Counted from the first letter of the stretch, positions 1-64,000 are shown. The stretch is 64,000 nucleotides of DNA from Rebecca billardiae RCC1528 (GCA_965240325.2 OZ251231.1:186001-250000); one strand, 5' to 3'. The notes: generated by a model not told the origin, from the sequence alone. Numbers and translations: made by a program.

Positions 1-1481
1 CCCTTGCTGATGAGTGATGGTTTCAGGTAACTGATGTTTCAGTCTGGTGAAAGCTGATGGAAGTGGCATCGAAGATTTTGGAATCTTCGTGTGCCTGCTT
101 CCCTCGGTCGGAATGCTCTCGGAATTCCGTTGATTGCCTTCGGGTCATTGCACGAAAGCTTCCTGTGATGATCGGGACGTCTCCTCGAAATGAAAAGAAA
201 GTTCTGATGACTGCATGGTAGTCTCTGGTCCAGTTCAGGGTACCTTCCCAAGTGGTGAAGAATCCCTGGACCCTTGGATGTGTAGTCCGAAGACCTCATG
301 TGTGTGCCGATGCTCCTTATCTTTGGAGTAGTAACTTGCATGAACAATGGCTGCTGTTGGCCTTGCTCTTGAATGGTGAAACCGATTGAATTGCATGATG
401 AAAGTCTGTAGCTTGGCGGCTGAAATTGCTCAGCGCCTTGGAATTAAAGTCTCGAGCTGGGGAATGGCGCCGATGGCTGCCTTGGACTTTGACAATCTAT
501 TTACGTAATAAGCGCTATATAGTACTCATATCGGCTGCTGCCATCTCAATCTGGCCGAGCGCACTCAGCGCTGAAACGCGCACCCGGCCTGAACACGGCC
601 CAGCCCGTCGGACCCGAGATCGACCATACCCATCCGGCTACTCGATCGCGGCGCTACTATAGCTAAGTACTCTGTCTGAGCCGAGGCAGTAGTGCATGCG
701 CTCCGCCGCGTGGCTGCCGGCGCAGCGCAAGTAGCGCCAGTAGTTGCGCGGGACTGGTAAACGGGCGCCCGGCCACGGCGGCGGCACCGGACCGCTCACC
801 GGCGCGGACGGCGGGCCGGCGCAGTCTCCGCCGCCGCCGGCAACGTGAACGGCATCGCGGCGCGGTCGCTGCTGCGTCAGTATGCTGTCGCGCCTCGCGG
901 CACGGGAATGGGCGGCTCAGTGATGAGTAGCAGTCTGCTATATTAGTTAATTATAAATGCTGATGACGACGACTACCTTGCATAGTATCACTAGTCATAG
1001 TCACTAGTCATGGCGCGACTCAGCGGCAGCACCATTCTTATTCCGAGGACCCTGCTGCTACAGTACTTCTCGGAGTTCTCGGTCATCCTTCCCGCGGAGC
1101 GCCGCCACAGCCAGCGTTGACTGACCGGCACTGAGCGACGAATATTAGCAGGCATCCTCAGACTGTACCACGCGGCCGAGTACCTGTCCGCAGTCCACTA
1201 CTTTATCCGCCTGACCGGCGGCCCCGGGACAGCCGCGCGTCAGCAATGACAGCATGATCATTGTCAACAAGTAGTGATATCAAGTCATCAGCATGTGATC
1301 CATAGCTAGAGTCGCGATCGTGGTCGGCATGGCGGCCTGCTGAGTGCAGAGTGGCCTGTGCTGACGTGATGATGGCGCTGACGCGAATATCATCAGCTGT
1401 CAGCATATATTTATGATCTGACAGACGCACATGCGCGTGGCTGAATCAAGTGTCGGCGCGCCGCGAGCATCTGCATTGCGC

Positions 1482-3791
1482 TCAGCCGAAGTGCAGCTGG
1501 CGGCTGCGAGGATTCGGTGCCTGCTGATGACGACGAGCATGCGCCTGCCGTGGCACCTCGCCATAGCAGGCATCGTCCGTCGCACAGGAGCAATTGCAGG
1601 CGAGGGTGTCGTACAGCTGCTGCTGCCGATTGGACGCACATGGCTGATGGCGGTAAGCCGACGAGCCGCTCGGCAGCGCGCCGAGCTCGATCGCTGGCGA
1701 CGTGGACGGCCACTGCCACTGGCCGAGAGGCGCAAGAGGGCGGCGGCGCCGGGCGTCCATCGTTGCCGCGCACTCGACGATGCCGAGTGCAGCGGGCGAG
1801 GACGCGCTGCTGCTCATGTGCGAGCACACGAGCGTCTCGCCGCCGAGCGCGTGGAGCGTGGGCTTGAAGCGCAGGACAGCGAAGCCTCGCGCTTCGAGCA
1901 TGCGAGTCCGCCAGCACGTCGCGCCATTCGCGTGCGTCGCGCCGGTAAGCGGCTCGGTGAGTAGCCGTTCCGGCCCAGAGTCCACCTCGACCACGAGATT
2001 TCCGGCCACCATGTCCACGACAAGTAGCCCTGCCTCGTCCACCGCAGCGTCACAGGCATGCGCCCAGCCGTGCTCGCAGAGCGCATCGGACAGAGCACGG
2101 CACAGGCGCGTTCGCTGCGGGGTCGAGGGCGGCGGCGGCTCGCGCCGCAGCCAAAGCTCTTCACGCAGCTCGACGAGCTCGGCCGTGCCCGCCTTCGAAG
2201 GTGCGTCGACACTCAGCGTGAGCAGCGACTCCTCGAGCGCGAGGGCGTCAGTCGAGGACCATTCGTCAACCGGTAGCGCGCACGCGAGGCTCCACACCTG
2301 GTCCGCGTCGGCGAGCATGAAGTGCCCCCCGACGCCAAAGGCCCACAGCATGCTTGCCACGGCATGTGCCGTGCCTGACGCCTCCTGCTTCCGCAGCATG
2401 GCCTGCGGCTCGGCGGCTGGCGCGCCACTGTCGCACTCGGCGGCGGCAGCGGCCGCGTACAGGCGCTGCGCGGGCACGGCCGCGCTCGCAAGCGCCCACA
2501 CGAGCGAGCTGAGCTCGACGAGGGCGAGCGACGGCATGCGGCGGAGCGCCTCGCGTTCGATCGTCTTGAAGAGCTCGGGCACATGCAGCGCCGCCTTCGC
2601 GCACGCCCACGCCAAGTTGGCCAGCCCCTGCGACGAGAAGTGGCCGATTCGCGAGGGCGCGGCCGCGGACAGCGCGCCCCACAGGGCGGGCGCATGCGAG
2701 CCGCTCGAGGCGAATGCCCACGCAATGTTGGGCAGCTCCTGCGCGTTGAGCTCGTGCATGCGCTCGGCGCACTGCGCAGCTATCGCGCCGAAGAGCTCGG
2801 GTGCGGGCTCGCCCACCTTTGCGTACGCGAACGCCATCATGGCGAGGTGCTGGGACTGGAAGTCGCGCAGCCGCCGGCGCACGGCCGCATGCGCGAGCGC
2901 GCGGAAGAGCCCGCTGGCTGGCACGCCCGCGCTTGCGTAGGCCCACGCCGTGTTCGACATGTCCTGCGGGTTGAACGCGTCGGCGGTGAGCTCGCCACGC
3001 GCCTCGACCGCCGCAAAGAGCGAGGGCGCCGAGATGCCCGCGCGGCAGAAGGCCCACGCCAGGTTGGCGCAGTCCTGCGGGCTCAGCTCGTGCGTCAGCC
3101 GAGCCGCCGCGCGCGCGACAAGGCCAAAGAGAATGGGCGCGTCCACGCCAGACGAGGCAAAGGACCATGTGAGATTGGCGAGGCCCTGCGCAGTGAACGC
3201 GTCGACGAGCTCCTCGCCGCGCCGGCCCAGTGCGTCGAACAGTCGCTCATGGTTTGCGAGCCCGGCGCGAGCGCACGAGTACGCGAGCACGGAGATGTCC
3301 TGCGCGTTGAAAGTCGAGACGACGGGCTCGGCGGCGCGTGCGATCGCTCGAAGGAGCTGACGAGCGTTTGGGTCGCCCAGCTCGAGGCGGACGAGGCCAT
3401 GCGCCGAGGTTGCGAGGGCACGGCCGTCGAGGTCAGCGAGAGACTTGCGCTCGAGCCGCTCGTGCATGGTGCGCATGAGCGCGCGCATGCGTAGCAGGAG
3501 CTCACCGCACGCCGGCTTGGGCGCGCGACGGGCGAGCTTTGACAGTAGCGTTGCGTAGTTCACCGCGCCGAAGTCCTCGCCGCACTTGTCGTACAGGTCG
3601 AGCAGCTCGGCGACAGTGTCGCACGAGAGGATGGACGTGTTGATCTTGCGCGACGCGCTCGTCTGCCGCCGGATCGCAGCGGCGGCGGACGAGAGCGGCT
3701 CGGTCGCTGGCGCGGATGAGAAAGGTGCAGCGCCGTCAGCATCCCGCCGCGCGCCGTCGCGCGCACGCGCTCGGCGCTGGTTGCGGGACAT
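1482..3791 (-). CDS. Helical-repeat (HPR/OPR-like) RNA-binding protein with C-terminal RAP domain
   Basis: Tandem ~37-38 aa repeats (FNAQDISVLAYSCARAG, FTAQGLANLTWSFASSG, LSPQDCANLAWAFCRAG, FNPQDMSNTAWAYASAG, FSSQGLANLAWACAKA) followed by RAP-like VVDMV...VVEVDSGP...NGATCWRTRMLEARGFAVLRF. ORF-track start at 3902 is TTG; first in-frame ATG is 3791. Confidence 0.8.
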   Translation of the reverse strand: MSRNQRRARARDGARRDADGAAPFSSAPATEPLSSAAAAIRRQTSASRKINTSILSCDTVAELLDLYDKCGEDFGAVNYATLLSKLARRAPKPACGELLLRMRALMRTMHERLERKSLADLDGRALATSAHGLVRLELGDPNARQLLRAIARAAEPVVSTFNAQDISVLAYSCARAGLANHERLFDALGRRGEELVDAFTAQGLANLTWSFASSGVDAPILFGLVARAAARLTHELSPQDCANLAWAFCRAGISAPSLFAAVEARGELTADAFNPQDMSNTAWAYASAGVPASGLFRALAHAAVRRRLRDFQSQHLAMMAFAYAKVGEPAPELFGAIAAQCAERMHELNAQELPNIAWAFASSGSHAPALWGALSAAAPSRIGHFSSQGLANLAWACAKAALHVPELFKTIEREALRRMPSLALVELSSLVWALASAAVPAQRLYAAAAAAECDSGAPAAEPQAMLRKQEASGTAHAVASMLWAFGVGGHFMLADADQVWSLACALPVDEWSSTDALALEESLLTLSVDAPSKAGTAELVELREELWLRREPPPPSTPQRTRLCRALSDALCEHGWAHACDAAVDEAGLLVVDMVAGNLVVEVDSGPERLLTEPLTGATHANGATCWRTRMLEARGFAVLRFKPTLHALGGETLVCSHMSSSASSPAALGIVECAATMDARRRRPLAPLGQWQWPSTSPAIELGALPSGSSAYRHQPCASNRQQQLYDTLACNCSCATDDACYGEVPRQAHARRHQQAPNPRSRQLHFG

Positions 3792-4032
3792 TCGGACGAG
3801 CTGCTCCGTGCCTTGCTTGGTCGCTCGGCGCTTCGCCCTTACGTCGTCGGCCACGTTTTGCAGATTTGCATGGCCCGCCGCGCGCCCGCCGCCTGAAGCC
3901 AACGGTGATTACAGTATTTTGTCCGGCGTGCGCGCTGGACAGGTGTGGATCCGGGAGGTCCTGGCGAGCGGAGGGCATCCCGGCGGCGGCTGCTCAGCGC
4001 TCGGGCAAAGCTCTTCCTCTTGGACCGCGACG

Positions 4033-4943
4033 ATGGCCACCTCCATCATTGCGAAGACTGTCGCCGCCTCGGTCGCCGCGTGTGCGACCGAGATGATCGT
4101 CGGCCAAAAGCTCGGCCTCTTGGCCGTCATCTCCCCGCTTGGCGTGCCGGCCGCCTTCTGCGGAGTCATCGGCGCGAACGTGGTCGCGAGCACGATGACG
4201 CTGCTCGCGCTCGGCTTCAAGGTCGGCGCGGCGCGCCAGGAGTGTGGGATCGAGCTGCCGACCATGTACGCGACCGGCACGGACGAGAAGTCCGTCAAGT
4301 TCAACTGCGTGCAGCGTGGCCATCAGCAGGCGCTGGAGACGTACACCAGGTGCGCGCCTGCCGGGCCCTCAACAGAGGCGTGGCAGGAGCTCACCGCCGC
4401 GGTGCGCCCCTTCCCCGCGCCGCGCGACACCTCAGCTTCGTGGCCGCCAGTATCATCGGCGGCGTCTCGCACCCTTACTTCGTGACTGCGTGCGGCCTCG
4501 CCTGGTGCATCGGCCGTTGGAAGTGGGCGGTGCGTGGCTGAGCGCGCCAAGATGCTCCCAATGCTCGCCTCTCCCGCGCCAGTGCCAGTCTGACGTGCGC
4601 CCGCCTGGCTGCGCGTCGACCCGCGGCGCACTGACGCGCTCGGTCACAGGAGGGCTACGCGACGGGCACCCCCTCGGCGCGCTACTCGTCGCGCTGGTCG
4701 TTCTACATTTGGTGCGCCGCGCAGCGCCGCGCGGCTGCTGCGCACCGGCCGCGACGACGACGTGGGCGTCGTGGACAGGACTCGTTACCCGTGGGCTCGA
4801 ACGCGTGATCGCGGTGCGCCCGTCTCTGCGCTGCGCGCCCCCTCGCTGCGTGCGCTGCGCGCCCCGCCTCCAGGTATGCCCTCTTCGGTGTGCTCACTGC
4901 AGCGCTCTCCACGGCCGTGCGCGCGGTCACGGGCCTGTACTGA
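4033..4943 (+). CDS. MAPEG family protein (microsomal glutathione S-transferase 3-like), 4 exons
   Basis: Motifs FKVGAARQECGIELPTMYA and FNCVQRGHQQALE. GT-AG introns 4350-4435, 4530-4649 and 4712-4873 restore one frame through ...GRWKWAEGYATGTPSARY...RAVTGLY*. Confidence 0.9.
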
Positions 4944-5509
4944 GTCCCTGGCCTCGCACCCGCACAGTACCACCATATCGAATACGACACCGTTCAATTC
5001 CCCATATACCCATATGGGCACCATGCGTGAAGGACTGTCGTGGGCCGGTGGCCTGCCAGCTCTCGCGCAGCGCGTCGCCGGACCGCGATTCACTCTCCGA
5101 TCAGCCGGCTGACCCGGCCCCGCGTCCGAATTGACGGACCGACGGCCCCGGCGGCGGGGTGCGGGGCGGGCCGCGGCCTGCGCGCGCAGCCGAATCTGCC
5201 GCGTCTGTCCGGCCCGCGACGACGATGATGATGATATACACATACGATTAAGACTGCGCGCTGCTGCTGTATATCGGATTCGCTGAGCGTATAAGACCGC
5301 TCGTCAGACTGCGCGCGCCGCGGCGTCGGCGCAACGGTCTAAGCAAGCCGACTACACGGTCTGAGTCTCACTCTCAGCTCCTGCTCGTCGCATCCGACTA
5401 ACTACTTCTCAGTCAGCCGCCCGGCCCGCCCGCCTGCTGCCGTGCCGGCACCGTTGACGCGGTTCGGAGTCGGACGGGGCGAGCTGGCCGTGATGCTGTT
5501 AGTACACAA

Positions 5510-7567
5510 TTACAGGCACAGCTTGCTCACGACGCCTGAGCGCTCGATCTCAACTGCCACGCACGTCCGTGCCGGCACGCAGAACCACATGCCCGACGGC
5601 GCGCTCGAGCCGGTTGCCGCCAAGCTGACGACAGCTGCTGTGTCAGAGTCCTGGGACTCGAAGCCAAGCTTGATGAGCTCGTAGCCCTCCGCACACATCA
5701 CCGGTGGGGGCGTGGAATCGTCGTCGTCGCCATCGTCATCGTCGTCACCGTCGTCGTCGTCGTCGTCACCTTCGTCGTCGTCATCGTCATCGCCCCCGCC
5801 GTCTCCACCATCGTCGTCATCGTCATCGTCATCCCCGTCGTTCCCGTCGCCCAGCGTGAACGTGGTGGCCTCGCCATCCGGGTATGCGCCGATGTACTCC
5901 GCGCCGTGAGCGACCAGCTCGTCGCCTGCAAAGACGCTGTACGAGCCCTCGCCAAACGCGCAGCAGACCCCGTCGCCGAAGCTGTCGTAGATCTCGAAGG
6001 TGTACTGCCCAGCCGAGAAGCAGCCCTCGCCGCCGTTGGCATCGCCTGCGAGCACGATCGCCTGGTGGTCGGCGGCGTGGTAGAGCTCCCACGTCGTCTC
6101 CTCCGGGTACATGTCAGGGACGACCTCGATGCGGACGGGGAAGCACGGTGGGCTGGGTGGGGGGCTCGGCGGTGGCGGCGGCGATGGCGGCGCGGGCGGC
6201 GGGTTCGGCGGCGGCGGCGGCGCCGGTGGCGAGGGTGGAGGCGACGGTGGGCTGGGCGCGGCGACTGCCTGCAGCAGCACGTTGGGGATGACGACGCCCT
6301 CGTCGTCGCGCATCGACCCGGTGACAGCCAGCGCCATCAGTCGCGCCCTCACCGCGTCGGGGGACGACATGGGCGCCTGCGCGAGCAGCTGCGCCACGAC
6401 CCCGGCCACGTGAGGCGTCGCCATCGAGGTGCCCGACATGATGGCGAGCGAGTCCGCGTCGGAGATCCCCGCGGAGAGGATGTCCGAGCCCGGCGCGTAG
6501 ATGTCGACGCACGCGCCGTAGTTGGTAAAGTACGAGCCCACGTCCACGCCGCCGGCCACCGCGCTCGACCCGACCGTGATCGCGTCCGGCGAGCTCGCCG
6601 GTGAGCCGTAGCATGCGTCACTCGCGTCGTTGCCCGCCGCGACGACCACAGTGACGCCTGCCGTCTTCAGGTCAGTGACGGCGTCGTTGATGAACTGGGA
6701 GTAGCCACCGCCGAGCGACATTGACGCCACCGCGGGCGGGCGCTCCCCCGACTCCGTCTCGATCTCGTCAAGCCGCGTGAGCACCCAGTCCATCCCAGCG
6801 GCCACGCCCTCGTTGGTGCCAGAGCCGTCGTCGCCCAGCACCTTCACTGCATGCAGTTTGACGCCGGGCGCGACGCCGACGTGGGCGCCGCCAATGGTGC
6901 CGGCGCAGTGCGTGCCATGGCCGACGCGGTCTTCCGCGACCGGCGCCGCATCGCCGAAGACGGAGTAGTGATCCGCTTCGTCCTTGCAGATGCCCTCGGC
7001 CAGCTCAGAGTGCTCTCGGTACACGCCCGTGTCGATCACAAACGCATGCACCGAGCTCAGCGGGAGCTCGAGGGACGCGTAGAGGCCGTTGAGCGGCAGG
7101 CTGGGGTGATCGATGCGATCGAGGCCCCATGGCGTCTCCCACGTCTCCTCCGAGTACCCGGGTGCAGCGACCGCGTGAGGCGGCGGGCCGCGCGCGCGCA
7201 GCTCGGCCGCGCGCAACGCTGGGCTCGACGCCAACACCGGGTAGAGCGCGCGGACGACGCCGTCGGGCTCGACGGTCACGCCGGGCTGCGATTGGAGGAA
7301 GGCGAGTCCCGCAGGCGTCAGGTCCGCCGCAAAGCCGCCGTTGAGCACGTGCGTGTACGAGGTGGTCAGCACGACCGACCCCTTGGGGCTCGAGTCCAGC
7401 AGACTCTTCTTGTATCCGTCGCCGCTCTTCACGTCGAAGCGGACGATGTACCGCTTGCGCTCGGCCCCACCGTCGCGTTCGAGGGTGGTGCTTGCCTTCG
7501 GCACGGCCGAAGCGAGTGCCAGGCACGCAACGAGGCAGATCGTGGCGAGGAGCGTGGGCCGCGTCAT
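5510..7567 (-). CDS. Secreted subtilisin-like serine protease (S8, proteinase K-type) with I9-like propeptide, Pro-rich linker, C-terminal Cys/Asp domain and poly-Asp tract
   Basis: Signal peptide MTRPTLLATICLVACLALASA; catalytic motifs VIDTGV, HGTHCAG, VAAGN and GTSMATPHVAG; WGLDRID at the mature N-terminus. Confidence 0.93.
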   Translation of the reverse strand: MTRPTLLATICLVACLALASAVPKASTTLERDGGAERKRYIVRFDVKSGDGYKKSLLDSSPKGSVVLTTSYTHVLNGGFAADLTPAGLAFLQSQPGVTVEPDGVVRALYPVLASSPALRAAELRARGPPPHAVAAPGYSEETWETPWGLDRIDHPSLPLNGLYASLELPLSSVHAFVIDTGVYREHSELAEGICKDEADHYSVFGDAAPVAEDRVGHGTHCAGTIGGAHVGVAPGVKLHAVKVLGDDGSGTNEGVAAGMDWVLTRLDEIETESGERPPAVASMSLGGGYSQFINDAVTDLKTAGVTVVVAAGNDASDACYGSPASSPDAITVGSSAVAGGVDVGSYFTNYGACVDIYAPGSDILSAGISDADSLAIMSGTSMATPHVAGVVAQLLAQAPMSSPDAVRARLMALAVTGSMRDDEGVVIPNVLLQAVAAPSPPSPPPSPPAPPPPPNPPPAPPSPPPPPSPPPSPPCFPVRIEVVPDMYPEETTWELYHAADHQAIVLAGDANGGEGCFSAGQYTFEIYDSFGDGVCCAFGEGSYSVFAGDELVAHGAEYIGAYPDGEATTFTLGDGNDGDDDDDDDDGGDGGGDDDDDDEGDDDDDDGDDDDDGDDDDSTPPPVMCAEGYELIKLGFESQDSDTAAVVSLAATGSSAPSGMWFCVPARTCVAVEIERSGVVSKLCL

Positions 7568-7736
7568 CCCGTCCGCGGAGGCGGGACGGGCGCCTGGATT
7601 TTGCGCGGTGGCTCCTGCAAAGAGTGCCGCCGTGCGTTCGCGCTTTGGCGGCGGCCGGACAAAGAATCGGCTGGCCGGACACACGGCCGCGCGGGCGCCG
7701 CTCTACGCTTGGCTACTGCGTCCTTCATCTCCGGTG

Positions 7737-8675
7737 ATGATGCTCGAGAGCAGCGTCGTCTCGCGGCGCGCGCTCGTGGCGGCGGCGATCGCGTTCACGG
7801 CCGCGCCTCCCCGCGCCCCCGCTGCGGAGGACATCTACGGCGACGTGTACGTCGGCATCCGCCAGAGCGCGATTCGCTCGGCGCAATTTGCCGACGCGGT
7901 CGACAGGTGGCAGAAGAAGCTGTACGAGGACTCGCGCTTCGGCAAGGCGCCGCCGCCCGACCAGTCGACGCTGACGCTCACGCCCGAGCTCGCGCGCACC
8001 ATCAACCAGACCGCGCTCGCTGCGTACCGCGCCGTCGTCACGGCCGGCTCGGACGCGGCACTCGCACGCAAGGTCGAGGACTCGGCCGCAGCCGTGTTCC
8101 GCGGGCTGACCAACTCGGGGCGCGAGGCGGTGGCTGCGGATCCCGAGCGGCTCGGCGCGGGCTTCAACTTCGTGTGCCTCAGCACCTGGCTCGTCTTCCG
8201 CGAGTCGCTCTCCTCACCCCAGCAGCGCGCGCGCTTTGAGTCGGAGCTGGGCGCGCGGCTGCTGGACCGGCTGGTGCAGCAGGACGCGCGCGCGTGCACT
8301 CTGGGCGGGGAGGGCGAGGAGGGCGGCAGGGCGCGCGGGCTCGCGCTCGCGCGCAAGCTCGTCGGCGCCCTCGAGCGCGGGGGCGCCGTGCGCGACGTCA
8401 CGTGGCAGCGCACCGACGACTTCATCGACGGCACCTCAGACACCGTCTCCGTCCTGCTCGGCCGCAGCGCGTGGCTTGACGCGTCCCTCGCGATGCAGAC
8501 GGACACGCCCGAGCGCTTCCACCCGGATTTGGTCGGCGCGGCCGTGCGCGCGTGCCTCGAGCGCTGCGCGGGGCTGCGCACGACACATATCGAGTACTAC
8601 CTCGACGATGTCTACCGGCCGGACGCCGAGGAGTACACGCCGACACAGACGCTCATCGAGTGGTCAACGAGCTGA
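7737..8675 (+). CDS. Hypothetical protein, possibly with a targeting/lumenal-type N-terminus (SRRALVAAA)
   Basis: ~312-aa ORF with host-like GC3-rich codons and globular composition, divergent from the subtilisin gene; no family recognised. Confidence 0.6.
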   Translation: MMLESSVVSRRALVAAAIAFTAAPPRAPAAEDIYGDVYVGIRQSAIRSAQFADAVDRWQKKLYEDSRFGKAPPPDQSTLTLTPELARTINQTALAAYRAVVTAGSDAALARKVEDSAAAVFRGLTNSGREAVAADPERLGAGFNFVCLSTWLVFRESLSSPQQRARFESELGARLLDRLVQQDARACTLGGEGEEGGRARGLALARKLVGALERGGAVRDVTWQRTDDFIDGTSDTVSVLLGRSAWLDASLAMQTDTPERFHPDLVGAAVRACLERCAGLRTTHIEYYLDDVYRPDAEEYTPTQTLIEWSTS

Positions 8676-8957
8676 TTCCGCCGGTTACGACTCACGTATT
8701 ACGAGCGGACAGCGTCGGCCCTAGTCTCGGCGGCTAGTAGTCTCGCGTCTGACTCATCCATGATCGGATTGATGATGAGTGGCTCATCATCAGACCGAGT
8801 CGTAGTGATCGTCCGGTCGCGTCATCTGCTCAGGTCGTCACGGACTGCGGGCCGCGTCACGGACTGGGCCGGCATTATTGCCGAGTAGCCGATCGGCGCG
8901 GGCAGCCGCGCTGTGATCAAGTATCATCACTATGAGTGATGATATAAGGCTGTGCCA

Positions 8958-9483
8958 GCTGTCACGTTATAAGCTAGAAACTGGGGCTTGCTATCTGCGC
9001 ATCTGGCGGCCTAAAAACTGAGACTAGCGATTGGCTGGTTCGCAATATACGCATAGTCACACTACTGTTAAGAAACCGGGACGGACTATGTAGTCGCGGC
9101 TGACGAGTGGTCCGCCGAGGCGCAGAGCCAGACGGTGCCCGTGGGACCGGCGGCGCGCGGCCAGACTACGAGTACAGGCCAATAACGATTCCTGACTTCT
9201 CCTGATGACTGACTCCTGGCCAGTGCACCGCGCAGCATCCATGCAACATCATGCCAGATTTGCTCCAAAATGGCCCAAAGGTTTTCTTCGGCCAGTCGCC
9301 GGCCGGGCCTAAAGACTCAGCGGGGGGCTCAGGCCCCCTGCGCCCCCCGCGCCTGCGCGGCGGGCAGACCTAGCTACTTAGAAGAAACTGGGACTCCGTA
9401 GGCGGTCGGGCTACCGAACGGCTACTGTAAGAAACCGAGACTAGCCGTGAGATCTCTGACTTCCTATTGCCCGCGATTGCCTG
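8958..9483 (-). mobile_element. Degenerate copy of the Tc1/mariner-like MITE, inverted relative to 9845-10351, with one TIR lost
   Basis: Aligns along its length to the reverse complement of 9845-10330. Ends ...ATTGCCCGCGATTGCCTG followed by TA at 9484-9485. Carries several small insertions. Confidence 0.85.
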
Positions 9484-9844
9484 TAGTCTCAAGTGACGGC
9501 TCACTGAGAGTATGCAACGACCGGTACTATGACAGTCAGTACTGTTCAGGCCGAGCGGCGCCCGGATGAGTTCGGCGGGCGCGCGCCGCGGCCGGCGCCG
9601 TTCCCGGACCCGGGCCCGGCCGCCGGGGCGGGGCGCGAGCACCTAGTCATATATCATCAGCATCGTCATATGCAGCTTATTGCGCTGATGAAGTCGGTTA
9701 TCATTGACCGTATCGTCGCGGCGACTCGGCAGTCCGTGTCATCAGCTACGGGGCCTAACTGTACTCAGTGTGGCGGCGGATCAGCAGTGAGTCATCTCGC
9801 CTGCCTGAGCTGACAGCTGTGTGCGTCTCATCTTATTCGGCTTA

Positions 9845-10351
9845 CAGGCAATCGCGGGCAATAAGAAGTCAGAGATCTCACGGCTAGCCTCGGTTTCTTA
9901 GCCGTTCGGTAGCCCGAGCGCCTACGGAGTCTCAGTTTCTTAGCTAGGTCCGCCCGCCGCGCAGGCGCGGGGGGCGCAGGGGGGCAGAGCCCCCCGCTGA
10001 CTCTTTAGGCCCGGCCGGCGAGGCCGACGAAAATTTTGGGTCTTTTTGGAGCAAATCTGGCATGATGTTGCATGGATGCTGCGGTGCACTGGCCAGGAGT
10101 CAGTCATCAGGAGAAGTCGGGACTTGGCCTGTACTCGTAGTCGGGCCGCGCGCCGCGTCCCCGACGGGCCGACTGCGCCTCGCCCCCGTCGGCGGACCAC
10201 TTGTCAGCCGGGACGACGGAGTCCCGGTTTCTTAGTGTGACTATGCGTATAGCGAACCAGCCAATCGCTAGCCTCAGTTTCTAGGCCAGATCCGCAGATA
10301 GCAAGCCCCAGTTTCTTAACGTGACAGCTCCTTATTGCCCGCGATTGCCTG
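9845..10351 (+). mobile_element. Tc1/mariner-like MITE (507 bp)
   Basis: Perfect 21-bp TIR CAGGCAATCGCGGGCAATAAG (9845-9865 / 10331-10351) flanked by TA on both sides (9843-44, 10352-53). CAG...CTG termini with a TA TSD are typical of Tc1/mariner. Confidence 0.9.
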
Positions 10352-11000
10352 TAGTCAACTCAGTCACTGAGTGAGTGAGATCAGTACGGCGGATCAGTCA
10401 TCGTCGCGTCAGATGTCTGTGATGACGTACTGAGTCTGATGACGTGGCGCGATGTAAGACACTCGGGCATCGTCACTCAGGCAGAGTGACGGACGCGAAT
10501 ACCGTAGTATCACTGATGTGCGCTGCTGCTAGCTAGTCATGCTGCAGACATGCTGCTCACTCAGCATGGACTGATGGAGCAGTCATAATATTACGCCCGG
10601 CGGTCCACCGCACGCTGCGCGCGGCCAGAATTTACTATATATATATAATAAATTCTAATCTGCGGTGAGTGCGGGCCGCCAGATGATTGTGAGGCAACTC
10701 TGTCGTCGGTGATATCGGCCCAAGCACGGCAACGCCGGACGGCGACGGCACGAGGGCAGGACGACCCCGTGCTGCTGCCGCGCGCGCTGCGGGCCCACGA
10801 CCAGGTGCCGTCCTCCGGGCTAGCGCCTTGAGTGTAAGTTGGAGCGCTGCACACAGCCGTCGCCGGCACGCCAGTGTCGCGTCCGTGAGAGCCAGGCTCA
10901 TCTGTCCTCATGGCTTCGTCGTGGTGATCATCTGATCACGGGATGGCACCGTCACCGGCCATGGCACAGGGACGCGCCCATGCGTGATCAGCGTGCAGCA

Positions 11001-11443
11001 TCACGTAGTGGGCGTAGCCCTTGAGGCGAAAGACTTATTGCGACTCCCAGGTGTGCGTCCAGTCATCAGCCTGCAGCAGGGCGCGCACGTGGCGTACGCG
11101 CGTGCATGTGAGCTTGGAGCAGAAAGTACGCGGGAAGTTGGGGCGCACGGGCGCCATGAATGCCATCGCACCTATCTGTTGTGACAGGCGCGATCCCCAG
11201 CTGCTCCTGCACCCGCGCAAACTCGATGGCAAACTTGGCGGGCCCCATCCCGTCGGCGAGCTTGCGCTCGAGGTCCTCCATCATTTCGGAGGGGTCCATG
11301 ATCGCCGGCGCTCCCAACGACGGGTTACCACCGCTCTTTTTCTGCGTCGGAGATGCGCCCGCCTCGGCCGCGGGAGCGGCCTCGCGCTCCTCCTCCACCG
11401 TGATGGCGGACTGTGTCGATGTGTGGCGCCCCGCAGCGGCCAT
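11001..11443 (-). CDS. Small hypothetical protein, probably 2 exons
   Basis: ATG at 11443 (MAAAGRH...EMMEDLERKLADGMGPAKFAIEFARVQEQLG). Candidate intron 11071-11171 (GTGCGA...CTGCAG); stop at 11001-11003. No family recognised. Confidence 0.4.
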
Positions 11444-11689
11444 GCTGTCAGTAACCGTTATGCGTATTGTTAGTACGCTGTACCGGACGCGCGCGGGTAA
11501 CTTCATCAAACTTGACGCAGTAGTTATTTTTGCCGAGCAGGTCCGAGCCACAACGACGACGGATCAGACCGCGCGGTTTTGAGCTGCACGTGCATTTCGC
11601 TGCGCGCTACTTTTTAGATCCGCGCAGGGACCGATGGCGACGGGACTATGATTCTGAGACAGCACCGCCCGCCGGAGAAGTCGGCACAG

Positions 11690-14152
11690 CTACTGCCGCC
11701 GCCGCCGCTCGCAGACGTATGCACGCAAGGTGAAGGCCGTCGCCTCAGCCGCAGTGCACGGCACGGCCGACCAGCCGCCCACGGTCCCGCCGGTGATCGC
11801 GCACTCGCCACCAGCCCGCGCGGGCTCGTCCGCCGCCCAGTTGGCGTAGCCGGCCGCCGCCCCTGCGCCATGGCCGACCGGCGCGCCCGCGGCCCACGCC
11901 CAGCCTCCGGCGCCGGCAGCCTCGGCGACGCGCGGCCGGCGCGAGTAGCCAATCCACGAGCCCATCGCCGCGGAGCGCTGCGCGCAGTACACGAAGCGGT
12001 CCTCGGTCGCGCTGCCGACGGCGACGAGCGCGCCGCCCTCCGCCCGGCACGCCTCGAGGGCCCCGCCCCACGAGCTCTGGCCAGGCCGCGCCGAGCCGCC
12101 CAGCCCCGAGAAGAGGTACTCCGACGTGCCGTTGGCGAAGGCCGGGCCGAGCCACTCGCCCGCGCGCACGCCGCCGCGTGGCAGCTGCTCGTCCAGCAGC
12201 GCCGCGCACGCGGCGCAGTCCGCCTCGGCGGGCGCGGACGCCCACGCGACCACCGTGGACACGGCGATCGCGTACGCCACCGCGAGCAGGGCCGCCCACG
12301 GCGCGAGTATGGGCGCGCGCTTGCCCGCGCGCGCCGAGGCGCGCCGGGCAGCGCCAGAGCCATCCGCGTGCGTCTGCAGCGCGAAGACGCGTGAGTGCGG
12401 CGAGCGCGGCAAACCCCATGCGCCCAGCCAGCCAGCGGCTCGGCGGCGCGCGGGCCGAGGCGGCGCGCTGCCGGCCGGTTGCTCGGTCGAGGGCTGGGCG
12501 GCTCGGCCGCCGGGCGCGCCGGCATCCGCGCGCTCGGCCGCCGCCGCGACCGAGGCAGAGCAGAGGCGCTGCGTGGAGGCGGCGGAGGACTCGCGCGACA
12601 GCGCTGTCGGCTGCGCGCCGCCGCCGCTGCCGCCGCCGGAGAGTGACGAGACTGAGATTGCAATCTGCGGGCACGCGCCGAGGGCATGCAGGTCGTCGAA
12701 GCCCTCCGAGGCGCCTCGCGCCCGCGGCGCGCGGTGCGCGCGCACCGAGAGCAGCAGCGCGCGCATCTCCCCGTTGAACGCCTCGAGCCCGCCGTCGCAC
12801 GCAGACTCGATGCATGCGAGCAACAGCGCTGAGTCGTACGCGTACTTGCAGCTGCAGCAGCGCACGTCGTACGAGGCGCTGTCGCGCTCGCGCTCGAAGC
12901 CGGGCAGCTCGTACAGCGTGATCGTGTCCGCGGCCGCGCCCATGCGCGTGCGGCAGAACACCTCGACCGTCGCCCACAGCCGGCGCAGGAAGGTCGGGCC
13001 CGCGAGGATCACAAACTCGTTGCACCCGGCGATGTAGCACGGCAGGTTGCCCACGTCCACCGCCGCGCGCGCCGACTCGACGCAGCACGTGTCGATCCAC
13101 ACGACGGGCTCGCGGCCGTGCGCGCGCACGAAGCGGCGCCGCCACGCCTGCAGCGCCGCCCAGCGCTCGGCCGGCGGGTCGTGGTGCGAGTGCGAGATGA
13201 ACGCGTCCACGCTCGCAAAGCCGGCGGGCGCGGACAGCGGGTACCACCTCGAGCGGTCGACTGCATACGCAAACGAGTCTGGCGTGAGCTTGTCCGCGCG
13301 CACGCCGCGCATGCGCGAGGCCGCGCTGTGCAGGACCGCGTCGATGCTCGCGCTGTGCAGGATCGCCGCGATGCCCGCCGCCGACGACATCAGCTCGCCG
13401 CGCGCGGCGAGCCAGCTGTGCACGCGCGCGCGCACGTCAGTGGCGAGGCCGATCACCCCGAGCGTGAGCGTGAGCGCGACCACGCACAGGTTGCCCGCAA
13501 AGTGCACCGTGCGGAAGACCGGCGGGGAGCCGCGCGCGAGGAAGAGCACCGAGTACGCGAGGCAGCCGCCGAGGCCGACGTACACAGCGGCGAGCGTGCG
13601 GTGCAGCCGGCGCAGCAGCATGCTCGGCCAGAGCCGGCCCCGGAGCGACTGAGCGACGCCGTGGGCCGCGCACACGCCCGCGCAGCCCCAGGCGAGTGTC
13701 AGCGCCTGCCACGGCACGAAGTCCGCGTAGATCGGCTCGGCCGCGCCGCACGTGGGCAGCCGGAAGCAGCGCAGCGCGGGCCGCAGCGCCATCGGCGAGA
13801 TCCAGCCGGCGAGCGCAAAGCTGAGCGCGGCCACGGCCGCGCCGGTGGCCTTGATGGCGCGGCTGTCCGACGGGAGGAGCGCGAGAAGGACGAGTGGGCT
13901 ACCGACGACCATCATCAGCAGGCCCGCAAGCCACGCCATCCGAGCCGCGCCCATGCGCCCCGAGGCCGACACGATGACCATCGCGCCGCCAGCGAGCACC
14001 AGGCACGCGCCGAGCACGAGCGGCGGCGCGGAGAGCCGGAGCCGGCGCTGGCGCGCAGTGCGCCGCGCCGCGATGAGCTGGTCGCCCATGCGCTGCGCCA
14101 CGAGGACGCGCTCCATGAGCATGTCGTCGCTCGGCTCGTCGGGCGCCGCCAT
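11690..14152 (-). CDS. Multi-pass membrane protein: ~6 TM + TIR/HET-like domain + TM + C-type lectin domain (paralog 1)
   Basis: Six hydrophobic segments; then DAFISHSH.D, WIDTCC and LPCYIAGCNEFVILAGPTFLRRLWATVEVF; a seventh TM (WAALLAVAYAIAVSTVVAW); CTLD motifs SWGGALEAC, WIGY, YANWAADEP, GECA, W..VPC, YVCE. Confidence 0.85.
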   Translation of the reverse strand: MAAPDEPSDDMLMERVLVAQRMGDQLIAARRTARQRRLRLSAPPLVLGACLVLAGGAMVIVSASGRMGAARMAWLAGLLMMVVGSPLVLLALLPSDSRAIKATGAAVAALSFALAGWISPMALRPALRCFRLPTCGAAEPIYADFVPWQALTLAWGCAGVCAAHGVAQSLRGRLWPSMLLRRLHRTLAAVYVGLGGCLAYSVLFLARGSPPVFRTVHFAGNLCVVALTLTLGVIGLATDVRARVHSWLAARGELMSSAAGIAAILHSASIDAVLHSAASRMRGVRADKLTPDSFAYAVDRSRWYPLSAPAGFASVDAFISHSHHDPPAERWAALQAWRRRFVRAHGREPVVWIDTCCVESARAAVDVGNLPCYIAGCNEFVILAGPTFLRRLWATVEVFCRTRMGAAADTITLYELPGFERERDSASYDVRCCSCKYAYDSALLLACIESACDGGLEAFNGEMRALLLSVRAHRAPRARGASEGFDDLHALGACPQIAISVSSLSGGGSGGGAQPTALSRESSAASTQRLCSASVAAAAERADAGAPGGRAAQPSTEQPAGSAPPRPARRRAAGWLGAWGLPRSPHSRVFALQTHADGSGAARRASARAGKRAPILAPWAALLAVAYAIAVSTVVAWASAPAEADCAACAALLDEQLPRGGVRAGEWLGPAFANGTSEYLFSGLGGSARPGQSSWGGALEACRAEGGALVAVGSATEDRFVYCAQRSAAMGSWIGYSRRPRVAEAAGAGGWAWAAGAPVGHGAGAAAGYANWAADEPARAGGECAITGGTVGGWSAVPCTAAEATAFTLRAYVCERRRRQ

Positions 14153-14315
14153 TGGAGTCCGGGCCGCGCGCGCCGCGTGGTCGTGGCTGTCGAGTGTGCC
14201 TTGGCGGTCGCCTCACTCGCCTCGCCCGCGCGGCGGGCCTTTGCTCGGCCTTTTCAAGATTCAGATTCCCGTGCCGAGCGAACCTCGCGGCGCGGCGCCC
14301 CTGGCCACCGCCGGG

Positions 14316-16040
14316 ATGGCGGCCTCGCGGCCTGCTGCCAGCAGGCGAGGCCTCCCATGCTCATCGCGGCGGCCCATGCTCATCGCGGCGGCGCTCGCCG
14401 CCGCCATCGCGCGAGAGGTGCCGCGGCCTCAGCCGACGCACGCCGACGACGCGATGCTCGGCCGGGCGACGCTGTACGCCAACCCCTCCGACCCGGGCTG
14501 GGCGCAGCTGTGGCAGCGGCTGGACGCCGGTCTGCCGATCAGCGCGCTCGCGTTCGGCTCGTCCGTGACCGCGACGCAGGGCGGCTGCTCGCACTCGGTC
14601 GTGCCCTGGTGCGACGCGTGCTGCGGCGCGCGCAACTACGGCCACCCCGCCACGCGCGGCTGGGGCTGGCTCCGCCAGGCGTTCGACTGGCTGAACGACA
14701 CGTGGCCGCACCGCGACAACCGCCTCTTCAACGCGGGCAAGGCGTCCACGCCGCTCGGCGGCTTCTCGGAGTGCCTGCGCGCGTGGCTGCCGGCGCCCGT
14801 GGACCTGTGGATCCTCGAGCTCGGCGTCATCCCGAACCGCGCCCAAGACGCCGAGCGCCTCGTGCGCGTCCTCCGCTCGCTGCCCGGGAGCGGCGGCACC
14901 GGGCCGCCCGCGGTCCTGCTCGTGGCGCTGTACGACTGGTGCTCGGACAGGGCGCGAATGCACGTGCGGCCGTGCCCGACGGCGGCGCAGCAGCACGCGG
15001 ACGCGCTGCCCGGCGTCGCCGGTGGCTTCCGCGTCCCGCTCGAGCTCGTGCACGCCAAGCGCTCCGGCGACGACACCGCCGCCACGCTCGCGCGCTACTA
15101 CGGGCTGAGAGCCATCTCGATGCACGACGCGTGGTGGCCGGCGCTGTGGCGCGCCGGCGTGCGGGGCGACGACGCGGTGCGCGGGCCGCGGCTGGGCGAG
15201 CTGACGACCGACGGCGTGCACCCCACGCGCGTCGGCATCGCGATGCTCGCCGACTTACTCCGCGACTCGCTGTGGCAGTCGTACAGCAGCTGGCGCTGGT
15301 GCACGCGGCTGGGCGCGCACGGCGGGCGGGCGGCGCGCTCCGCCGCGCTCCCGCCGCCGATCACGCCCAATCTGAGCGCGCACACGTCGCTCGCGTGCTA
15401 CGGCTTCGACGTGAACCAGCTCGCGCGCGCGCGCAGCGCAAAGGGCGGCGACGTGTACGCCGTGGGCCGGGGCGGCGAGGGCAACCTGCTGGCCCAGCTG
15501 CTGCCCGGCAGGGCCGGCGCGGCGGGCACGGGCGCGGAGCGTGACGGGTGGCGCATTGTCGAGCGCGAGCGCGCGTCTCGCACGCAGCTCAAGCCCGGCC
15601 TGGTGGCGGAGCAGGTGGGCGCCGTCGCGCGGCTGCAGCTGCTGCCCGTCTCACAGCACGCCCTCACCGCGCGCCGCGCCCAGCGGCCCGGCCCGAGCGC
15701 GGCCGCGCTCGGGGGCGCCGATCCGTCCGGCGCCGGCCTCAGCCACCCGTACGTCACGCTCAGCTACCTGCAGTCGTACGAGCACATGGGCGTCGCGCGC
15801 GCCGCGTGCGAAGGCGCGTGCTCGTGCGCGTCGGTCGAGCTCGACGGCCACTCCGCCGCGCACCGCATCTCGTACACGGTCTCGACCACGCTGAGCAATG
15901 TGTCGCTCGACCGCGCTCGGCTGCGCGCGGGCTGGCCGTGCGTGCTGCGCCTCGAGGTGCTCGCGCGCTCCAGCTCCGGAGGAGGCGGCCACCGCTTCAA
16001 GCTGATGCAGGTGGTCGTCGGCGACAGAGAGCACGCCTGA
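14316..16040 (+). CDS. SGNH/GDSL hydrolase-like protein (algal type)
   Basis: Block I AFGSSVT, block II FNAGKAST, block III VDLWILELG and block V DGVHP. C-terminal beta domain with LSYLQSYEHMG.A...C...CSC. N-terminal hydrophobic stretch. Confidence 0.75.
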   Translation: MAASRPAASRRGLPCSSRRPMLIAAALAAAIAREVPRPQPTHADDAMLGRATLYANPSDPGWAQLWQRLDAGLPISALAFGSSVTATQGGCSHSVVPWCDACCGARNYGHPATRGWGWLRQAFDWLNDTWPHRDNRLFNAGKASTPLGGFSECLRAWLPAPVDLWILELGVIPNRAQDAERLVRVLRSLPGSGGTGPPAVLLVALYDWCSDRARMHVRPCPTAAQQHADALPGVAGGFRVPLELVHAKRSGDDTAATLARYYGLRAISMHDAWWPALWRAGVRGDDAVRGPRLGELTTDGVHPTRVGIAMLADLLRDSLWQSYSSWRWCTRLGAHGGRAARSAALPPPITPNLSAHTSLACYGFDVNQLARARSAKGGDVYAVGRGGEGNLLAQLLPGRAGAAGTGAERDGWRIVERERASRTQLKPGLVAEQVGAVARLQLLPVSQHALTARRAQRPGPSAAALGGADPSGAGLSHPYVTLSYLQSYEHMGVARAACEGACSCASVELDGHSAAHRISYTVSTTLSNVSLDRARLRAGWPCVLRLEVLARSSSGGGGHRFKLMQVVVGDREHA

Positions 16041-16837
16041 CCCGCGATTGAATCGGCGGACGACGAGGAGCAAAAAGGATGGCGGTCAGAATCGGCGCGA
16101 GATTCCCATCTCTACCTCTGCTACATGATTACGAAAGTTGTTTTCGGTTCGATATTCGTATGTGCGCTGACCCATTATATATATATATATATATATAATT
16201 TAACGACACAGGTAGGACGACGCGGGTCTCCTGATTCGTCGGCGGCAGTGCCCGTGAAATCGGGAAGATTCATTTCATCATCACGATGCGGCCGTGATAT
16301 TGATGTTCGAATGCCCCCGCTATCCTGAGTGATGATACGACCATCGCACAGTCATGACGATGACATTCTAGATCGCTTTTTGCCGATTCACCGAATCGGA
16401 TCCTTGCTGCAAGACAGTATGCCGTTGATGAGCACCAGTGATTATGCGCTCAATTCTCACGATTCCTTGCCAATATATTCTGATTCGCCGACCATGAAAG
16501 CGCTCGCGTCAGATGCGTCAGGAGGTCTTGAGAGGGAATCTGTCGCACCGATCATATGTGGGTGTCGGCGGCGCTCAACTTCTGGGAGTAAACATCATTA
16601 GGGAGTTGGCGCGAGCTTATTTCATCAGGCGCATATGATTGTAGTCGCCGTTATTGCCCGGGCGGCCCGGTCAGTTCAAGCCTTCAAGGGGTAAAATCCC
16701 ATACCCATCAAATAGTCATGTAATGGGGCGCGCGGGTAAAATTCCGCCGCGCGCTTCACGCGGAGGGTGGATGCGAGCCTCCCCTGCACACGAAGAATCA
16801 TCATCACATCATCAACCACTACAGGGGGTGGCGGCAC

Positions 16838-19345
16838 ATGGACGAGGAAAGAGGAGACGACGTGGATGCGGCCTGGGGTCCGCTCGGAGAGCTGCTCGGA
16901 TCAGCGCGCCGCACCGCACGCAAACGCCGGCTCGTGCTCTCCGGGCCGCCCCTCGCTCTCGGCCTACTTCTCGTGGCCGCGGGCGGCGTGACGCTCTATT
17001 CGTCGGCGAACGCGATCGCGAGCGCAACGTGGCAAGCGGGGGTGATGATGCTTGTGGCCGGGTTCCCGCTGGTGCTGCTCGGGCTACTCCCGTCGGACAC
17101 CCGGCTCATCCAGGCGGCCGGTGCCGTCATCGCCGCCTCAGCCCTGGCGCTCACAGTTTGGGCCGTGCGCTTTGCGGACGCATTCGCGAGCGTGGGCTTT
17201 CGCGCGCCCGCCTGCAGCGCGACGGACGTGATCTACTCCGACTTCGTGCTGTGGCAGGCGCTCGCGGTCGCGTATGCGCTCACTGCCGTGTACATAGCGC
17301 AAGGCGTCGTGCAGGCGCTGCGGGGCCGGCTCTGGTCGAGCGCGCTGCTGCAGCGGCTGCACCGCGCGATCGCGCTCAACTACCTTTTCTTCGGCCTCCT
17401 GCTCGTGTGGGTGACCGTGCACCTCACGGTGCGCTCGCCGCCCGTGTTCCATACGGTGCACTGGGTGGGGAACGTCCTCACGTGCGCGCTCGTCACCGCG
17501 ATCGGCGCGCTTCAGCTCCTGACCGACGTGCGCGCGCGCGTGCACAGCTGGCTCGCCGCGCGCGGCGAGCTGATGTCGTCGTCGGCGAGCATCGCGGCGA
17601 TCCTGCACGGCGCGAGCATCGAGGCGGTCCTGCGTAGCGCGGCGTCGCGCATGCGCGGCGTGCGCGCGGACAAGCTCGACCCCTCCGTCTTCGCCCCCGA
17701 GCGCGCGCACAACCTCCGCGCCCTCTCCGCGCCCGCCGGCTTCGCGAGCGTGGACGCGTTCATATCGCACTCCCACCTGGATGAACCCGCGCCCAAGTGG
17801 GCGGCGCTGCAGGCGTGGCGGCGCCGCTTCGTGCGCGCGCACGGCCGCGAGCCCGTCGTGTGGATCGACACGTGCTGCGTCGAGTCGGCGCGCGCGGCGG
17901 TGGACGTGGGCAACCTGCCGTGCTACATCGCCGGGTGCAACGAGTTTGTGATCCTCGCGGGCCCGACCTTCCTGCGCCGGCTGTGGGCGACGGTCGAGGT
18001 GTTCTGCCGCACGCGCATGGGCGCGGCCGCGGACACGATCACGCTGTACGAGCTGCCCGGCTTCGAGCGCGAGCGCGACAGCGCGTCATACGACGTGCGC
18101 GCGTGCACGTGCACGTACCGCGACGACTACTTCGCCCTGCTCGCGTGCATCGAGTCCGCGTGCGACGGCGGGCTCGAGGCGTTCAACCGGGAGATGCGCG
18201 CGCTGCTGCTCTCGGCGCGCGCGCACCGCGCGCCGCCGGTCGGAGGCGAGGGGCTGGAGGGCTTCGACGACCTGCACGAGCTCGGGGGCTGGCCGCAGGT
18301 TGTGCTCGACGTGGCCATTGCCGGCGGCGTCGCGCAGTCGGCCGCACGAGCGGCGGGCCGCGCGCCTCCGCCGCCGCACACGCCAGCGCCCCGCGCGGGC
18401 GCGATGGACGCGGCCGAGGGCGCCGGCGGCACCCGCTCCGCCCAGGTCTCGCCGGCGTCGCCGACGATAGGTGCGGGGGGCATCGAGTTGGCGCCATTGT
18501 CGCCCGCCCACTCGGACGACGATGGCTCGGGGCGCTCTTCGGGACGGCGCGTCCCGCACCACGTGCCGGGCCCCGCACACGACAGCGAGGCGGCCTTGCA
18601 GGAGCTGTCTGAGGGGCTGGCGCGCGCGTCGCGGGCTCTCAACGCCGCGCCGCACGCGCGCGGCCCGAGCACCGCCTACTCGCCGCGCGCTGCAGGCAGG
18701 CCGTGGCGCATCCACGCGCGCGTGTGCGGAGCAGCGTTGGCGCTCGCGGTGGCGTACGCGATCGCCGTGTCCACGGTGGTCGCGTGGGCGTCCGCGCCCG
18801 CCGAGGCGGACTGCGCCGCGTGCGCGGCGCTGCTGGACGAGCAGCTGCCACGCGGCGGCGTGCGCGCGGGCGAGTGGCTCGGCCCGGCCTTCGCCAACGG
18901 CACGTCGGAGTACCTCTTCTCGGGGCTGGGCGGCTCGGCGCGGCCCGGCCAGAGCTCGTGGGGCGGGGCCCTCGAGGCGTGCCGGGCGGAGGGCGGCGCG
19001 CTCGTCGCCGTCGGCAGCGCGACCGAGGACCGCTTCGTGTACTGCGCGCAGCGCCTCGCGGCGATGGGCTCGTGGATTGGCTACTCGCGCCGGCCGCGCG
19101 GCGCCGAGGCCGCCGGCGCCGGAGGCTGGGCGTGGGCCGCGGGCGCGCCGGTCGGCCATGGCGCAGGGGCGGCGGCCGGCTACGCCAACTGGGCGGCGGA
19201 CGAGCCCGCGCGGGCTGGTGGCGAGTGCGCGATCACTGGCGGGACCGTGGGCGGCTGGTCGGCCGTGCCGTGCGCGGCAGCTGAAGCCACGGCCACGACC
19301 CTGCACGCGTACGTCTGCGAGCGTCGCGCCAGAGGCCACGAATAA
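16838..19345 (+). CDS. Multi-pass membrane protein: ~6 TM + TIR/HET-like domain + TM + C-type lectin domain (paralog 2)
   Basis: Same architecture as 11690-14152; the TIR-like and lectin domains are nearly identical at DNA level. Confidence 0.85.
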   Translation: MDEERGDDVDAAWGPLGELLGSARRTARKRRLVLSGPPLALGLLLVAAGGVTLYSSANAIASATWQAGVMMLVAGFPLVLLGLLPSDTRLIQAAGAVIAASALALTVWAVRFADAFASVGFRAPACSATDVIYSDFVLWQALAVAYALTAVYIAQGVVQALRGRLWSSALLQRLHRAIALNYLFFGLLLVWVTVHLTVRSPPVFHTVHWVGNVLTCALVTAIGALQLLTDVRARVHSWLAARGELMSSSASIAAILHGASIEAVLRSAASRMRGVRADKLDPSVFAPERAHNLRALSAPAGFASVDAFISHSHLDEPAPKWAALQAWRRRFVRAHGREPVVWIDTCCVESARAAVDVGNLPCYIAGCNEFVILAGPTFLRRLWATVEVFCRTRMGAAADTITLYELPGFERERDSASYDVRACTCTYRDDYFALLACIESACDGGLEAFNREMRALLLSARAHRAPPVGGEGLEGFDDLHELGGWPQVVLDVAIAGGVAQSAARAAGRAPPPPHTPAPRAGAMDAAEGAGGTRSAQVSPASPTIGAGGIELAPLSPAHSDDDGSGRSSGRRVPHHVPGPAHDSEAALQELSEGLARASRALNAAPHARGPSTAYSPRAAGRPWRIHARVCGAALALAVAYAIAVSTVVAWASAPAEADCAACAALLDEQLPRGGVRAGEWLGPAFANGTSEYLFSGLGGSARPGQSSWGGALEACRAEGGALVAVGSATEDRFVYCAQRLAAMGSWIGYSRRPRGAEAAGAGGWAWAAGAPVGHGAGAAAGYANWAADEPARAGGECAITGGTVGGWSAVPCAAAEATATTLHAYVCERRARGHE

Positions 19346-19423
19346 CACGGACGACGGCGCTGGCTGCCCAACAGGCGGTGCCAGGCCCCGAGTGACGTCA
19401 CAGCTGACTGTGATGAGCAGTCG

Positions 19424-19446
19424 TCTCTCTCTCTCTCTCTCTCTCT
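19424..19446. repeat. (CT)n microsatellite
   Basis: Run of CT dinucleotides directly abutting a transposon end. Confidence 0.8.
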
Positions 19447-19653
19447 ATGGCGGGCCGTAGGTCCGCCGGCCTTGTAGTTGTAGTGCCCGGGCGGAAATGA
19501 AGATGATATGATATTAGATATATTGATATATATATATATGAAAAAGCAGGAAAATAAAAAGCAGAGGATCGCCTCGCAAAGATCGAATGAAATTAAGAAA
19601 ATCGCCTTGCTCCAAGGGAGATAGCCGTAAACGAGGGTCGGGCAAGCCACTGT

Positions 19654-20781
19654 CAAGGGCGGTAAGGGCTGTCAACTCCCAGTGGCGGCGTGGCAGAGGT
19701 TGGTCGCCGCTTCGCTGCTGCGCGGCCTCGCTCCAGCGACTAACTCTCGTGGGCGCCCGCCCCGGGGGGCGAGTGGGGCGCGCACGGCGCGAGCTCCTGT
19801 GGCCGTGTACGCGCGCGCGGAGGCGGCGCGCGTGGCTGGGCAGATGCTAAGGAGTGTATGTCGCCCTCCCACGCCGCGCGCCTTGCTCGCCGCCGCTTTC
19901 GCCGCGCCTCAGGCCAGCGCGCACGCGTGCGCCGCCTCCAGAGCCAGCCTCGGGCAATCGGCAGCCGCCCGCGCATGTGTGGTGCGCGGTCTGGTCGGCG
20001 CGAGTCGGTCGGGGCCATCGGGCGAGGCTCGCATACTACAGACGCGCGCCATGCTGCCTCGCGCCGCCGCGCGTGGGTTGTCATGGGTCGACACGCAAGC
20101 ATCTTAGGTCTGACACGAACTGCAGCACGAATGCGAAAATGCTCATGTTTGGACGCTCATGGAGACGCTGGAGAGCACAATAGACGCGCGCAGGCGATGA
20201 AGAGCGGGGCAATGCACTCATAGGACGCCGTACACGCGCCCAATGCGGCCGCCTATCACGCGCATGTGCGCTCACTGTCACGTATTCGAGCTCATTTCTG
20301 CTTGTCGTGCATTCATCGATCAGCTTCCTTCAACAGCTTCACGGGATGGGACCGGGCCCATGCGCGGCGGCGCGAGGCAGCATGGCGCGCGTCTATAGTA
20401 TGCGAGCCTCGCCCGATGGCCCCGACCGACTCGCGCCGACCAGACCGCGCACCACACATGCGCGGGCGGCTGCCGATTGCCCGAGGCTGGCTCTGGAGGC
20501 GGCGCACGCGTGCGCGCTGGCCTGAGGCGCGGCGAAAGCGGCGGCGAGCAAGGCGCGCGGCGTGGGAGGGCGACATACACTCCTTAGCACCTGCCCAGCC
20601 ACGCGCGCCGCCTCCGCGCGCGCGTACACGGCCACAGGAGCTCGCGCCGTGCGCGCCCCACTCGCCCCCCGGGGCGGGCGCCCACGAGAGTTAGTCGCTG
20701 GAGCGAGGCCGCGCAGCAGCGAAGCGGCGACCAACCTCTGCCACCGCCGCCACTGGGAGTTGACAGCCCTTACCGCCCTTG
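19654..20781. mobile_element. Foldback (Galileo/P-like) element with ~420-bp TIRs, nested inside the outer element
   Basis: Arms ~19654-20077 and ~20357-20781 are near-perfect inverted repeats beginning CAAGGGCGGTAAGGG; 7-bp TSD CCACTGT (19647-53 / 20782-88). Confidence 0.9.
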
Positions 20782-21208
20782 CCACTGTGAACCTTGGCCC
20801 CGTGCGATGTGTGCGCCCGGATCCGGCGTATTTGTTTTTCCGTTCCGGGTACCCATTTTGTATATGACAAATACGACGCGCAAGAATACGTTATGCCCCT
20901 CTTCTGCAGCTGCGCGCCGCTTGGCCGGCGCGCGGCGACGCGCACCGTACGACCTCATCCTCGTCCAGGCGCCCACGCGGGCGCACGGGGGCGACAGCCG
21001 CGGCTGCCGCTTGCCGGAGCTGCTCGCCGCTAGGTCGGCGGGCGGCGACATCGACTACGACCTCACCCTCATCCAAGTGCTCCGGAAGGCGCTCGGCCGC
21101 GGCGGCATCTGCCGTCGCCGCCGCGTGCCCCAGGCCGAGGCGGTGCTCCATCCCGGCCCCGCTCCCGTAGGGGGGCAGGGCTGCGGGTGGCGCACTGTCT
21201 GACCTGGT

Positions 21209-21294
21209 CGGAAGGCGCGGACGCATTCTATGTGTCTGTTGCACTCTTGAGCCTGACGCTTGTCCGATGCTGCCACGTCGTTAAATATATATAT
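21209..21294 (+). repeat. ~80-bp dispersed repeat ending GTTAAATATA (second copy at 57080-57161); possible 3' end of a retroposon
   Basis: CGGAAGGCGCGGACGCATTCTATG...GATGCTGCCACG(T/C)CGTTAAATATA at both loci, each next to AT-rich runs. Confidence 0.7.
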
Positions 21295-23163
21295 CGGTCC
21301 AGAGTCCGTTTTCTCCAAAACACAGCAGTGCAAAACACCGGTCGGGTCACCGGACCCGGGCGCACACATGTCTCGCGACCGACACTTGGCTTGCCCGACC
21401 CTCGTTTACGGCTATCTCCCTTGCTTGCTCACTACCGGGCGCCCTCGCAGCTCCCACTGGGGAGGCTCGGCCGAAAACACCTGTGAAGTTCTCCCACTCA
21501 CGTGTACAACTACAGCACGTCCGGCGTGCGGGCATCATCAGTCAGCGAGGCCCACACCCACGAGGGAATGTGTAGCACGCGGGGCGGGGCGGGTAGCCCG
21601 TTGCTCCGCGCGAGCGCGGGTACGCGCTGTATGTGCCGCATCTCGACCATGATGGCGTAATCGAGCGCCTCGCCGCCGACGAAGCCCCCAGAGTAGATCG
21701 TGTGCATGTCCTCCTGCCGCCAGCCGAGAGCGGTCGTCGCGAGACGCTTGCCGATGTCCGCTCCGGGCATGATGGGCTCGGCGCAGGTCGCGTTGACATC
21801 GTACGCGGCAGTCACGCTGAGAACGAGCGCGTTGACGTTCACGCGGTCGTCGCTCTTCGCCTCTTCGACAGGTCTGGCGCCCGCGTGCTCGGTGGCACGA
21901 GGAGCTGTTGGTTGTGCGCGCGCGCGCGCACAGCAACAGCGTGTGCCACTCGCGATCGAGAGTGGGCATGAGCTGCTCACGCAGGCACATGCATCGCAGC
22001 GCATCCGTCACCGGCGTGACGACGTCCGCCTCGTCCCGCAGCGCCTGCGCCATGGACGAGGATGGCGCGTCGATGTTGCATGCTCGACGATTCGTCTCTC
22101 TGCGGATGGCATCACGGGCTTGTCTGCGCGCGCTGTGGCGAGGGTCGCCAACTCGCGAAGACGCGGTTGCTGCCACGGTGGCAGACCCGGGAGGTGCGTC
22201 CGCTGCGCGTCGTACGCCGTTGGCGCTGCGCTTCCGTCGCATTGGTCACCTTCGACGCCATGCACGGCGGACACGGCGGACGCGAGCTTCGGCTGAGGGA
22301 GGCACCGGCCACCGCTCGCGAGCGACAGTCCGGTGCGCGAGGATTCCGGCGATCGAGTTCAGAAGGCCGCGCCAAATCTTGCGTCGCGTGCGATGGCGCT
22401 TCCCGCCCGCGAGACACCTCGTGATGAGTGCCTCTCAGCACCGAACCCGACGCGCGGCGGTGGATCGCGCGAGGCGGCCATCGTGCGCAGCGCCTGACGT
22501 TGTGGCCGGTGCGAGCGCTCGACGTGCAAGTCGGGCGAGGATCGCCCCAGGTCGCGCGATCGTGTCGACGCGCTGAGCGTACCTCCAAACGCGTCGACTG
22601 CCTGTGAATTCGGTGTGCGTCACGGCCGTGACGACGCAGGATGCTCAGCTATGCCGCGCCGACGCAACATCGCCTGCTACTTGTACATTAGACGCATCTG
22701 TCGGGCTGCCAGTCTTGTCAGCTGGCTGCCGGTCGAGTGACGACGAAGCCGCACGTTCCCCGACCGCGACCGCTCTCGGCTCTGGCCGGAGCGGACGCCA
22801 CGACGACGATGCCAGGTCAGGCTGCCCGCTAGAAAAACAGGTTTCCGGCCAAAGTTGCGCAGCGGTGCTCCGATTTCTATGAAATATAATACTGCTAGTA
22901 AGACACGCAGACTTAGCTAGCGAGAGAAGCGAGTGTCATCAGCTCAGGCAGGCGAGATTATTACTCAGATTTTGAGTGCCGACGGCAGCCGAGCAGAATT
23001 ATTTTTATTGATAATGATATGAATTTCTGACGCGACTACGTCTACGAGTGACGATCGATAATCTAGTGACTAGTTTCGGAAAATCGATGAACGAAGCTCG
23101 TCGCTCCTAGTCGACTGGCGATGACGCGCTGCGCGGGCGTGCGCGAGCGCTGGCACGGACGCA

Positions 23164-25267
23164 TCATCTGGCCGCCGCGTACGCCGGCGCCGCGTGCGGC
23201 CGCGCCACGAGCGGCGGCGGCGTAGCGACCGGCCCGGCGCGCCGACCAGCCGCGGCGAAATCGCGGGGCAGCCGGAACGACGCGAGCGACGGCGGCAGCG
23301 GCTGCTCGGCCACGACCGCGCTGCGCTGCTCCGCCTCCGCGCCTGGCGGCGGTCGCTCCTCGCCGCCGGACACGGGCGAGAGGCTCTGCGCGGGGCTGCC
23401 GCGGCGGCGCGGCGTGCTCGACGCGGCGATGATCCCCTCGTGCCGCTCGCGCAGCGCCTGCAGCGTGTTGACCCACACGTGCATCTCGCGCAGCGTGCGC
23501 GCGCGGAACTGGAAGGTCCGCGAGTCGCACGCCATGGAGAACTCGAAGCGCTGCTGCGCGGAGACCTCGACGGCGGAGATCGAGGTGAGCGGGATCCGCT
23601 TCTCCAGCTTCTCCAGGATCGTCGAGTCGCTCCTGCCCGAGCAGTAGCACAGCGCGCCGTCCTTGACGTAGAAGTAGCGCTTGTAGTAGGCGAGCTTGCC
23701 GAGCGCAGACGTGCCGCGCTTCCACAGGAAGCCGCACAGCGGCGGCTCGGTGCCCGCGAGCGCGGCGGCGGCGGCGGCGGAGGGCGAGAAGAGCGCCGCG
23801 TCCGTGCCGATGCGCACGGCGTGGTCGGCCGCGGGCGCGCCCGCGAGCGTGCCCGCCGCCGCCGCGAGCCTGCGCTGCGTCGCATCCGCGTCGACGAGCC
23901 GCTCGCGGCCGCTGCGCGTGCCGTGCCGCCGGCCGGCGCGCGCCGCCGCGCCGCGCTCGTCGGCTGGAGCGCCCTCGGCGCCCTCGAGGGACGAGATCGA
24001 GCGGTGCGAGCCGTTGGACGAGAGCCACGACGTCTCCTTGTCCACGGTGCGCGTGAGGAAGTCGGGCAGCCCGGGCGAGGACGAGACGCCGCCGACGGCG
24101 AGTACCGAGCGCTTGGTACTCGTGAGCCACGTGTGTTGCCGCAGCTGCTGCGCGGTCGGGCGCGAGCGGACGTCCTTGTCGAAGCAGGCGAGGAGGAAGG
24201 AGCGCAGCTCGTCGGAGAGGCCGTCGGGCAGCGGCGGGTGCGTGTCGTTCACGATGTGGTACATCGCCGACATCTGCGTCAGCTCAAAGTAGGGCGGCAC
24301 GCCGGTGAGCAGCTCGAGCACCGTGCAGCCGACAGACCAGACGTCCGACGCCGTCGTGAAGGCCGACATCTCGATGATCTCCGGCGCCACTGCGCGCGAG
24401 AGGGGGCGGGCGCGGGCGGGCGAGGCGGGGGGCGAGGATCGTCAGTCGCACGCCCGCCTGAGCGCGCGCGCGCGCGCGCGCGGCGCGACGGGGGCGCGGC
24501 GGCGGCGGCGGCGGCGGGCGAGTGTGCGCCTGGCGCTCACTCCAGTAGGGGGTGCCGACGACGGACTGCGTCTTGGTGGCGTGCTCGTCGGCCAGGCGCG
24601 CGACGCCAAAGTCGGCGAGCTTGACGTGCCCGTCCTTCGTCACCAGTATGTTCGCGCCCTTGATGTCGCGGTGCATCACGCCCTGCCCGTGCAAGAACTC
24701 GAGCGCCTCGAGCACCTGCGCAATGTACCGAATGACCAGACCCTCGGGCAGCCGGCCAAACTTGCGCACGATGTCCGAGAGCGAGCCGTTCTCGACGTAC
24801 TCGAGGACAATGAACAACGTCGTCGCGTCGGTGATGCATTCCAAGTACTGCACCACTCGCGGGTGCGACAGCCGGCGCAGCATGTTGATCTCCGTCTCGA
24901 TCCCCTGCAGCCGCCCGTCCGAGATGCCCGCGAGCGAGATCTCCTTGACGGCGGCGAAGTCGCCATTCTCCGTGTTGAGTGCTTTGAACACTCGCCCACT
25001 CGACCCACGTCCAAGGTCGTCCCCCAGCGCCTGCGCCCGCGCGTGGAGGGGCCGGCCGCGCGCGGCAGGTTAGCGGACGATTACCGGCCTGCGCCCGAGA
25101 CGCGCCCGCGCAGCGCCAGGAGTACCGGCCGAGGGGCGGGCGCGCACGTATTTCGAGCCGATCATCATCTGCTGTCGTCTCCGCGCCTTGTTGTGCTCGT
25201 CATCCGGGGCCGCGCCCGCGGCCCCCGCCGGCTCGCCAGCCGGCGCGCCAATGATATGGAGGGCCAT
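23164..25267 (-). CDS. Ser/Thr kinase, Cdc15/Cdc7(SepA)/MAP3K-epsilon-like STE family, with C-terminal PH domain; 3 exons
   Basis: LGRGSSGRVFK, AVKEI, HRDIKGANIL, DFG, VGTPYWMAPE, SDVWSVG; PH domain CGFLWKRG...KRYFYV...WVNTL. Introns 25031-25147 and 24390-24540. Confidence 0.92.
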
Positions 25268-25999
25268 CTCCCCTCCGTTGATCACACAGCACTACCCCTC
25301 TTCCGTCCGCTTGGGCCGCAACGCCTGCGTGGTCGTGAGTACTTTAGCCGAGCAGCAGGCCGTGTCAAGCTCCTAACGAGGTGAGCAAGTTTTGCTATGC
25401 GAATATATTGGGCGCAGGCGCGTGCGCCGCGCCGGGGTGTGCGCCACATACGGACGCGTGGACCTCCCGGACCGGTGATGATGAAATATAATATGGGCTT
25501 CGCGGGCTTCCGAGGCCTCCTCACTTTCTCAAGCAGTGAATGGTTGGTCGGCTGGCAAAGTGGCAAACGACTAGGACTGCTGGGTCCACCTCATCATGAT
25601 CATCGATCTGATCAGACGCCCATATCAATAATACATCGATCTCGTCCTTGCAGTGATGACAGAATCCGGCCTTATTCCGACGTATGATGTGCGCCGGATT
25701 TTGAGACGCGACCCTTCTCGTCGCATTCTTGGCGCCGTGACCGAACATCCTATCGCACGCAGAACCAATAGCAGCGAATATCCTCGCGCCGGTCGCACGC
25801 CGGCGCACTGCGCGGGCGCCGGTGGTGTCGCGGAGTGAAACCGCCAAAACCCGAGCCGAACCGGCGTCAACTCCGGTCTCCTGCGAGATGTTCATCTCGT
25901 CCGCGCAAGTCGTACCTTAGTAAACTGTAACGGCCGGCCACGGCCGTGCAGGGCGCTCGTCGAGACGACGCAGCCCCGGACTCGATCACGTCTGGAAGG

Positions 26000-27895
26000 A
26001 TGGCTGGCACCGCGCGCGCCACCCCGCGGGCCTGGCTCGCGGCGGCGTTGCTGCTGCTCGCCGTGATGGGCCCGGCCGAGCGCGCGCGCGCGGACGACGC
26101 GGAGGAGTCCCCCGCCGAGACCCAGCCGCCCCTCTCCGCCGGCGCCTTCAACGTCACCGCCAAGACGCTCAAGGCGCAGCTGCGCGCCGCGGGCGGCTCC
26201 CTCTACCTCGGCTTCTCGGCGCCCTCGTGCAAGTTCTGCCGCGCGTACGAGGCCGAGTACGCCGCGTACCACGCTTTCGACGCGCCCCCCGTCCCGCTCG
26301 GCCGCGTCGACGCCTCGCGCGAGAAGTCCCTCGCCGCGCGCTACGACGCCGAGACGGTGCCGTCGCTCGTGCTGCTGCACGACGGCGGCAAGCGCTCGAT
26401 CGTGTACAAGGGCGCGCACGAGGCGGCGGCGATGGCGGCGTTCGCGGCGAGCCGCGTGGGCCCGGCCGTGCGCGAGCTCCCGCCCGGCCTCGCCGCGCTC
26501 GACGCCCTCGTCCGCGCGCCGCGCGGCCCCACTGACGTACTCGTCGTCGGCTTCTTCACACAGCCGGGCGGCGAGGAGGAGGAGGAGGTGGAGGACCTGG
26601 CGGAGACGGCGGGCGCGCTGCGCGCGGCGCGGCCCGACGCGCCGGTGGTCGCGGTGCGCACCACGCTCGGCCCCGCCGAGCTCGCCGAGCTCACGCGCGC
26701 GCGCAGGTGGATCGAGCGCACGCCCGCCGTCGCGGTTTGGGTTGGCGGCGACGACGGCGACGGCGGCGGCGGCCGCGGCGGCGGCCGCGGCGGCGGCGGC
26801 GGCGGCGGCGCGCGCGCCAAGAAGGGCGGCGGCGGCGGCGCGGAGGAAGCGGACGGCCCGCCGCCCGCGCCGCGCGCGCGCGCGCTGCTCGACGAGGCGC
26901 TCCCCGGCGGCGCGTCGATGGCGCAGTGGACGATGCGCTCGTCGCTGCCGCGCGTCGCGTGGCTGACGGAGCTCAACTTTCACACGTACGCGGCCACGGA
27001 GCTGCCGATGCTGATCCTCTTCGTCGACCCCGGCGCGGGCGAGGCGGCGTACGCGTCGGAGCGCGGCGCGCTCGAGGCGGTGGCGCGCGAGTTCGACGGG
27101 CGCGTCCTCTTCGTCCTGTGCGACGGCGTCAAGCAGCGGTACCGGAAGATTGCGCTTGGCCTCACCGCAGACACACTGCCGGCAATGGCGCTCAACACCA
27201 AGGAGGAGCACGCGCGCTACCCGTTCGAGCAGGACAAGCCGATCACGGCGGGCGCGGTGCGCGGGTTCTGCGCGGACTACCTGGCGGGGCGGCTCGTGCC
27301 GCGCCTGCCCGACGCCAAGCCGCTCACGCCGCCGCCGCCCGAGCGCGGGCCGCGCGCGCCCGTGCCCCTCGCGGGCGGCGGCACCTACACGCCCGCGCGG
27401 CCGCAGGGGCTCGGGCACGTGGCGAACCTCACGGCCGCGAGCGTGGAGGCGGCGGTGGGCGACGTGCGGAAGGACGTGCTGCTGCTCGTGTACTCCTCCG
27501 CGCAGTGCGGCGAGGTCTGCGCCGAGCTCGACATCTACTTTGGCAAGGCGGCCTCAAGACTCGCCGAGCTCGGCGTCCACACGGTCGCGCCGTGCCGGCT
27601 CGACCTGGCCGCGCACGCGCTGCCGCCCTCGCTGCCGCTGCCGCTGCACACGCTGCCGATCGTGATCATGCTGCCCGCCGCGGACAAGCAGCCGCCGTTC
27701 CGCTACCTCGAGGGCGACCTCAAGCCGCGCCGCCTCCTCTACTTCGCCCAGGCGCACGCCACGCACGCGTTTGAGCTGCCGGAGAATCCGCACCTCGACC
27801 GGGAGCAGAACCGGATGTGGCACGAGCAGGTGGCGGAGCTGCCGGAGGAGCGGCGGCGGCGCGCGCTCGCCACGCTGCTGCCCGAGGAGTTCTGA
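26000..27895 (+). CDS. Protein disulfide isomerase-like multi-thioredoxin protein
   Basis: Signal peptide; FSAPSCKFC thioredoxin motif; GRVDA...LAARY...PSL; b'-like domain; last Trx domain with KDVLLLVY...CGEVC; C-terminal EEF (possible ER-retention variant). Confidence 0.8.
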   Translation: MAGTARATPRAWLAAALLLLAVMGPAERARADDAEESPAETQPPLSAGAFNVTAKTLKAQLRAAGGSLYLGFSAPSCKFCRAYEAEYAAYHAFDAPPVPLGRVDASREKSLAARYDAETVPSLVLLHDGGKRSIVYKGAHEAAAMAAFAASRVGPAVRELPPGLAALDALVRAPRGPTDVLVVGFFTQPGGEEEEEVEDLAETAGALRAARPDAPVVAVRTTLGPAELAELTRARRWIERTPAVAVWVGGDDGDGGGGRGGGRGGGGGGGARAKKGGGGGAEEADGPPPAPRARALLDEALPGGASMAQWTMRSSLPRVAWLTELNFHTYAATELPMLILFVDPGAGEAAYASERGALEAVAREFDGRVLFVLCDGVKQRYRKIALGLTADTLPAMALNTKEEHARYPFEQDKPITAGAVRGFCADYLAGRLVPRLPDAKPLTPPPPERGPRAPVPLAGGGTYTPARPQGLGHVANLTAASVEAAVGDVRKDVLLLVYSSAQCGEVCAELDIYFGKAASRLAELGVHTVAPCRLDLAAHALPPSLPLPLHTLPIVIMLPAADKQPPFRYLEGDLKPRRLLYFAQAHATHAFELPENPHLDREQNRMWHEQVAELPEERRRRALATLLPEEF

Positions 27896-28313
27896 GCGGG
27901 CGGGTTGGGCTGGGCTGGGCTGGGGAGGAGGAGGCCGAGCGGGGGCGTGCGGCGCGGGCGGGCGCGGCAGGCGCGGCGCGGCGCGCGGGCCGGTGCGATG
28001 TGACGAGCGGCCGAGCAGCGCTGGCTCCGCGGCTCAGCACACAGCAGACAGCAGAGTACAGCAGTAGCAGTCTACTTATGACGATCGATACTCATCTGAT
28101 GAATCTGACAGTCCGACGATGCATGACTGCGCTCTGATGCTCGTCATCAGTAGTCCGCGAGTGGCTGTCGTCATCAGTCAGACCGCGACTGCCACGGGCA
28201 CGGACTGCTGGCGCCGCTCGTGCCTCGTCGTCCCGAGTTTGAGCTGAGTTGATGATTGAGCAGCAGATGATATATATAGCGCTGCTGCTGCTGCACTCGC
28301 GTCCGAGGCACCG

Positions 28314-30037
28314 CTACGACGGGCGAGGCGGCGGCTCGACGAACGGGAAGGCCGCGGCGACGGCGGGCGTGAGCGTCTCCAGCGAGTGCAGGAAGAGCAG
28401 CGCGCCGCCCAGCCCCTCGAAGAGTGAGGCCGGGTGGTCGGGCGTGCGGCTCTGCGCGGCCACGCGCTCGTCCAGCAGCGCGCGGCCGAACTGCACCGCG
28501 CGGCACACCCACAGCGGGTCGCCGCTAAGCCGCGCCGCGCGCAGCAGCACGTACCCGTTGCCCGACACCCCGTGGCACAGCCCCGGCCCCTTCTTCAGCA
28601 GGCCGTGCTCGTACGTCAGCTCAGCGAACCCGAGCGCCGCCGCGCGGAAGCGGCCATCGTACGCCGCACCGCCGCTGCTGCCGTCGCTCCCGCCGCCGCC
28701 GCCGCGTGGGGCGAAGCAGGAGCTGAAGAGGTCGTGCGCGCACGCGTACACCAGGCAGGCTGCGGCCAGTCGGCGCGCGGTGGGGAGGGCGGCGGCGGCG
28801 CGCGCGGGGCGGCGCGAGTTGGCGAGAGGGCGCGGAGCCGAGGGCGTGCGCTGCCGCTGTGCTTGCACACTGAAGAGCGCACAAGGGGGCCGGTCCTCGC
28901 TGGCACCGCCGGGCATGGCCTCCGGAATCGCTGCCGACTGGCCCCGAGCCAACCAGCAACGCAGCGGGGGGCTCGCAGCCGCCCCTCAGCAGCTGCGCGC
29001 GCGCGCAGCGCGGCGCGCGCTCCAATGCCACTGCGGGTTGCGCTGAGGCGCTGGGCTGCGCGCACGCACCGCCGGGCGCGCCGTGGCAGAAGTGGACCAT
29101 CGGCGTGGGCTCGCCGCCGACGTGCGCGGGCAGGTTGCCAGCGCGGTCGCGCTGCGCGAGCGCCCAGTCGAGCGTGCGCTCCAGCTTCGCCTCGGGCTCC
29201 GCCCCGTCCGCACACGCCAGTGCGCGCAGCGCGCCGCCGCCCGCGCCTCGCTCGAGCTGATAGCTGAGGAGCGCGAGACATGCGCCCAGCACGCCGTGCG
29301 CGGCGCCGAGATACAGATCTCCGTGCCACGCGCACAGCAGGGGCGGCGCGCCGCCGGGGAGGCGCGCGAGCCTGGGCGCGTGCTGCGCCGCGTCCGCCTC
29401 GCACGCCGCGAGCAGCTGCTGCGCGAGCGTGTGCAGCAGAGACGGCGGCACGGCCGCGGGCAGCCTCCGGCCGAGGCTCAGCGCGCCGAGCAGGAGGCCC
29501 CCGCGCCCGTACAGCCACTCGTTGTCGAGCTCGGCGTCGGAGAGGGACGCGTGCACGCTGCGCACGTACCGCTCCGCGTGCGCGCGCGCCGAGGGCTCGT
29601 CCGCTGCGCTGAGCGCCTTGGCGAGCATCACACCTGCGGGCGTGGCGCATGCACGGCACGAGCGCGCGCGGCGGAGGCGGCGAGCGCGGCTCGGTGGCCG
29701 CGCGCGCGAGCGCGGCGCGCGCGTGCCGCGGCAGGGTGGCCGCACCCGGGCCGCCGCACAGCAGCGAGGCGACGTCCACCTCCTCCTCGTCGCACGTGGC
29801 GAACAGCTGCCTCGCCGTTGGGTCCGCGGGCGCGACGGTCGCGAGCGCGTACGCCAGCCCCGCGCGGCCCGTGTAGAGCGAGGACGTGCGGAGCGGGGGC
29901 ATGCGCAAGAGCTGCTCGAGGACGCGCGCCTTGAGCGCGCCGAGCTCGGCCCTGGTGGCGGCGGTGGGCACGAGGCCGTCGGTCCAGCCGCGCGAGGCCT
30001 CCCCGTGCGGAATGCACCGCGACTGCATCGCCGCCAT
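28314..30037 (-). CDS. LanC-like protein (eukaryotic LANCL/GCR2 family), 3 exons
   Basis: SLYTGRAG, EWLYGRGG, YLGAAHG, GNLP, VHFCHGAPG, LKKGPGLCHGVSGNGY, RTPDHPASLFEG. Introns 29634-29745 and 28760-29069. Confidence 0.92.
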
Positions 30038-30119
30038 CGATCGCTCCGCCCGCCGGAAAGGCCGTCCATCTAAAAATGTTCATCTGCTAAAATCCGTCCA
30101 TCCGAGGATAAAAATGGCG

Positions 30120-31535
30120 TCAAGCCTCCGCCTCGACCGCCTCACCCGCCATTGCGGGCATGCCAAGGGCCGACGTGCCGTTGGCAGCATTGCGCACTGC
30201 CGGAGCGGCAGCGCGATGCGCGGTGGCGTCCTCGCCCGGCGGCGATGGGAGCCACACGAGCGGGCGCTGCTCCTCGCCGAGCGAGCGGTTCAGCGCGCGC
30301 CCCTTCCTGCGCAGGAACGCGAGCGTCGCGTCCCTCTGGGCCCTGCGCTGCTGGTGCCAGCCGGCCACCGCCAGCGCCCCGTCTGGCCGCGTGCGCAGCC
30401 GCGCCTTCGCCACGCCGAGGAACCAGCTCACGCGCAGGCGGAAGCCGCACTTGCCCAGCAGCTCGGCGAAGACCTGCTCCGAGTAGTACTCGCCCCGCCG
30501 CTTCTCCTCCTCCAGCGCCACCGGCTTGCCGCCCTCGCCCGTGTAAGGCGCGCCCAGCAGAACGCCGAGCGCGCCGGGCGCGGCGCACCCGAGCAGGGCG
30601 TCCATGCCGCGGGCGGTGAGCGCGAAGGCCACGTCGCCCACGCCGCGGCGCCTCGCGGTGTGGTGGCCGAGGATGAGGCGGGGGTCGTTGCCCAGCGCCC
30701 GCTCCATGCTCGCGAACGACCGCCACCGGTTCGAAGCGTCGGGCAGTAGCGTGTCAGGGCGCGCGCGCACGACAGTCGCGGCCGCGGCGTGCGCGGCGGC
30801 GCCGAGGTGGTGCCGCGCGATGCCGTGCGCCATGCGCAGGGTGTGCAGCTGCGCGGTGGCGATGTCGACGCAGGCGAAGGGCCCGTGGCACGCCGCGTTG
30901 AGCGCGCTCACCTGCGTGCGCGCCAGGGCCGCGCGCGGACGGCGCACGCGGCGCGCGCGCGTCAGTCAGGCTGCACCGTACCCAACGCGCGCACAGCGGC
31001 GAGCAGCGCGCGCGCGCACATTGTAGCGCGCCGCGAGCGCGGCCATGCCAGGGTGCTCATCGACTCTCGCGACGAACCGCCGGCCGTCCATGAAGCCGTT
31101 CATCCGCGGGTCCGCCAGCGCGCGCGCGATCTGCGCGCGCTGCGAGCGCGGCTCCGCACCCTTCTGGGGCGCAAAGTTCCGCCACCACACGCGGTCGTTG
31201 TGCTCGATCGAGCCCCACGTGTGCATGTACACGGCGTACGACGCGACGTCGCCCTGCGCGAGCTCGTCGAAGATCACCTTCATGTCCTCGTGCAGGTGGA
31301 AGAAGGTGCGCAGGTGGCCCGTGACGTACACGAGCGTGCGCGGCGCGCGCGTGCTGCGGCGCGCGGCCTCCGAGACGATGAGCGCGCCGCCGACGGCGCT
31401 GCGGTTGGCGGTGGGGGGCGGCGGCGAGGCGGCGAGGTCGGCCGCGATTGGCGCCAGCAGCGCCAGCCACGCCGCTCGTCGGCAGAGGTGCGCGGGCCGC
31501 GCGCTGCTCCGTCCCGCCGCCCGCAGCGCGCTCAT
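30120..31535 (-). CDS. Putative glycosyltransferase-like type II membrane protein, 2 exons
   Basis: N-terminal hydrophobic anchor; motifs VTGHLRTF, VYMHTW, VVRARPD and VGDVAFA resemble algal/viral putative GT-like families. Intron 30912-31019. Confidence 0.55.
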
Positions 31536-31893
31536 ACGCGCATGCGGATTGCGGCCGCTTCCTTGCCTCAGGCAGCCGGGCGCGCGCCGCTCGGGCTGGG
31601 CTCCCGGAAGTCACGATGGCGTCGCGACTCGCGACCGCGGGCGGCTGTCCCTAGCTAAGGAAGGAACAAGTAACATCAAGTACTGTACGCCATTCCATTC
31701 CCCCGCCGCCGCCGCGGGGTCACACAGCTCTCATCGCACTGTACCGTTGCCCGCGAGCGTTCACAGTGAGTTCACGCGGCTTCCACTCACGCCCGCTGGC
31801 AACGTGCCCCGAGACGAGCCGATTGCGCCTCGGACACGCGCATTCATGCGCCCCCCCCCGGGCGGAGCGCGCGAGCGCATGGCGATCACGGCA

Positions 31894-33317
31894 TTACGCC
31901 GGCTGCGCGCCGCCGTGTGGGTCGTCGTCACGCGCGCCGCCCCCCGCAGGCTCTCCTCGCGGCGGCGGCTTGGCGTCCGCGTCTTCCGGCTCGCGCACGC
32001 GCACGCGCGACGCGTGCATGCGCGCGCGCAGCGCCAGGTAGCGCTGCTCGTCCTTCTTCGAGACCGAGGGCGTCACCTTGGAGAAGGCGAGCTCAAAGTG
32101 CGCGGCGCTGACGACGGGGCCCTCGGCCGCCGGCGCACCCGCCGGCGCACCCGCCGGCTCGGGGCCTTCCTCGCGCAGCGCCGCCATCGCGGCCTCCTTT
32201 GCCAGTGCGCTCAGGTCGGCGCCCGAAAAGCCATTACATCGCTCGTGCGTGGCGAGCGCGGACAGGTCGACGTCCGCGCCGAGCGTGAGCCGGCGGCACG
32301 CGGTGCGGAGGATCTCCGCGCGCGCGGCCGGCGGCGGGAGCGGCACGTACAGGCACTTGTCCAGCCTGCCCGGCCGCAGCATCGCGGCGTCGATCATGTC
32401 GGGTCGGTTTGTCGCGCCGATCACCGCCACCTGCCGCCGCGTGTCCAGGCCATCCATCTCTGTGAGCAGCTGGTTCACGACGCGCTCCGACGCGCCGCCG
32501 CCGCCGCCGCCGTCGGCGCCGCGCCGCGGGCACAGCGCGTCGAGCTCGTCGAAGAACACGAGGCACGGCGGCGAGGACGCCGCGCGCGCAAACACCTGCC
32601 GCACCGCGCGCTCTGAGTCGCCCACCCACTTGGAGAGCAGCTCCGGGCCCTGAGCGCGCGGCGCGCGGCGCGGCGGCGGGAGGCGGGCGGGCGGCGAGGG
32701 CGCGGCGGCGAGGGCGGCGCGTGAGCGAGCGCCGCGCCCGACCGAGCAACCCGCGGCGCGCGCCGCACACGCGCGCGCGCACACGCGCGCCGCGTCTCTC
32801 CCCTTCTCCGTCTCTCTCTCTCTCTCCCCCTCGCGTGTGCACCGCGCGTGCAGCGCGCGCGCACGGCGCGTGCAGCGCGCGTGCACGGGCGCACCTTGAC
32901 AGCGATGAAGCACGCGCCAGACTCGTTGGCCACCGCCTTGGCGAGGAGCGTCTTGCCGCAGCCGGGCGGGCCGTACAGCAGCACGCCCGCGCTGGCGCTG
33001 AGGCCGAGCGCGGCGAAGCGCTCGGGGCTGCGCAGCGGCTCGAGCAGGCACGCGCGCAGCTCCGCGCGCAGCTCCTGCAGCGCGCCAACGTCGGCCCAGC
33101 TCACGCCCGGCACGTTTGAAAACCCCTCGCGCCGCGCGGACGGCTGCACCTTCTGCAGCCCGGACCAGAAGTCGGACTCGAGCACGGAGAGCGGCGCGAG
33201 CTGCGCGGCGGGCAGCGGGCGCGGGAGCGCGGCGAGGCGCGAGCTGGCGCGCATGCGCGCCAGGAGCTGCTCGTCCGCGCCGCCGCCGCCGCCGCCAGCG
33301 CCGCCGCCGGCAACCCC

Positions 33318-33348
<31 letters not shown>

Positions 33349-33358
33349 GCAACGCCGC

Positions 33359-33389
<31 letters not shown>

Positions 33390-34913
33390 CTCGTCGGCGC
33401 CGCCGAGCAGCGAGCAGAAGACGCGGTTGACCGCGATGACCGCGGCCTCCTTCGCGAGCGCCGACAGGTCCGCGCCGACGAACCCGGCGCACGCCTCCGC
33501 CACTCGGCCGAAGTCGCAGCCGCCCGCCACGCGCATGCCGCGACACAGCACGCGCAGAATCTGGGCGCGCGCCGCCGCGCCAGGCATCAGCATGCAAATC
33601 TCGCGGTCGAAGCGGCCGGCGCGGCGCAGCGCGGGGTCGAGCGCGTCCGGCCGGTTGGTCGCGGCGATGACGAGCACGGGCGCGGGCGCAGCCTCGGGCT
33701 CGCCCTCCGCCGCGCCCGGCGCGCCGGCGCTCGCCGGCGCGGCCGCGGCCGCAGCCGCGGCCTCGGCCGCGCCCGGCGCGGCCGCGCCGCCGCCGCCCTC
33801 CGCGCCCGCCGTCGCCGCGCGCTCGGGCGCGCGCGAAAACGCGTGCTGCAGCGAGAGCTCGTCCATGCACGTGAGCAGCTGCGCGACGATCCGGCGCTCC
33901 ATCTCGCGCTGCGCCGTCTCGCGCTTCGGCGCGATCGCGTCGATCTCGTCAATGAACAGCAGGCAGGGCGCGGCCGCGCGCGCGTCGCGGAAGAGGTCCC
34001 GGACTTTCTGCTCCGATTCTCCGGACATTCCGGAGACGATCTCGGGCGCGGAGATCTTGAGGAAGGGCACGCGGAGCTCGCCCGCGATCGCGTTGGCGAG
34101 CAGCGTCTTGCCGCACCCGGGCGGCCCGTGCAGCAGGATCCCGCGCGGCGGCTCGATCCCCAGGTGCGCATAGATCTCCGGGTGGGTAAGTGGGTATTCT
34201 ATTAGCTCACGCACGTCCTGCAGCACAGCGTCGCACCCGCCCACGTCCGCGTAGCTCACGTGCGGCGTGGTGGGCGCGGTGCGGGCGCGGGCGGCGCCGG
34301 CGCGGGCGCGGCGGTGGGAGGGCTCGACGCCGCCCTCGCCCTCCTCGCCGCCGCCGCCGCGCCGCCGCTCCTTGCCGCGCGCGCGCGGCGTCGGGCCAGG
34401 CGGCGCCGCCGCCGCGGGCGCGGCCGCCGTCCGGTCGGACACGGCGTCGGCTGGCTGCTGCTGCGCGCGGTACGTGGCGAGCAGCCCGCGGTTGAGCAGG
34501 TTGTGCGACGGGTTCTCCATCAGCCGACGCCCCGAGGCAGCGCCGTCGTCCACCTCCTCCGCCGCCTCATCGCCCGAGCTCGACGCGGCGGCCGACGCGC
34601 CGTCCGACGCGGCGCGCGCGCGCTTGGGCGCGGCGTCGGCGTCGGACGCGGCGCGCTCGCGCTCGTCGAGCTGCTCGATCACGCGCTGCACCGCCTTACG
34701 CAGCGCCGCCTCCGGCTTCCGCGCGTAGTCCAGGTTGCGCTTCGCGCGCAGCCACGTCACGATCGAATCGACATCGTGCAGCCGCGGCCGGCGCAGGTCC
34801 TCCGGCGAGGGCCCGCTGCCGTGCTCGCGCGCCCACTCCTCGATGCGCGAGACGAGCGACGAGTCGAGCGAGTATGGCCGGCGCTGCGCCGAGCCCCCGG
34901 GCTTGCGCTTCAT
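31894..34913 (-). CDS. NVL: Nuclear valosin-like AAA+ ATPase (NVL/Rix7/CDC48C; 60S biogenesis), 2 exons
   Basis: D1: [59 protein letters not shown]2: [47 protein letters not shown] linker. Intron 32650-32894. Confidence 0.93.
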
Positions 34914-35152
34914 CACGCGCGCGCGCCGCTCACGCCCGGGCGCACCGGCCTCGTGGAACCCGTCGCGCCACGCCTCCCGCGTGGCGGGTTGACTCGACGC
35001 CTTGCGGGGTCCTGGTGGGCAGCCCTACCAGCCAACTTGCAAGCTGCGTGGGCACGTCCAAGGCACGTCCCCCTTGGCACCGGCCCGGCGGGCGGATTCC
35101 TCCGGGCGTGAGGCGCGAGCCGCGTCGCTCCCGAGCGCAGGCCGCTGCCGAG

Positions 35153-35932
35153 ATGGCGTCGCTCGCCGGGCTCGTCTCGAAGCGCACCTTCGGCGCCATC
35201 GCCTTCGCCCCGGACGAGTCCGCCGCCGCCGGCCCGTCCGACTTTGCGCGCCGACAGCTGGAGAAGTTCGGATGGAGCGAGGGCGACGGGCTGGGCAAGC
35301 GGCGGCACGGGCGGCGCGAGATCGTGGCGGTCGAGCGCAAGGCGGACAACCTCGGCCTCGGCCACGCCTCCGCCGCCGAGCTCCTCCGCCGCTCCGTCGA
35401 GCGCAAGGCCGCGGCCGGCAGCGACAGCGACGACAGCAGCGACGCAGACGCCGCCTCAGAGGATCCAGACGAGAAAGTCTTCAAGGCGTGCGGCGGGCTG
35501 CGGCTTGGGATGCGCGCGCAGGCGCCGCAGGCAGGTAAGCTTGCACGCCTCGCCGCCGCAGACGCCGCGTTCCTCGCCTCGAGCGGCTTCGCACAGCCCA
35601 CGCCACCGCGGGCGGAGGCCGCAGAGGCGAAGCTGAGCGCGCCTGCTGCTGCCGCCGCCGACAAGGCGCGGCGCAAGGAGGAGAAGAAGCGCAAGAAGCG
35701 CGAGCGGGAGCAAGCGCAGGCCGAAGGCGCGCCCGCGGCGACCGCTGACGACGGCAAGGCGCGTCGGAAAGCACAGAAGCGTGCCGCCACCGAGGGCGCG
35801 AGCAGCGGCGTGGGTGAGTCTGCGGCGGCCGCTGCGGATGCGGCGGCCGCGGCGGCCGCCAAGGCGCAGCGCAAGGCGGCCAAGAAGGAGGCCAAGCGCG
35901 CGGCGGCGGAGGCGGTGGCGGCGCAGGCGTAA
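35153..35932 (+). CDS. G-patch domain protein (GPATCH4/PINX1-like)
   Basis: FARRQLEKFGWSEGDGLGKRRHG...DNLGLG; DEKVFKACGG...GKLARL motif; Lys-rich C-terminus. Confidence 0.85.
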   Translation: MASLAGLVSKRTFGAIAFAPDESAAAGPSDFARRQLEKFGWSEGDGLGKRRHGRREIVAVERKADNLGLGHASAAELLRRSVERKAAAGSDSDDSSDADAASEDPDEKVFKACGGLRLGMRAQAPQAGKLARLAAADAAFLASSGFAQPTPPRAEAAEAKLSAPAAAAADKARRKEEKKRKKREREQAQAEGAPAATADDGKARRKAQKRAATEGASSGVGESAAAAADAAAAAAAKAQRKAAKKEAKRAAAEAVAAQA

Positions 35933-36387
35933 GCGGTGGGCTGCGGCCTGCCGTGCACGGTCGTGTACCGCGCGGCGCAGCCGTACCGGTACAGTCCGGC
36001 AGACTTCCGACAGCGCGTCAGTGGCACTTTATTGCCACTTATCTGCCTGAGTGACTTATCAGATACGCGCGCGGCTGCTATACTACGACGCGCACGTCGA
36101 TATCGGATGAGTCCGTCTGTTTCATGTCTGCGCCGCGCGGCTTATGTGATCGACGTACTGACGAGACAGATCGACGCCGCGGTATGATGCGGCGCAGTAT
36201 AGCAGCCAGCCCGAAATTATATATATTGAGTAACAGCTAGCAATTAAACTATTTTAATAAATTTATTATTTTTATTAAAACGATACTCGGATCAGAGTGA
36301 GAGTCAGACCATCACAGATCGACACGGCCTGAGACGGGTAGCCAGTCGTCGTATACGCCATCGATCGTCGCGCGCGCGGCGCCCGAG

Positions 36388-37681
36388 TCAGAGCCGGCCG
36401 TTGAGCCATTGCCATCTCGCGAGTGCGGACAGGCGCCCTGGCTTGTCCGCGCAGCTGACGAGCCGCATGCGCCCGAGCACGGCCGGCAGCGAGCGGCGGC
36501 CGTTCGTGCTGACGCACAGCAGCCGCGCGATGATTTCGTACTCCGCATCGAGCCGGCGCGCGAGCGCGGACGCGAGCTCCTCGTCGAGTGTCCAGTCCGC
36601 GCCGCTGGTCAGGTTGCGGTACAGCTCGGCCGAGCTGTGCGAGTGGGGCAGCTTGAGCGCGGGCAGGGGCGGTCGGTGTGCGCCCGCCGCGCCCAGCGCG
36701 TCATCCTCTGCGTTCGCTCGCGCGGCCGGGGCGGCATACGGCGTGGCAGGCGGGAGCCCCCGCCTCGCCCAGCTCAGCAGCGCGGGCGCGTCCTCGGCCA
36801 GGCTGGGCACGCGTACCGCGAACACGTCCATCCCCGCCAGCCTGCGCATCACCCGGCTGTCGGAGAAGTAAAACAAGTAGCCGCGCTCCACGTGCGAGTC
36901 CTCGAGCCCGAGGGCCGTGGGCCTGTCGACGAGCTGCGCGCCGATGGCCCCGCAGCGCGCGCGCTCCTCCGAAGGCGCGGCGCCGTCGCCCCCTCCGACC
37001 AGCGCGCGCGCCAGCTGCGGCGCGTTCGGGAAGCAGCGCAGCACCTCGGCGAGCGAGAAGTCGACCGCGCCGCGCGCGAGCTGGTGGCCCCTGCGCACCC
37101 TCTTGCGGTTCTCCCGCATGGCCGCCTCCGCGTGCCGGAAGGGCGCGGTGGGGTTGTAGTGGTAGTGCAGGAAGGCGAGCGCGCTGAGCAGCCGGTCGAC
37201 GCCATCGCGGATGGTGACGACCACCCTGAGCCCGGCGGCGGCCTCGAGGTCCCTCAGCTCGACGGGCCGCTCGTGCGTCTCGCAGAACGGCACGCCGTGC
37301 GTTTGCATCAGCTCGCGCACGCTCTTGCCTGCGGCTGAGGGGTCGCGCACAGGGGGAGGCGAGCGGACGCGCAGTGAAGCGGTTGGCAGGGGGCAGGCCG
37401 TGCGCAGGCGCAAGGCACCGCACGGGCGAGCTGAACGGTGGAGCCACTGCCCGCCGGCCGCCATTGCCACCGTGGGATCGCGCCAGGTCACGGCAAGCCG
37501 CGTGGCCGTGCGCATGCGGCGCACCCTTGCCCACGTGAAGGAAGGCCAGGCACGTGCCGTTCTCGCAACGATCGCACCCATTGCCGTCGCCACCGCTCGC
37601 CTCACGAAGGGCGCTGACGACGAGAACGCCGACGTAGATGCTGAGATGGCGCGGGCGCCGGCGGCCATCGTGCGAGCGCAT
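36388..37681 (-). CDS. Membrane/Golgi-type sulfotransferase family protein, 2 exons
   Basis: Splicing intron 37335-37524 creates the 5'-PSB motif FLHVGKAAGKSV; 3'-PB motif TIRDGVDRLLSA; N-terminal hydrophobic anchor. Confidence 0.75.
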
Positions 37682-38339
37682 TCGGCACAATATTAATCAG
37701 GAGCGCATTCGTCAAAACTTCTACTAATTATTGATTTACAGACACAGGCTCTCTTGCTCATAAATAATCGTATTCATCATATCACATTTTGTACGGCGAC
37801 ACAATCATCATGAGGATTAAGTGATTATGATAACCCGCGTCATTTTGAGACGCATCAAGGGCCGCATCCGCATCAGATTCTCACCTGCTCGGACGTTCAG
37901 CCTCGCGCTCGTGCCCGAGTCGTGGGCACGCCGCACTGGCGGCCTCTCTGCGGCAGTTCTGCGACGACGACTGCCTGCGGCAGCTAGTGAGTGTCCGCGT
38001 TGCAGCACTCGCCTGCACCGTCACTTGCGCGCGGCCGTCTGACTGGCACTGATGGCCTCCGGCCCTGCCATCGCCACTGTGACGTCCTAACAGACATTCT
38101 GACGCGGGACGGGGCGCCATCAGGCAGTTCGCTCATTCAGGCCGCCGCCGCTGTCGCCATCGGAGCCGCGTGTCAGCGCGCCTCGCGAGCACAGAAGCGA
38201 GGCGCGCCACCGGCTGAGCAGCGGCGTGCTGACCACGGCGGACGCTGACGGCTGGGCCGCGCCGCAGCGCCAGACCCCCGCCCCGCACCCCCCATGGAAT
38301 CTCCGTGGAATCTCCTGTCCGCCTCCCTAGTCCCTGCGC

Positions 38340-40553
38340 TCACAGCTGCTGGGAGCCCGCCGTCAGCGCGGCAGCCGTGAGCGCGTGTCTCGCCCGCTTC
38401 GCAGGCCGCGGCGATGCGGTGAGTGCGGCGCCAGCACCCGCGGTAGGCTGCTGCGCCTGCGCAGCGCGTGGCGCGCGCGGTGGGCGCGCGCGCATGAGTG
38501 CGCGGCGCGCGGCGCGCGTCCCAGGCCACGCGTCGCCACCGCGCCCGGCCCGCTCGTGCCGCGCGGCGCGCACGCACCTGCGCGCCGCCCTGCACCATGC
38601 ACAGCGCGCGCATGCGCGCGCGCGCCGCCTCGTACGCCGCGACGTCCGTCTCGTTCGGCGAGCCGGTGCACAGGTGGCCCCGCTTCGGCTGGCCGCAGCG
38701 CGAGCACTTGTACCCAGCCACGGGCCCGGCCGCGGTGGCTGAGGCTGGGCTGCGCCGGCTGGGCGCGGGCGAAGGGCGGGCGGGCGGGGTGGCCGGCGGC
38801 GCGGCGGCACGCTCGGGGGAGGCGGGCGCGACGATGGGCGCCGGGCTGGCCCGCGCGGCGCCGAGCGCGTCGGCTGAGCCGAGCTCTGCGCCGGCCTCGC
38901 CGTCCGGCGCCGCCGCCTCCGCCTCCGCCTCCGGCGCGGCCTCCGCCTCCGCCGCGGCCTCGGGATCGGCGGCGGCCTCCTCGCCCCGCTCCGAGGCCGC
39001 CGCGTCGCGCATCTTGCGCGCGCACTTCATGCGGTGCCACCGGTTGCGCACCGACGCGCACGTGCGCCCGGGCAGCAGCGCCGCGAGCACGCCCCACTTC
39101 GCGCCGAAGCGCTCCACCGCCTCGGAGATCACCTCGTCCTCGATGCGCGTCCACGGAGCGGTGCGCCGCTGCGCGCCGCCGGACGGCCCACACGCCGCGC
39201 CGCCGCCGCCGCCGCCGCCGCCCGTCGCGATCGCGTCGAGGCAGTCCGGCTCGAGCGGGGCGCGCTCGGCGGCGCCCTCGGCGGCCGCGGCGCTGCTCCC
39301 TGCCCAGCGCAGCGCGTGCGCGCCCGGGTGCTCGATGCTGAAGCTCTCCCGCCGCGCGCGCTCCGACTGATCGGCCGAGCGCGCGCCACCAAAGGGCGGC
39401 GGCGGCGAGCGCTGCTGCCGCGCGCCCGCGCCGCCGCCAGACGGCTCGGCCGCCGCCTCCGAGCCGGCCGAGTCGGAGCGCGCCGCGGGCTGGGCCAGCG
39501 CGTGCGCCCGCAGCGCGGCCGGCGGCAGCGGCGCGGGCCAGTCCGACGCCGCAGCCCCGCCCTCCGCCGAGTGCGCCGCGCCCAGCGCAGGCGAGGCCGC
39601 CGCCGCGCCGAGCGCGGGCGAGGCCGCCGCCGTCAGACACTCTGCAACCTCCAGCTCGTGGGCGGTGGCGCCGCCGCCCGTGCCGCGCGCGGAGACGGCG
39701 CACGGCCCGCGGGAGTGCGGCCGGAGCGCCTGCGCGGCGGAGGCCGCGGCGCGCGCGTGCTCGCCGCGCGCGCGTACGCGTGAGCACGCGCGCACGCGCG
39801 GCGCCGCGCGCAGCGTCGGCCCCGCTGCCGCGCGGCCGGCCGGGCGGCGGCGCGCTCGCTGGGGCGCGCGGCGGGGGCGCGCGGCGCGGGTGCGCGGGGC
39901 GGGCGGGCGCGCGCGTGCGCTCACCGCTTCTCCCGCCGCGTGGGCGAAGGGCGCGCCCGTCCGCTCCGCCGTGAGCGCGTCGTCGCCCTCCGCGCCGGGG
40001 AGGAGGGCGGACAGCCTCGTGACAAGAGTCATCGAGCGTGCGTCGGCCGCGGCGGCGCTCGCTGTCGTCGCGCCGCCGAGGAGCGTGGACTCGGTGCACG
40101 CGCTCATGTCCGAGCCCTCGCGCGCGTGGAGGCGGGGCCACGCGCCCGCGGGGTGCCACGGCGGCGACATCGGCCGCGGCGTGCTCGCCTCGCGGTCTGT
40201 GTGCGCCAGCACATCTGCGCGCTGCGCGGGCGAGCGTGCGGCGCACGCGCGCGCGGTGGCGGTGAGTGGGGCGGGGATGTGCGCGAGGCGCGCACGCGGG
40301 GCGCGGTGCTCGCGCGTGTGCATCCACCCCCCACGCGCGCCGCCGCACCCTGCTCGGCGGCGCCCGCGCCCGCGCGCGCGCGCGCGCGCCGGGCGCACAC
40401 CAGCGGCCGGGCGGTTGGTGAGGCCTGGAGCATTGCCGCCGCGCGCGCGAGCAGGTCGAGCTGCTCGGTGGCCGGGGCGGGGGCGCAGAGGCGTGGACTC
40501 ATGGCCGCGTGGTCACCGGCGCCGCCGACGATGGCGCGCTTGGCTCGGCGCAT
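38340..40553 (-). CDS. Single-repeat Myb/SANT transcription factor with a CxxC...HxC zinc-knuckle-like motif, ~4 exons
   Basis: PWTRIEDEVISEAVERFGAKWGVLAALLPGRTCASVRNRW; YKCSRCGQPKRGHLC. Candidate introns 40222-40400, 39730-39924 and 38457-38577. Confidence 0.8.
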
Positions 40554-41121
40554 CGGCCCGTGCAGCGCGGCGCGCAACCGCCAATCACCAACGCGCGCCC
40601 TCCTTGCGGTTGGGCGCGCTCCGGCTGTTGGCTGGACGTCGAGCGGAAGTGGTGCTCATCATCCGCGCGTGCGGGGCGCGCCTCGTCAGAAGCGTCAACG
40701 TCCGAGCAATCGAGCGCGCGAAAATAAACCACAGGCGATAGCTTGGTCAAAGCCGCTCAGGCCCTATTGATGAACAGTGCTGGGGGTACAAAGGGTGTCG
40801 TCGTCGGCTCGTCGCGTGGCGCGTCCACCGGCGCAACTGATCAAGGGATCGATCGGTTACACTGCGCCCCCGTTACACATCCGGACCATCCCGTTGGGCA
40901 GGATCAATCCGGGGAGCCTTCATTAGCGATTTAGCGCCGCCGCATGGGCACCGGATCAATCCTGGCCAGTGGATCCGCGGGGGCAAGTGGCAGGACTGCT
41001 CGGTCGTCTACTCGCCCGGAGTCCTTCCGCTCGAGTCCGGACACAAGGCCCGCCGCGCGTGGAAAGAAATGCGAGCACAACCTGAGCTCACGAGCGCGCG
41101 CCCGCCGCCATCTGCGTCGAG

Positions 41122-44100
41122 ATGCATCACGAGCCCGAGATGCGCACGTCGTCGCCCGCGTGGCGCGCGCGCGCGCGCGCGAGCGCGCGCCCGGCCGTCC
41201 GCGCGCTCTACGCCGCCTTCCTCTTCGGCTGCGCCTGCGCCTTCGCCTCGCTCACCTCGAGCGCGTACGAGAGCGCGCACGGCGCGGTGACGGTGCTCAA
41301 CACGGCGTGGACGAACGGCACGCTGCTGTCGCGCGGCGCGCCGGTGTACGCGGCCGTGGACGGGAACGTGACCGACGCCTTCGGCCCGGACGGCTCGCCG
41401 GCCAACGCCTCGGCCTCGCCGCGCGCGCGCGCGCGCGGAGGCGCGGCGGCCGGCAGCCCGGCTGAGGGCAGCTCCGCGATGGCCACCGACGTGGTGCAGT
41501 TCATCTCGCTGGCGACGTACCAGCTGGCGCAGGTGGGCGGCTACCTGTTCGCCTTCCTCGGCGGCCGCGCGCTCTTCCCCGCGCTCTTCGCGCCCGCCGA
41601 CCCCGCCGGCGCCGTCGCGAGCGCGCGCGGGCTCTGGTCGTGGGCTCGGGCGGTCGGCTCGCTCACCGACGCGCAGCTGCGCGCCGCGGCCGGCGTGGAC
41701 GGGGTGCTGCACGTGCGCCTGGCGCGGCTGCACGCGCACCTGAGCACGCTGGTGTGCGCCACGTCGCTCCCGCTGCTCGCCGTGTACGGCTCGTCCAACG
41801 GCGCGGCCGACGGCTTCCACCGCTGGGCTCTTACAAACACGCTCGCCGCGCCCACCGCCGAGCAGCCGTGGCGGCTCGCCGTGCTCGTCGGCGTGGTGTG
41901 GCTCAACTGCTGGCTGGTGCTGCGCGCGATCGACAGCTTCGACGAGCACGTGCACGCGTACGCCACGCAGAGCGTGCGCGAGCGCGCGCCGATGCACCAC
42001 TACGCCGTGCTCGTGACCGAGCTCGCCGGCGCCGCGCTGCCGGCGCCGCCGCAGCAGCGCCCGCCGATGCTCGCGGCGGCTGCGCGGCCGGCCTCGCGCG
42101 ACGGGGTCGCCGGAGGCGCAGGCGGCGGCGGCGGCGATGGCGCGGCCGGCGGCGGGGGCGGCGGCGCGGCGAACATCGCGACCGCCGGCTCGGCGGAGGC
42201 CGCCGCCTTCTTCGAGGCGATGTACGGCCGCGGCTCTGTGCTGTGCGCGCGGCCAGTGTCGCAGCTCTCCGCTGTGCCCGCGTCGGCCGCCGCCGCCTCT
42301 GCCGGCGGCGGCGCGGCGGAGCGGCGGAGCGTGTCGGCGCGCGCGCGCGCGATCGCGGCGCGCGCGCTCCGGCCGCTGCGCAAGGTGGGCCTCAACCTGC
42401 TCCCGGCGCAGCGCGAGGGCGACGACGACGACGAGCGCGCCGCGGCGGGGCTGCGCGAGGAGGTGTGCAGATACAGCGCCTGTCTTGGCGCGCTCGCGCA
42501 CGCGCAGGCGGTGCTGGCGGCCGCGGCCGAGGCGGCCGCGGAGGCGGAGGCGGGCGCGGTGGAGGCGGGCGGCGGCGCGCGTGCGGCGGGGCCGCCGGCC
42601 GAGGCCGGCGCGCTCTCGCCCGAGCGGCCGAGCGCGCTCGCGCCCGCGTACTCCGCGCTCTCCGAGAACGCCGCACCGGCGACGCAGCGCGCCGCCCTGC
42701 GCGACGCGTGGGCAGCTGTGTTCGGGGGCAGCGCGCCCGGCCGCGCGACGCCGGCCTCTGCGTCCGCGGCGCGCGCGGCGGCGGCGCGCGCGCGCGTCGC
42801 GATGCGCACGGCGCTGGGCGAGGCTGCGGCCGCGCGCGCGCGCGTGCTCGAGGCGGCGGCGCGCCTGCCGCCCTTCGAGGCCGTGCCCGGCTCCCGCGGC
42901 GGCGGCGCCGCTGACGGCGCCGCCGACGGCGCGGGCGAGGGCGTCGCGGCCGCCGACGCCGCCGCCCGCGCCGACCGCACCGCGAGCGCCGACGCCGAGG
43001 CCGAGGCCGCCGGCATCGCGGCCGGTGCGAGGTCCAAGGCCCGAGGCTGCTCGGCGCTGCCCGCGCCACACGCGGCGATCATCGTGCTCGACTCCCTCTC
43101 GAAGGCGAGCGCCGCTGTCGCCGCTCCGCTGCTCGTCGCGGGCGGCGCGGCGGACGCCGCCGCGAGCACCCGTTGGGCGGATGCGAGCGAGCTGGCGCTG
43201 GCGGCGAGCGCTGCGCTGCGCGGCGGCGGCGGCGGCGTCGGGCACGGCGCGAGCGCGGCGTCGGCCGCGGCGCACTGGCGCGTGTACCCGTGCCCCGAGC
43301 CCCGCGACATCCTCTGGGAGCAGCTCGAGGCGCTGCCGCCGCGCGCGCGCCGGCAGCGCGCCGCGCTGCTGCTGCGCGCCGCCAAGAGCGCAGCGTTTGT
43401 CTTCTGGGGCGCGCTGGTGGCGGCGCTGGCGGTGGGCGTGCAGGTGGTGATCGGCTGGCTGGCGCGCACGTCGCACATCGGCGCGGCAGTGACCGCGGTG
43501 CAGATCCTCTCCGGCATCCTGCCCGTGCTGCTGCAGAACACGCTCCTCGTGCTAATGGCGCCCATCCTGGGGCTGCTCGCGCTCCAGTCCGGGGGGGTGT
43601 TCACCCGGAGCCAGCTGGCGGCGGCCATACTCACCGACTACTCGCGCTTCCTCGCCGCGGTGGCGTTCATGGTGCCGCTGCTCTCGAACACGCTGAGCAG
43701 CGCGCTGCTGCAGGTGGGCGAGCACCCCGCCGCGCTCTTCGCGCTGCTCGCTGAGAACGTCCCCAGCGCCGCCGCCGCGTCCATGTCCTATGTGCTCATG
43801 CGCGCGTGCGTGCGCGCCAACGAGACGACGGGGGTGATGCGCGCGTCGGTGGCGCGCGTGTGGCTCGCGCTCGCGCGCACGCCGGGCGCGCGCGCGGCCG
43901 CGGCCGCGCCGCCCGAGCCAACGGCGCCGGTGGCGGTGGCGTGGGACTCGTGGGCGCTGCTCGTCACCCTCACGTACGCGCCGATCGCGCCGCTCACCGC
44001 GCTCGTGTGCGTCGGCTACTTTCACGTGTCGCTGTTTGCGGCGCGGCACGAGACGGGCGTAGTCGCGCGCTGGCCGTTCGACACGCGCGGCGCGCTGTGC

Positions 44101-44754
44101 GTGCGCGCGTGCAGCAGCGCGGCGGACGCGGCGACGCTGGCGGCGCTCATCCACGGCTCGGTCCTCGCGCTCTCGTGCGCCGCCGGCCTGATTGGCGGCC
44201 GCGAGCACGACGACGACGGCGGCGCGGCCGGCGCGGCCGGCGGCGGCGCGGTCGACGCGCCGCTCGGCTCGCGGCAGGGCCTGCTCCGGCTGCTGTGCGT
44301 CGTGCCGCTGCCGCCGCTCGTGCTCTACTACCGCGCGCGGCTGCGCGCGCGGCACGCGGCCGGGCTGCACGGCGTCGCGCGCGGCCGGCTGCCGCTCGCG
44401 GATGCGGCGGAGGTCGACGGCGCGCGGCCGCGGCCGCACGTGCTTGCTCTGCACGCGCAGCTCGCCCGGCAGCTGCGCGCGTGGGATGCGCCGAGCGCGC
44501 CCGGCGGTGGCGGCGAGCCGGCGGGCGAGCCGCTGCCGGACGCGGCGACGGTCGTCGCGCCGCCGGGCGCGAGCGCGGGCGCGGGCTCGTCGTCCGCCGC
44601 CGCCGCTTCCGCCGCCGCCGCCGGCCGCGCGCCGCCGAGCGTGGCCGCGTCGGTGGACGCGGACGCGCGCGCCTCGGCGCTCGAGCGCTGGCTGCGCCGG
44701 TACGAAGCGGACGACGCGCTCGACTTCAGGCCGGCGGACGGCGTCTCGAGTTAA
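41122..44754 (+). CDS. OSCA/TMEM63/CSC1 (ERD4)-family mechanosensitive Ca2+-permeable channel, divergent
   Basis: AGVDGVLHVR, YAVLVTEL, PCPEPRDILWEQL, LSGILPVLL, LLAENVP, LTYAPIAPL; multiple TM segments with long Ala-rich insertions. Confidence 0.78.
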   Translation: MHHEPEMRTSSPAWRARARASARPAVRALYAAFLFGCACAFASLTSSAYESAHGAVTVLNTAWTNGTLLSRGAPVYAAVDGNVTDAFGPDGSPANASASPRARARGGAAAGSPAEGSSAMATDVVQFISLATYQLAQVGGYLFAFLGGRALFPALFAPADPAGAVASARGLWSWARAVGSLTDAQLRAAAGVDGVLHVRLARLHAHLSTLVCATSLPLLAVYGSSNGAADGFHRWALTNTLAAPTAEQPWRLAVLVGVVWLNCWLVLRAIDSFDEHVHAYATQSVRERAPMHHYAVLVTELAGAALPAPPQQRPPMLAAAARPASRDGVAGGAGGGGGDGAAGGGGGGAANIATAGSAEAAAFFEAMYGRGSVLCARPVSQLSAVPASAAAASAGGGAAERRSVSARARAIAARALRPLRKVGLNLLPAQREGDDDDERAAAGLREEVCRYSACLGALAHAQAVLAAAAEAAAEAEAGAVEAGGGARAAGPPAEAGALSPERPSALAPAYSALSENAAPATQRAALRDAWAAVFGGSAPGRATPASASAARAAAARARVAMRTALGEAAAARARVLEAAARLPPFEAVPGSRGGGAADGAADGAGEGVAAADAAARADRTASADAEAEAAGIAAGARSKARGCSALPAPHAAIIVLDSLSKASAAVAAPLLVAGGAADAAASTRWADASELALAASAALRGGGGGVGHGASAASAAAHWRVYPCPEPRDILWEQLEALPPRARRQRAALLLRAAKSAAFVFWGALVAALAVGVQVVIGWLARTSHIGAAVTAVQILSGILPVLLQNTLLVLMAPILGLLALQSGGVFTRSQLAAAILTDYSRFLAAVAFMVPLLSNTLSSALLQVGEHPAALFALLAENVPSAAAASMSYVLMRACVRANETTGVMRASVARVWLALARTPGARAAAAAPPEPTAPVAVAWDSWALLVTLTYAPIAPLTALVCVGYFHVSLFAARHETGVVARWPFDTRGALCVRACSSAADAATLAALIHGSVLALSCAAGLIGGREHDDDGGAAGAAGGGAVDAPLGSRQGLLRLLCVVPLPPLVLYYRARLRARHAAGLHGVARGRLPLADAAEVDGARPRPHVLALHAQLARQLRAWDAPSAPGGGGEPAGEPLPDAATVVAPPGASAGAGSSSAAAASAAAAGRAPPSVAASVDADARASALERWLRRYEADDALDFRPADGVSS

Positions 44755-44896
44755 CGAGTGACTAGACGTCGGACGGGCGGCTAGGCGGGCGGTGCGGCGC
44801 AGACTCCGAAACGGCCCGAGGCGGCCGTGCACAGTGACACTGGCTGGCGGGTCCGGGAATCGTCGCCGGGACCGCGACACCCGAGGCTTCTAAGAC

Positions 44897-45811
44897 GGCC
44901 TGTTTTATTTCTACCAGATTCCATTTCCTATGTCACGGCGACAAACCCCTGCCCGCCCTGGCCAGTGGGAATCGGTGTCACGCCCCGTTGGATGTACCTC
45001 TCACGGCCGATGGCGGCCCCCACGTGCGCGAGGAACGCGATTCCTGCACTCCTCGGTGACCGGTGAGTGCAGGAATCCAGTTGCGGCGCTCGTCCGCCTC
45101 GTCGTTGTCGCACACAAGGTACATCCAACACCATGGGTCGTATCCCAAAACTCTCCGCGCGCTCTGCGCCCGCGCGGCGAGCGCTTGCAGGCTTGTTCTC
45201 ATCATCTTGGCCAAGACTGCAGCCTGCCAGATGCGCCAGGAGACGTGTGCACGCCTTTCCGCGCGTCATGGGTGCGCGTGGCACGCACCTTGTCATATTA
45301 TACGCCGAGGAGGCCTGAGCATCCGGCCTACCAACCTTCCGCGCTCACGTTCAAATGCAGGCGGCAAGCTGCATGCAAGCGCACGCCGAACGGAAGCATC
45401 TCAAGCTCGACAAGGTAGTGGCGGCGGAGCGTTTAGAGCTGGTGGCGATTGCAGTCCATCTGGCTGTGAACTGGTCGCTAACTGACGCGGGTGCGATGCA
45501 GCCAAGGCGGTGTGCTTGCAGCTTGCAGAGGGCCTGCAGCTGCGGCGGTTTGCCGCCGCTCGCCGGCTGCATCGTACTCACTGCCGTGCACCGCGAGTGA
45601 CCGCTGTGTCAAGGCGAAGCACCACGGCAAGGCGAAGCAGCATGTCTGACAACATCCTTCGCCACAGCGCAGCGCCTCAACACGAGAATGCGCGAATGAC
45701 GTGCCATCACTACTCCGGACTAGCTCCGGCGCCCACACCCGCGGGCAAGCCGCCATTGTACCGCGTTTTGGCGAATGTCGCCTTTGGGCTCTCGTAGAAA
45801 TAAAACAGGCC
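44897..45811 (+). mobile_element. Non-autonomous TIR element (915 bp, 4-bp TSD) with a highly self-complementary interior
   Basis: Perfect 18-bp TIR GGCCTGTTTTATTTCTAC (44897-44914 / 45794-45811); TSD AGAC (44893-96 / 45812-15). Superfamily uncertain. Confidence 0.85.
44987..45129 (+). ncRNA. Candidate long structured RNA hairpin inside the TIR element
   Basis: Stems 44987-44999/45117-45129 (13 bp perfect), 45004-45016/45099-45110 (12 bp including 5 G-U), 45022-29/45086-93, and 45039-51/45065-77 (13 bp perfect). Expression unknown. Confidence 0.45.
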
Positions 45812-46374
45812 AGACTGTGGGCGTGAGTTAGTCTCAGTATACGTCGTGAAGCCTGCGCGGGGCCGGGTACAGGTGGATACGGGCTAACTGGACACATGTC
45901 AGGCGATGGGCCCGATCTGGACACTCTGTTGCCGGGGCCGGACCGGGCCTCGAATGTGTGAGCCTCCGGTGATAAGTGATAACTCCGCTGTGACTGTCGG
46001 CAGTACGGACTACGGCCTGGCGTAGACCGGTCACGGTGGCGCCGCGTGGCCGGCGTGGCGAGTCAGGTCTCCTGGCGGGCGAACGAGCACGAGCCGCCCG
46101 CACTCACTCGCACTGGCGGGGGCGCCACGACGACGCACGATCGGTTCGCTCGGGCTCACACTCCTTGAGTCCTGGTCGTGGGACGTAGTCGTCTGCGCAC
46201 GCGGCCAGCGGCAGGGCCCAGGTCGCGCTAGTCGTAGTTTTAAAATTAAAACTAAAAGTTGGCATTCAGAGTGTTCTCGCCGGCTTCACCTTGCTGTATG
46301 TTTCGTGAGTACGGTAGTTCCGCGCACACAAGGCCGAACGCCCACGGCGTTTCAAGCCCGAAGCCCGGCACGAC

Positions 46375-47364
46375 CAGGGATGGGCAGATTCGCCGAATGG
46401 CCTCAGCCTTCGCCGCATCGCCGAATTCGCCGAATTCGCCGGAATTCGCCGAATATATGGCGAATTTCTGCGTAGCGAACATTTCCGCGCCATGTGTCAC
46501 CCGAGCTGACAGGCTACGAGTGTCAGGATGACGCGTGGCACACCCCGTCGACTTCCAGGGACCGTGCCCAAGCTGTGAAGCCTCTACGCGGCCGAGCTCT
46601 GGGACGCGCGCGGCGGGTCAGACATCTTCATTGCGCGCCATTGCGCGCCTCGCGTGGCACGGGCTTATGACACGGACCTCGGCCCGGCCAGCTTCCTCAG
46701 CCTTCGCTAAGTTGGCGGCAAGTCTCACTGCAAGCGTGCCAGGAAGCATTGTGCTCGAGTCTGCCGCGCCGCCCGGCGAACGCCAGCCTCGCCGATGCCA
46801 CCACCAAGGCCGGCGCACAGGCTGTCCGTCGGCCTGAGTTTACGGCTGCTCGGCAGTCCGCCTTCAGCGTATGCACGCAACGCTGCCCGCGCCAGAAGTC
46901 GTCGCGACGCTCGTCTGACGCCTCGTCAGAGCGCACGTCGCTACACTTGTAGCGGAGATGCGCTGCGTGACCCTGTGCGTCAACGACGCGTGCAAGGCCG
47001 AGCTGCTCGCGGCCACCTACTTCAACGGAGCGCGGCGCCGAGTTGCAGGCGCGCCCGCTCTCCGCGCTCGACGACTGGCTGCCGCCGCCGCTGCGGAGGC
47101 ATGCAAGCGCCGACCGCGTCATATTCGACAGCCCGCTTGGCGAGTTAGCGTCGTACGCCGCACGCCTCGGCCCGGCGGACGCGCACGTGGCGGCGCGCGG
47201 GTCGCGCTCCGATGCGCCGAGCGGCGGCCGTCGGCCGCCGGCCGGGAGATACTGAGTCCGGCAACGGCAATACCGCCCGGATCGGGGCTTTCGCCACCTG
47301 CCGTTCGCCGATTCGGCGAATTCGGCGAATTGAAAATTCGGCGATTCGCTTGCGCCCATCCCTG
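46375..47364. mobile_element. Non-autonomous hAT (Ac-like) element
   Basis: TIR CAGGGATGGGC...GCCCATCCCTG (Ac-like); 8-bp TSD GGCACGAC/GGCAAGAC (one mismatch); clustered subterminal TTCGCCGAA repeats at both ends; degenerate minus-strand remnant (DDFWRG...MLPGTLAVRLAAN) reminiscent of a hAT C-terminal domain. Confidence 0.88.
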
Positions 47365-49406
47365 GGCAAGACGCGTGCGCGGACTCAGGAAGGGCGACGA
47401 ACTCCGAGGCAAGGCGCGGTTGCGCTGGCGTGGGTAGGTCCCAGAGGCCGAACCGTCCGCAGACTGCCACTGAGAAGTGAGACTGAGAGTGTAAGAGCGC
47501 ACGTACGCGGCCCGTGTCGCGGTAGCCACTCCGACTTAGTCACGGGCGAGTAGTCCGACAATCAGTATACTCACTCTATCTAGTCATCTCGCCTGCCTGC
47601 CAGAATTAAGTGTGGCGCCGTCTCTTGATTCTTCGTCAGTAAATTGATGTGATGTCTCCCGCCTCCTGCCTAGTGCCTGAGCTGTGCCGCGTCCGTCTAG
47701 TATTCTTAGTGCCTGTGAACTGTGTCCCGGGGCCGCCTGATTATCTGACAGTCGGATTCAGCCGGCCGACACTACACCAGGTAACCGGTCGCGCGGCTCG
47801 GCGGGAGTCTAATCAATGTGACTGTGTTCGACTACAGACGTCGCGGACAGTCCGAGACCGAGACGGTACCCGGCGTCACGGCAGCGGCACAGCAGTGACG
47901 TGAGACTGAGGTGATCAATTCTACACAGTGCTTCCTCACTCAGGCCGAGTGAGTCAGGGCCCGGACTTCCTCCAAGTTCACCTCACCTCAGTTCGGTGAC
48001 AGTGATGATGCATCGTCCCGCGGTTAATCGGGTTAATCGAATCCTGTCGCGGGAATCGGGTCGGTAATATGGGTTGGCGCTGCGCGTCAACTTGGGCTGG
48101 AAACCTGTTTCTGAAACGCACGATGGCACGCCGGGCCGGTAGCCCGAGCTCGGAATTCCGACGCTGCCAACGGCGCCACAGGGGCGCAGCGGCGGGGCTG
48201 ACGACGCGCGCGCGTGTGCACGTCTGACCACGCGCTGCAATGACTGGCCCGTCTGCAGCACCACGTCCCGCGCTGTGAGTGAGAGTGTGGCCCGCGCCCA
48301 AGCGAGAACGCGGGCCGGGCGGCACTCTCCGCCGACCTCGCCGGCCGCCGACCAGCCCGCGGCCGCCTGCTGCAGCTCGTGGAACACGCAGTCGCGCGCT
48401 CGCGCGTGGATGGCGGCCCTGCGCGTATGCGCCCGCCGCGCGTGCCGCTTCATCCGCTGGCACCGCACGCGAGCCGCTCGCCGCGCGCAGTCGGCAGCTC
48501 GAGCCCTCCGCCGCCCGACCGGGCCGGCGCCACGCCTCGCGCTCGTGCTCGAGCTGAGGCGGCGCGTGTCGCCCGAGCCGGCGGGTTCGCGCGCGTGCGC
48601 GTGGCGGGCGGCCTCGCGCGTGCGCCCGCCGCGTGCCCCGCGTCGCTCGCTGGCGCCGCACGCGAGCCGTTCGTCGGACCGACCGACACGAGGGCGACCC
48701 TTGGATTCGTGGGCTCTCGTCTCGGCTCTTGTCCTTCGGACCCGGGACGTCGAGGCGACGCCGGCCGGGGCCGAGCGGGGTTGCTACTTGCTCCGATGCT
48801 CGTATACAATGCAAGATGATACCCGCGTGCCACTATCAGCGCGCCCTTTCGCTCGTGAAATGTCTAGCGAGAAGGTGACGGTTCGTGCGAATGTGAAGTG
48901 TGAACTCGCGACACGACGAATGCACAGATGCGATTCGCGCGAATGTGAGTACGCAAAGCGCCGAACGACGAGCGGTTTTTGACCGAACGACGAGCGGCTT
49001 TTGTCTGATCGAGCGCGTAAGCGGGTACGCGAATTGCGCATATGTGACCCGGTGACAAAGGGGGCGTCAAATAAAGGCGTGCGACGGGCTAATTCTATGA
49101 TTTAAAGACACAGGCACGAGGGCGCAGCTCTCCTGATTCGTCTGTCGAAGTACTGAATGGAGTTAATGGAGGATGTCGCTGGAGCGCGTTGGCCGCGGGT
49201 GAGGGAGTCGTCGTAACCGATGCTGATCACACGGTCACTGAGGTAGTAGGCGCCCGGGGATGCCGCTGTTTTGCAGTCGTCGTCGGCCTTGGTCATCATG
49301 TAGTTGCCCGCGTCGTCGTCGTCCGAGGCTGTTCAAGTTGATGCCGTAGTGCAGGTAGTGGATGTGGTCGCCCGGGCCGGTGTGCGCGGCCTAGTGGCCT
49401 TGCCGA

Positions 49407-49532
49407 GTTGAGGGAGTCGTCGCCCTTGCCGTTGAGGAAGTCGTCGTCCTTGCCGTTGAGGAAGTCGTCGCCCTGGCCGCAGAGGAAGTCGTCGCCCTTG
49501 CCGTTGAGGAAGTCGTCGTCCTGGCCGCTGAG
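49407..49532. repeat. Tandem 24-bp minisatellite, ~5 units
   Basis: Unit GTTGAGGAAGTCGTCG(C/T)CC(T)TGGCC-type, e.g. GTTGAGGAAGTCGTCGTCCTTGCC, head-to-tail without spacers. Confidence 0.85.
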
Positions 49533-49586
49533 GGTGCCTGCGCTGCCCAACCGGGCGCGTCTGGCGCGCCAGCGCCGCGCGCGGCT

Positions 49587-50690
49587 CTACGCCAGCGACG
49601 GCGGCACGGCGGCAGCCAGGTCACGGGGGGGGTCGGCGAGGGACGCGGTGCGAGCCTGCTTGGCCGGCTTGGCGTCGCTCCCGCCAGCGGAGGAGGGCCC
49701 ATCCTCCTCCGCCGGCGTGGACGGCTCGGTCGCCGCGCGCTTGCCGGCTGCCGCGGCGCCGGGGGGCAGGACCAGGCGGTAGTTGGACTCCCCGAGCGCC
49801 GGCCTGGCCTGTTGCACCTCGGGCCCGTCCGACGGCGCGGCCGCGGTTGGCGGCTGGGGTGGCGGGATGGCATCGTCGGAACCCTCCCCCTCGGGCTCCT
49901 CCGCCTCCGGGCCGGCGGGGTCCGCCGCCTGTTGGTCGGCCGGCTGAGGAGCAGGGCGGCGCGCAGCGGCGGGCGGCGCGGGCGGCACAGGCGGCGCGGG
50001 CGGCACGCCCCACAGGTTGTGTGGGACGCGGGCGGCGCCGGCGATGCGGCGGCTCGGCTTGAGCGGCGCGAAGAAGATGGGGTGCTCGGGGTCGATGGGC
50101 ATGAAACGGAGGCGGAGGAAGATCAGGTTCACACCGCCGGAGTAGATGTTGGTCTCGACGTGCTCACCGTTGGTCACGTACTTGTTGATGTCGGGCACGA
50201 TCTGCTCGTAGAGGGCCCTGTGGAACTGCACGAGCGTCATCGTGGGGCTAACCGGGAGCGTGAGGGACACGTCCTTCGCCTGGGTTGCGAGGTCGGCCAC
50301 CGACAGCGCGAGCATCTCCTGCGTGAGCTCCGTGGTGCACGCCGTGAAAATGTTCGGCATGCACAGGCTGGTGGCCAGGCGGCGGCAGATGGCCATGTTC
50401 TCGAGCACCGATCCGGTGAAGGAGAAAACGTGCTTATTGCCTTTGGGGTCCTGGGTGAGTCCTGCGAGCAGTCGCCCGCCTTGCGAGTTGGGCGCCACGT
50501 CGCTCAGGCAGCGCGCGCTCAGCTTGATCATCGTCGTGCACATCTGCAGGCCCGCATCCCGCCTGTCGGTGGGGGTGCTCGGCCGTTCCAGCTGCAGCCC
50601 GCGCTCGTAGTTGCTGGAAGAGGGGAAGAAGGTCAAGGCGCTCCTGCTGTTGAGACGGTCGCGGAACACGCCGTACTCGTAAGGGGGCAT
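49587..50690 (-). CDS. Intronless orphan ORF (367 aa), possibly an ORF1/gag-like protein of a non-autonomous retroelement spanning ~49100-51353
   Basis: Intact ORF MPPYEYGVF... with a globular N-half and Pro/Ala-rich tail; long poly-C-containing leader; downstream minisatellite; 3' motif shared with 16200-16240. Confidence 0.5.
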   Translation of the reverse strand: MPPYEYGVFRDRLNSRSALTFFPSSSNYERGLQLERPSTPTDRRDAGLQMCTTMIKLSARCLSDVAPNSQGGRLLAGLTQDPKGNKHVFSFTGSVLENMAICRRLATSLCMPNIFTACTTELTQEMLALSVADLATQAKDVSLTLPVSPTMTLVQFHRALYEQIVPDINKYVTNGEHVETNIYSGGVNLIFLRLRFMPIDPEHPIFFAPLKPSRRIAGAARVPHNLWGVPPAPPVPPAPPAAARRPAPQPADQQAADPAGPEAEEPEGEGSDDAIPPPQPPTAAAPSDGPEVQQARPALGESNYRLVLPPGAAAAGKRAATEPSTPAEEDGPSSAGGSDAKPAKQARTASLADPPRDLAAAVPPSLA

Positions 50691-51357
50691 GGTAGCCGGT
50701 GTGGCGGGCGCGGGGCTGCGGAGGGGGGGGGGGGGGGCGGGTGCGGGCACTGCGGTGCGAGCGAGGTCGGTGCTGGTGCCAAAGGCATTTCGGCGCGCGG
50801 GGTTGAAATCAAATTTCAAAACCCAGGTCCGGAGTGGCCCCGCCGGTCCCCCGGACCACGGCGGCCCGTCGTGCGTTTCGGGGGGAGAGGGGTTTGTCGC
50901 GAAACGGGCAGGATGGGGAAGGGGGGGGGGGGGGGCTCGCGGCCGCCGCGGGGAGGCCGGGACGGGCGCGGTCTCCACCTGAGGGCCGGGCGCTGCTCAG
51001 GAAGGAGGGCGGCCCACACTCCGCGTGTCGCTCCCCAGTGCCTCCGCACTTCGCCGTCGTGTCGGGATGAGCATGCGCTTGGCGTCCGCACCGGGCCAGT
51101 CCTTGCATGGTCAGCAAGCAGGCGGGGGGGGGGCGTGCGTGTGCAAGCGCGGGTGGATATGTCGTGTCTGCGATATGCGGAGTGTTGGATGCGGGTTGCG
51201 CCGGTGCCCCAGGGCACCGGTGAGTGTGTAGCTGTTTCGGGCACGCCTCGCGAACGCGAGGCGCTGGAAGACATGGCCGAGGGAGGACCGCCTGGCTGGT
51301 CCCCAGCTGGTCCCCAGCGTGAAGTCGTGCCTTTGTTCTCGTGGGTTTCCAGAATAT

Positions 51358-54324
51358 AGGTGAAAAATCCTTTGAGCGGCAGATCAGGCGCGGAAGTCGT
51401 TGCAAAACGATCCCGCAATAAGTATTCGCGATCCCGTATTGGCCATTGCTATCAGCGGACCGCGGTTGGCTCGCCTTCTTATTGCGCCGCGCTTCGCTCC
51501 CGGTCGAAACGCTCGCCAACCGGCAAGAGCGCGCTGGGCAGCCGCATCGACGAGCTCGTCGCGTCGCGAGCCGAGGGCGGTCTTGAAACGCCCGCCGCGG
51601 GGCCACCTCGGCTGTGGGCAGGTGGTGCACTCGTAGGAGCGCGATGTCGCGCTCCCGCACGGCGCCCGTGCTTGCCCCGCACCTCCGAGTGCGCGTGTTG
51701 CATCTTTGCGCACCATCCCCGAATCGAGCCGGCACTTCGCGCGCGCACAGTTCAAGAAGGCGATGCGACCTTGCGACCAAAATCGGCGCACGCTATGCCC
51801 TGCTGGCATCTCTCTGACAATCTAGCATTTTGGTCGCAAGGTCGGTCGTCGTTCTCGCGCAGCTGTGACAAGACTGAGGCTGCCTCAATCATTCACGGCA
51901 TGAAGCACATGCTCGAGAAGGACCGCTGGTACGCCCTCTGCATCACGGAGGCGGTGGCTCTTTGGGTCAGAATCCACCTCAGCCACACCCTTGCAGGTGC
52001 CTTCGGCGCCTCGGACCCCGCCGTGTTCAACAACGCAGTTCGCGCGGCCGACCTTCCGTGGCGGCTACAGCTGCGTGCGGGGACTCGGCTGGCGCGTGTC
52101 GATTGAGGCCAGGACGACGATTCACACGACCCACTGCACTTGCCTGAGCGTGCACGGGCGTAAGCTCTACTGGCTTTGGTTCGGCTGCAGCATCCCGCCC
52201 CGCGAGCCAGATGTCGAGGTCGAACGCGCGCAAGCGCGCGCGCGTGCGCGCCGCTCGCAGCGGCAGCGCAGCGTGCGCTGCGCGCCGATGAGCATCATCG
52301 AGTGGCTCGACTCGCTCCCGTCGGAGATCCCGCCAGACCCGCGCCCGTCGGCGCCATGGCTATGGCCGCACATGTCCGTGCTCTCCACGCTCGCCGTCGC
52401 CGCCCCCGCTGCTGCCCCCGCCTCAGAGCCCGCCGCCGAGCCCGCGCTGCCGCCGGAGACCATCCTCTGCTTCCGCGTGCTCGGCATCACCAACCCCGTA
52501 GGCGCGGCGGATGGCGAGCTGCTGAAGCTGTCGGGCCCGGTCACGGCGCATGTCACGAAGCCGCCCGCGGAAATTGGCGCGTCGTACTGGCGCGAGTTGC
52601 GCCGCGCGGCCGAGGCGCTCGTCAAGGAGCTCATGAACGTGCTCTTGCCGGGCAGCCCGACCAGGGCGCACCGCGCCCTCGGGCTGGGCGACTGGGTCGA
52701 CGCCAACCAGAGCGCGCGTGAGCCCGCGCGGCGGAGAGCGGCTCGGCTGATGGGCAAGCAGGGCGATGCGTTGACGCGCGTCGCGGGGTTGATCAAGGAG
52801 ATGCCCAAGCGCAAGGAGGCGCGAGGCGTGGTCGTGCAGCTGCTCTCGACCCGTGCGCCGATCTTCAGCCGCAACGCGCGAGCATTTCGATCTCAGCGTC
52901 AGCGTGCGCCTCTGGCGCGAGGCGCGTTGGCACGCGAGGCTCTACGGCGAGGGCGAGCCCGTACCCGAGGAGCTGCGGCACGGGCGGCTCAAGGTGCACC
53001 GCGCACATCGCTCGGTCATCCGCGGCTGCCCTTGCTTCCTCGCGTCGATCTCTCAGCGCCTCGGCTCGCGCACCAAGGTGAACGAGCTGAGCAGCGGCGA
53101 GGAGCTCGAACACGGCGCGAGGCGTCGGCGTGCCAGGCGACCGAGCTGCAGAAGACGATCGGCACGGCCGACGCCGCAGCGAGGTTTGTTTCATGGTGAC
53201 CCGGGCGGGTACTCCCTGCACATCATCGCCGTCGGCGGGCCCATATTTGGCCGGCTCGAGCTGATATGCTCATCACGACGCTCAAGCAGGCGCCGTCGTA
53301 CACGGTGGTGCGCCTGCAGCTGATGGTCGACAAAGCACAGGCGAAGGAGGACCACATGGCCGAGTCTGATGACGAGCGGGACGCTGGCGATGACGGCACC
53401 GACATCGACGACGATGACGACGACGACGACGGCACTGATGGTGCGCGGGCCCCGCGCGCGGCGGCGCGCGCGGGCGCGGCAGCGCGCGGGCGCGGCGGTG
53501 GCGGCGACAGCGGCGGCGGCGGCGGCGATGGCGGCGGTGGCGGCGACGGCGGCGGCGGCGGCGGCGGAGTGGCGGCGGCGCGCTCGAGCGGCTCGTTTAT
53601 CTTCAACCCGCGCATCGTGAGCATCACGCCGCTCGGCGCGCTGCACAAGCTCGTGAGCGGCGGCAACGTTGGCGTCAGAGCCGCGCTAGCAAACAAACTG
53701 AGCGCGCAGTGGCCGACGTCGGCGCGCTCATCGGCGCGAGCGATGCTGCGCTCGTGGGTGGCTACGAGGTGATCCGCTCTTCCACACAGGGCTCTCTCGC
53801 GCGCATGCCCGCGCTCGAGCGCATCAAGGGCTTCGTCCGCGCGCTTGCTGACTTCATCCGCAACCCGGCAGCTGCGTCCAGCGATGCACAACCGCACGCC
53901 AAGCGGGCACGCACCGAGCGAGGCAGGACGGGTCGGGGTGACGATGGCGCGTCGGAGAGTGACGAGGAGGAGCTCGATGAGGACGACGAGGACGACGAGG
54001 ACGACGACAGCGACATTGTCAGTGGCTGCGAGGACGACGAGGGACGAGGACGACGACGAGCTGTACCCCGTCGATGACATTGTGAGCAAGGAGACACGCG
54101 ACGGTGTCGTCGGCTACATTGTGCGCTGGGAGGGAGTGGACGGAGCTGGGCAACCGTGGCCCGACTCGTGGGAGCCCGCCGACAACGTGTCGGGCGAACT
54201 CGCTCGAGTTTGAGCGGCAGCACGGCGGAGGGGGTGTCGGCGGGGCGCACTGGCGATGGCGGCCCTCGTAACGGACTTCCGCGCTGCCCTATTTGGGATC
54301 CGACAGGGATCCGATTTGTTACCT
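51358..54324 (+). mobile_element. ~3-kb DNA transposon-like element with imperfect TIRs carrying a decayed chromodomain gene
   Basis: Ends AGGTGAAAAATC / reverse complement AGGTAACAAATC, each followed internally by GCGCGGAAGTC (51388-98 / 54274-84); ATAT on both flanks (51354-57, 54325-28). Confidence 0.65.
51800..54213 (+). pseudogene. Frameshifted long ORF ending in an acidic tract and a chromodomain
   Basis: Consecutive protein-like fragments in different frames; C-terminal YPVDDIV....GYIVRWEG....DSWEPADNV matches the chromodomain consensus with aromatic-cage positions. Confidence 0.7.
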
Positions 54325-54916
54325 ATATATTTAATGGTAAACTGTAGTACCGCGGCGCGCGCGCGCTCAACTTGTTGGAACATCATCTATTTATTCGACT
54401 GGGTCATCGACTCATCGCCATCGAACTCTAATGACGAACCAGTTTGCGACCGCATCCCCGCGCCCGAATCGTCAATCCCCCCCCGGGCACCTGCTATGAA
54501 AACGTGATATGGTATCAACCGTAGATTAATATGTGCCGTCGCAACGACATATCGCAGCTCAAGCCCCACCACGTATGTCGGTGCGGGTAGGCATTAACCG
54601 TAAATGCCATCACAGCTTGAAAAAGCGACGCTTCCGTCTAATCAGACGACAAATGACTAAATGAGCCATCAGAGGCCGCGGGAAACAACACCTCTCTTTC
54701 AGGGTTGATATAGGGTATGTTGCAACGAACTCTCATTAAAGTCATTCATCAGGGCTCGCGGACCAATGACGAGCGTGCTCGCGGTTGCGTGGAACGCGCT
54801 GAATGGCGAATAGATACCGCTTCCAATCAACCAGCCCATCAACCAAAGGGGCGAGGTATCTCAAGGGCCCGACTCCCGCGCGCCCGACTCCCGAGGGAGC
54901 TCTCGGAAAAACGAAC

Positions 54917-56866
54917 ATGACAAGCGACGCCGTCCAACTGCGCCCGCGGCGGAGGAGCCGAAGTCACTCGACCTCACCCGCGATGGGCGCGAACCACGGT
55001 GCCGCCACGCTACACGCGCTCCAGGACACCGTGTGCAACCCGCTCGTGCGCGCGGCGACGCTCGTCGACGGCATGCGCCACTCGGCGCACATGCTGCGCG
55101 CAGGCGACCAGTCCACCTCGGCTGTGGCCGACCTCCTCGCGATGGTCTCGGGCGAGATCTCGGACGCGCTCGAGAAGCTGCAGGTCGCCGTCTCTACCAG
55201 CGCCATCATCCAGCGCGACTACGAGCCGCAGGTCGTCGCGCTCGAGATCGGCCAGCTGGTCGACAACGTGCGCGCGGCGCTGCCGCGCGTGAGCGTCGCG
55301 TGCACGGCGGGCACGGCGCGCGAGGACACGGTGGAGGTGGACGTCATGCTCGTGTGCATGGCGGCGCGCGCGCTCGCCAGCCTCGCGCGCGCCTCCGCCG
55401 CCGAGCCCTCCGCGCTCGCGCTCAGCCTCGGGCTCGAGGCGCGTACGCTCAGCGTGCGCGTGAGCACCGCTCGCGCCGCCGACGTCGCCGCCGCGCCGCC
55501 CCCGGCGGCGGACGAGCCGCTGCGCTCCTCCGACTCGTTGTCCGAGCAGGAGGACCTCCTCGAGGCGTGCGCGCTCGCCCTCAACGGCCGCGTGCGATGG
55601 CTCGCGCACGAGGAGTGCGCGGCCACTGCCGACGCGTGCGCCGAGTGCGTGGCCGCCACCGGCCCCGACTGCGCGGCGACGCCGGCGCCGGATTCGCCCG
55701 ACGCCATCACCGCGCGGTTCCCGCAGCCGCTCCGCGAGGGCCAGGAGCACTGCGCGGCCCCCGCCGCGGCCGACGACGCCTCCCCGCCCGCGCCGCCCAC
55801 CCCGGCGGCGCGCCGCGTCTTCGCCGAGCTCAGCGTGCCCGTGCTGCCGCACGCGCCCACCGCTGAGACGATCGACAACTTCCGCCTGCCGCTCGGTGCG
55901 ACCGTCGTGATCGTGGACGACTCGCGCATCACGCGCACGATCGTGCGCTCGCGCGTGCTCGCGCAGCTGTGCGCGCCGGGCGTGCAGCCGCTCGTCATCC
56001 CGCCCGTCGAGACCCGCGACGAGGACCCCGAGGCGCAGCGCGCGCTGCGCGCGTATGCGTCCACACTGGCCGCGCTCGTGCGCGCCGGCCCCGTCGTCCT
56101 CTTCTCCGACCACGACCTCGGCGTGGGCGTGCCGACGGGCGCGCAGGTGATCCAGCACGTGCGCGCGACCGTGCCCGAGGCGGAGACCAACCTCGTCGCG
56201 TGCGTCGTCTCCGCCAACGGCTCCACGCCCGACCGGCGCGGCTACACCGAAATGGGCGCAGACGTGTTCGTCTCAAAGGCGCTCGATGGCGTGCGGAACG
56301 CGCGGCTGGCGATCGCGCGCTCGTGCGCGCGCCGGTTCAGGGCGTGGTGGCCCACGGCGCCGACGGCGCGGCCGACCGCCGGCGCGGCCGAGGACGACGA
56401 GCAAGACGCGCTGCCCAGCGCCCTCGCCGCGCCCGGACTCCGCAGGCAGCGCAAGCGCTACCACTCGAGCTCGGCCGCCGAGCGCCAGCCACGCGCGCCT
56501 GCCGGCGGCCATCACATTCCGCTCAGCGCGGCTGTGCTGAGCATCAGTGAGCTGCGCGAGTGCGTGCCGCCGACAATCGTCCACTCGCACTCGACGCCGC
56601 CGGGCGCGGAGTCGCCCGTGCCGACGCGCGCCGGCCCGCTCGTGCGCACACGCTCGTCCAGCGAGCACGCCTCCGATGCGCAGTGGGGCGCGTGGCAGGA
56701 CGCGGTCAGCCCCGCGCGCGCCAGCGCGTCTACTGCGGCGGCTGCACCGGCGTCGGCCTCGTCCTCGTGGCAGGATGCGCTGAGGCCCGCTCGCGCTGCC
56801 ACTGCGGCGGCTGCGGCGGCTGCACCAGCATCGGACTCGTCCTCGTCGTCCGACACGGACCGGTGA
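54917..56866 (+). CDS. Hybrid pseudo-histidine-kinase / response-regulator receiver protein
   Basis: Degenerate H-box (LQDTVCNPL); receiver motifs VVIVDDS, VLFSDHDLG...TGAQVI, VVSAN and GADVFVSK. Confidence 0.7.
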   Translation: MTSDAVQLRPRRRSRSHSTSPAMGANHGAATLHALQDTVCNPLVRAATLVDGMRHSAHMLRAGDQSTSAVADLLAMVSGEISDALEKLQVAVSTSAIIQRDYEPQVVALEIGQLVDNVRAALPRVSVACTAGTAREDTVEVDVMLVCMAARALASLARASAAEPSALALSLGLEARTLSVRVSTARAADVAAAPPPAADEPLRSSDSLSEQEDLLEACALALNGRVRWLAHEECAATADACAECVAATGPDCAATPAPDSPDAITARFPQPLREGQEHCAAPAAADDASPPAPPTPAARRVFAELSVPVLPHAPTAETIDNFRLPLGATVVIVDDSRITRTIVRSRVLAQLCAPGVQPLVIPPVETRDEDPEAQRALRAYASTLAALVRAGPVVLFSDHDLGVGVPTGAQVIQHVRATVPEAETNLVACVVSANGSTPDRRGYTEMGADVFVSKALDGVRNARLAIARSCARRFRAWWPTAPTARPTAGAAEDDEQDALPSALAAPGLRRQRKRYHSSSAAERQPRAPAGGHHIPLSAAVLSISELRECVPPTIVHSHSTPPGAESPVPTRAGPLVRTRSSSEHASDAQWGAWQDAVSPARASASTAAAAPASASSSWQDALRPARAATAAAAAAAPASDSSSSSDTDR

Positions 56867-57024
56867 GACGGCAACGGCCCGACGCAACGGCCGGTGCGGA
56901 GTGGCGTTGTCACTTACCGTTGACGTAGCTACTAGCTATTAGCTTAGCTTACCGTGCATGACATCGGACTGACAGTCGAATTTGGCTGCGCTAGATAATT
57001 AGTGAGATGAGCAAGTTAATCAGT

Positions 57025-57077
57025 ATATATATATATATATATATTTATTATAATAATTTATTATAATAATTATATAT
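57025..57077. repeat. (AT)n / AT-rich low-complexity tract
   Basis: Pure A/T run in otherwise very GC-rich DNA. Confidence 0.8.
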
Positions 57078-57544
57078 GACGGAAGGCGCGGACGCATTCT
57101 ATGTCGTGTCTGTTGCACTCTGAGCCTGACGCTTGTCCGATGCTGCCACGCCGTTAAATATAACCTACTCGACCATGCGCGTGCAATATGGCTGGGTAGT
57201 TGTAGGTTCCGCGGGACGGTCGACGCGATGACGATATATGATATATTGAAAATCAGTCAGCGGTCGCTGACTCATCCAGATATTCAAAGTGAAAGCTCGC
57301 AGTACTGATTCAGAGTGATGACTCAGAGTTGAGTCAGACTTACAGTCCGCGGCCCCGCGGTCCGATCGAACGACGACCGCGCGCGAATTTATTTTTAAAT
57401 AGTACTAACTCTGCCCTGGCGGGCGGGGGCGTCGGCGGGCCGTGCCAGTGCTGTCGCAATGTTTCCTCTGCGGGTTCGCGTCTTTCCGCAGCATTCGCTC
57501 GTGGCCGTGCCGGTGCCGGTGGGTGATGGACAGTCGGACCAGTG

Positions 57545-58896
57545 ACACCTGTGAAGTTCTCCCACGCGGTGGGCGGTACGCGTCTGTGCGCATCAGCGAG
57601 GCCCGCACCCACGAGGGAATGTGCAGCACGCGGGGCAGGGCGGGTAGCCCGTTGCTCCACGCGAGCGCGGGTACGCGCTGTATGTGCCGCATCTCGACCG
57701 CGATGGCGTAATCGAGCGCCTCGCCACCAACGAAGCCGCCAGAGTAGATCGTGTGCATGCATGTCCTCCTGCCGCCAGCCGAGAGCGGTCGTCGCGAGGA
57801 CGCTTGCCGATGTCCGCTCCGGGCATGATGGGCTCGGCGCAGGTCGCGTTGACATCATACACGACCGCCACGCTGAGCACGAGCGCGTTGACGTTCACGC
57901 GGTCGTCGCTCTTCGCCTCTTCGACAGGTCTGGCGCCCGCGTGTTTGGCGGCACGAGGAGCTGTTGGTTGTGCGCGCGCGCGCGCACAGCGACAGCGTGT
58001 GCCACTCGCGATCGAGAGTGGGCACGAGCTGCTCACGCAGGCACACGAATCGCAGCGCATCCGTCACCGGCGTGACGACGTCCGCCTCGTCCCGCAGCGC
58101 CTGCGCCATGGACGAGGATGGCGCGTCGATGTTGCATGCTCGACGATTCATCTCTCTGCGGATGGCATCACGGGCTTGTCTGTGTCGCGCTGCGGCGAGG
58201 GTCGCCAACTCGCGAAGACGCGGTTGCTGCCACGGCGACAGACCTGGGAGGTGCGTCCGCTGCGCGTCGTACGCCGTTGGCGCTGCGCTTCCGTCGCATT
58301 GGTCACCGTGGACGCCATGCAGGCCAGGCCGGACGTGGGCTTCGGCTGAGGGACCGCGACAGACAGTCCGGTGCGCGGATTCCGGCGATCGAGTTCCGGG
58401 AGGCCGCGCCAAATCTTGCGTCGCGTGCGATGGCGCTTCCCGCCCGCGAGACACCTCGTGATGAGGGCCTTTCCGCACCGAGCCCGACGCGCGGCGGTGG
58501 ATCGCGCGAGGTGGTTGTCGTGCGCAGCGCTTGATACTATGGCCCGTGCGAGCGTTCGACGGCAAGTCGGGCGAGGACCGCCCCAGGTCGCACGATCGTG
58601 TCGACGCGCCGAGCGTACCTCCAAACGCGTCGACTTTGGCCCACGTTCGACCTGCACGCGAGACGACGAGGGGAGTACTCGCGAATCAGGCGAAAACACC
58701 CTTCGGGAGTCCCCGCGTGGTGTCCGCGCCGGCGTTGGATTTGGCGCGCGCGGCCCACGCACTCCGCGCCATGACGCAACTCTTTTTCGGCCGAGCGTCC
58801 CCAGTGGGAGGGAGCTGCGAGGGCGCCCGGTAGTGAGCGAGGCGATTTTCTTTTCTTTGCGAGGCGATTTTCTCTTTTTCCTTTTACGGCCCGCCA
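57545..58896 (+). mobile_element. Partial TIR DNA transposon copy B (internal region plus right TIR ...TACGGCCCGCCA|TA)
   Basis: 57545-58635 is a direct repeat of 21477-22599; ~58785-58896 is the inverted counterpart of the left end at 19448. Confidence 0.75.
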
Positions 58897-58999
58897 TAAC
58901 TATAAAGCCGTACTTATCGGTGATGGAATATGATGCTGCTAAGGCCGCCTACGACGTTGAGTCGGAGTCACACGTACGCCAGTCGCGTCGTAGGCTGCT

Positions 59000-60271
59000 T
59001 CACTGCCCACTACGCTCACTACTACTGCTGCCATCGCCGGCATCGCCGTGCTCGGCGACTGCGCCGCAGTGCACGCACCGCCTGAGCCGCGTGCGATCAG
59101 CGCGCGCGGCATGCTCGTCCGCCGCGGCGGGCAGCCCGGCGCGCACGGGGTACGTCAGGCCGGAGCCGCACTCGGCGCGCTGCACGCAGCGTAGCGCGTC
59201 CAGCCGCTCGCTGAGCTCCGCCTCGGCGAGTGCGTCCGCGCACGCGCAGCGCTCGCAGCCGCACTCAAAGCCGTAGTGCTCTTGCAAGTAGCGCGCGCGC
59301 GCGGCGGGGCCGTCGGCGGAGGCGGCGTAGCAGTGGAGGAGCTCGGTGCCCTCCGGCAGCTCGCGCAGCGCGACAAGCTGGAACAGCGGCGGCGCGCCGC
59401 GCTCGTCCTCCGCCGCGCCGTCCGCGCGCGCGCCGCTGCCGCCATCATCCGCGCGCGGCACGGAATCATCCGCGCGCGGCGCGGAATCAGACGTGAGCGG
59501 CACAGAATCAAACAGCACGTTCGGTGCGCACGAGTGGTTGAGCAGGTGCAGCGCGCTGACGAAGCTGGCAAGCGCGAGGTCGCACCCGCCCGGCCCCGTC
59601 ACACCGAACGCGTTCGCCTGGTGCCGGTTGAGCACGTCGTACAGCTCGGCGGGCGGCACGCGCGCGCGCGGCGGCAGTGCGCGCAGCGCCGTGACCACCG
59701 CGGCGCGCACCGGCTCGGCGCTGCGGCGCGTGCGCGAGATCGGGCGCAGGCGGCGCGCGTACGAGGCGTACGAGACGCGCTCGGCGTCGGGCGCGCCGGG
59801 GAACGGGCGCACGCTGCGCCCGGCCGCACGGTCCGCCAGGATGCGCACCGCCTGCGCAGCGAGGTCGAGCGTTCCCTCCGGCAGCTCGCCCGACTCAGCC
59901 ATGGCGCGCAGGGCGAGCAGGGCGGCGCACTCGGCGGCGTCGTGCGAGGTTGCGGCGGCGGCGCGGGCGCATGGCTCAGAGCAGAAGTGCACCATGCCGC
60001 ACGCGTCGCAGCGCAGCGCCCACTCGTGCCCGCCCGCGCGCCGGCGCGCGTCGGCGAGGCACGTTGCACACACGCGCGCGCGCGCGGTGCTCGCGACCGT
60101 GCACGCGAGCGGGCGCTCGACGAGGAGGCGCTCGCCCGCGCGGATGGTCCGCGTGGCGTGCAGCCCGAGGCCGCCCTCCGCGCACAGCGCGGAGGGCGCG
60201 AGCGAGACCGGTGCGCCCTGTGCGCGGAGGCACGCGGCGAGCTCGGCCGCGTCCGGGCGCGCTGCCGCCAT
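59000..60271 (-). CDS. SET and MYND domain lysine methyltransferase (SMYD family)
   Basis: GLGLHATRTIRAGERLLVERP; MYND CATC...CDAC...FCSEPC; NHSCAPN; LQEHYGFECGCERC post-SET. Confidence 0.9.
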   Translation of the reverse strand: MAAARPDAAELAACLRAQGAPVSLAPSALCAEGGLGLHATRTIRAGERLLVERPLACTVASTARARVCATCLADARRRAGGHEWALRCDACGMVHFCSEPCARAAAATSHDAAECAALLALRAMAESGELPEGTLDLAAQAVRILADRAAGRSVRPFPGAPDAERVSYASYARRLRPISRTRRSAEPVRAAVVTALRALPPRARVPPAELYDVLNRHQANAFGVTGPGGCDLALASFVSALHLLNHSCAPNVLFDSVPLTSDSAPRADDSVPRADDGGSGARADGAAEDERGAPPLFQLVALRELPEGTELLHCYAASADGPAARARYLQEHYGFECGCERCACADALAEAELSERLDALRCVQRAECGSGLTYPVRAGLPAAADEHAARADRTRLRRCVHCGAVAEHGDAGDGSSSSERSGQ

Positions 60272-60355
60272 CGTCGTTTCGCGCGCGTGCCGCTTCGTTG
60301 CCTTCGTGCAGCCGGCTGCAGCAGCTCTTCACCGCTGTTTCGCATCGTCCGTTAC

Positions 60356-62617
60356 ATAAGGCTATTTCAGAACCGTTACGGCTTCTATTTGTCCGGAGTC
60401 TGAATACGGGAATTGGAGTGGCGCGCGAGGAGCTCAGAAGGTACACTGGGCCCCGGCCAGGCAGCGGCTGGGCGATGGCAACGTGCGTCGTGGGAGGGGC
60501 ACGTTCGCGGTGCTGTGCGGCCGGGTGCGCGTGGGTGGAGAAGGCGAGGCTCGCGTACGTGCAGGAGCCGCAGCTTTAGGGCCTCAGGTCGCTCCAGCAC
60601 GGCTGCGGCGTCGGCTTGCCCCCGCCCGCGCCTACCGTGGGCTACGAGCGTTGGCTCTTCTGCGACGAGCACGACCCTGCTGCTCTAGCGCTGATCGGCG
60701 ACGTCGTCGTGGTTGAGAGCCTCTTCGGTAGTCCCGGTCCGCGTCGTCACGGCGATCTGAGGTGTGCGAGCTACGTGCGAAGCTGCACGTGCAACGCACT
60801 CTGCTCTCGCGCGCGCGCGCACAGTCGACAACACGACATCTGCTTCTGGCGCAGCCTGTCATAACAGCGGCTTCGGCGCGCCCTCGCAGGCGCGCGCGGT
60901 TAATCCCTGTCGTGCGCGCACACGGCCAACGCGTGCGTGCGGCTGCGCGTTCGCGCATGCCGTCGAGCATCAAGGCGTCTTGCGTGCACCGCTGGTCCGC
61001 CCGTCCGCTGGCGTCTGTGGCAGCCGAGTAGTCAGTATACGTCTGTACTAGCGCTCTAGCAGTGTCATTGATGCGGTCGGCAGCGCGAGATCGACCTGGG
61101 CACCTCGGATGATGTGCCCCTGAGTTGCAGTCAGAGGCGCCAGACCCAGATCGGGCCCGGCGCCTGAACCTGGGCTACTTGTCAGCGGCACGGCCGCAGC
61201 TTGGCCAGCTTCTTGCTGGCTTGGGCGGTCCACTCCGGTCGGCCAGCGGCCGGCGCGCAGTAAATAGCTCATCCAGAGGCCGCGTGTCGCGCGTTCAGCC
61301 GCGCTGCCGAGCTCTAGCTGCACTTCGCCACGAGCTCATGCAGCGCCGCGAGCGCTGTGTCGCGCTGATCGGCGTACTCACCCGGCGCCGCCACCAATAG
61401 GTCGATGCATACGGGCCACACGGCCATGGCGATGAAGTGGCCAGCGGCTGCGTGGGGCTGGCCCTCGCGCAGCAGCCGCTGCCTGTCCACGTCGAAGCGC
61501 CGCGCGTACCTGCCACCGTCTGCGGCGTGGCTGCGTACACTTGTCGCCAAACGCCGCGTCCGCGTCCGTCTCCTAGCCGCGCACCGCGTGCCACTCGGCG
61601 CGCAGCTGGTGCAGCTTGGGCACTGGCGGGCAGCGCGGCGCGGAGCGCGGCGTGGTTCCCGGGCATTAGCATGTGCCGCATGCCCTTGGTCATGTCGCCC
61701 ATCCTGTGCGCCAGCGCGGCCAGCAGCTTGCCCTGACGGTCACAGGCCGACGGACGCTTGAGCGTACTGCCCAAGGAGAGAGTGCCTCCGCCGTATCCTC
61801 CACCGGGTGGCGAGAGTATCACATAAATCTTCACCGTGCTCCCCGTCCGATTGTGCGGCTTGGTAACCGCGTGCCTGCCAGTCGAAGAAGTGGCCAGCCG
61901 CTCCTGCCCCGACTCCGCGAGAGCAGCAGCATCGTAACTGCTACCGTACACTTGGCTCTCGACCAGGGACGGGCGGACCAGCGGTGCACGCAAGACGCCT
62001 TGATGCTCGACGGCATGCGCGAACGCGCAGCCGCACGCACGCGTTGGCCGTGTGCGCGCACGACAGGGATTAACCGCGCGCGCCTGCGAGGGCGCGCCGA
62101 AGCCGCTGTTATGACAGGCTGCGCCAGAAGCAGATGTCGTGTTGTCGACTGTGCGCGCGCGCGCGAGAGCAGAGTGCGTTGCACGTGCAGCTTCGCACGT
62201 AGCTCGCGCACCTCAGATCGCCGTGACGACGCGGACCGGGACTACCGAAGAGGCTCTCAACCACGACGACGTCGCCGATCAGCGCTAGAGCAGCAGGGTC
62301 GTGCTCGTCGCAGAAGAGCCAACGCTCGTAGCCCACGGTAGGCGCGGGCGGGGGCAAGCCGACGCCGCAGCCGTGCTGGAGCGACCTGAGGCCCTAAAGC
62401 TGCGGCTCCTGCACGTACGCGAGCCTCGCCTTCTCCACCCACGCGCACCCGGCCGCACAGCACCGCGAACGTGCCCCTCCCACGACGCACGTTGCCATCG
62501 CCCAGCCGCTGCCTGGCCGGGGCCCAGTGTACCTTCTGAGCTCCTCGCGCGCCACTCCAATTCCCGTATTCAGACTCCGGACAAATAGAAGCCGTAACGG
62601 TTCTGAAATAGCCTTAT
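60356..62617. mobile_element. Foldback DNA element with ~650-bp near-identical TIRs and ~965-bp spacer
   Basis: 60356-61003 is the reverse complement of ~61970-62617 (ATAAGGCTATTTCAGAACC...GGTTCTGAAATAGCCTTAT). The TSD is AT or TA (ambiguous). Confidence 0.9.
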
Positions 62618-62757
62618 CACGACTTCACGAGTTATCTCCACCGCAGCTTTCATTCAGCTTCATCTTCCGTAACAGCGCAGGCCGACGACAGGCCGAGTGC
62701 TGCAGTGGTCAAGGCAGCGCCGGCGCCACTTGGCCCCCGTGGCTCGCCCGGCACGCG

Positions 62758-64000
62758 ATGGCGAGCGCGACGACGCCGCGCCGCGCGGAGCGCGAGGCGT
62801 ACGAGCGCGCCCGACGGCGCGACGAGCAGCGCACCACCGCGCCGCCCAACCTCCGCCTCTGCGTCGCCGGCACGCGGTACGGCGTGGTGCGCGAGGCGGC
62901 GGGCGCGTGCGGCTGGCAGGCGGTGGAGGACGAGTACGAGGCGTGGACGCTGTCGTGGATGGACACGTCGGTCTCGCTCACGCGCGTGCAGCGCCTCACG
63001 CCCACCCAGAAGCTCAACCACTTCCCCGGCATGCACGCGCTCTGCGACAAGCACTCGCTCGCGCGCCACCTGAACGGAATGGCCGAGCTCTTTCCCGCGG
63101 CGTTTGACTTCTTCCCGACGACGTGGGCGCTGCCCGCGGGGTTCGCCGACTTCCGCGCGCACTGCGACGCCGGCCGCGCCGCCGCGCCCGACGCGCCCGC
63201 GCGCACGTACATCGTCAAGCCCTCGCGCGCGTCGCAGGGCGCGCGCATCTTCCTGACGCGCTCGGCGGAGGACGTTCGGCGCGCGATGGCCAAGGAGCCG
63301 CTGGTGGTGCAGGCGTACCTGGGGCGGCCGCACCTGCTGGGCGGGCTGAAGTACGACCTGCGCGTGTACGTGCTCGTCACCTCTGTCAGCCCGCTGCGCG
63401 CGCACGTCTGCCGCGAGGGCCTCGTGCGGATGTGCACGCGCGCGTTTGAAGACCCAGACTCGGAGGAGGTGAGGGCGACGGCGCGCGGGGCCGCGCGGCC
63501 GCGGGGCGCCGCGGGGCGCCGAGCGCGCGAGGCGCGGCGGGCAGCGCGCGCGGCGCGCACACGCCTATCCGTCCCTCTCTCGTGCGCGTGTGCGCGTGTG
63601 CGCGTGCGCGTGCGCTGAGTCACTAGCGCATGCGCGCGCCGCCCCGCCGCCGCCGCGCCGCTGCCCGCAGGGCCGGCGCGCGCTGGGCGCGCGCACGATG
63701 CATTTGACGAATTACGCGGTGAACCGGCGCTCCGCCGCGTTCGAGGCGGGCGACGGCGAGGGCACCGGCTCAAAGCGCACGCTCTCCTCGCTGCTGCACG
63801 CCCTCAGCGCGCAGGGCCACGACGTGGCCCAGCTCTGGGCGGCCGTGCGCGAGGTCTGTGCAAAGGCGCTGCTCGCGGTCGGCCCGGCGCTGGCGCGTGA
63901 GTACTCGTCTGCGCGCACGTCGGCGGGCGCGCACCCGTTCTCGTGCTTCGAGCTGCTCGGCCTCGACCTGCTCCTCGACGAGACCCTCCGCCCGTGGCTC
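62758..64000 (+). CDS. Tubulin polyglutamylase, TTLL6/13-like (truncated by the window end)
   Basis: QKLNHFPGM, FFPTTWALP, YIVKP..SQG, VQAYLGRPHL..GLKYDLRVYVLVTS; after intron 63469-63670, MHLTNYAVN and CFELLGLDLLLD. Confidence 0.92.

Follow-up and report, generated by a model that had tools for sequence, protein, structure and literature searches.

Results

An inverted pair of paralogous genes

In the window, i.e. the whole 64,000-nt stretch of Rebecca billardiae RCC1528 DNA analysed here (GCA_965240325.2 OZ251231.1:186001-250000; all positions are counted within it), two neighbouring genes are arranged head to head. Gene A (11690..14152, minus strand) is a complete ORF of 820 aa, identified by the ORF itself and its full-length similarity to B; gene B (16838..19345, plus strand) is a complete ORF of 835 aa with the same architecture, identified by the ORF and by GC content per codon position. 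Both ORFs were found intact where an earlier note on this DNA had placed them. The proteins are 67% identical over the full length (BLASTP alignment) and share one layout: a six-helix bundle, a helical linker, a TIR/HET-like domain, a variable linker, a seventh helix and a C-type-lectin-like domain (CTLD).

The coding frame matters here because the window, with DNA of 75% GC, has long spurious ORFs in other frames (up to 808 aa). GC by codon position was 0.72/0.63/0.93 in A and 0.74/0.60/0.91 in B, and each folded domain, in A as in B, had a GC3 of 0.89-1.0 versus a GC2 of 0.49-0.71. Together with the relatives, which align to A and B over the full length, these values argue that the two reading frames are real and not a GC artefact. 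A and B are two paralogous and probably intronless genes, and the gene of a homologue in Diacronema lutheri (KAG8461360.1) is a single exon. An SGNH-type esterase-like gene, whose product is secreted or anchored, sits between A and B.

Membrane helices, linkers and predicted topology

The six N-terminal hydrophobic segments claimed earlier were recovered by hydropathy; B shows all six, A five clear ones and a weak sixth. In B the bundle comprises aa 33-229 (16934..17524, plus strand; AlphaFold2 model m2ac7ff9180d7 and hydropathy), and in A it comprises aa 42-238 (13439..14029, minus strand), the segments being placed by hydropathy with the help of the alignment to B and the B model. For B residues 1-304, AlphaFold2 (pLDDT 89.6) predicts long helices at 33-56, 64-82, 88-122, 129-161, 167-199 and 207-227. 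The N-terminal parts of A and B had no match in Pfam. Structural comparison of the bundle model brought up nothing beyond generic helical bundles, BAR domains and designed proteins, with Z scores within helical-bundle noise, and an Atlas feature search with the bundle returned only unnamed haptophyte clusters. An identity as GPCR, channel or transporter is unjustified for the bundle (VIA-align Z <=9.1, Foldseek E >=0.5).

A conserved cytosolic linker of three helices follows, which in A (aa 239-310; 13223..13438, minus strand; WLAARGE...IAAIL...MRGV) is delimited by family conservation and the helices of the B model, and in B (aa 230-300; 17525..17737, plus strand) by model helices 229-241, 244-257 and 261-271. 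Four of its residues in B (L239, A250, R273 and L280) are invariant in the family alignment. A second, little conserved linker of low complexity lies downstream of the TIR/HET-like domain (A: aa 486-612; 12317..12697, minus strand; B: aa 476-625; 18263..18712, plus strand, delimited by alignment to A). Over the aligned linker codons A and B show 41% amino acid identity, and dN/dS is 0.6. We treat this linker as a probably disordered stretch of ~130-150 residues and not as an intron, since the frame is kept through it in A and in B and the gene of the D. lutheri homologue has a single exon; given the weak codon periodicity of the linker in both A and B, an in-frame intron is a less likely alternative.

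The single later hydrophobic segment pointed out in the earlier note was seen in the hydropathy profile at about 620-640 in A and about 629-650 in B. We placed the seventh membrane helix at aa 617-639 of A (12236..12304, minus strand; hydropathy 2.08, Lys/Arg before and Asp/Glu after it) and at aa 630-652 of B (18725..18793, plus strand; hydropathy 2.15, with a charge asymmetry across the helix); acidic residues follow the helix in both proteins. Lys/Arg residues in predicted inside versus outside loops number 16 versus 2 in B and 18 versus 6 in A. Based on this charge distribution, the TIR-like domain and the N-terminus are predicted to be cytosolic and the CTLD exoplasmic, so that the topology proposed earlier is self-consistent. 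The sole N-x-T sequon of B (N687) and all seven conserved Cys residues fall within the predicted ectodomain. Instead of the plasma membrane, the host membrane could be an internal one, with a lumenal CTLD.

The central domain is modelled as a TIR fold

The TIR/HET-like domain spans aa 311-480 of A (12713..13222, minus strand), as judged from its motifs and its likeness to the B domain, and aa 301-470 of B (17738..18247, plus strand), as judged from the model, Foldseek and VIA-align; the two are 83% identical in the domain alignment. All three motifs reported earlier are at their claimed sites: FISHS at A318/B308, WIDTCC at A352/B342 and RLWATVE at A391/B381. The AlphaFold2 model of the B domain (m28f6dd7bcca0, pLDDT 90.5) is flavodoxin-like, with the order betaA-alphaA-betaB-BB loop-alphaB-betaC-alphaC-betaD. 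Secondary structure mapped from the model assigns VDAFISH (305-311) to beta-A, VWI (341-343) to beta-B and LWATVEVFCRTR (382-393, including W383 and E387) to alpha-C, which places FISHS, WID and LWATVE on beta-A, beta-B and alpha-C, respectively, as had been proposed.

A Foldseek search of this model against the PDB returned TIR domains throughout its top 50 matches (50/50, including RPP1, SARM1, RUN1, SPARTA and TLR10). The best VIA-align match was the SARM1 TIR domain (Z 11.2, 118 residues, rmsd 3.0, model residues 20-187), and plant, bacterial and animal TIRs scored Z 9-10. The non-enzymatic TIRs of IL-18R-beta and MyD88 reached Z 10.0-10.4, level with enzymatic TIRs. At the sequence level, neither Pfam TIR (PF01582; TIR_2, PF13676) nor Pfam HET matched the A and B proteins even at E<=1, and the single central-domain sequence gave only chance matches against PDB sequences; with the family profile, TIR domains came top at an E of about 0.2. 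HMMER aligned E103 of this profile (E387 of B) to the Glu of the SNC1 WCLNEL motif, which supports the claim made earlier for the WxxxE glutamate. This SNC1 residue, like E642 of SARM1, is catalytic. On the modelled alpha-C the residue belongs to LWATVE (E387 in B, E397 in A), and it is Glu in 89/90 relatives.

Among 92 relatives, 51 had weak TIR_2 matches, sub-threshold to marginal (best E 8.2e-7), and 55 had weak HET matches (best E 4.5e-4), none of which reaches the Pfam HET (PF06985) gathering score of 22.5 bits. Those HET matches for which positions are shown cover only profile positions of about 44-63 (~20/146; the WID..CI.Q block). Such matches agree with the published homology of HET and TIR domains (PMC4986451) and with the HET kinship suggested in the earlier note. 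According to the model and these comparisons, the central domain is a TIR fold of a HET-like branch in which the WxxxE glutamate is kept.

The family consensus has the blocks ISHSW, VWxDKxCIDQ and RLWCxxEL, spaced by about 30 and 38 residues; the A/B versions read ISHSH, VWIDTCCVES and RLWATVEV. Relative to 90 relatives, A and B share three replacements at near-invariant sites, namely W313H (98% W), Q350S (92% Q) and C384A (100% C). These substitutions suggest that the A/B domains could be catalytically altered. All other family-invariant residues are retained; those kept include the invariant D306, S312, W342, D344, G375, R381 and W383 as well as the near-invariant E387.

A CTLD lacking the canonical sugar-binding residues

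The ectodomains contain an ADCAAC motif followed by the CTLD and extend over aa 647-819 in A (11696..12214, minus strand; Pfam Lectin_C and homologue alignment) and aa 660-832 in B (18815..19333, plus strand; Pfam Lectin_C and PDB matches). Lectin_C (PF00059) matched A with 32.8 bits (E 1.2e-7) and B with 31.1 bits (E 4.1e-7), both above the gathering score of 22.6 bits, in line with the complete C-type lectin fold proposed for both C-termini. Sequence matches in the PDB were to the mannose-receptor family and DC-SIGN, down to an E of 7.8e-17, and WIGY, WAW, ECA, VPC, YVCE and seven Cys are common to the homologues. The canonical Ca2+/sugar residues (EPN or QPD plus WND) are absent from A and B. 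At the aligned sites we found the EPA (A776/B789) and WSA (A794/B807) already described for these positions, and the triad is also missing in the alignment from nearly all CTLD-bearing homologues. The absence of EPN/QPD and WND leaves glycan binding unsupported; judged by its sequence, the C-terminal domain of A and B is a CTLD, not a demonstrated lectin.

A largely haptophyte family

Searches with phmmer yielded 1,943 representative clusters at E<=1e-3, 1,094 of them at E<=1e-10. The TIR-like-domain family is mainly haptophyte, and the structural matches in the Atlas (TM 0.78-0.85) are haptophyte clusters. A and B have the family features: the N-terminal helix bundle, the WLAARGE...FR linker, D-A-F-x-S-H-S, W-x-D-x-x-C and R-L-W-x-x-x-E. 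At least one N-terminal helix was predicted in 114/153 relatives, and at least two in 103/153. Among the relatives examined, about 90% carry neither helix nor CTLD after the TIR-like domain. The lectin has thus been added to an older module of six helices plus TIR, and since most relatives are devoid of the ectodomain, a lectin cannot be a general requirement for signalling by the family. On the domain tree the CTLD-bearing proteins, KAG8461360.1 of D. lutheri among them, cluster, requiring 4 changes versus 9.8 in shuffles (0/500 shuffles as low).

The architecture occurs again in D. lutheri (KAG8461360.1, KFE25_010547) and Pavlovales sp. CCMP2436 (T492DRAFT_1139068) as well as on environmental contigs; it is thus uncharacterised, yet not unique to the A/B locus. 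Both named homologues are annotated as hypothetical proteins and have the multi-helix, TIR-like, helix and CTLD-like order of A and B, but are only about 35-40% identical to them in the TIR-like domain. Unlike A and B, the D. lutheri gene is single, without an inverted pair and with other neighbours, and Lectin_C matches its product only below the cut-off (E 0.035).

PADLOC contained no defence model matching A or B; four marginal ThsB-like matches were seen among the 92 relatives. Searches for a viral origin or viral decoys were negative: tblastn against phage records gave no match, an IMG/VR scan with the family motifs confirmed no relative, and the best BFVD match was a generic TIR/WD40 protein of Tetraselmis virus 1 (E 1e-3).

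Duplication and domain-restricted homogenisation

Two stretches of DNA are nearly identical between the copies. The first, in the TIR-like core (17798..18128, paired with 12832-13162), comprises 331 nt at 96%, with 17844-18083 at 100%; the second, comprising the seventh helix and CTLD (18742..19326, paired with 11703-12287), comprises 585 nt at 97%. Between A and B, dS is 0.017 in the TIR-like core versus 0.59 in the membrane bundle, where dN/dS is about 0.8, making the bundle the fast-evolving part. The flanks beyond the ORFs do not align. The two blocks indicate gene conversion between A and B. We envisage that an inverted duplication gave rise to the pair, and that conversion would keep the TIR-like core, the seventh helix and the CTLD near-identical while bundle and linker diverge. 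A homogenised CTLD next to a fast helix bundle is the opposite of the pattern expected of a variable pathogen sensor. Restriction of conversion to certain domains hints at which parts carry paralogue-specific function.

Discussion

Comparison with known systems

Giant viruses control the populations of haptophytes, which are major bloom-forming algae, and to our knowledge the immune receptors of these algae are essentially unknown. As candidates derived from sequence and predicted structure, the A/B family would offer concrete, testable surface sensors in this group. The closest counterparts are the membrane TIRs of Gephyrocapsa (Emiliania) huxleyi (New Phytol 2025, PMC12489294). Like A and B, these are haptophyte proteins in which N-terminal multi-helix regions or ectodomains precede an intracellular TIR fold with the catalytic Glu kept; they were proposed to be receptor-like, and their genes are expressed in virus-infected cells ('virocell' clusters), some <=0.5 h after virus addition (PMC12489294). 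They differ in being defined by Pfam TIR, and neither additional domains nor, in particular, a seventh helix or a CTLD are described for them (PMC12489294).

HET-like domains are present in Haptophyceae and are remote homologues of TIR domains (Dyrka et al. 2014, PMC4986451). The blocks of fungal HET (PF06985; LSYxWG-like, WIDxLCIxQ and RxWxxQE) may correspond to the family consensus ISHSW, WIDxxCIDQ and RLWCxxE on beta-A, beta-B and alpha-C, whereas A and B deviate from WIDxxCIDQ with WIDTCCVES, which has no Q. Their membrane-embedded architecture and CTLD are not contexts of fungal HET domains. With SARM1, RUN1, RPP1, SNC1, AbTir, ThsB and SPARTA, A and B share the fold (Z 9-11) and the alpha-C WxxxE glutamate, and self-association would be an expected need of enzymatic TIRs and A/B alike. 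Sequence identity to these enzymes is, however, only 12-20%, Pfam TIR does not match A or B, the domain lies between membrane helices and its activity is putative; in addition, the A/B family has a conserved C-terminal helical part (FDV..C.C...D..RLL..IE...G...FN).

The logic of coupling recognition outside through the membrane to a TIR domain inside is that of Toll-like/IL-1 receptors. TLRs have an LRR ectodomain, a single membrane pass and a C-terminal cytosolic TIR; A and B have no LRR (Pfam), seven helices, a TIR-like domain between helices 6 and 7, and a C-terminal ectodomain. Dectin-1 and DC-SIGN, animal C-type lectin receptors, have the ectodomain fold in common with A and B, but animal CTLD receptors signal via ITAM or hemITAM motifs, not TIR. 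A and B are analogues of Toll-like receptors and animal C-type lectin receptors, not members of these families. The earlier idea of a Toll-like receptor built from different parts holds up for fold, topology and CTLD, but does not define the family, most of whose members have no CTLD.

Proposed mechanism and alternatives

Our working model, in which we have roughly even confidence, is that A and B are multipass membrane receptors with a cytosolic TIR-fold domain and an exoplasmic CTLD, which signal defence or death upon clustering by ligand. A surface ligand, likelier a protein or a non-canonical glycan than a classical Ca2+-bound sugar, would bind and cluster the ectodomains and thereby assemble the TIR-like domains in the cytosol. 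Once assembled, these domains would, in the manner of SARM1 and of plant and bacterial TIRs, cleave NAD+ or make a nucleotide signal, or else seed a homotypic TIR/HET signalling complex, leading to defence or regulated cell death. We regard the six-helix bundle as the ancestral partner of the TIR-like domain; it may be an anchor, an oligomerisation module or a second sensor. The innate-immune role, NAD+ cleavage and glycan recognition of A and B are functions that we infer.

Within the same architecture, the TIR/HET-like domain might instead be a non-enzymatic adaptor that recruits other TIR/HET-like proteins of the family without cleaving NAD+, a scheme akin to TLR-MyD88 signalling or to the one proposed for fungal HET. 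We regard this as possible though doubtful. Adaptor-type HET signalling has been put forward by Dyrka et al. (PMC4986451), the very large family would supply candidate homotypic partners, three near-invariant residues are replaced in both copies, and IL-18R-beta and MyD88 tie with enzymes among the fold matches. An enzyme, on the other hand, is what one would expect from the WxxxE glutamate being kept in A, B and 89/90 relatives, from its alignment with the SNC1 Glu, and from the NADase SARM1 as top structural match. That the proteins do not sense pathogens at all, and instead act in recognition of self or of cell surfaces (gamete, cell-cell, allorecognition, own scales/glycocalyx) or, with a lumenal CTLD, as internal-membrane trafficking proteins, appears unlikely to us. 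The CTLD without a canonical sugar site, near-identical between the paralogues and not diversified, would suit such a role, as would the intervening esterase-like gene, a membrane of residence that may be other than the plasma membrane, and the part that fungal HET domains play in allorecognition (PMC10197012); yet nothing specific to mating or adhesion was seen, and the only expression data found for haptophyte membrane TIRs, which may belong to another family than A and B, link these to virus infection (PMC12489294).

A further explanation, that A, B or both are silent or decaying duplicates whose frames stay open simply because stop codons are rare in DNA of 75% GC, could draw on the very long spurious ORFs in other frames, the bundle dN/dS of 0.8 and the substituted conserved residues. 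It is made highly improbable by the intact 820-835 codons with end-to-end homology, the excess of GC3 over GC2 in all folded domains of both copies, the retention of all remaining invariant family residues and the pLDDT of about 90 of both structure models.

An extended version of the receptor model would make A and B convergent, one-chain Toll-like receptors, in which the CTLD senses a viral or bacterial surface and switches on a HET-like TIR NADase; the product or the assembly of this enzyme would in turn act on the bundle of the same protein, e.g. as a pore or channel. We consider this version quite improbable; if true, sensor, enzyme and effector would be united in one chain, and the HET branch of TIRs would for the first time have a biochemical mechanism. 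No biochemical mechanism is known for HET domains (PMC10197012), and the TIR-like domain of A and B would offer a soluble, non-fungal entry to HET-type cell-death biochemistry. One clade of a multipass TIR/HET-type family of nearly 2,000 clusters adds a C-type-lectin fold, predicted to lie on the outside. Other protists have fusions of the TIR-like fold with HNOB, TPR and DUF285 modules, as expected of a shared output module.

Gene pair and coding status

Two paralogous receptor-like genes lie head-to-head with about 2.7 kb between them: A (11690-14152, minus strand, an ORF of 820 aa) and B (16838-19345, plus strand, 835 aa), whose products are 67% identical in a full-length BLASTP alignment. 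The earlier note had claimed such paired ORFs, each encoding six membrane helices, a TIR/HET-like domain, a seventh helix and a C-type lectin. The pair was borne out with exact coordinates, and of its motifs FISHS was located at A318/B308, WIDTCC at A352/B342 and RLWATVE at A391/B381.

At the G+C content of this DNA (~75%), chance ORFs of 800 codons occur, and the coding nature of both frames was therefore checked. Non-coding frames across the real genes hold ORFs of up to 808 aa (e.g. 13118-15544, plus strand) because stop codons are rare at such a composition; in this genome, ORF length by itself is no proof of a gene. Codon-position GC was 0.72/0.63/0.93 in A and 0.74/0.60/0.91 in B, with a GC3 of 0.89-1.0 across all folded domains, and homology to relatives spans from the basic N-terminal stretch through the terminal YVCE. 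Codon periodicity is weak in the linker that joins the TIR-like domain to the seventh helix, where GC periodicity is nearly gone (B 18290-18520, aa ~485-560; A 12350-12670, aa ~495-600). This low-complexity linker is either a disordered Ala/Gly/Pro/Arg-rich region or, possibly, an in-frame intron.

The central domain

A model of B residues 285-475, based on 92 aligned sequences, reached a pLDDT of 90.5 and shows alternating strands and helices. In a Foldseek search of the PDB, all 50 of its 50 best matches were TIR domains. VIA-align superposed it on the SARM1 TIR domain with a Z of 11.2 and an rmsd of 3.0 over 118 residues (model residues 20-187), and on plant, bacterial and animal TIRs with a Z of 9-10. 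The model thus supports the TIR fold that had been read from the sequence, and it places the motifs on the structural elements to which they had been assigned: VDAFISH forms beta-A, VWI(D) forms beta-B and LWATVEVFCRTR forms helix alpha-C.

When the profile of the family, i.e. the mainly haptophyte relatives of this domain, was compared with PDB sequences, the top matches were exclusively TIR domains (E ~0.2), and glutamate E387 of B was aligned with the Glu of SNC1 WCLNEL. Neither Pfam TIR nor Pfam HET matches A or B. Among the 92 relatives, weak matches to TIR_2 were seen in 51 (best 8e-7) and to HET in 55, the latter confined to the WID..CI.Q block, a pattern such as would be expected of non-fungal HET-like sequences. 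HET-like sequences with remote homology to TIR have been described in Haptophyceae (Dyrka et al., PMC4986451).

Predicted membrane topology and ectodomain

The N-terminal region (B residues 1-304, modelled from an alignment of 56 N-terminal regions; pLDDT 89.6) forms six long helices, at 33-56, 64-82, 88-122, 129-161, 167-199 and 207-227, after which come three short soluble ones; among solved folds, nothing matched it beyond generic helical bundles. With the N-terminus inside, the predicted inside and outside loops carry 16 and 2 Lys/Arg in B, and 18 and 6 in A. Arg/His stand before the seventh helix and Glu/Asp after it, the sole N-x-S/T sequon of the whole protein lies C-terminal of it, and the seven conserved Cys of the C-terminal part are all beyond it. 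A cytosolic TIR-like domain and an exoplasmic C-type-lectin-like domain (CTLD) are therefore predicted, in agreement with the opposite-side topology proposed in the earlier note, although the proteins could instead reside in an internal membrane.

The C-terminal Lectin_C is the sole domain that Pfam recognises in A and B (32.8 and 31.1 bits; cut-off 22.6), and PDB sequence matches are to the CTLDs of FcRY, PLA2R, DEC-205 and DC-SIGN; the claimed C-type lectin fold is certain. Sugar binding is not: EPN/QPD and WND are absent from the CTLDs of the CTLD-bearing clade with one or two partial exceptions, and A and B have EPA (A776/B789) and WSA (A794/B807), as the earlier note had read. Directly after the seventh helix stands an ADCAxC motif common to these CTLDs. 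Including it, the ectodomain (B 18815-19333, aa 659-827; A 11696-12214) contains seven Cys, an odd number, apparently kept in most CTLD-bearing relatives according to the homologue alignment. An unpaired Cys could form an interchain disulfide and hence a covalent dimer; some animal CTLD receptors are covalent dimers of this kind.

Relatives and gene conversion

Searching 1.8 billion representative proteins with the central domain (phmmer) yielded 1,943 clusters at a threshold of E<=1e-3, of which 1,094 passed E<=1e-10; the named relatives are from Diacronema lutheri and Pavlovales sp. CCMP2436. Most of the 153 relatives examined are 450-550 aa long, and in these the domain comes straight after an N-terminal multi-helix region; just 14 of the 153 show another hydrophobic helix C-terminal to the domain. 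The search for the whole domain architecture, as proposed earlier, found that the full layout with seventh helix and Lectin_C recurs in the relatives P0009, P0011, P0015, P0030, P0032 and P0108 and, more weakly, in P0045 (D. lutheri KAG8461360.1, a single-exon, unpaired gene with unrelated neighbours) and P0003. CTLD-bearing proteins cluster on the tree of the TIR-like domain (4 changes versus 9.8 in shuffles; 0 of 500 as low). Structural neighbours in the Atlas comprise haptophyte clusters as well as fusions of the fold to HNOB, TPR (oomycete, ascomycete) or DUF285, which suggests an output module common to various sensors.

DNA identity between A and B is a mosaic, with 100% at 17844-18083, ~99% at 18760-19239 and 50-75% elsewhere; the flanks do not align. 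The repeat finder returned arms of 331 nt (12832-13162/17798-18128, 96%) and 585 nt (11703-12287/18742-19326, 97%), and the converted TIR core has a dS of 0.017, against 0.59 for the helix bundle. Together, these data indicate that the pair stems from an old inverted duplication and that gene conversion still continues, in two parts of the genes alone: the core of the TIR-like domain, and the seventh helix with the CTLD. Of the folded parts, the six-helix bundle (16934-17524 versus 13439-14029; 50% identity; dN/dS ~0.8, a value that the extreme GC3 makes uncertain) has evolved fastest between the paralogues, whereas the CTLD is homogenised. If the paralogues differ in function, the difference would be expected in the linker or the membrane bundle rather than in the domain with the lectin fold.

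Putative mechanism and alternatives

We infer that a ligand bound by the ectodomain would draw the proteins into clusters, with the cytosolic TIR-like domains brought together as a result; by analogy with SARM1, plant and bacterial TIRs, these might then cleave NAD+ or produce a nucleotide signal, or else seed a homotypic TIR/HET assembly. A and B keep the invariant residues D306, S312, W342, D344, G375, R381 and W383 (B numbering) and the near-invariant E387. They depart from 90 relatives in W313H (98% W), Q350S (92% Q) and C384A (100% C), which lowers confidence in a family-typical activity; the domain could alternatively be a non-enzymatic adaptor.

The proteins may instead serve recognition or trafficking in a non-immune role. 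The sole functional data found on comparable genes come from Gephyrocapsa huxleyi, in which TIR genes that encode N-terminal multi-helix regions or ectodomains have retained the catalytic Glu and are expressed in virus-infected cells, some <=0.5 h after inoculation (PMC12489294). As a further, much less probable alternative, A and B could be silent duplicates. A search for RNA runs containing the sequence listed none, and a single low-share run gave three 151-nt contigs, all within the converted block. The parts as such are known, haptophyte HET-like domains having been reported in 2014 and the G. huxleyi multi-helix TIR proteins in 2025. Our literature search found no description of a protein that combines a TIR/HET-like domain with a CTLD ectodomain, and full-layout homologues are already in public databases, annotated as hypothetical proteins.

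Neighbouring elements

Between A and B lies an SGNH-type esterase-like gene (14316-16040, plus strand, ~574 aa), which starts 163 bp from the start of A in divergent orientation. Its product has a hydrophobic N-terminal signal or anchor and GSS and DGVHP-type motifs; it lacks a Pfam match and was grouped with haptophyte and chlorophyte SGNH-hydrolase-type esterase clusters in the Atlas feature search (score 0.97). The intergenic stretch upstream of B (16041-16837) has 51% G+C versus 65-80% in the rest of the window. Directly 3' of B, a palindromic element of ~1.14 kb (19648-20787) has arms of 388 nt (19690-20077/20357-20744, 99% complementary) and outer arms of 43 nt (19648-19690/20745-20787); it is possibly an insertion of the foldback or MITE-like type.
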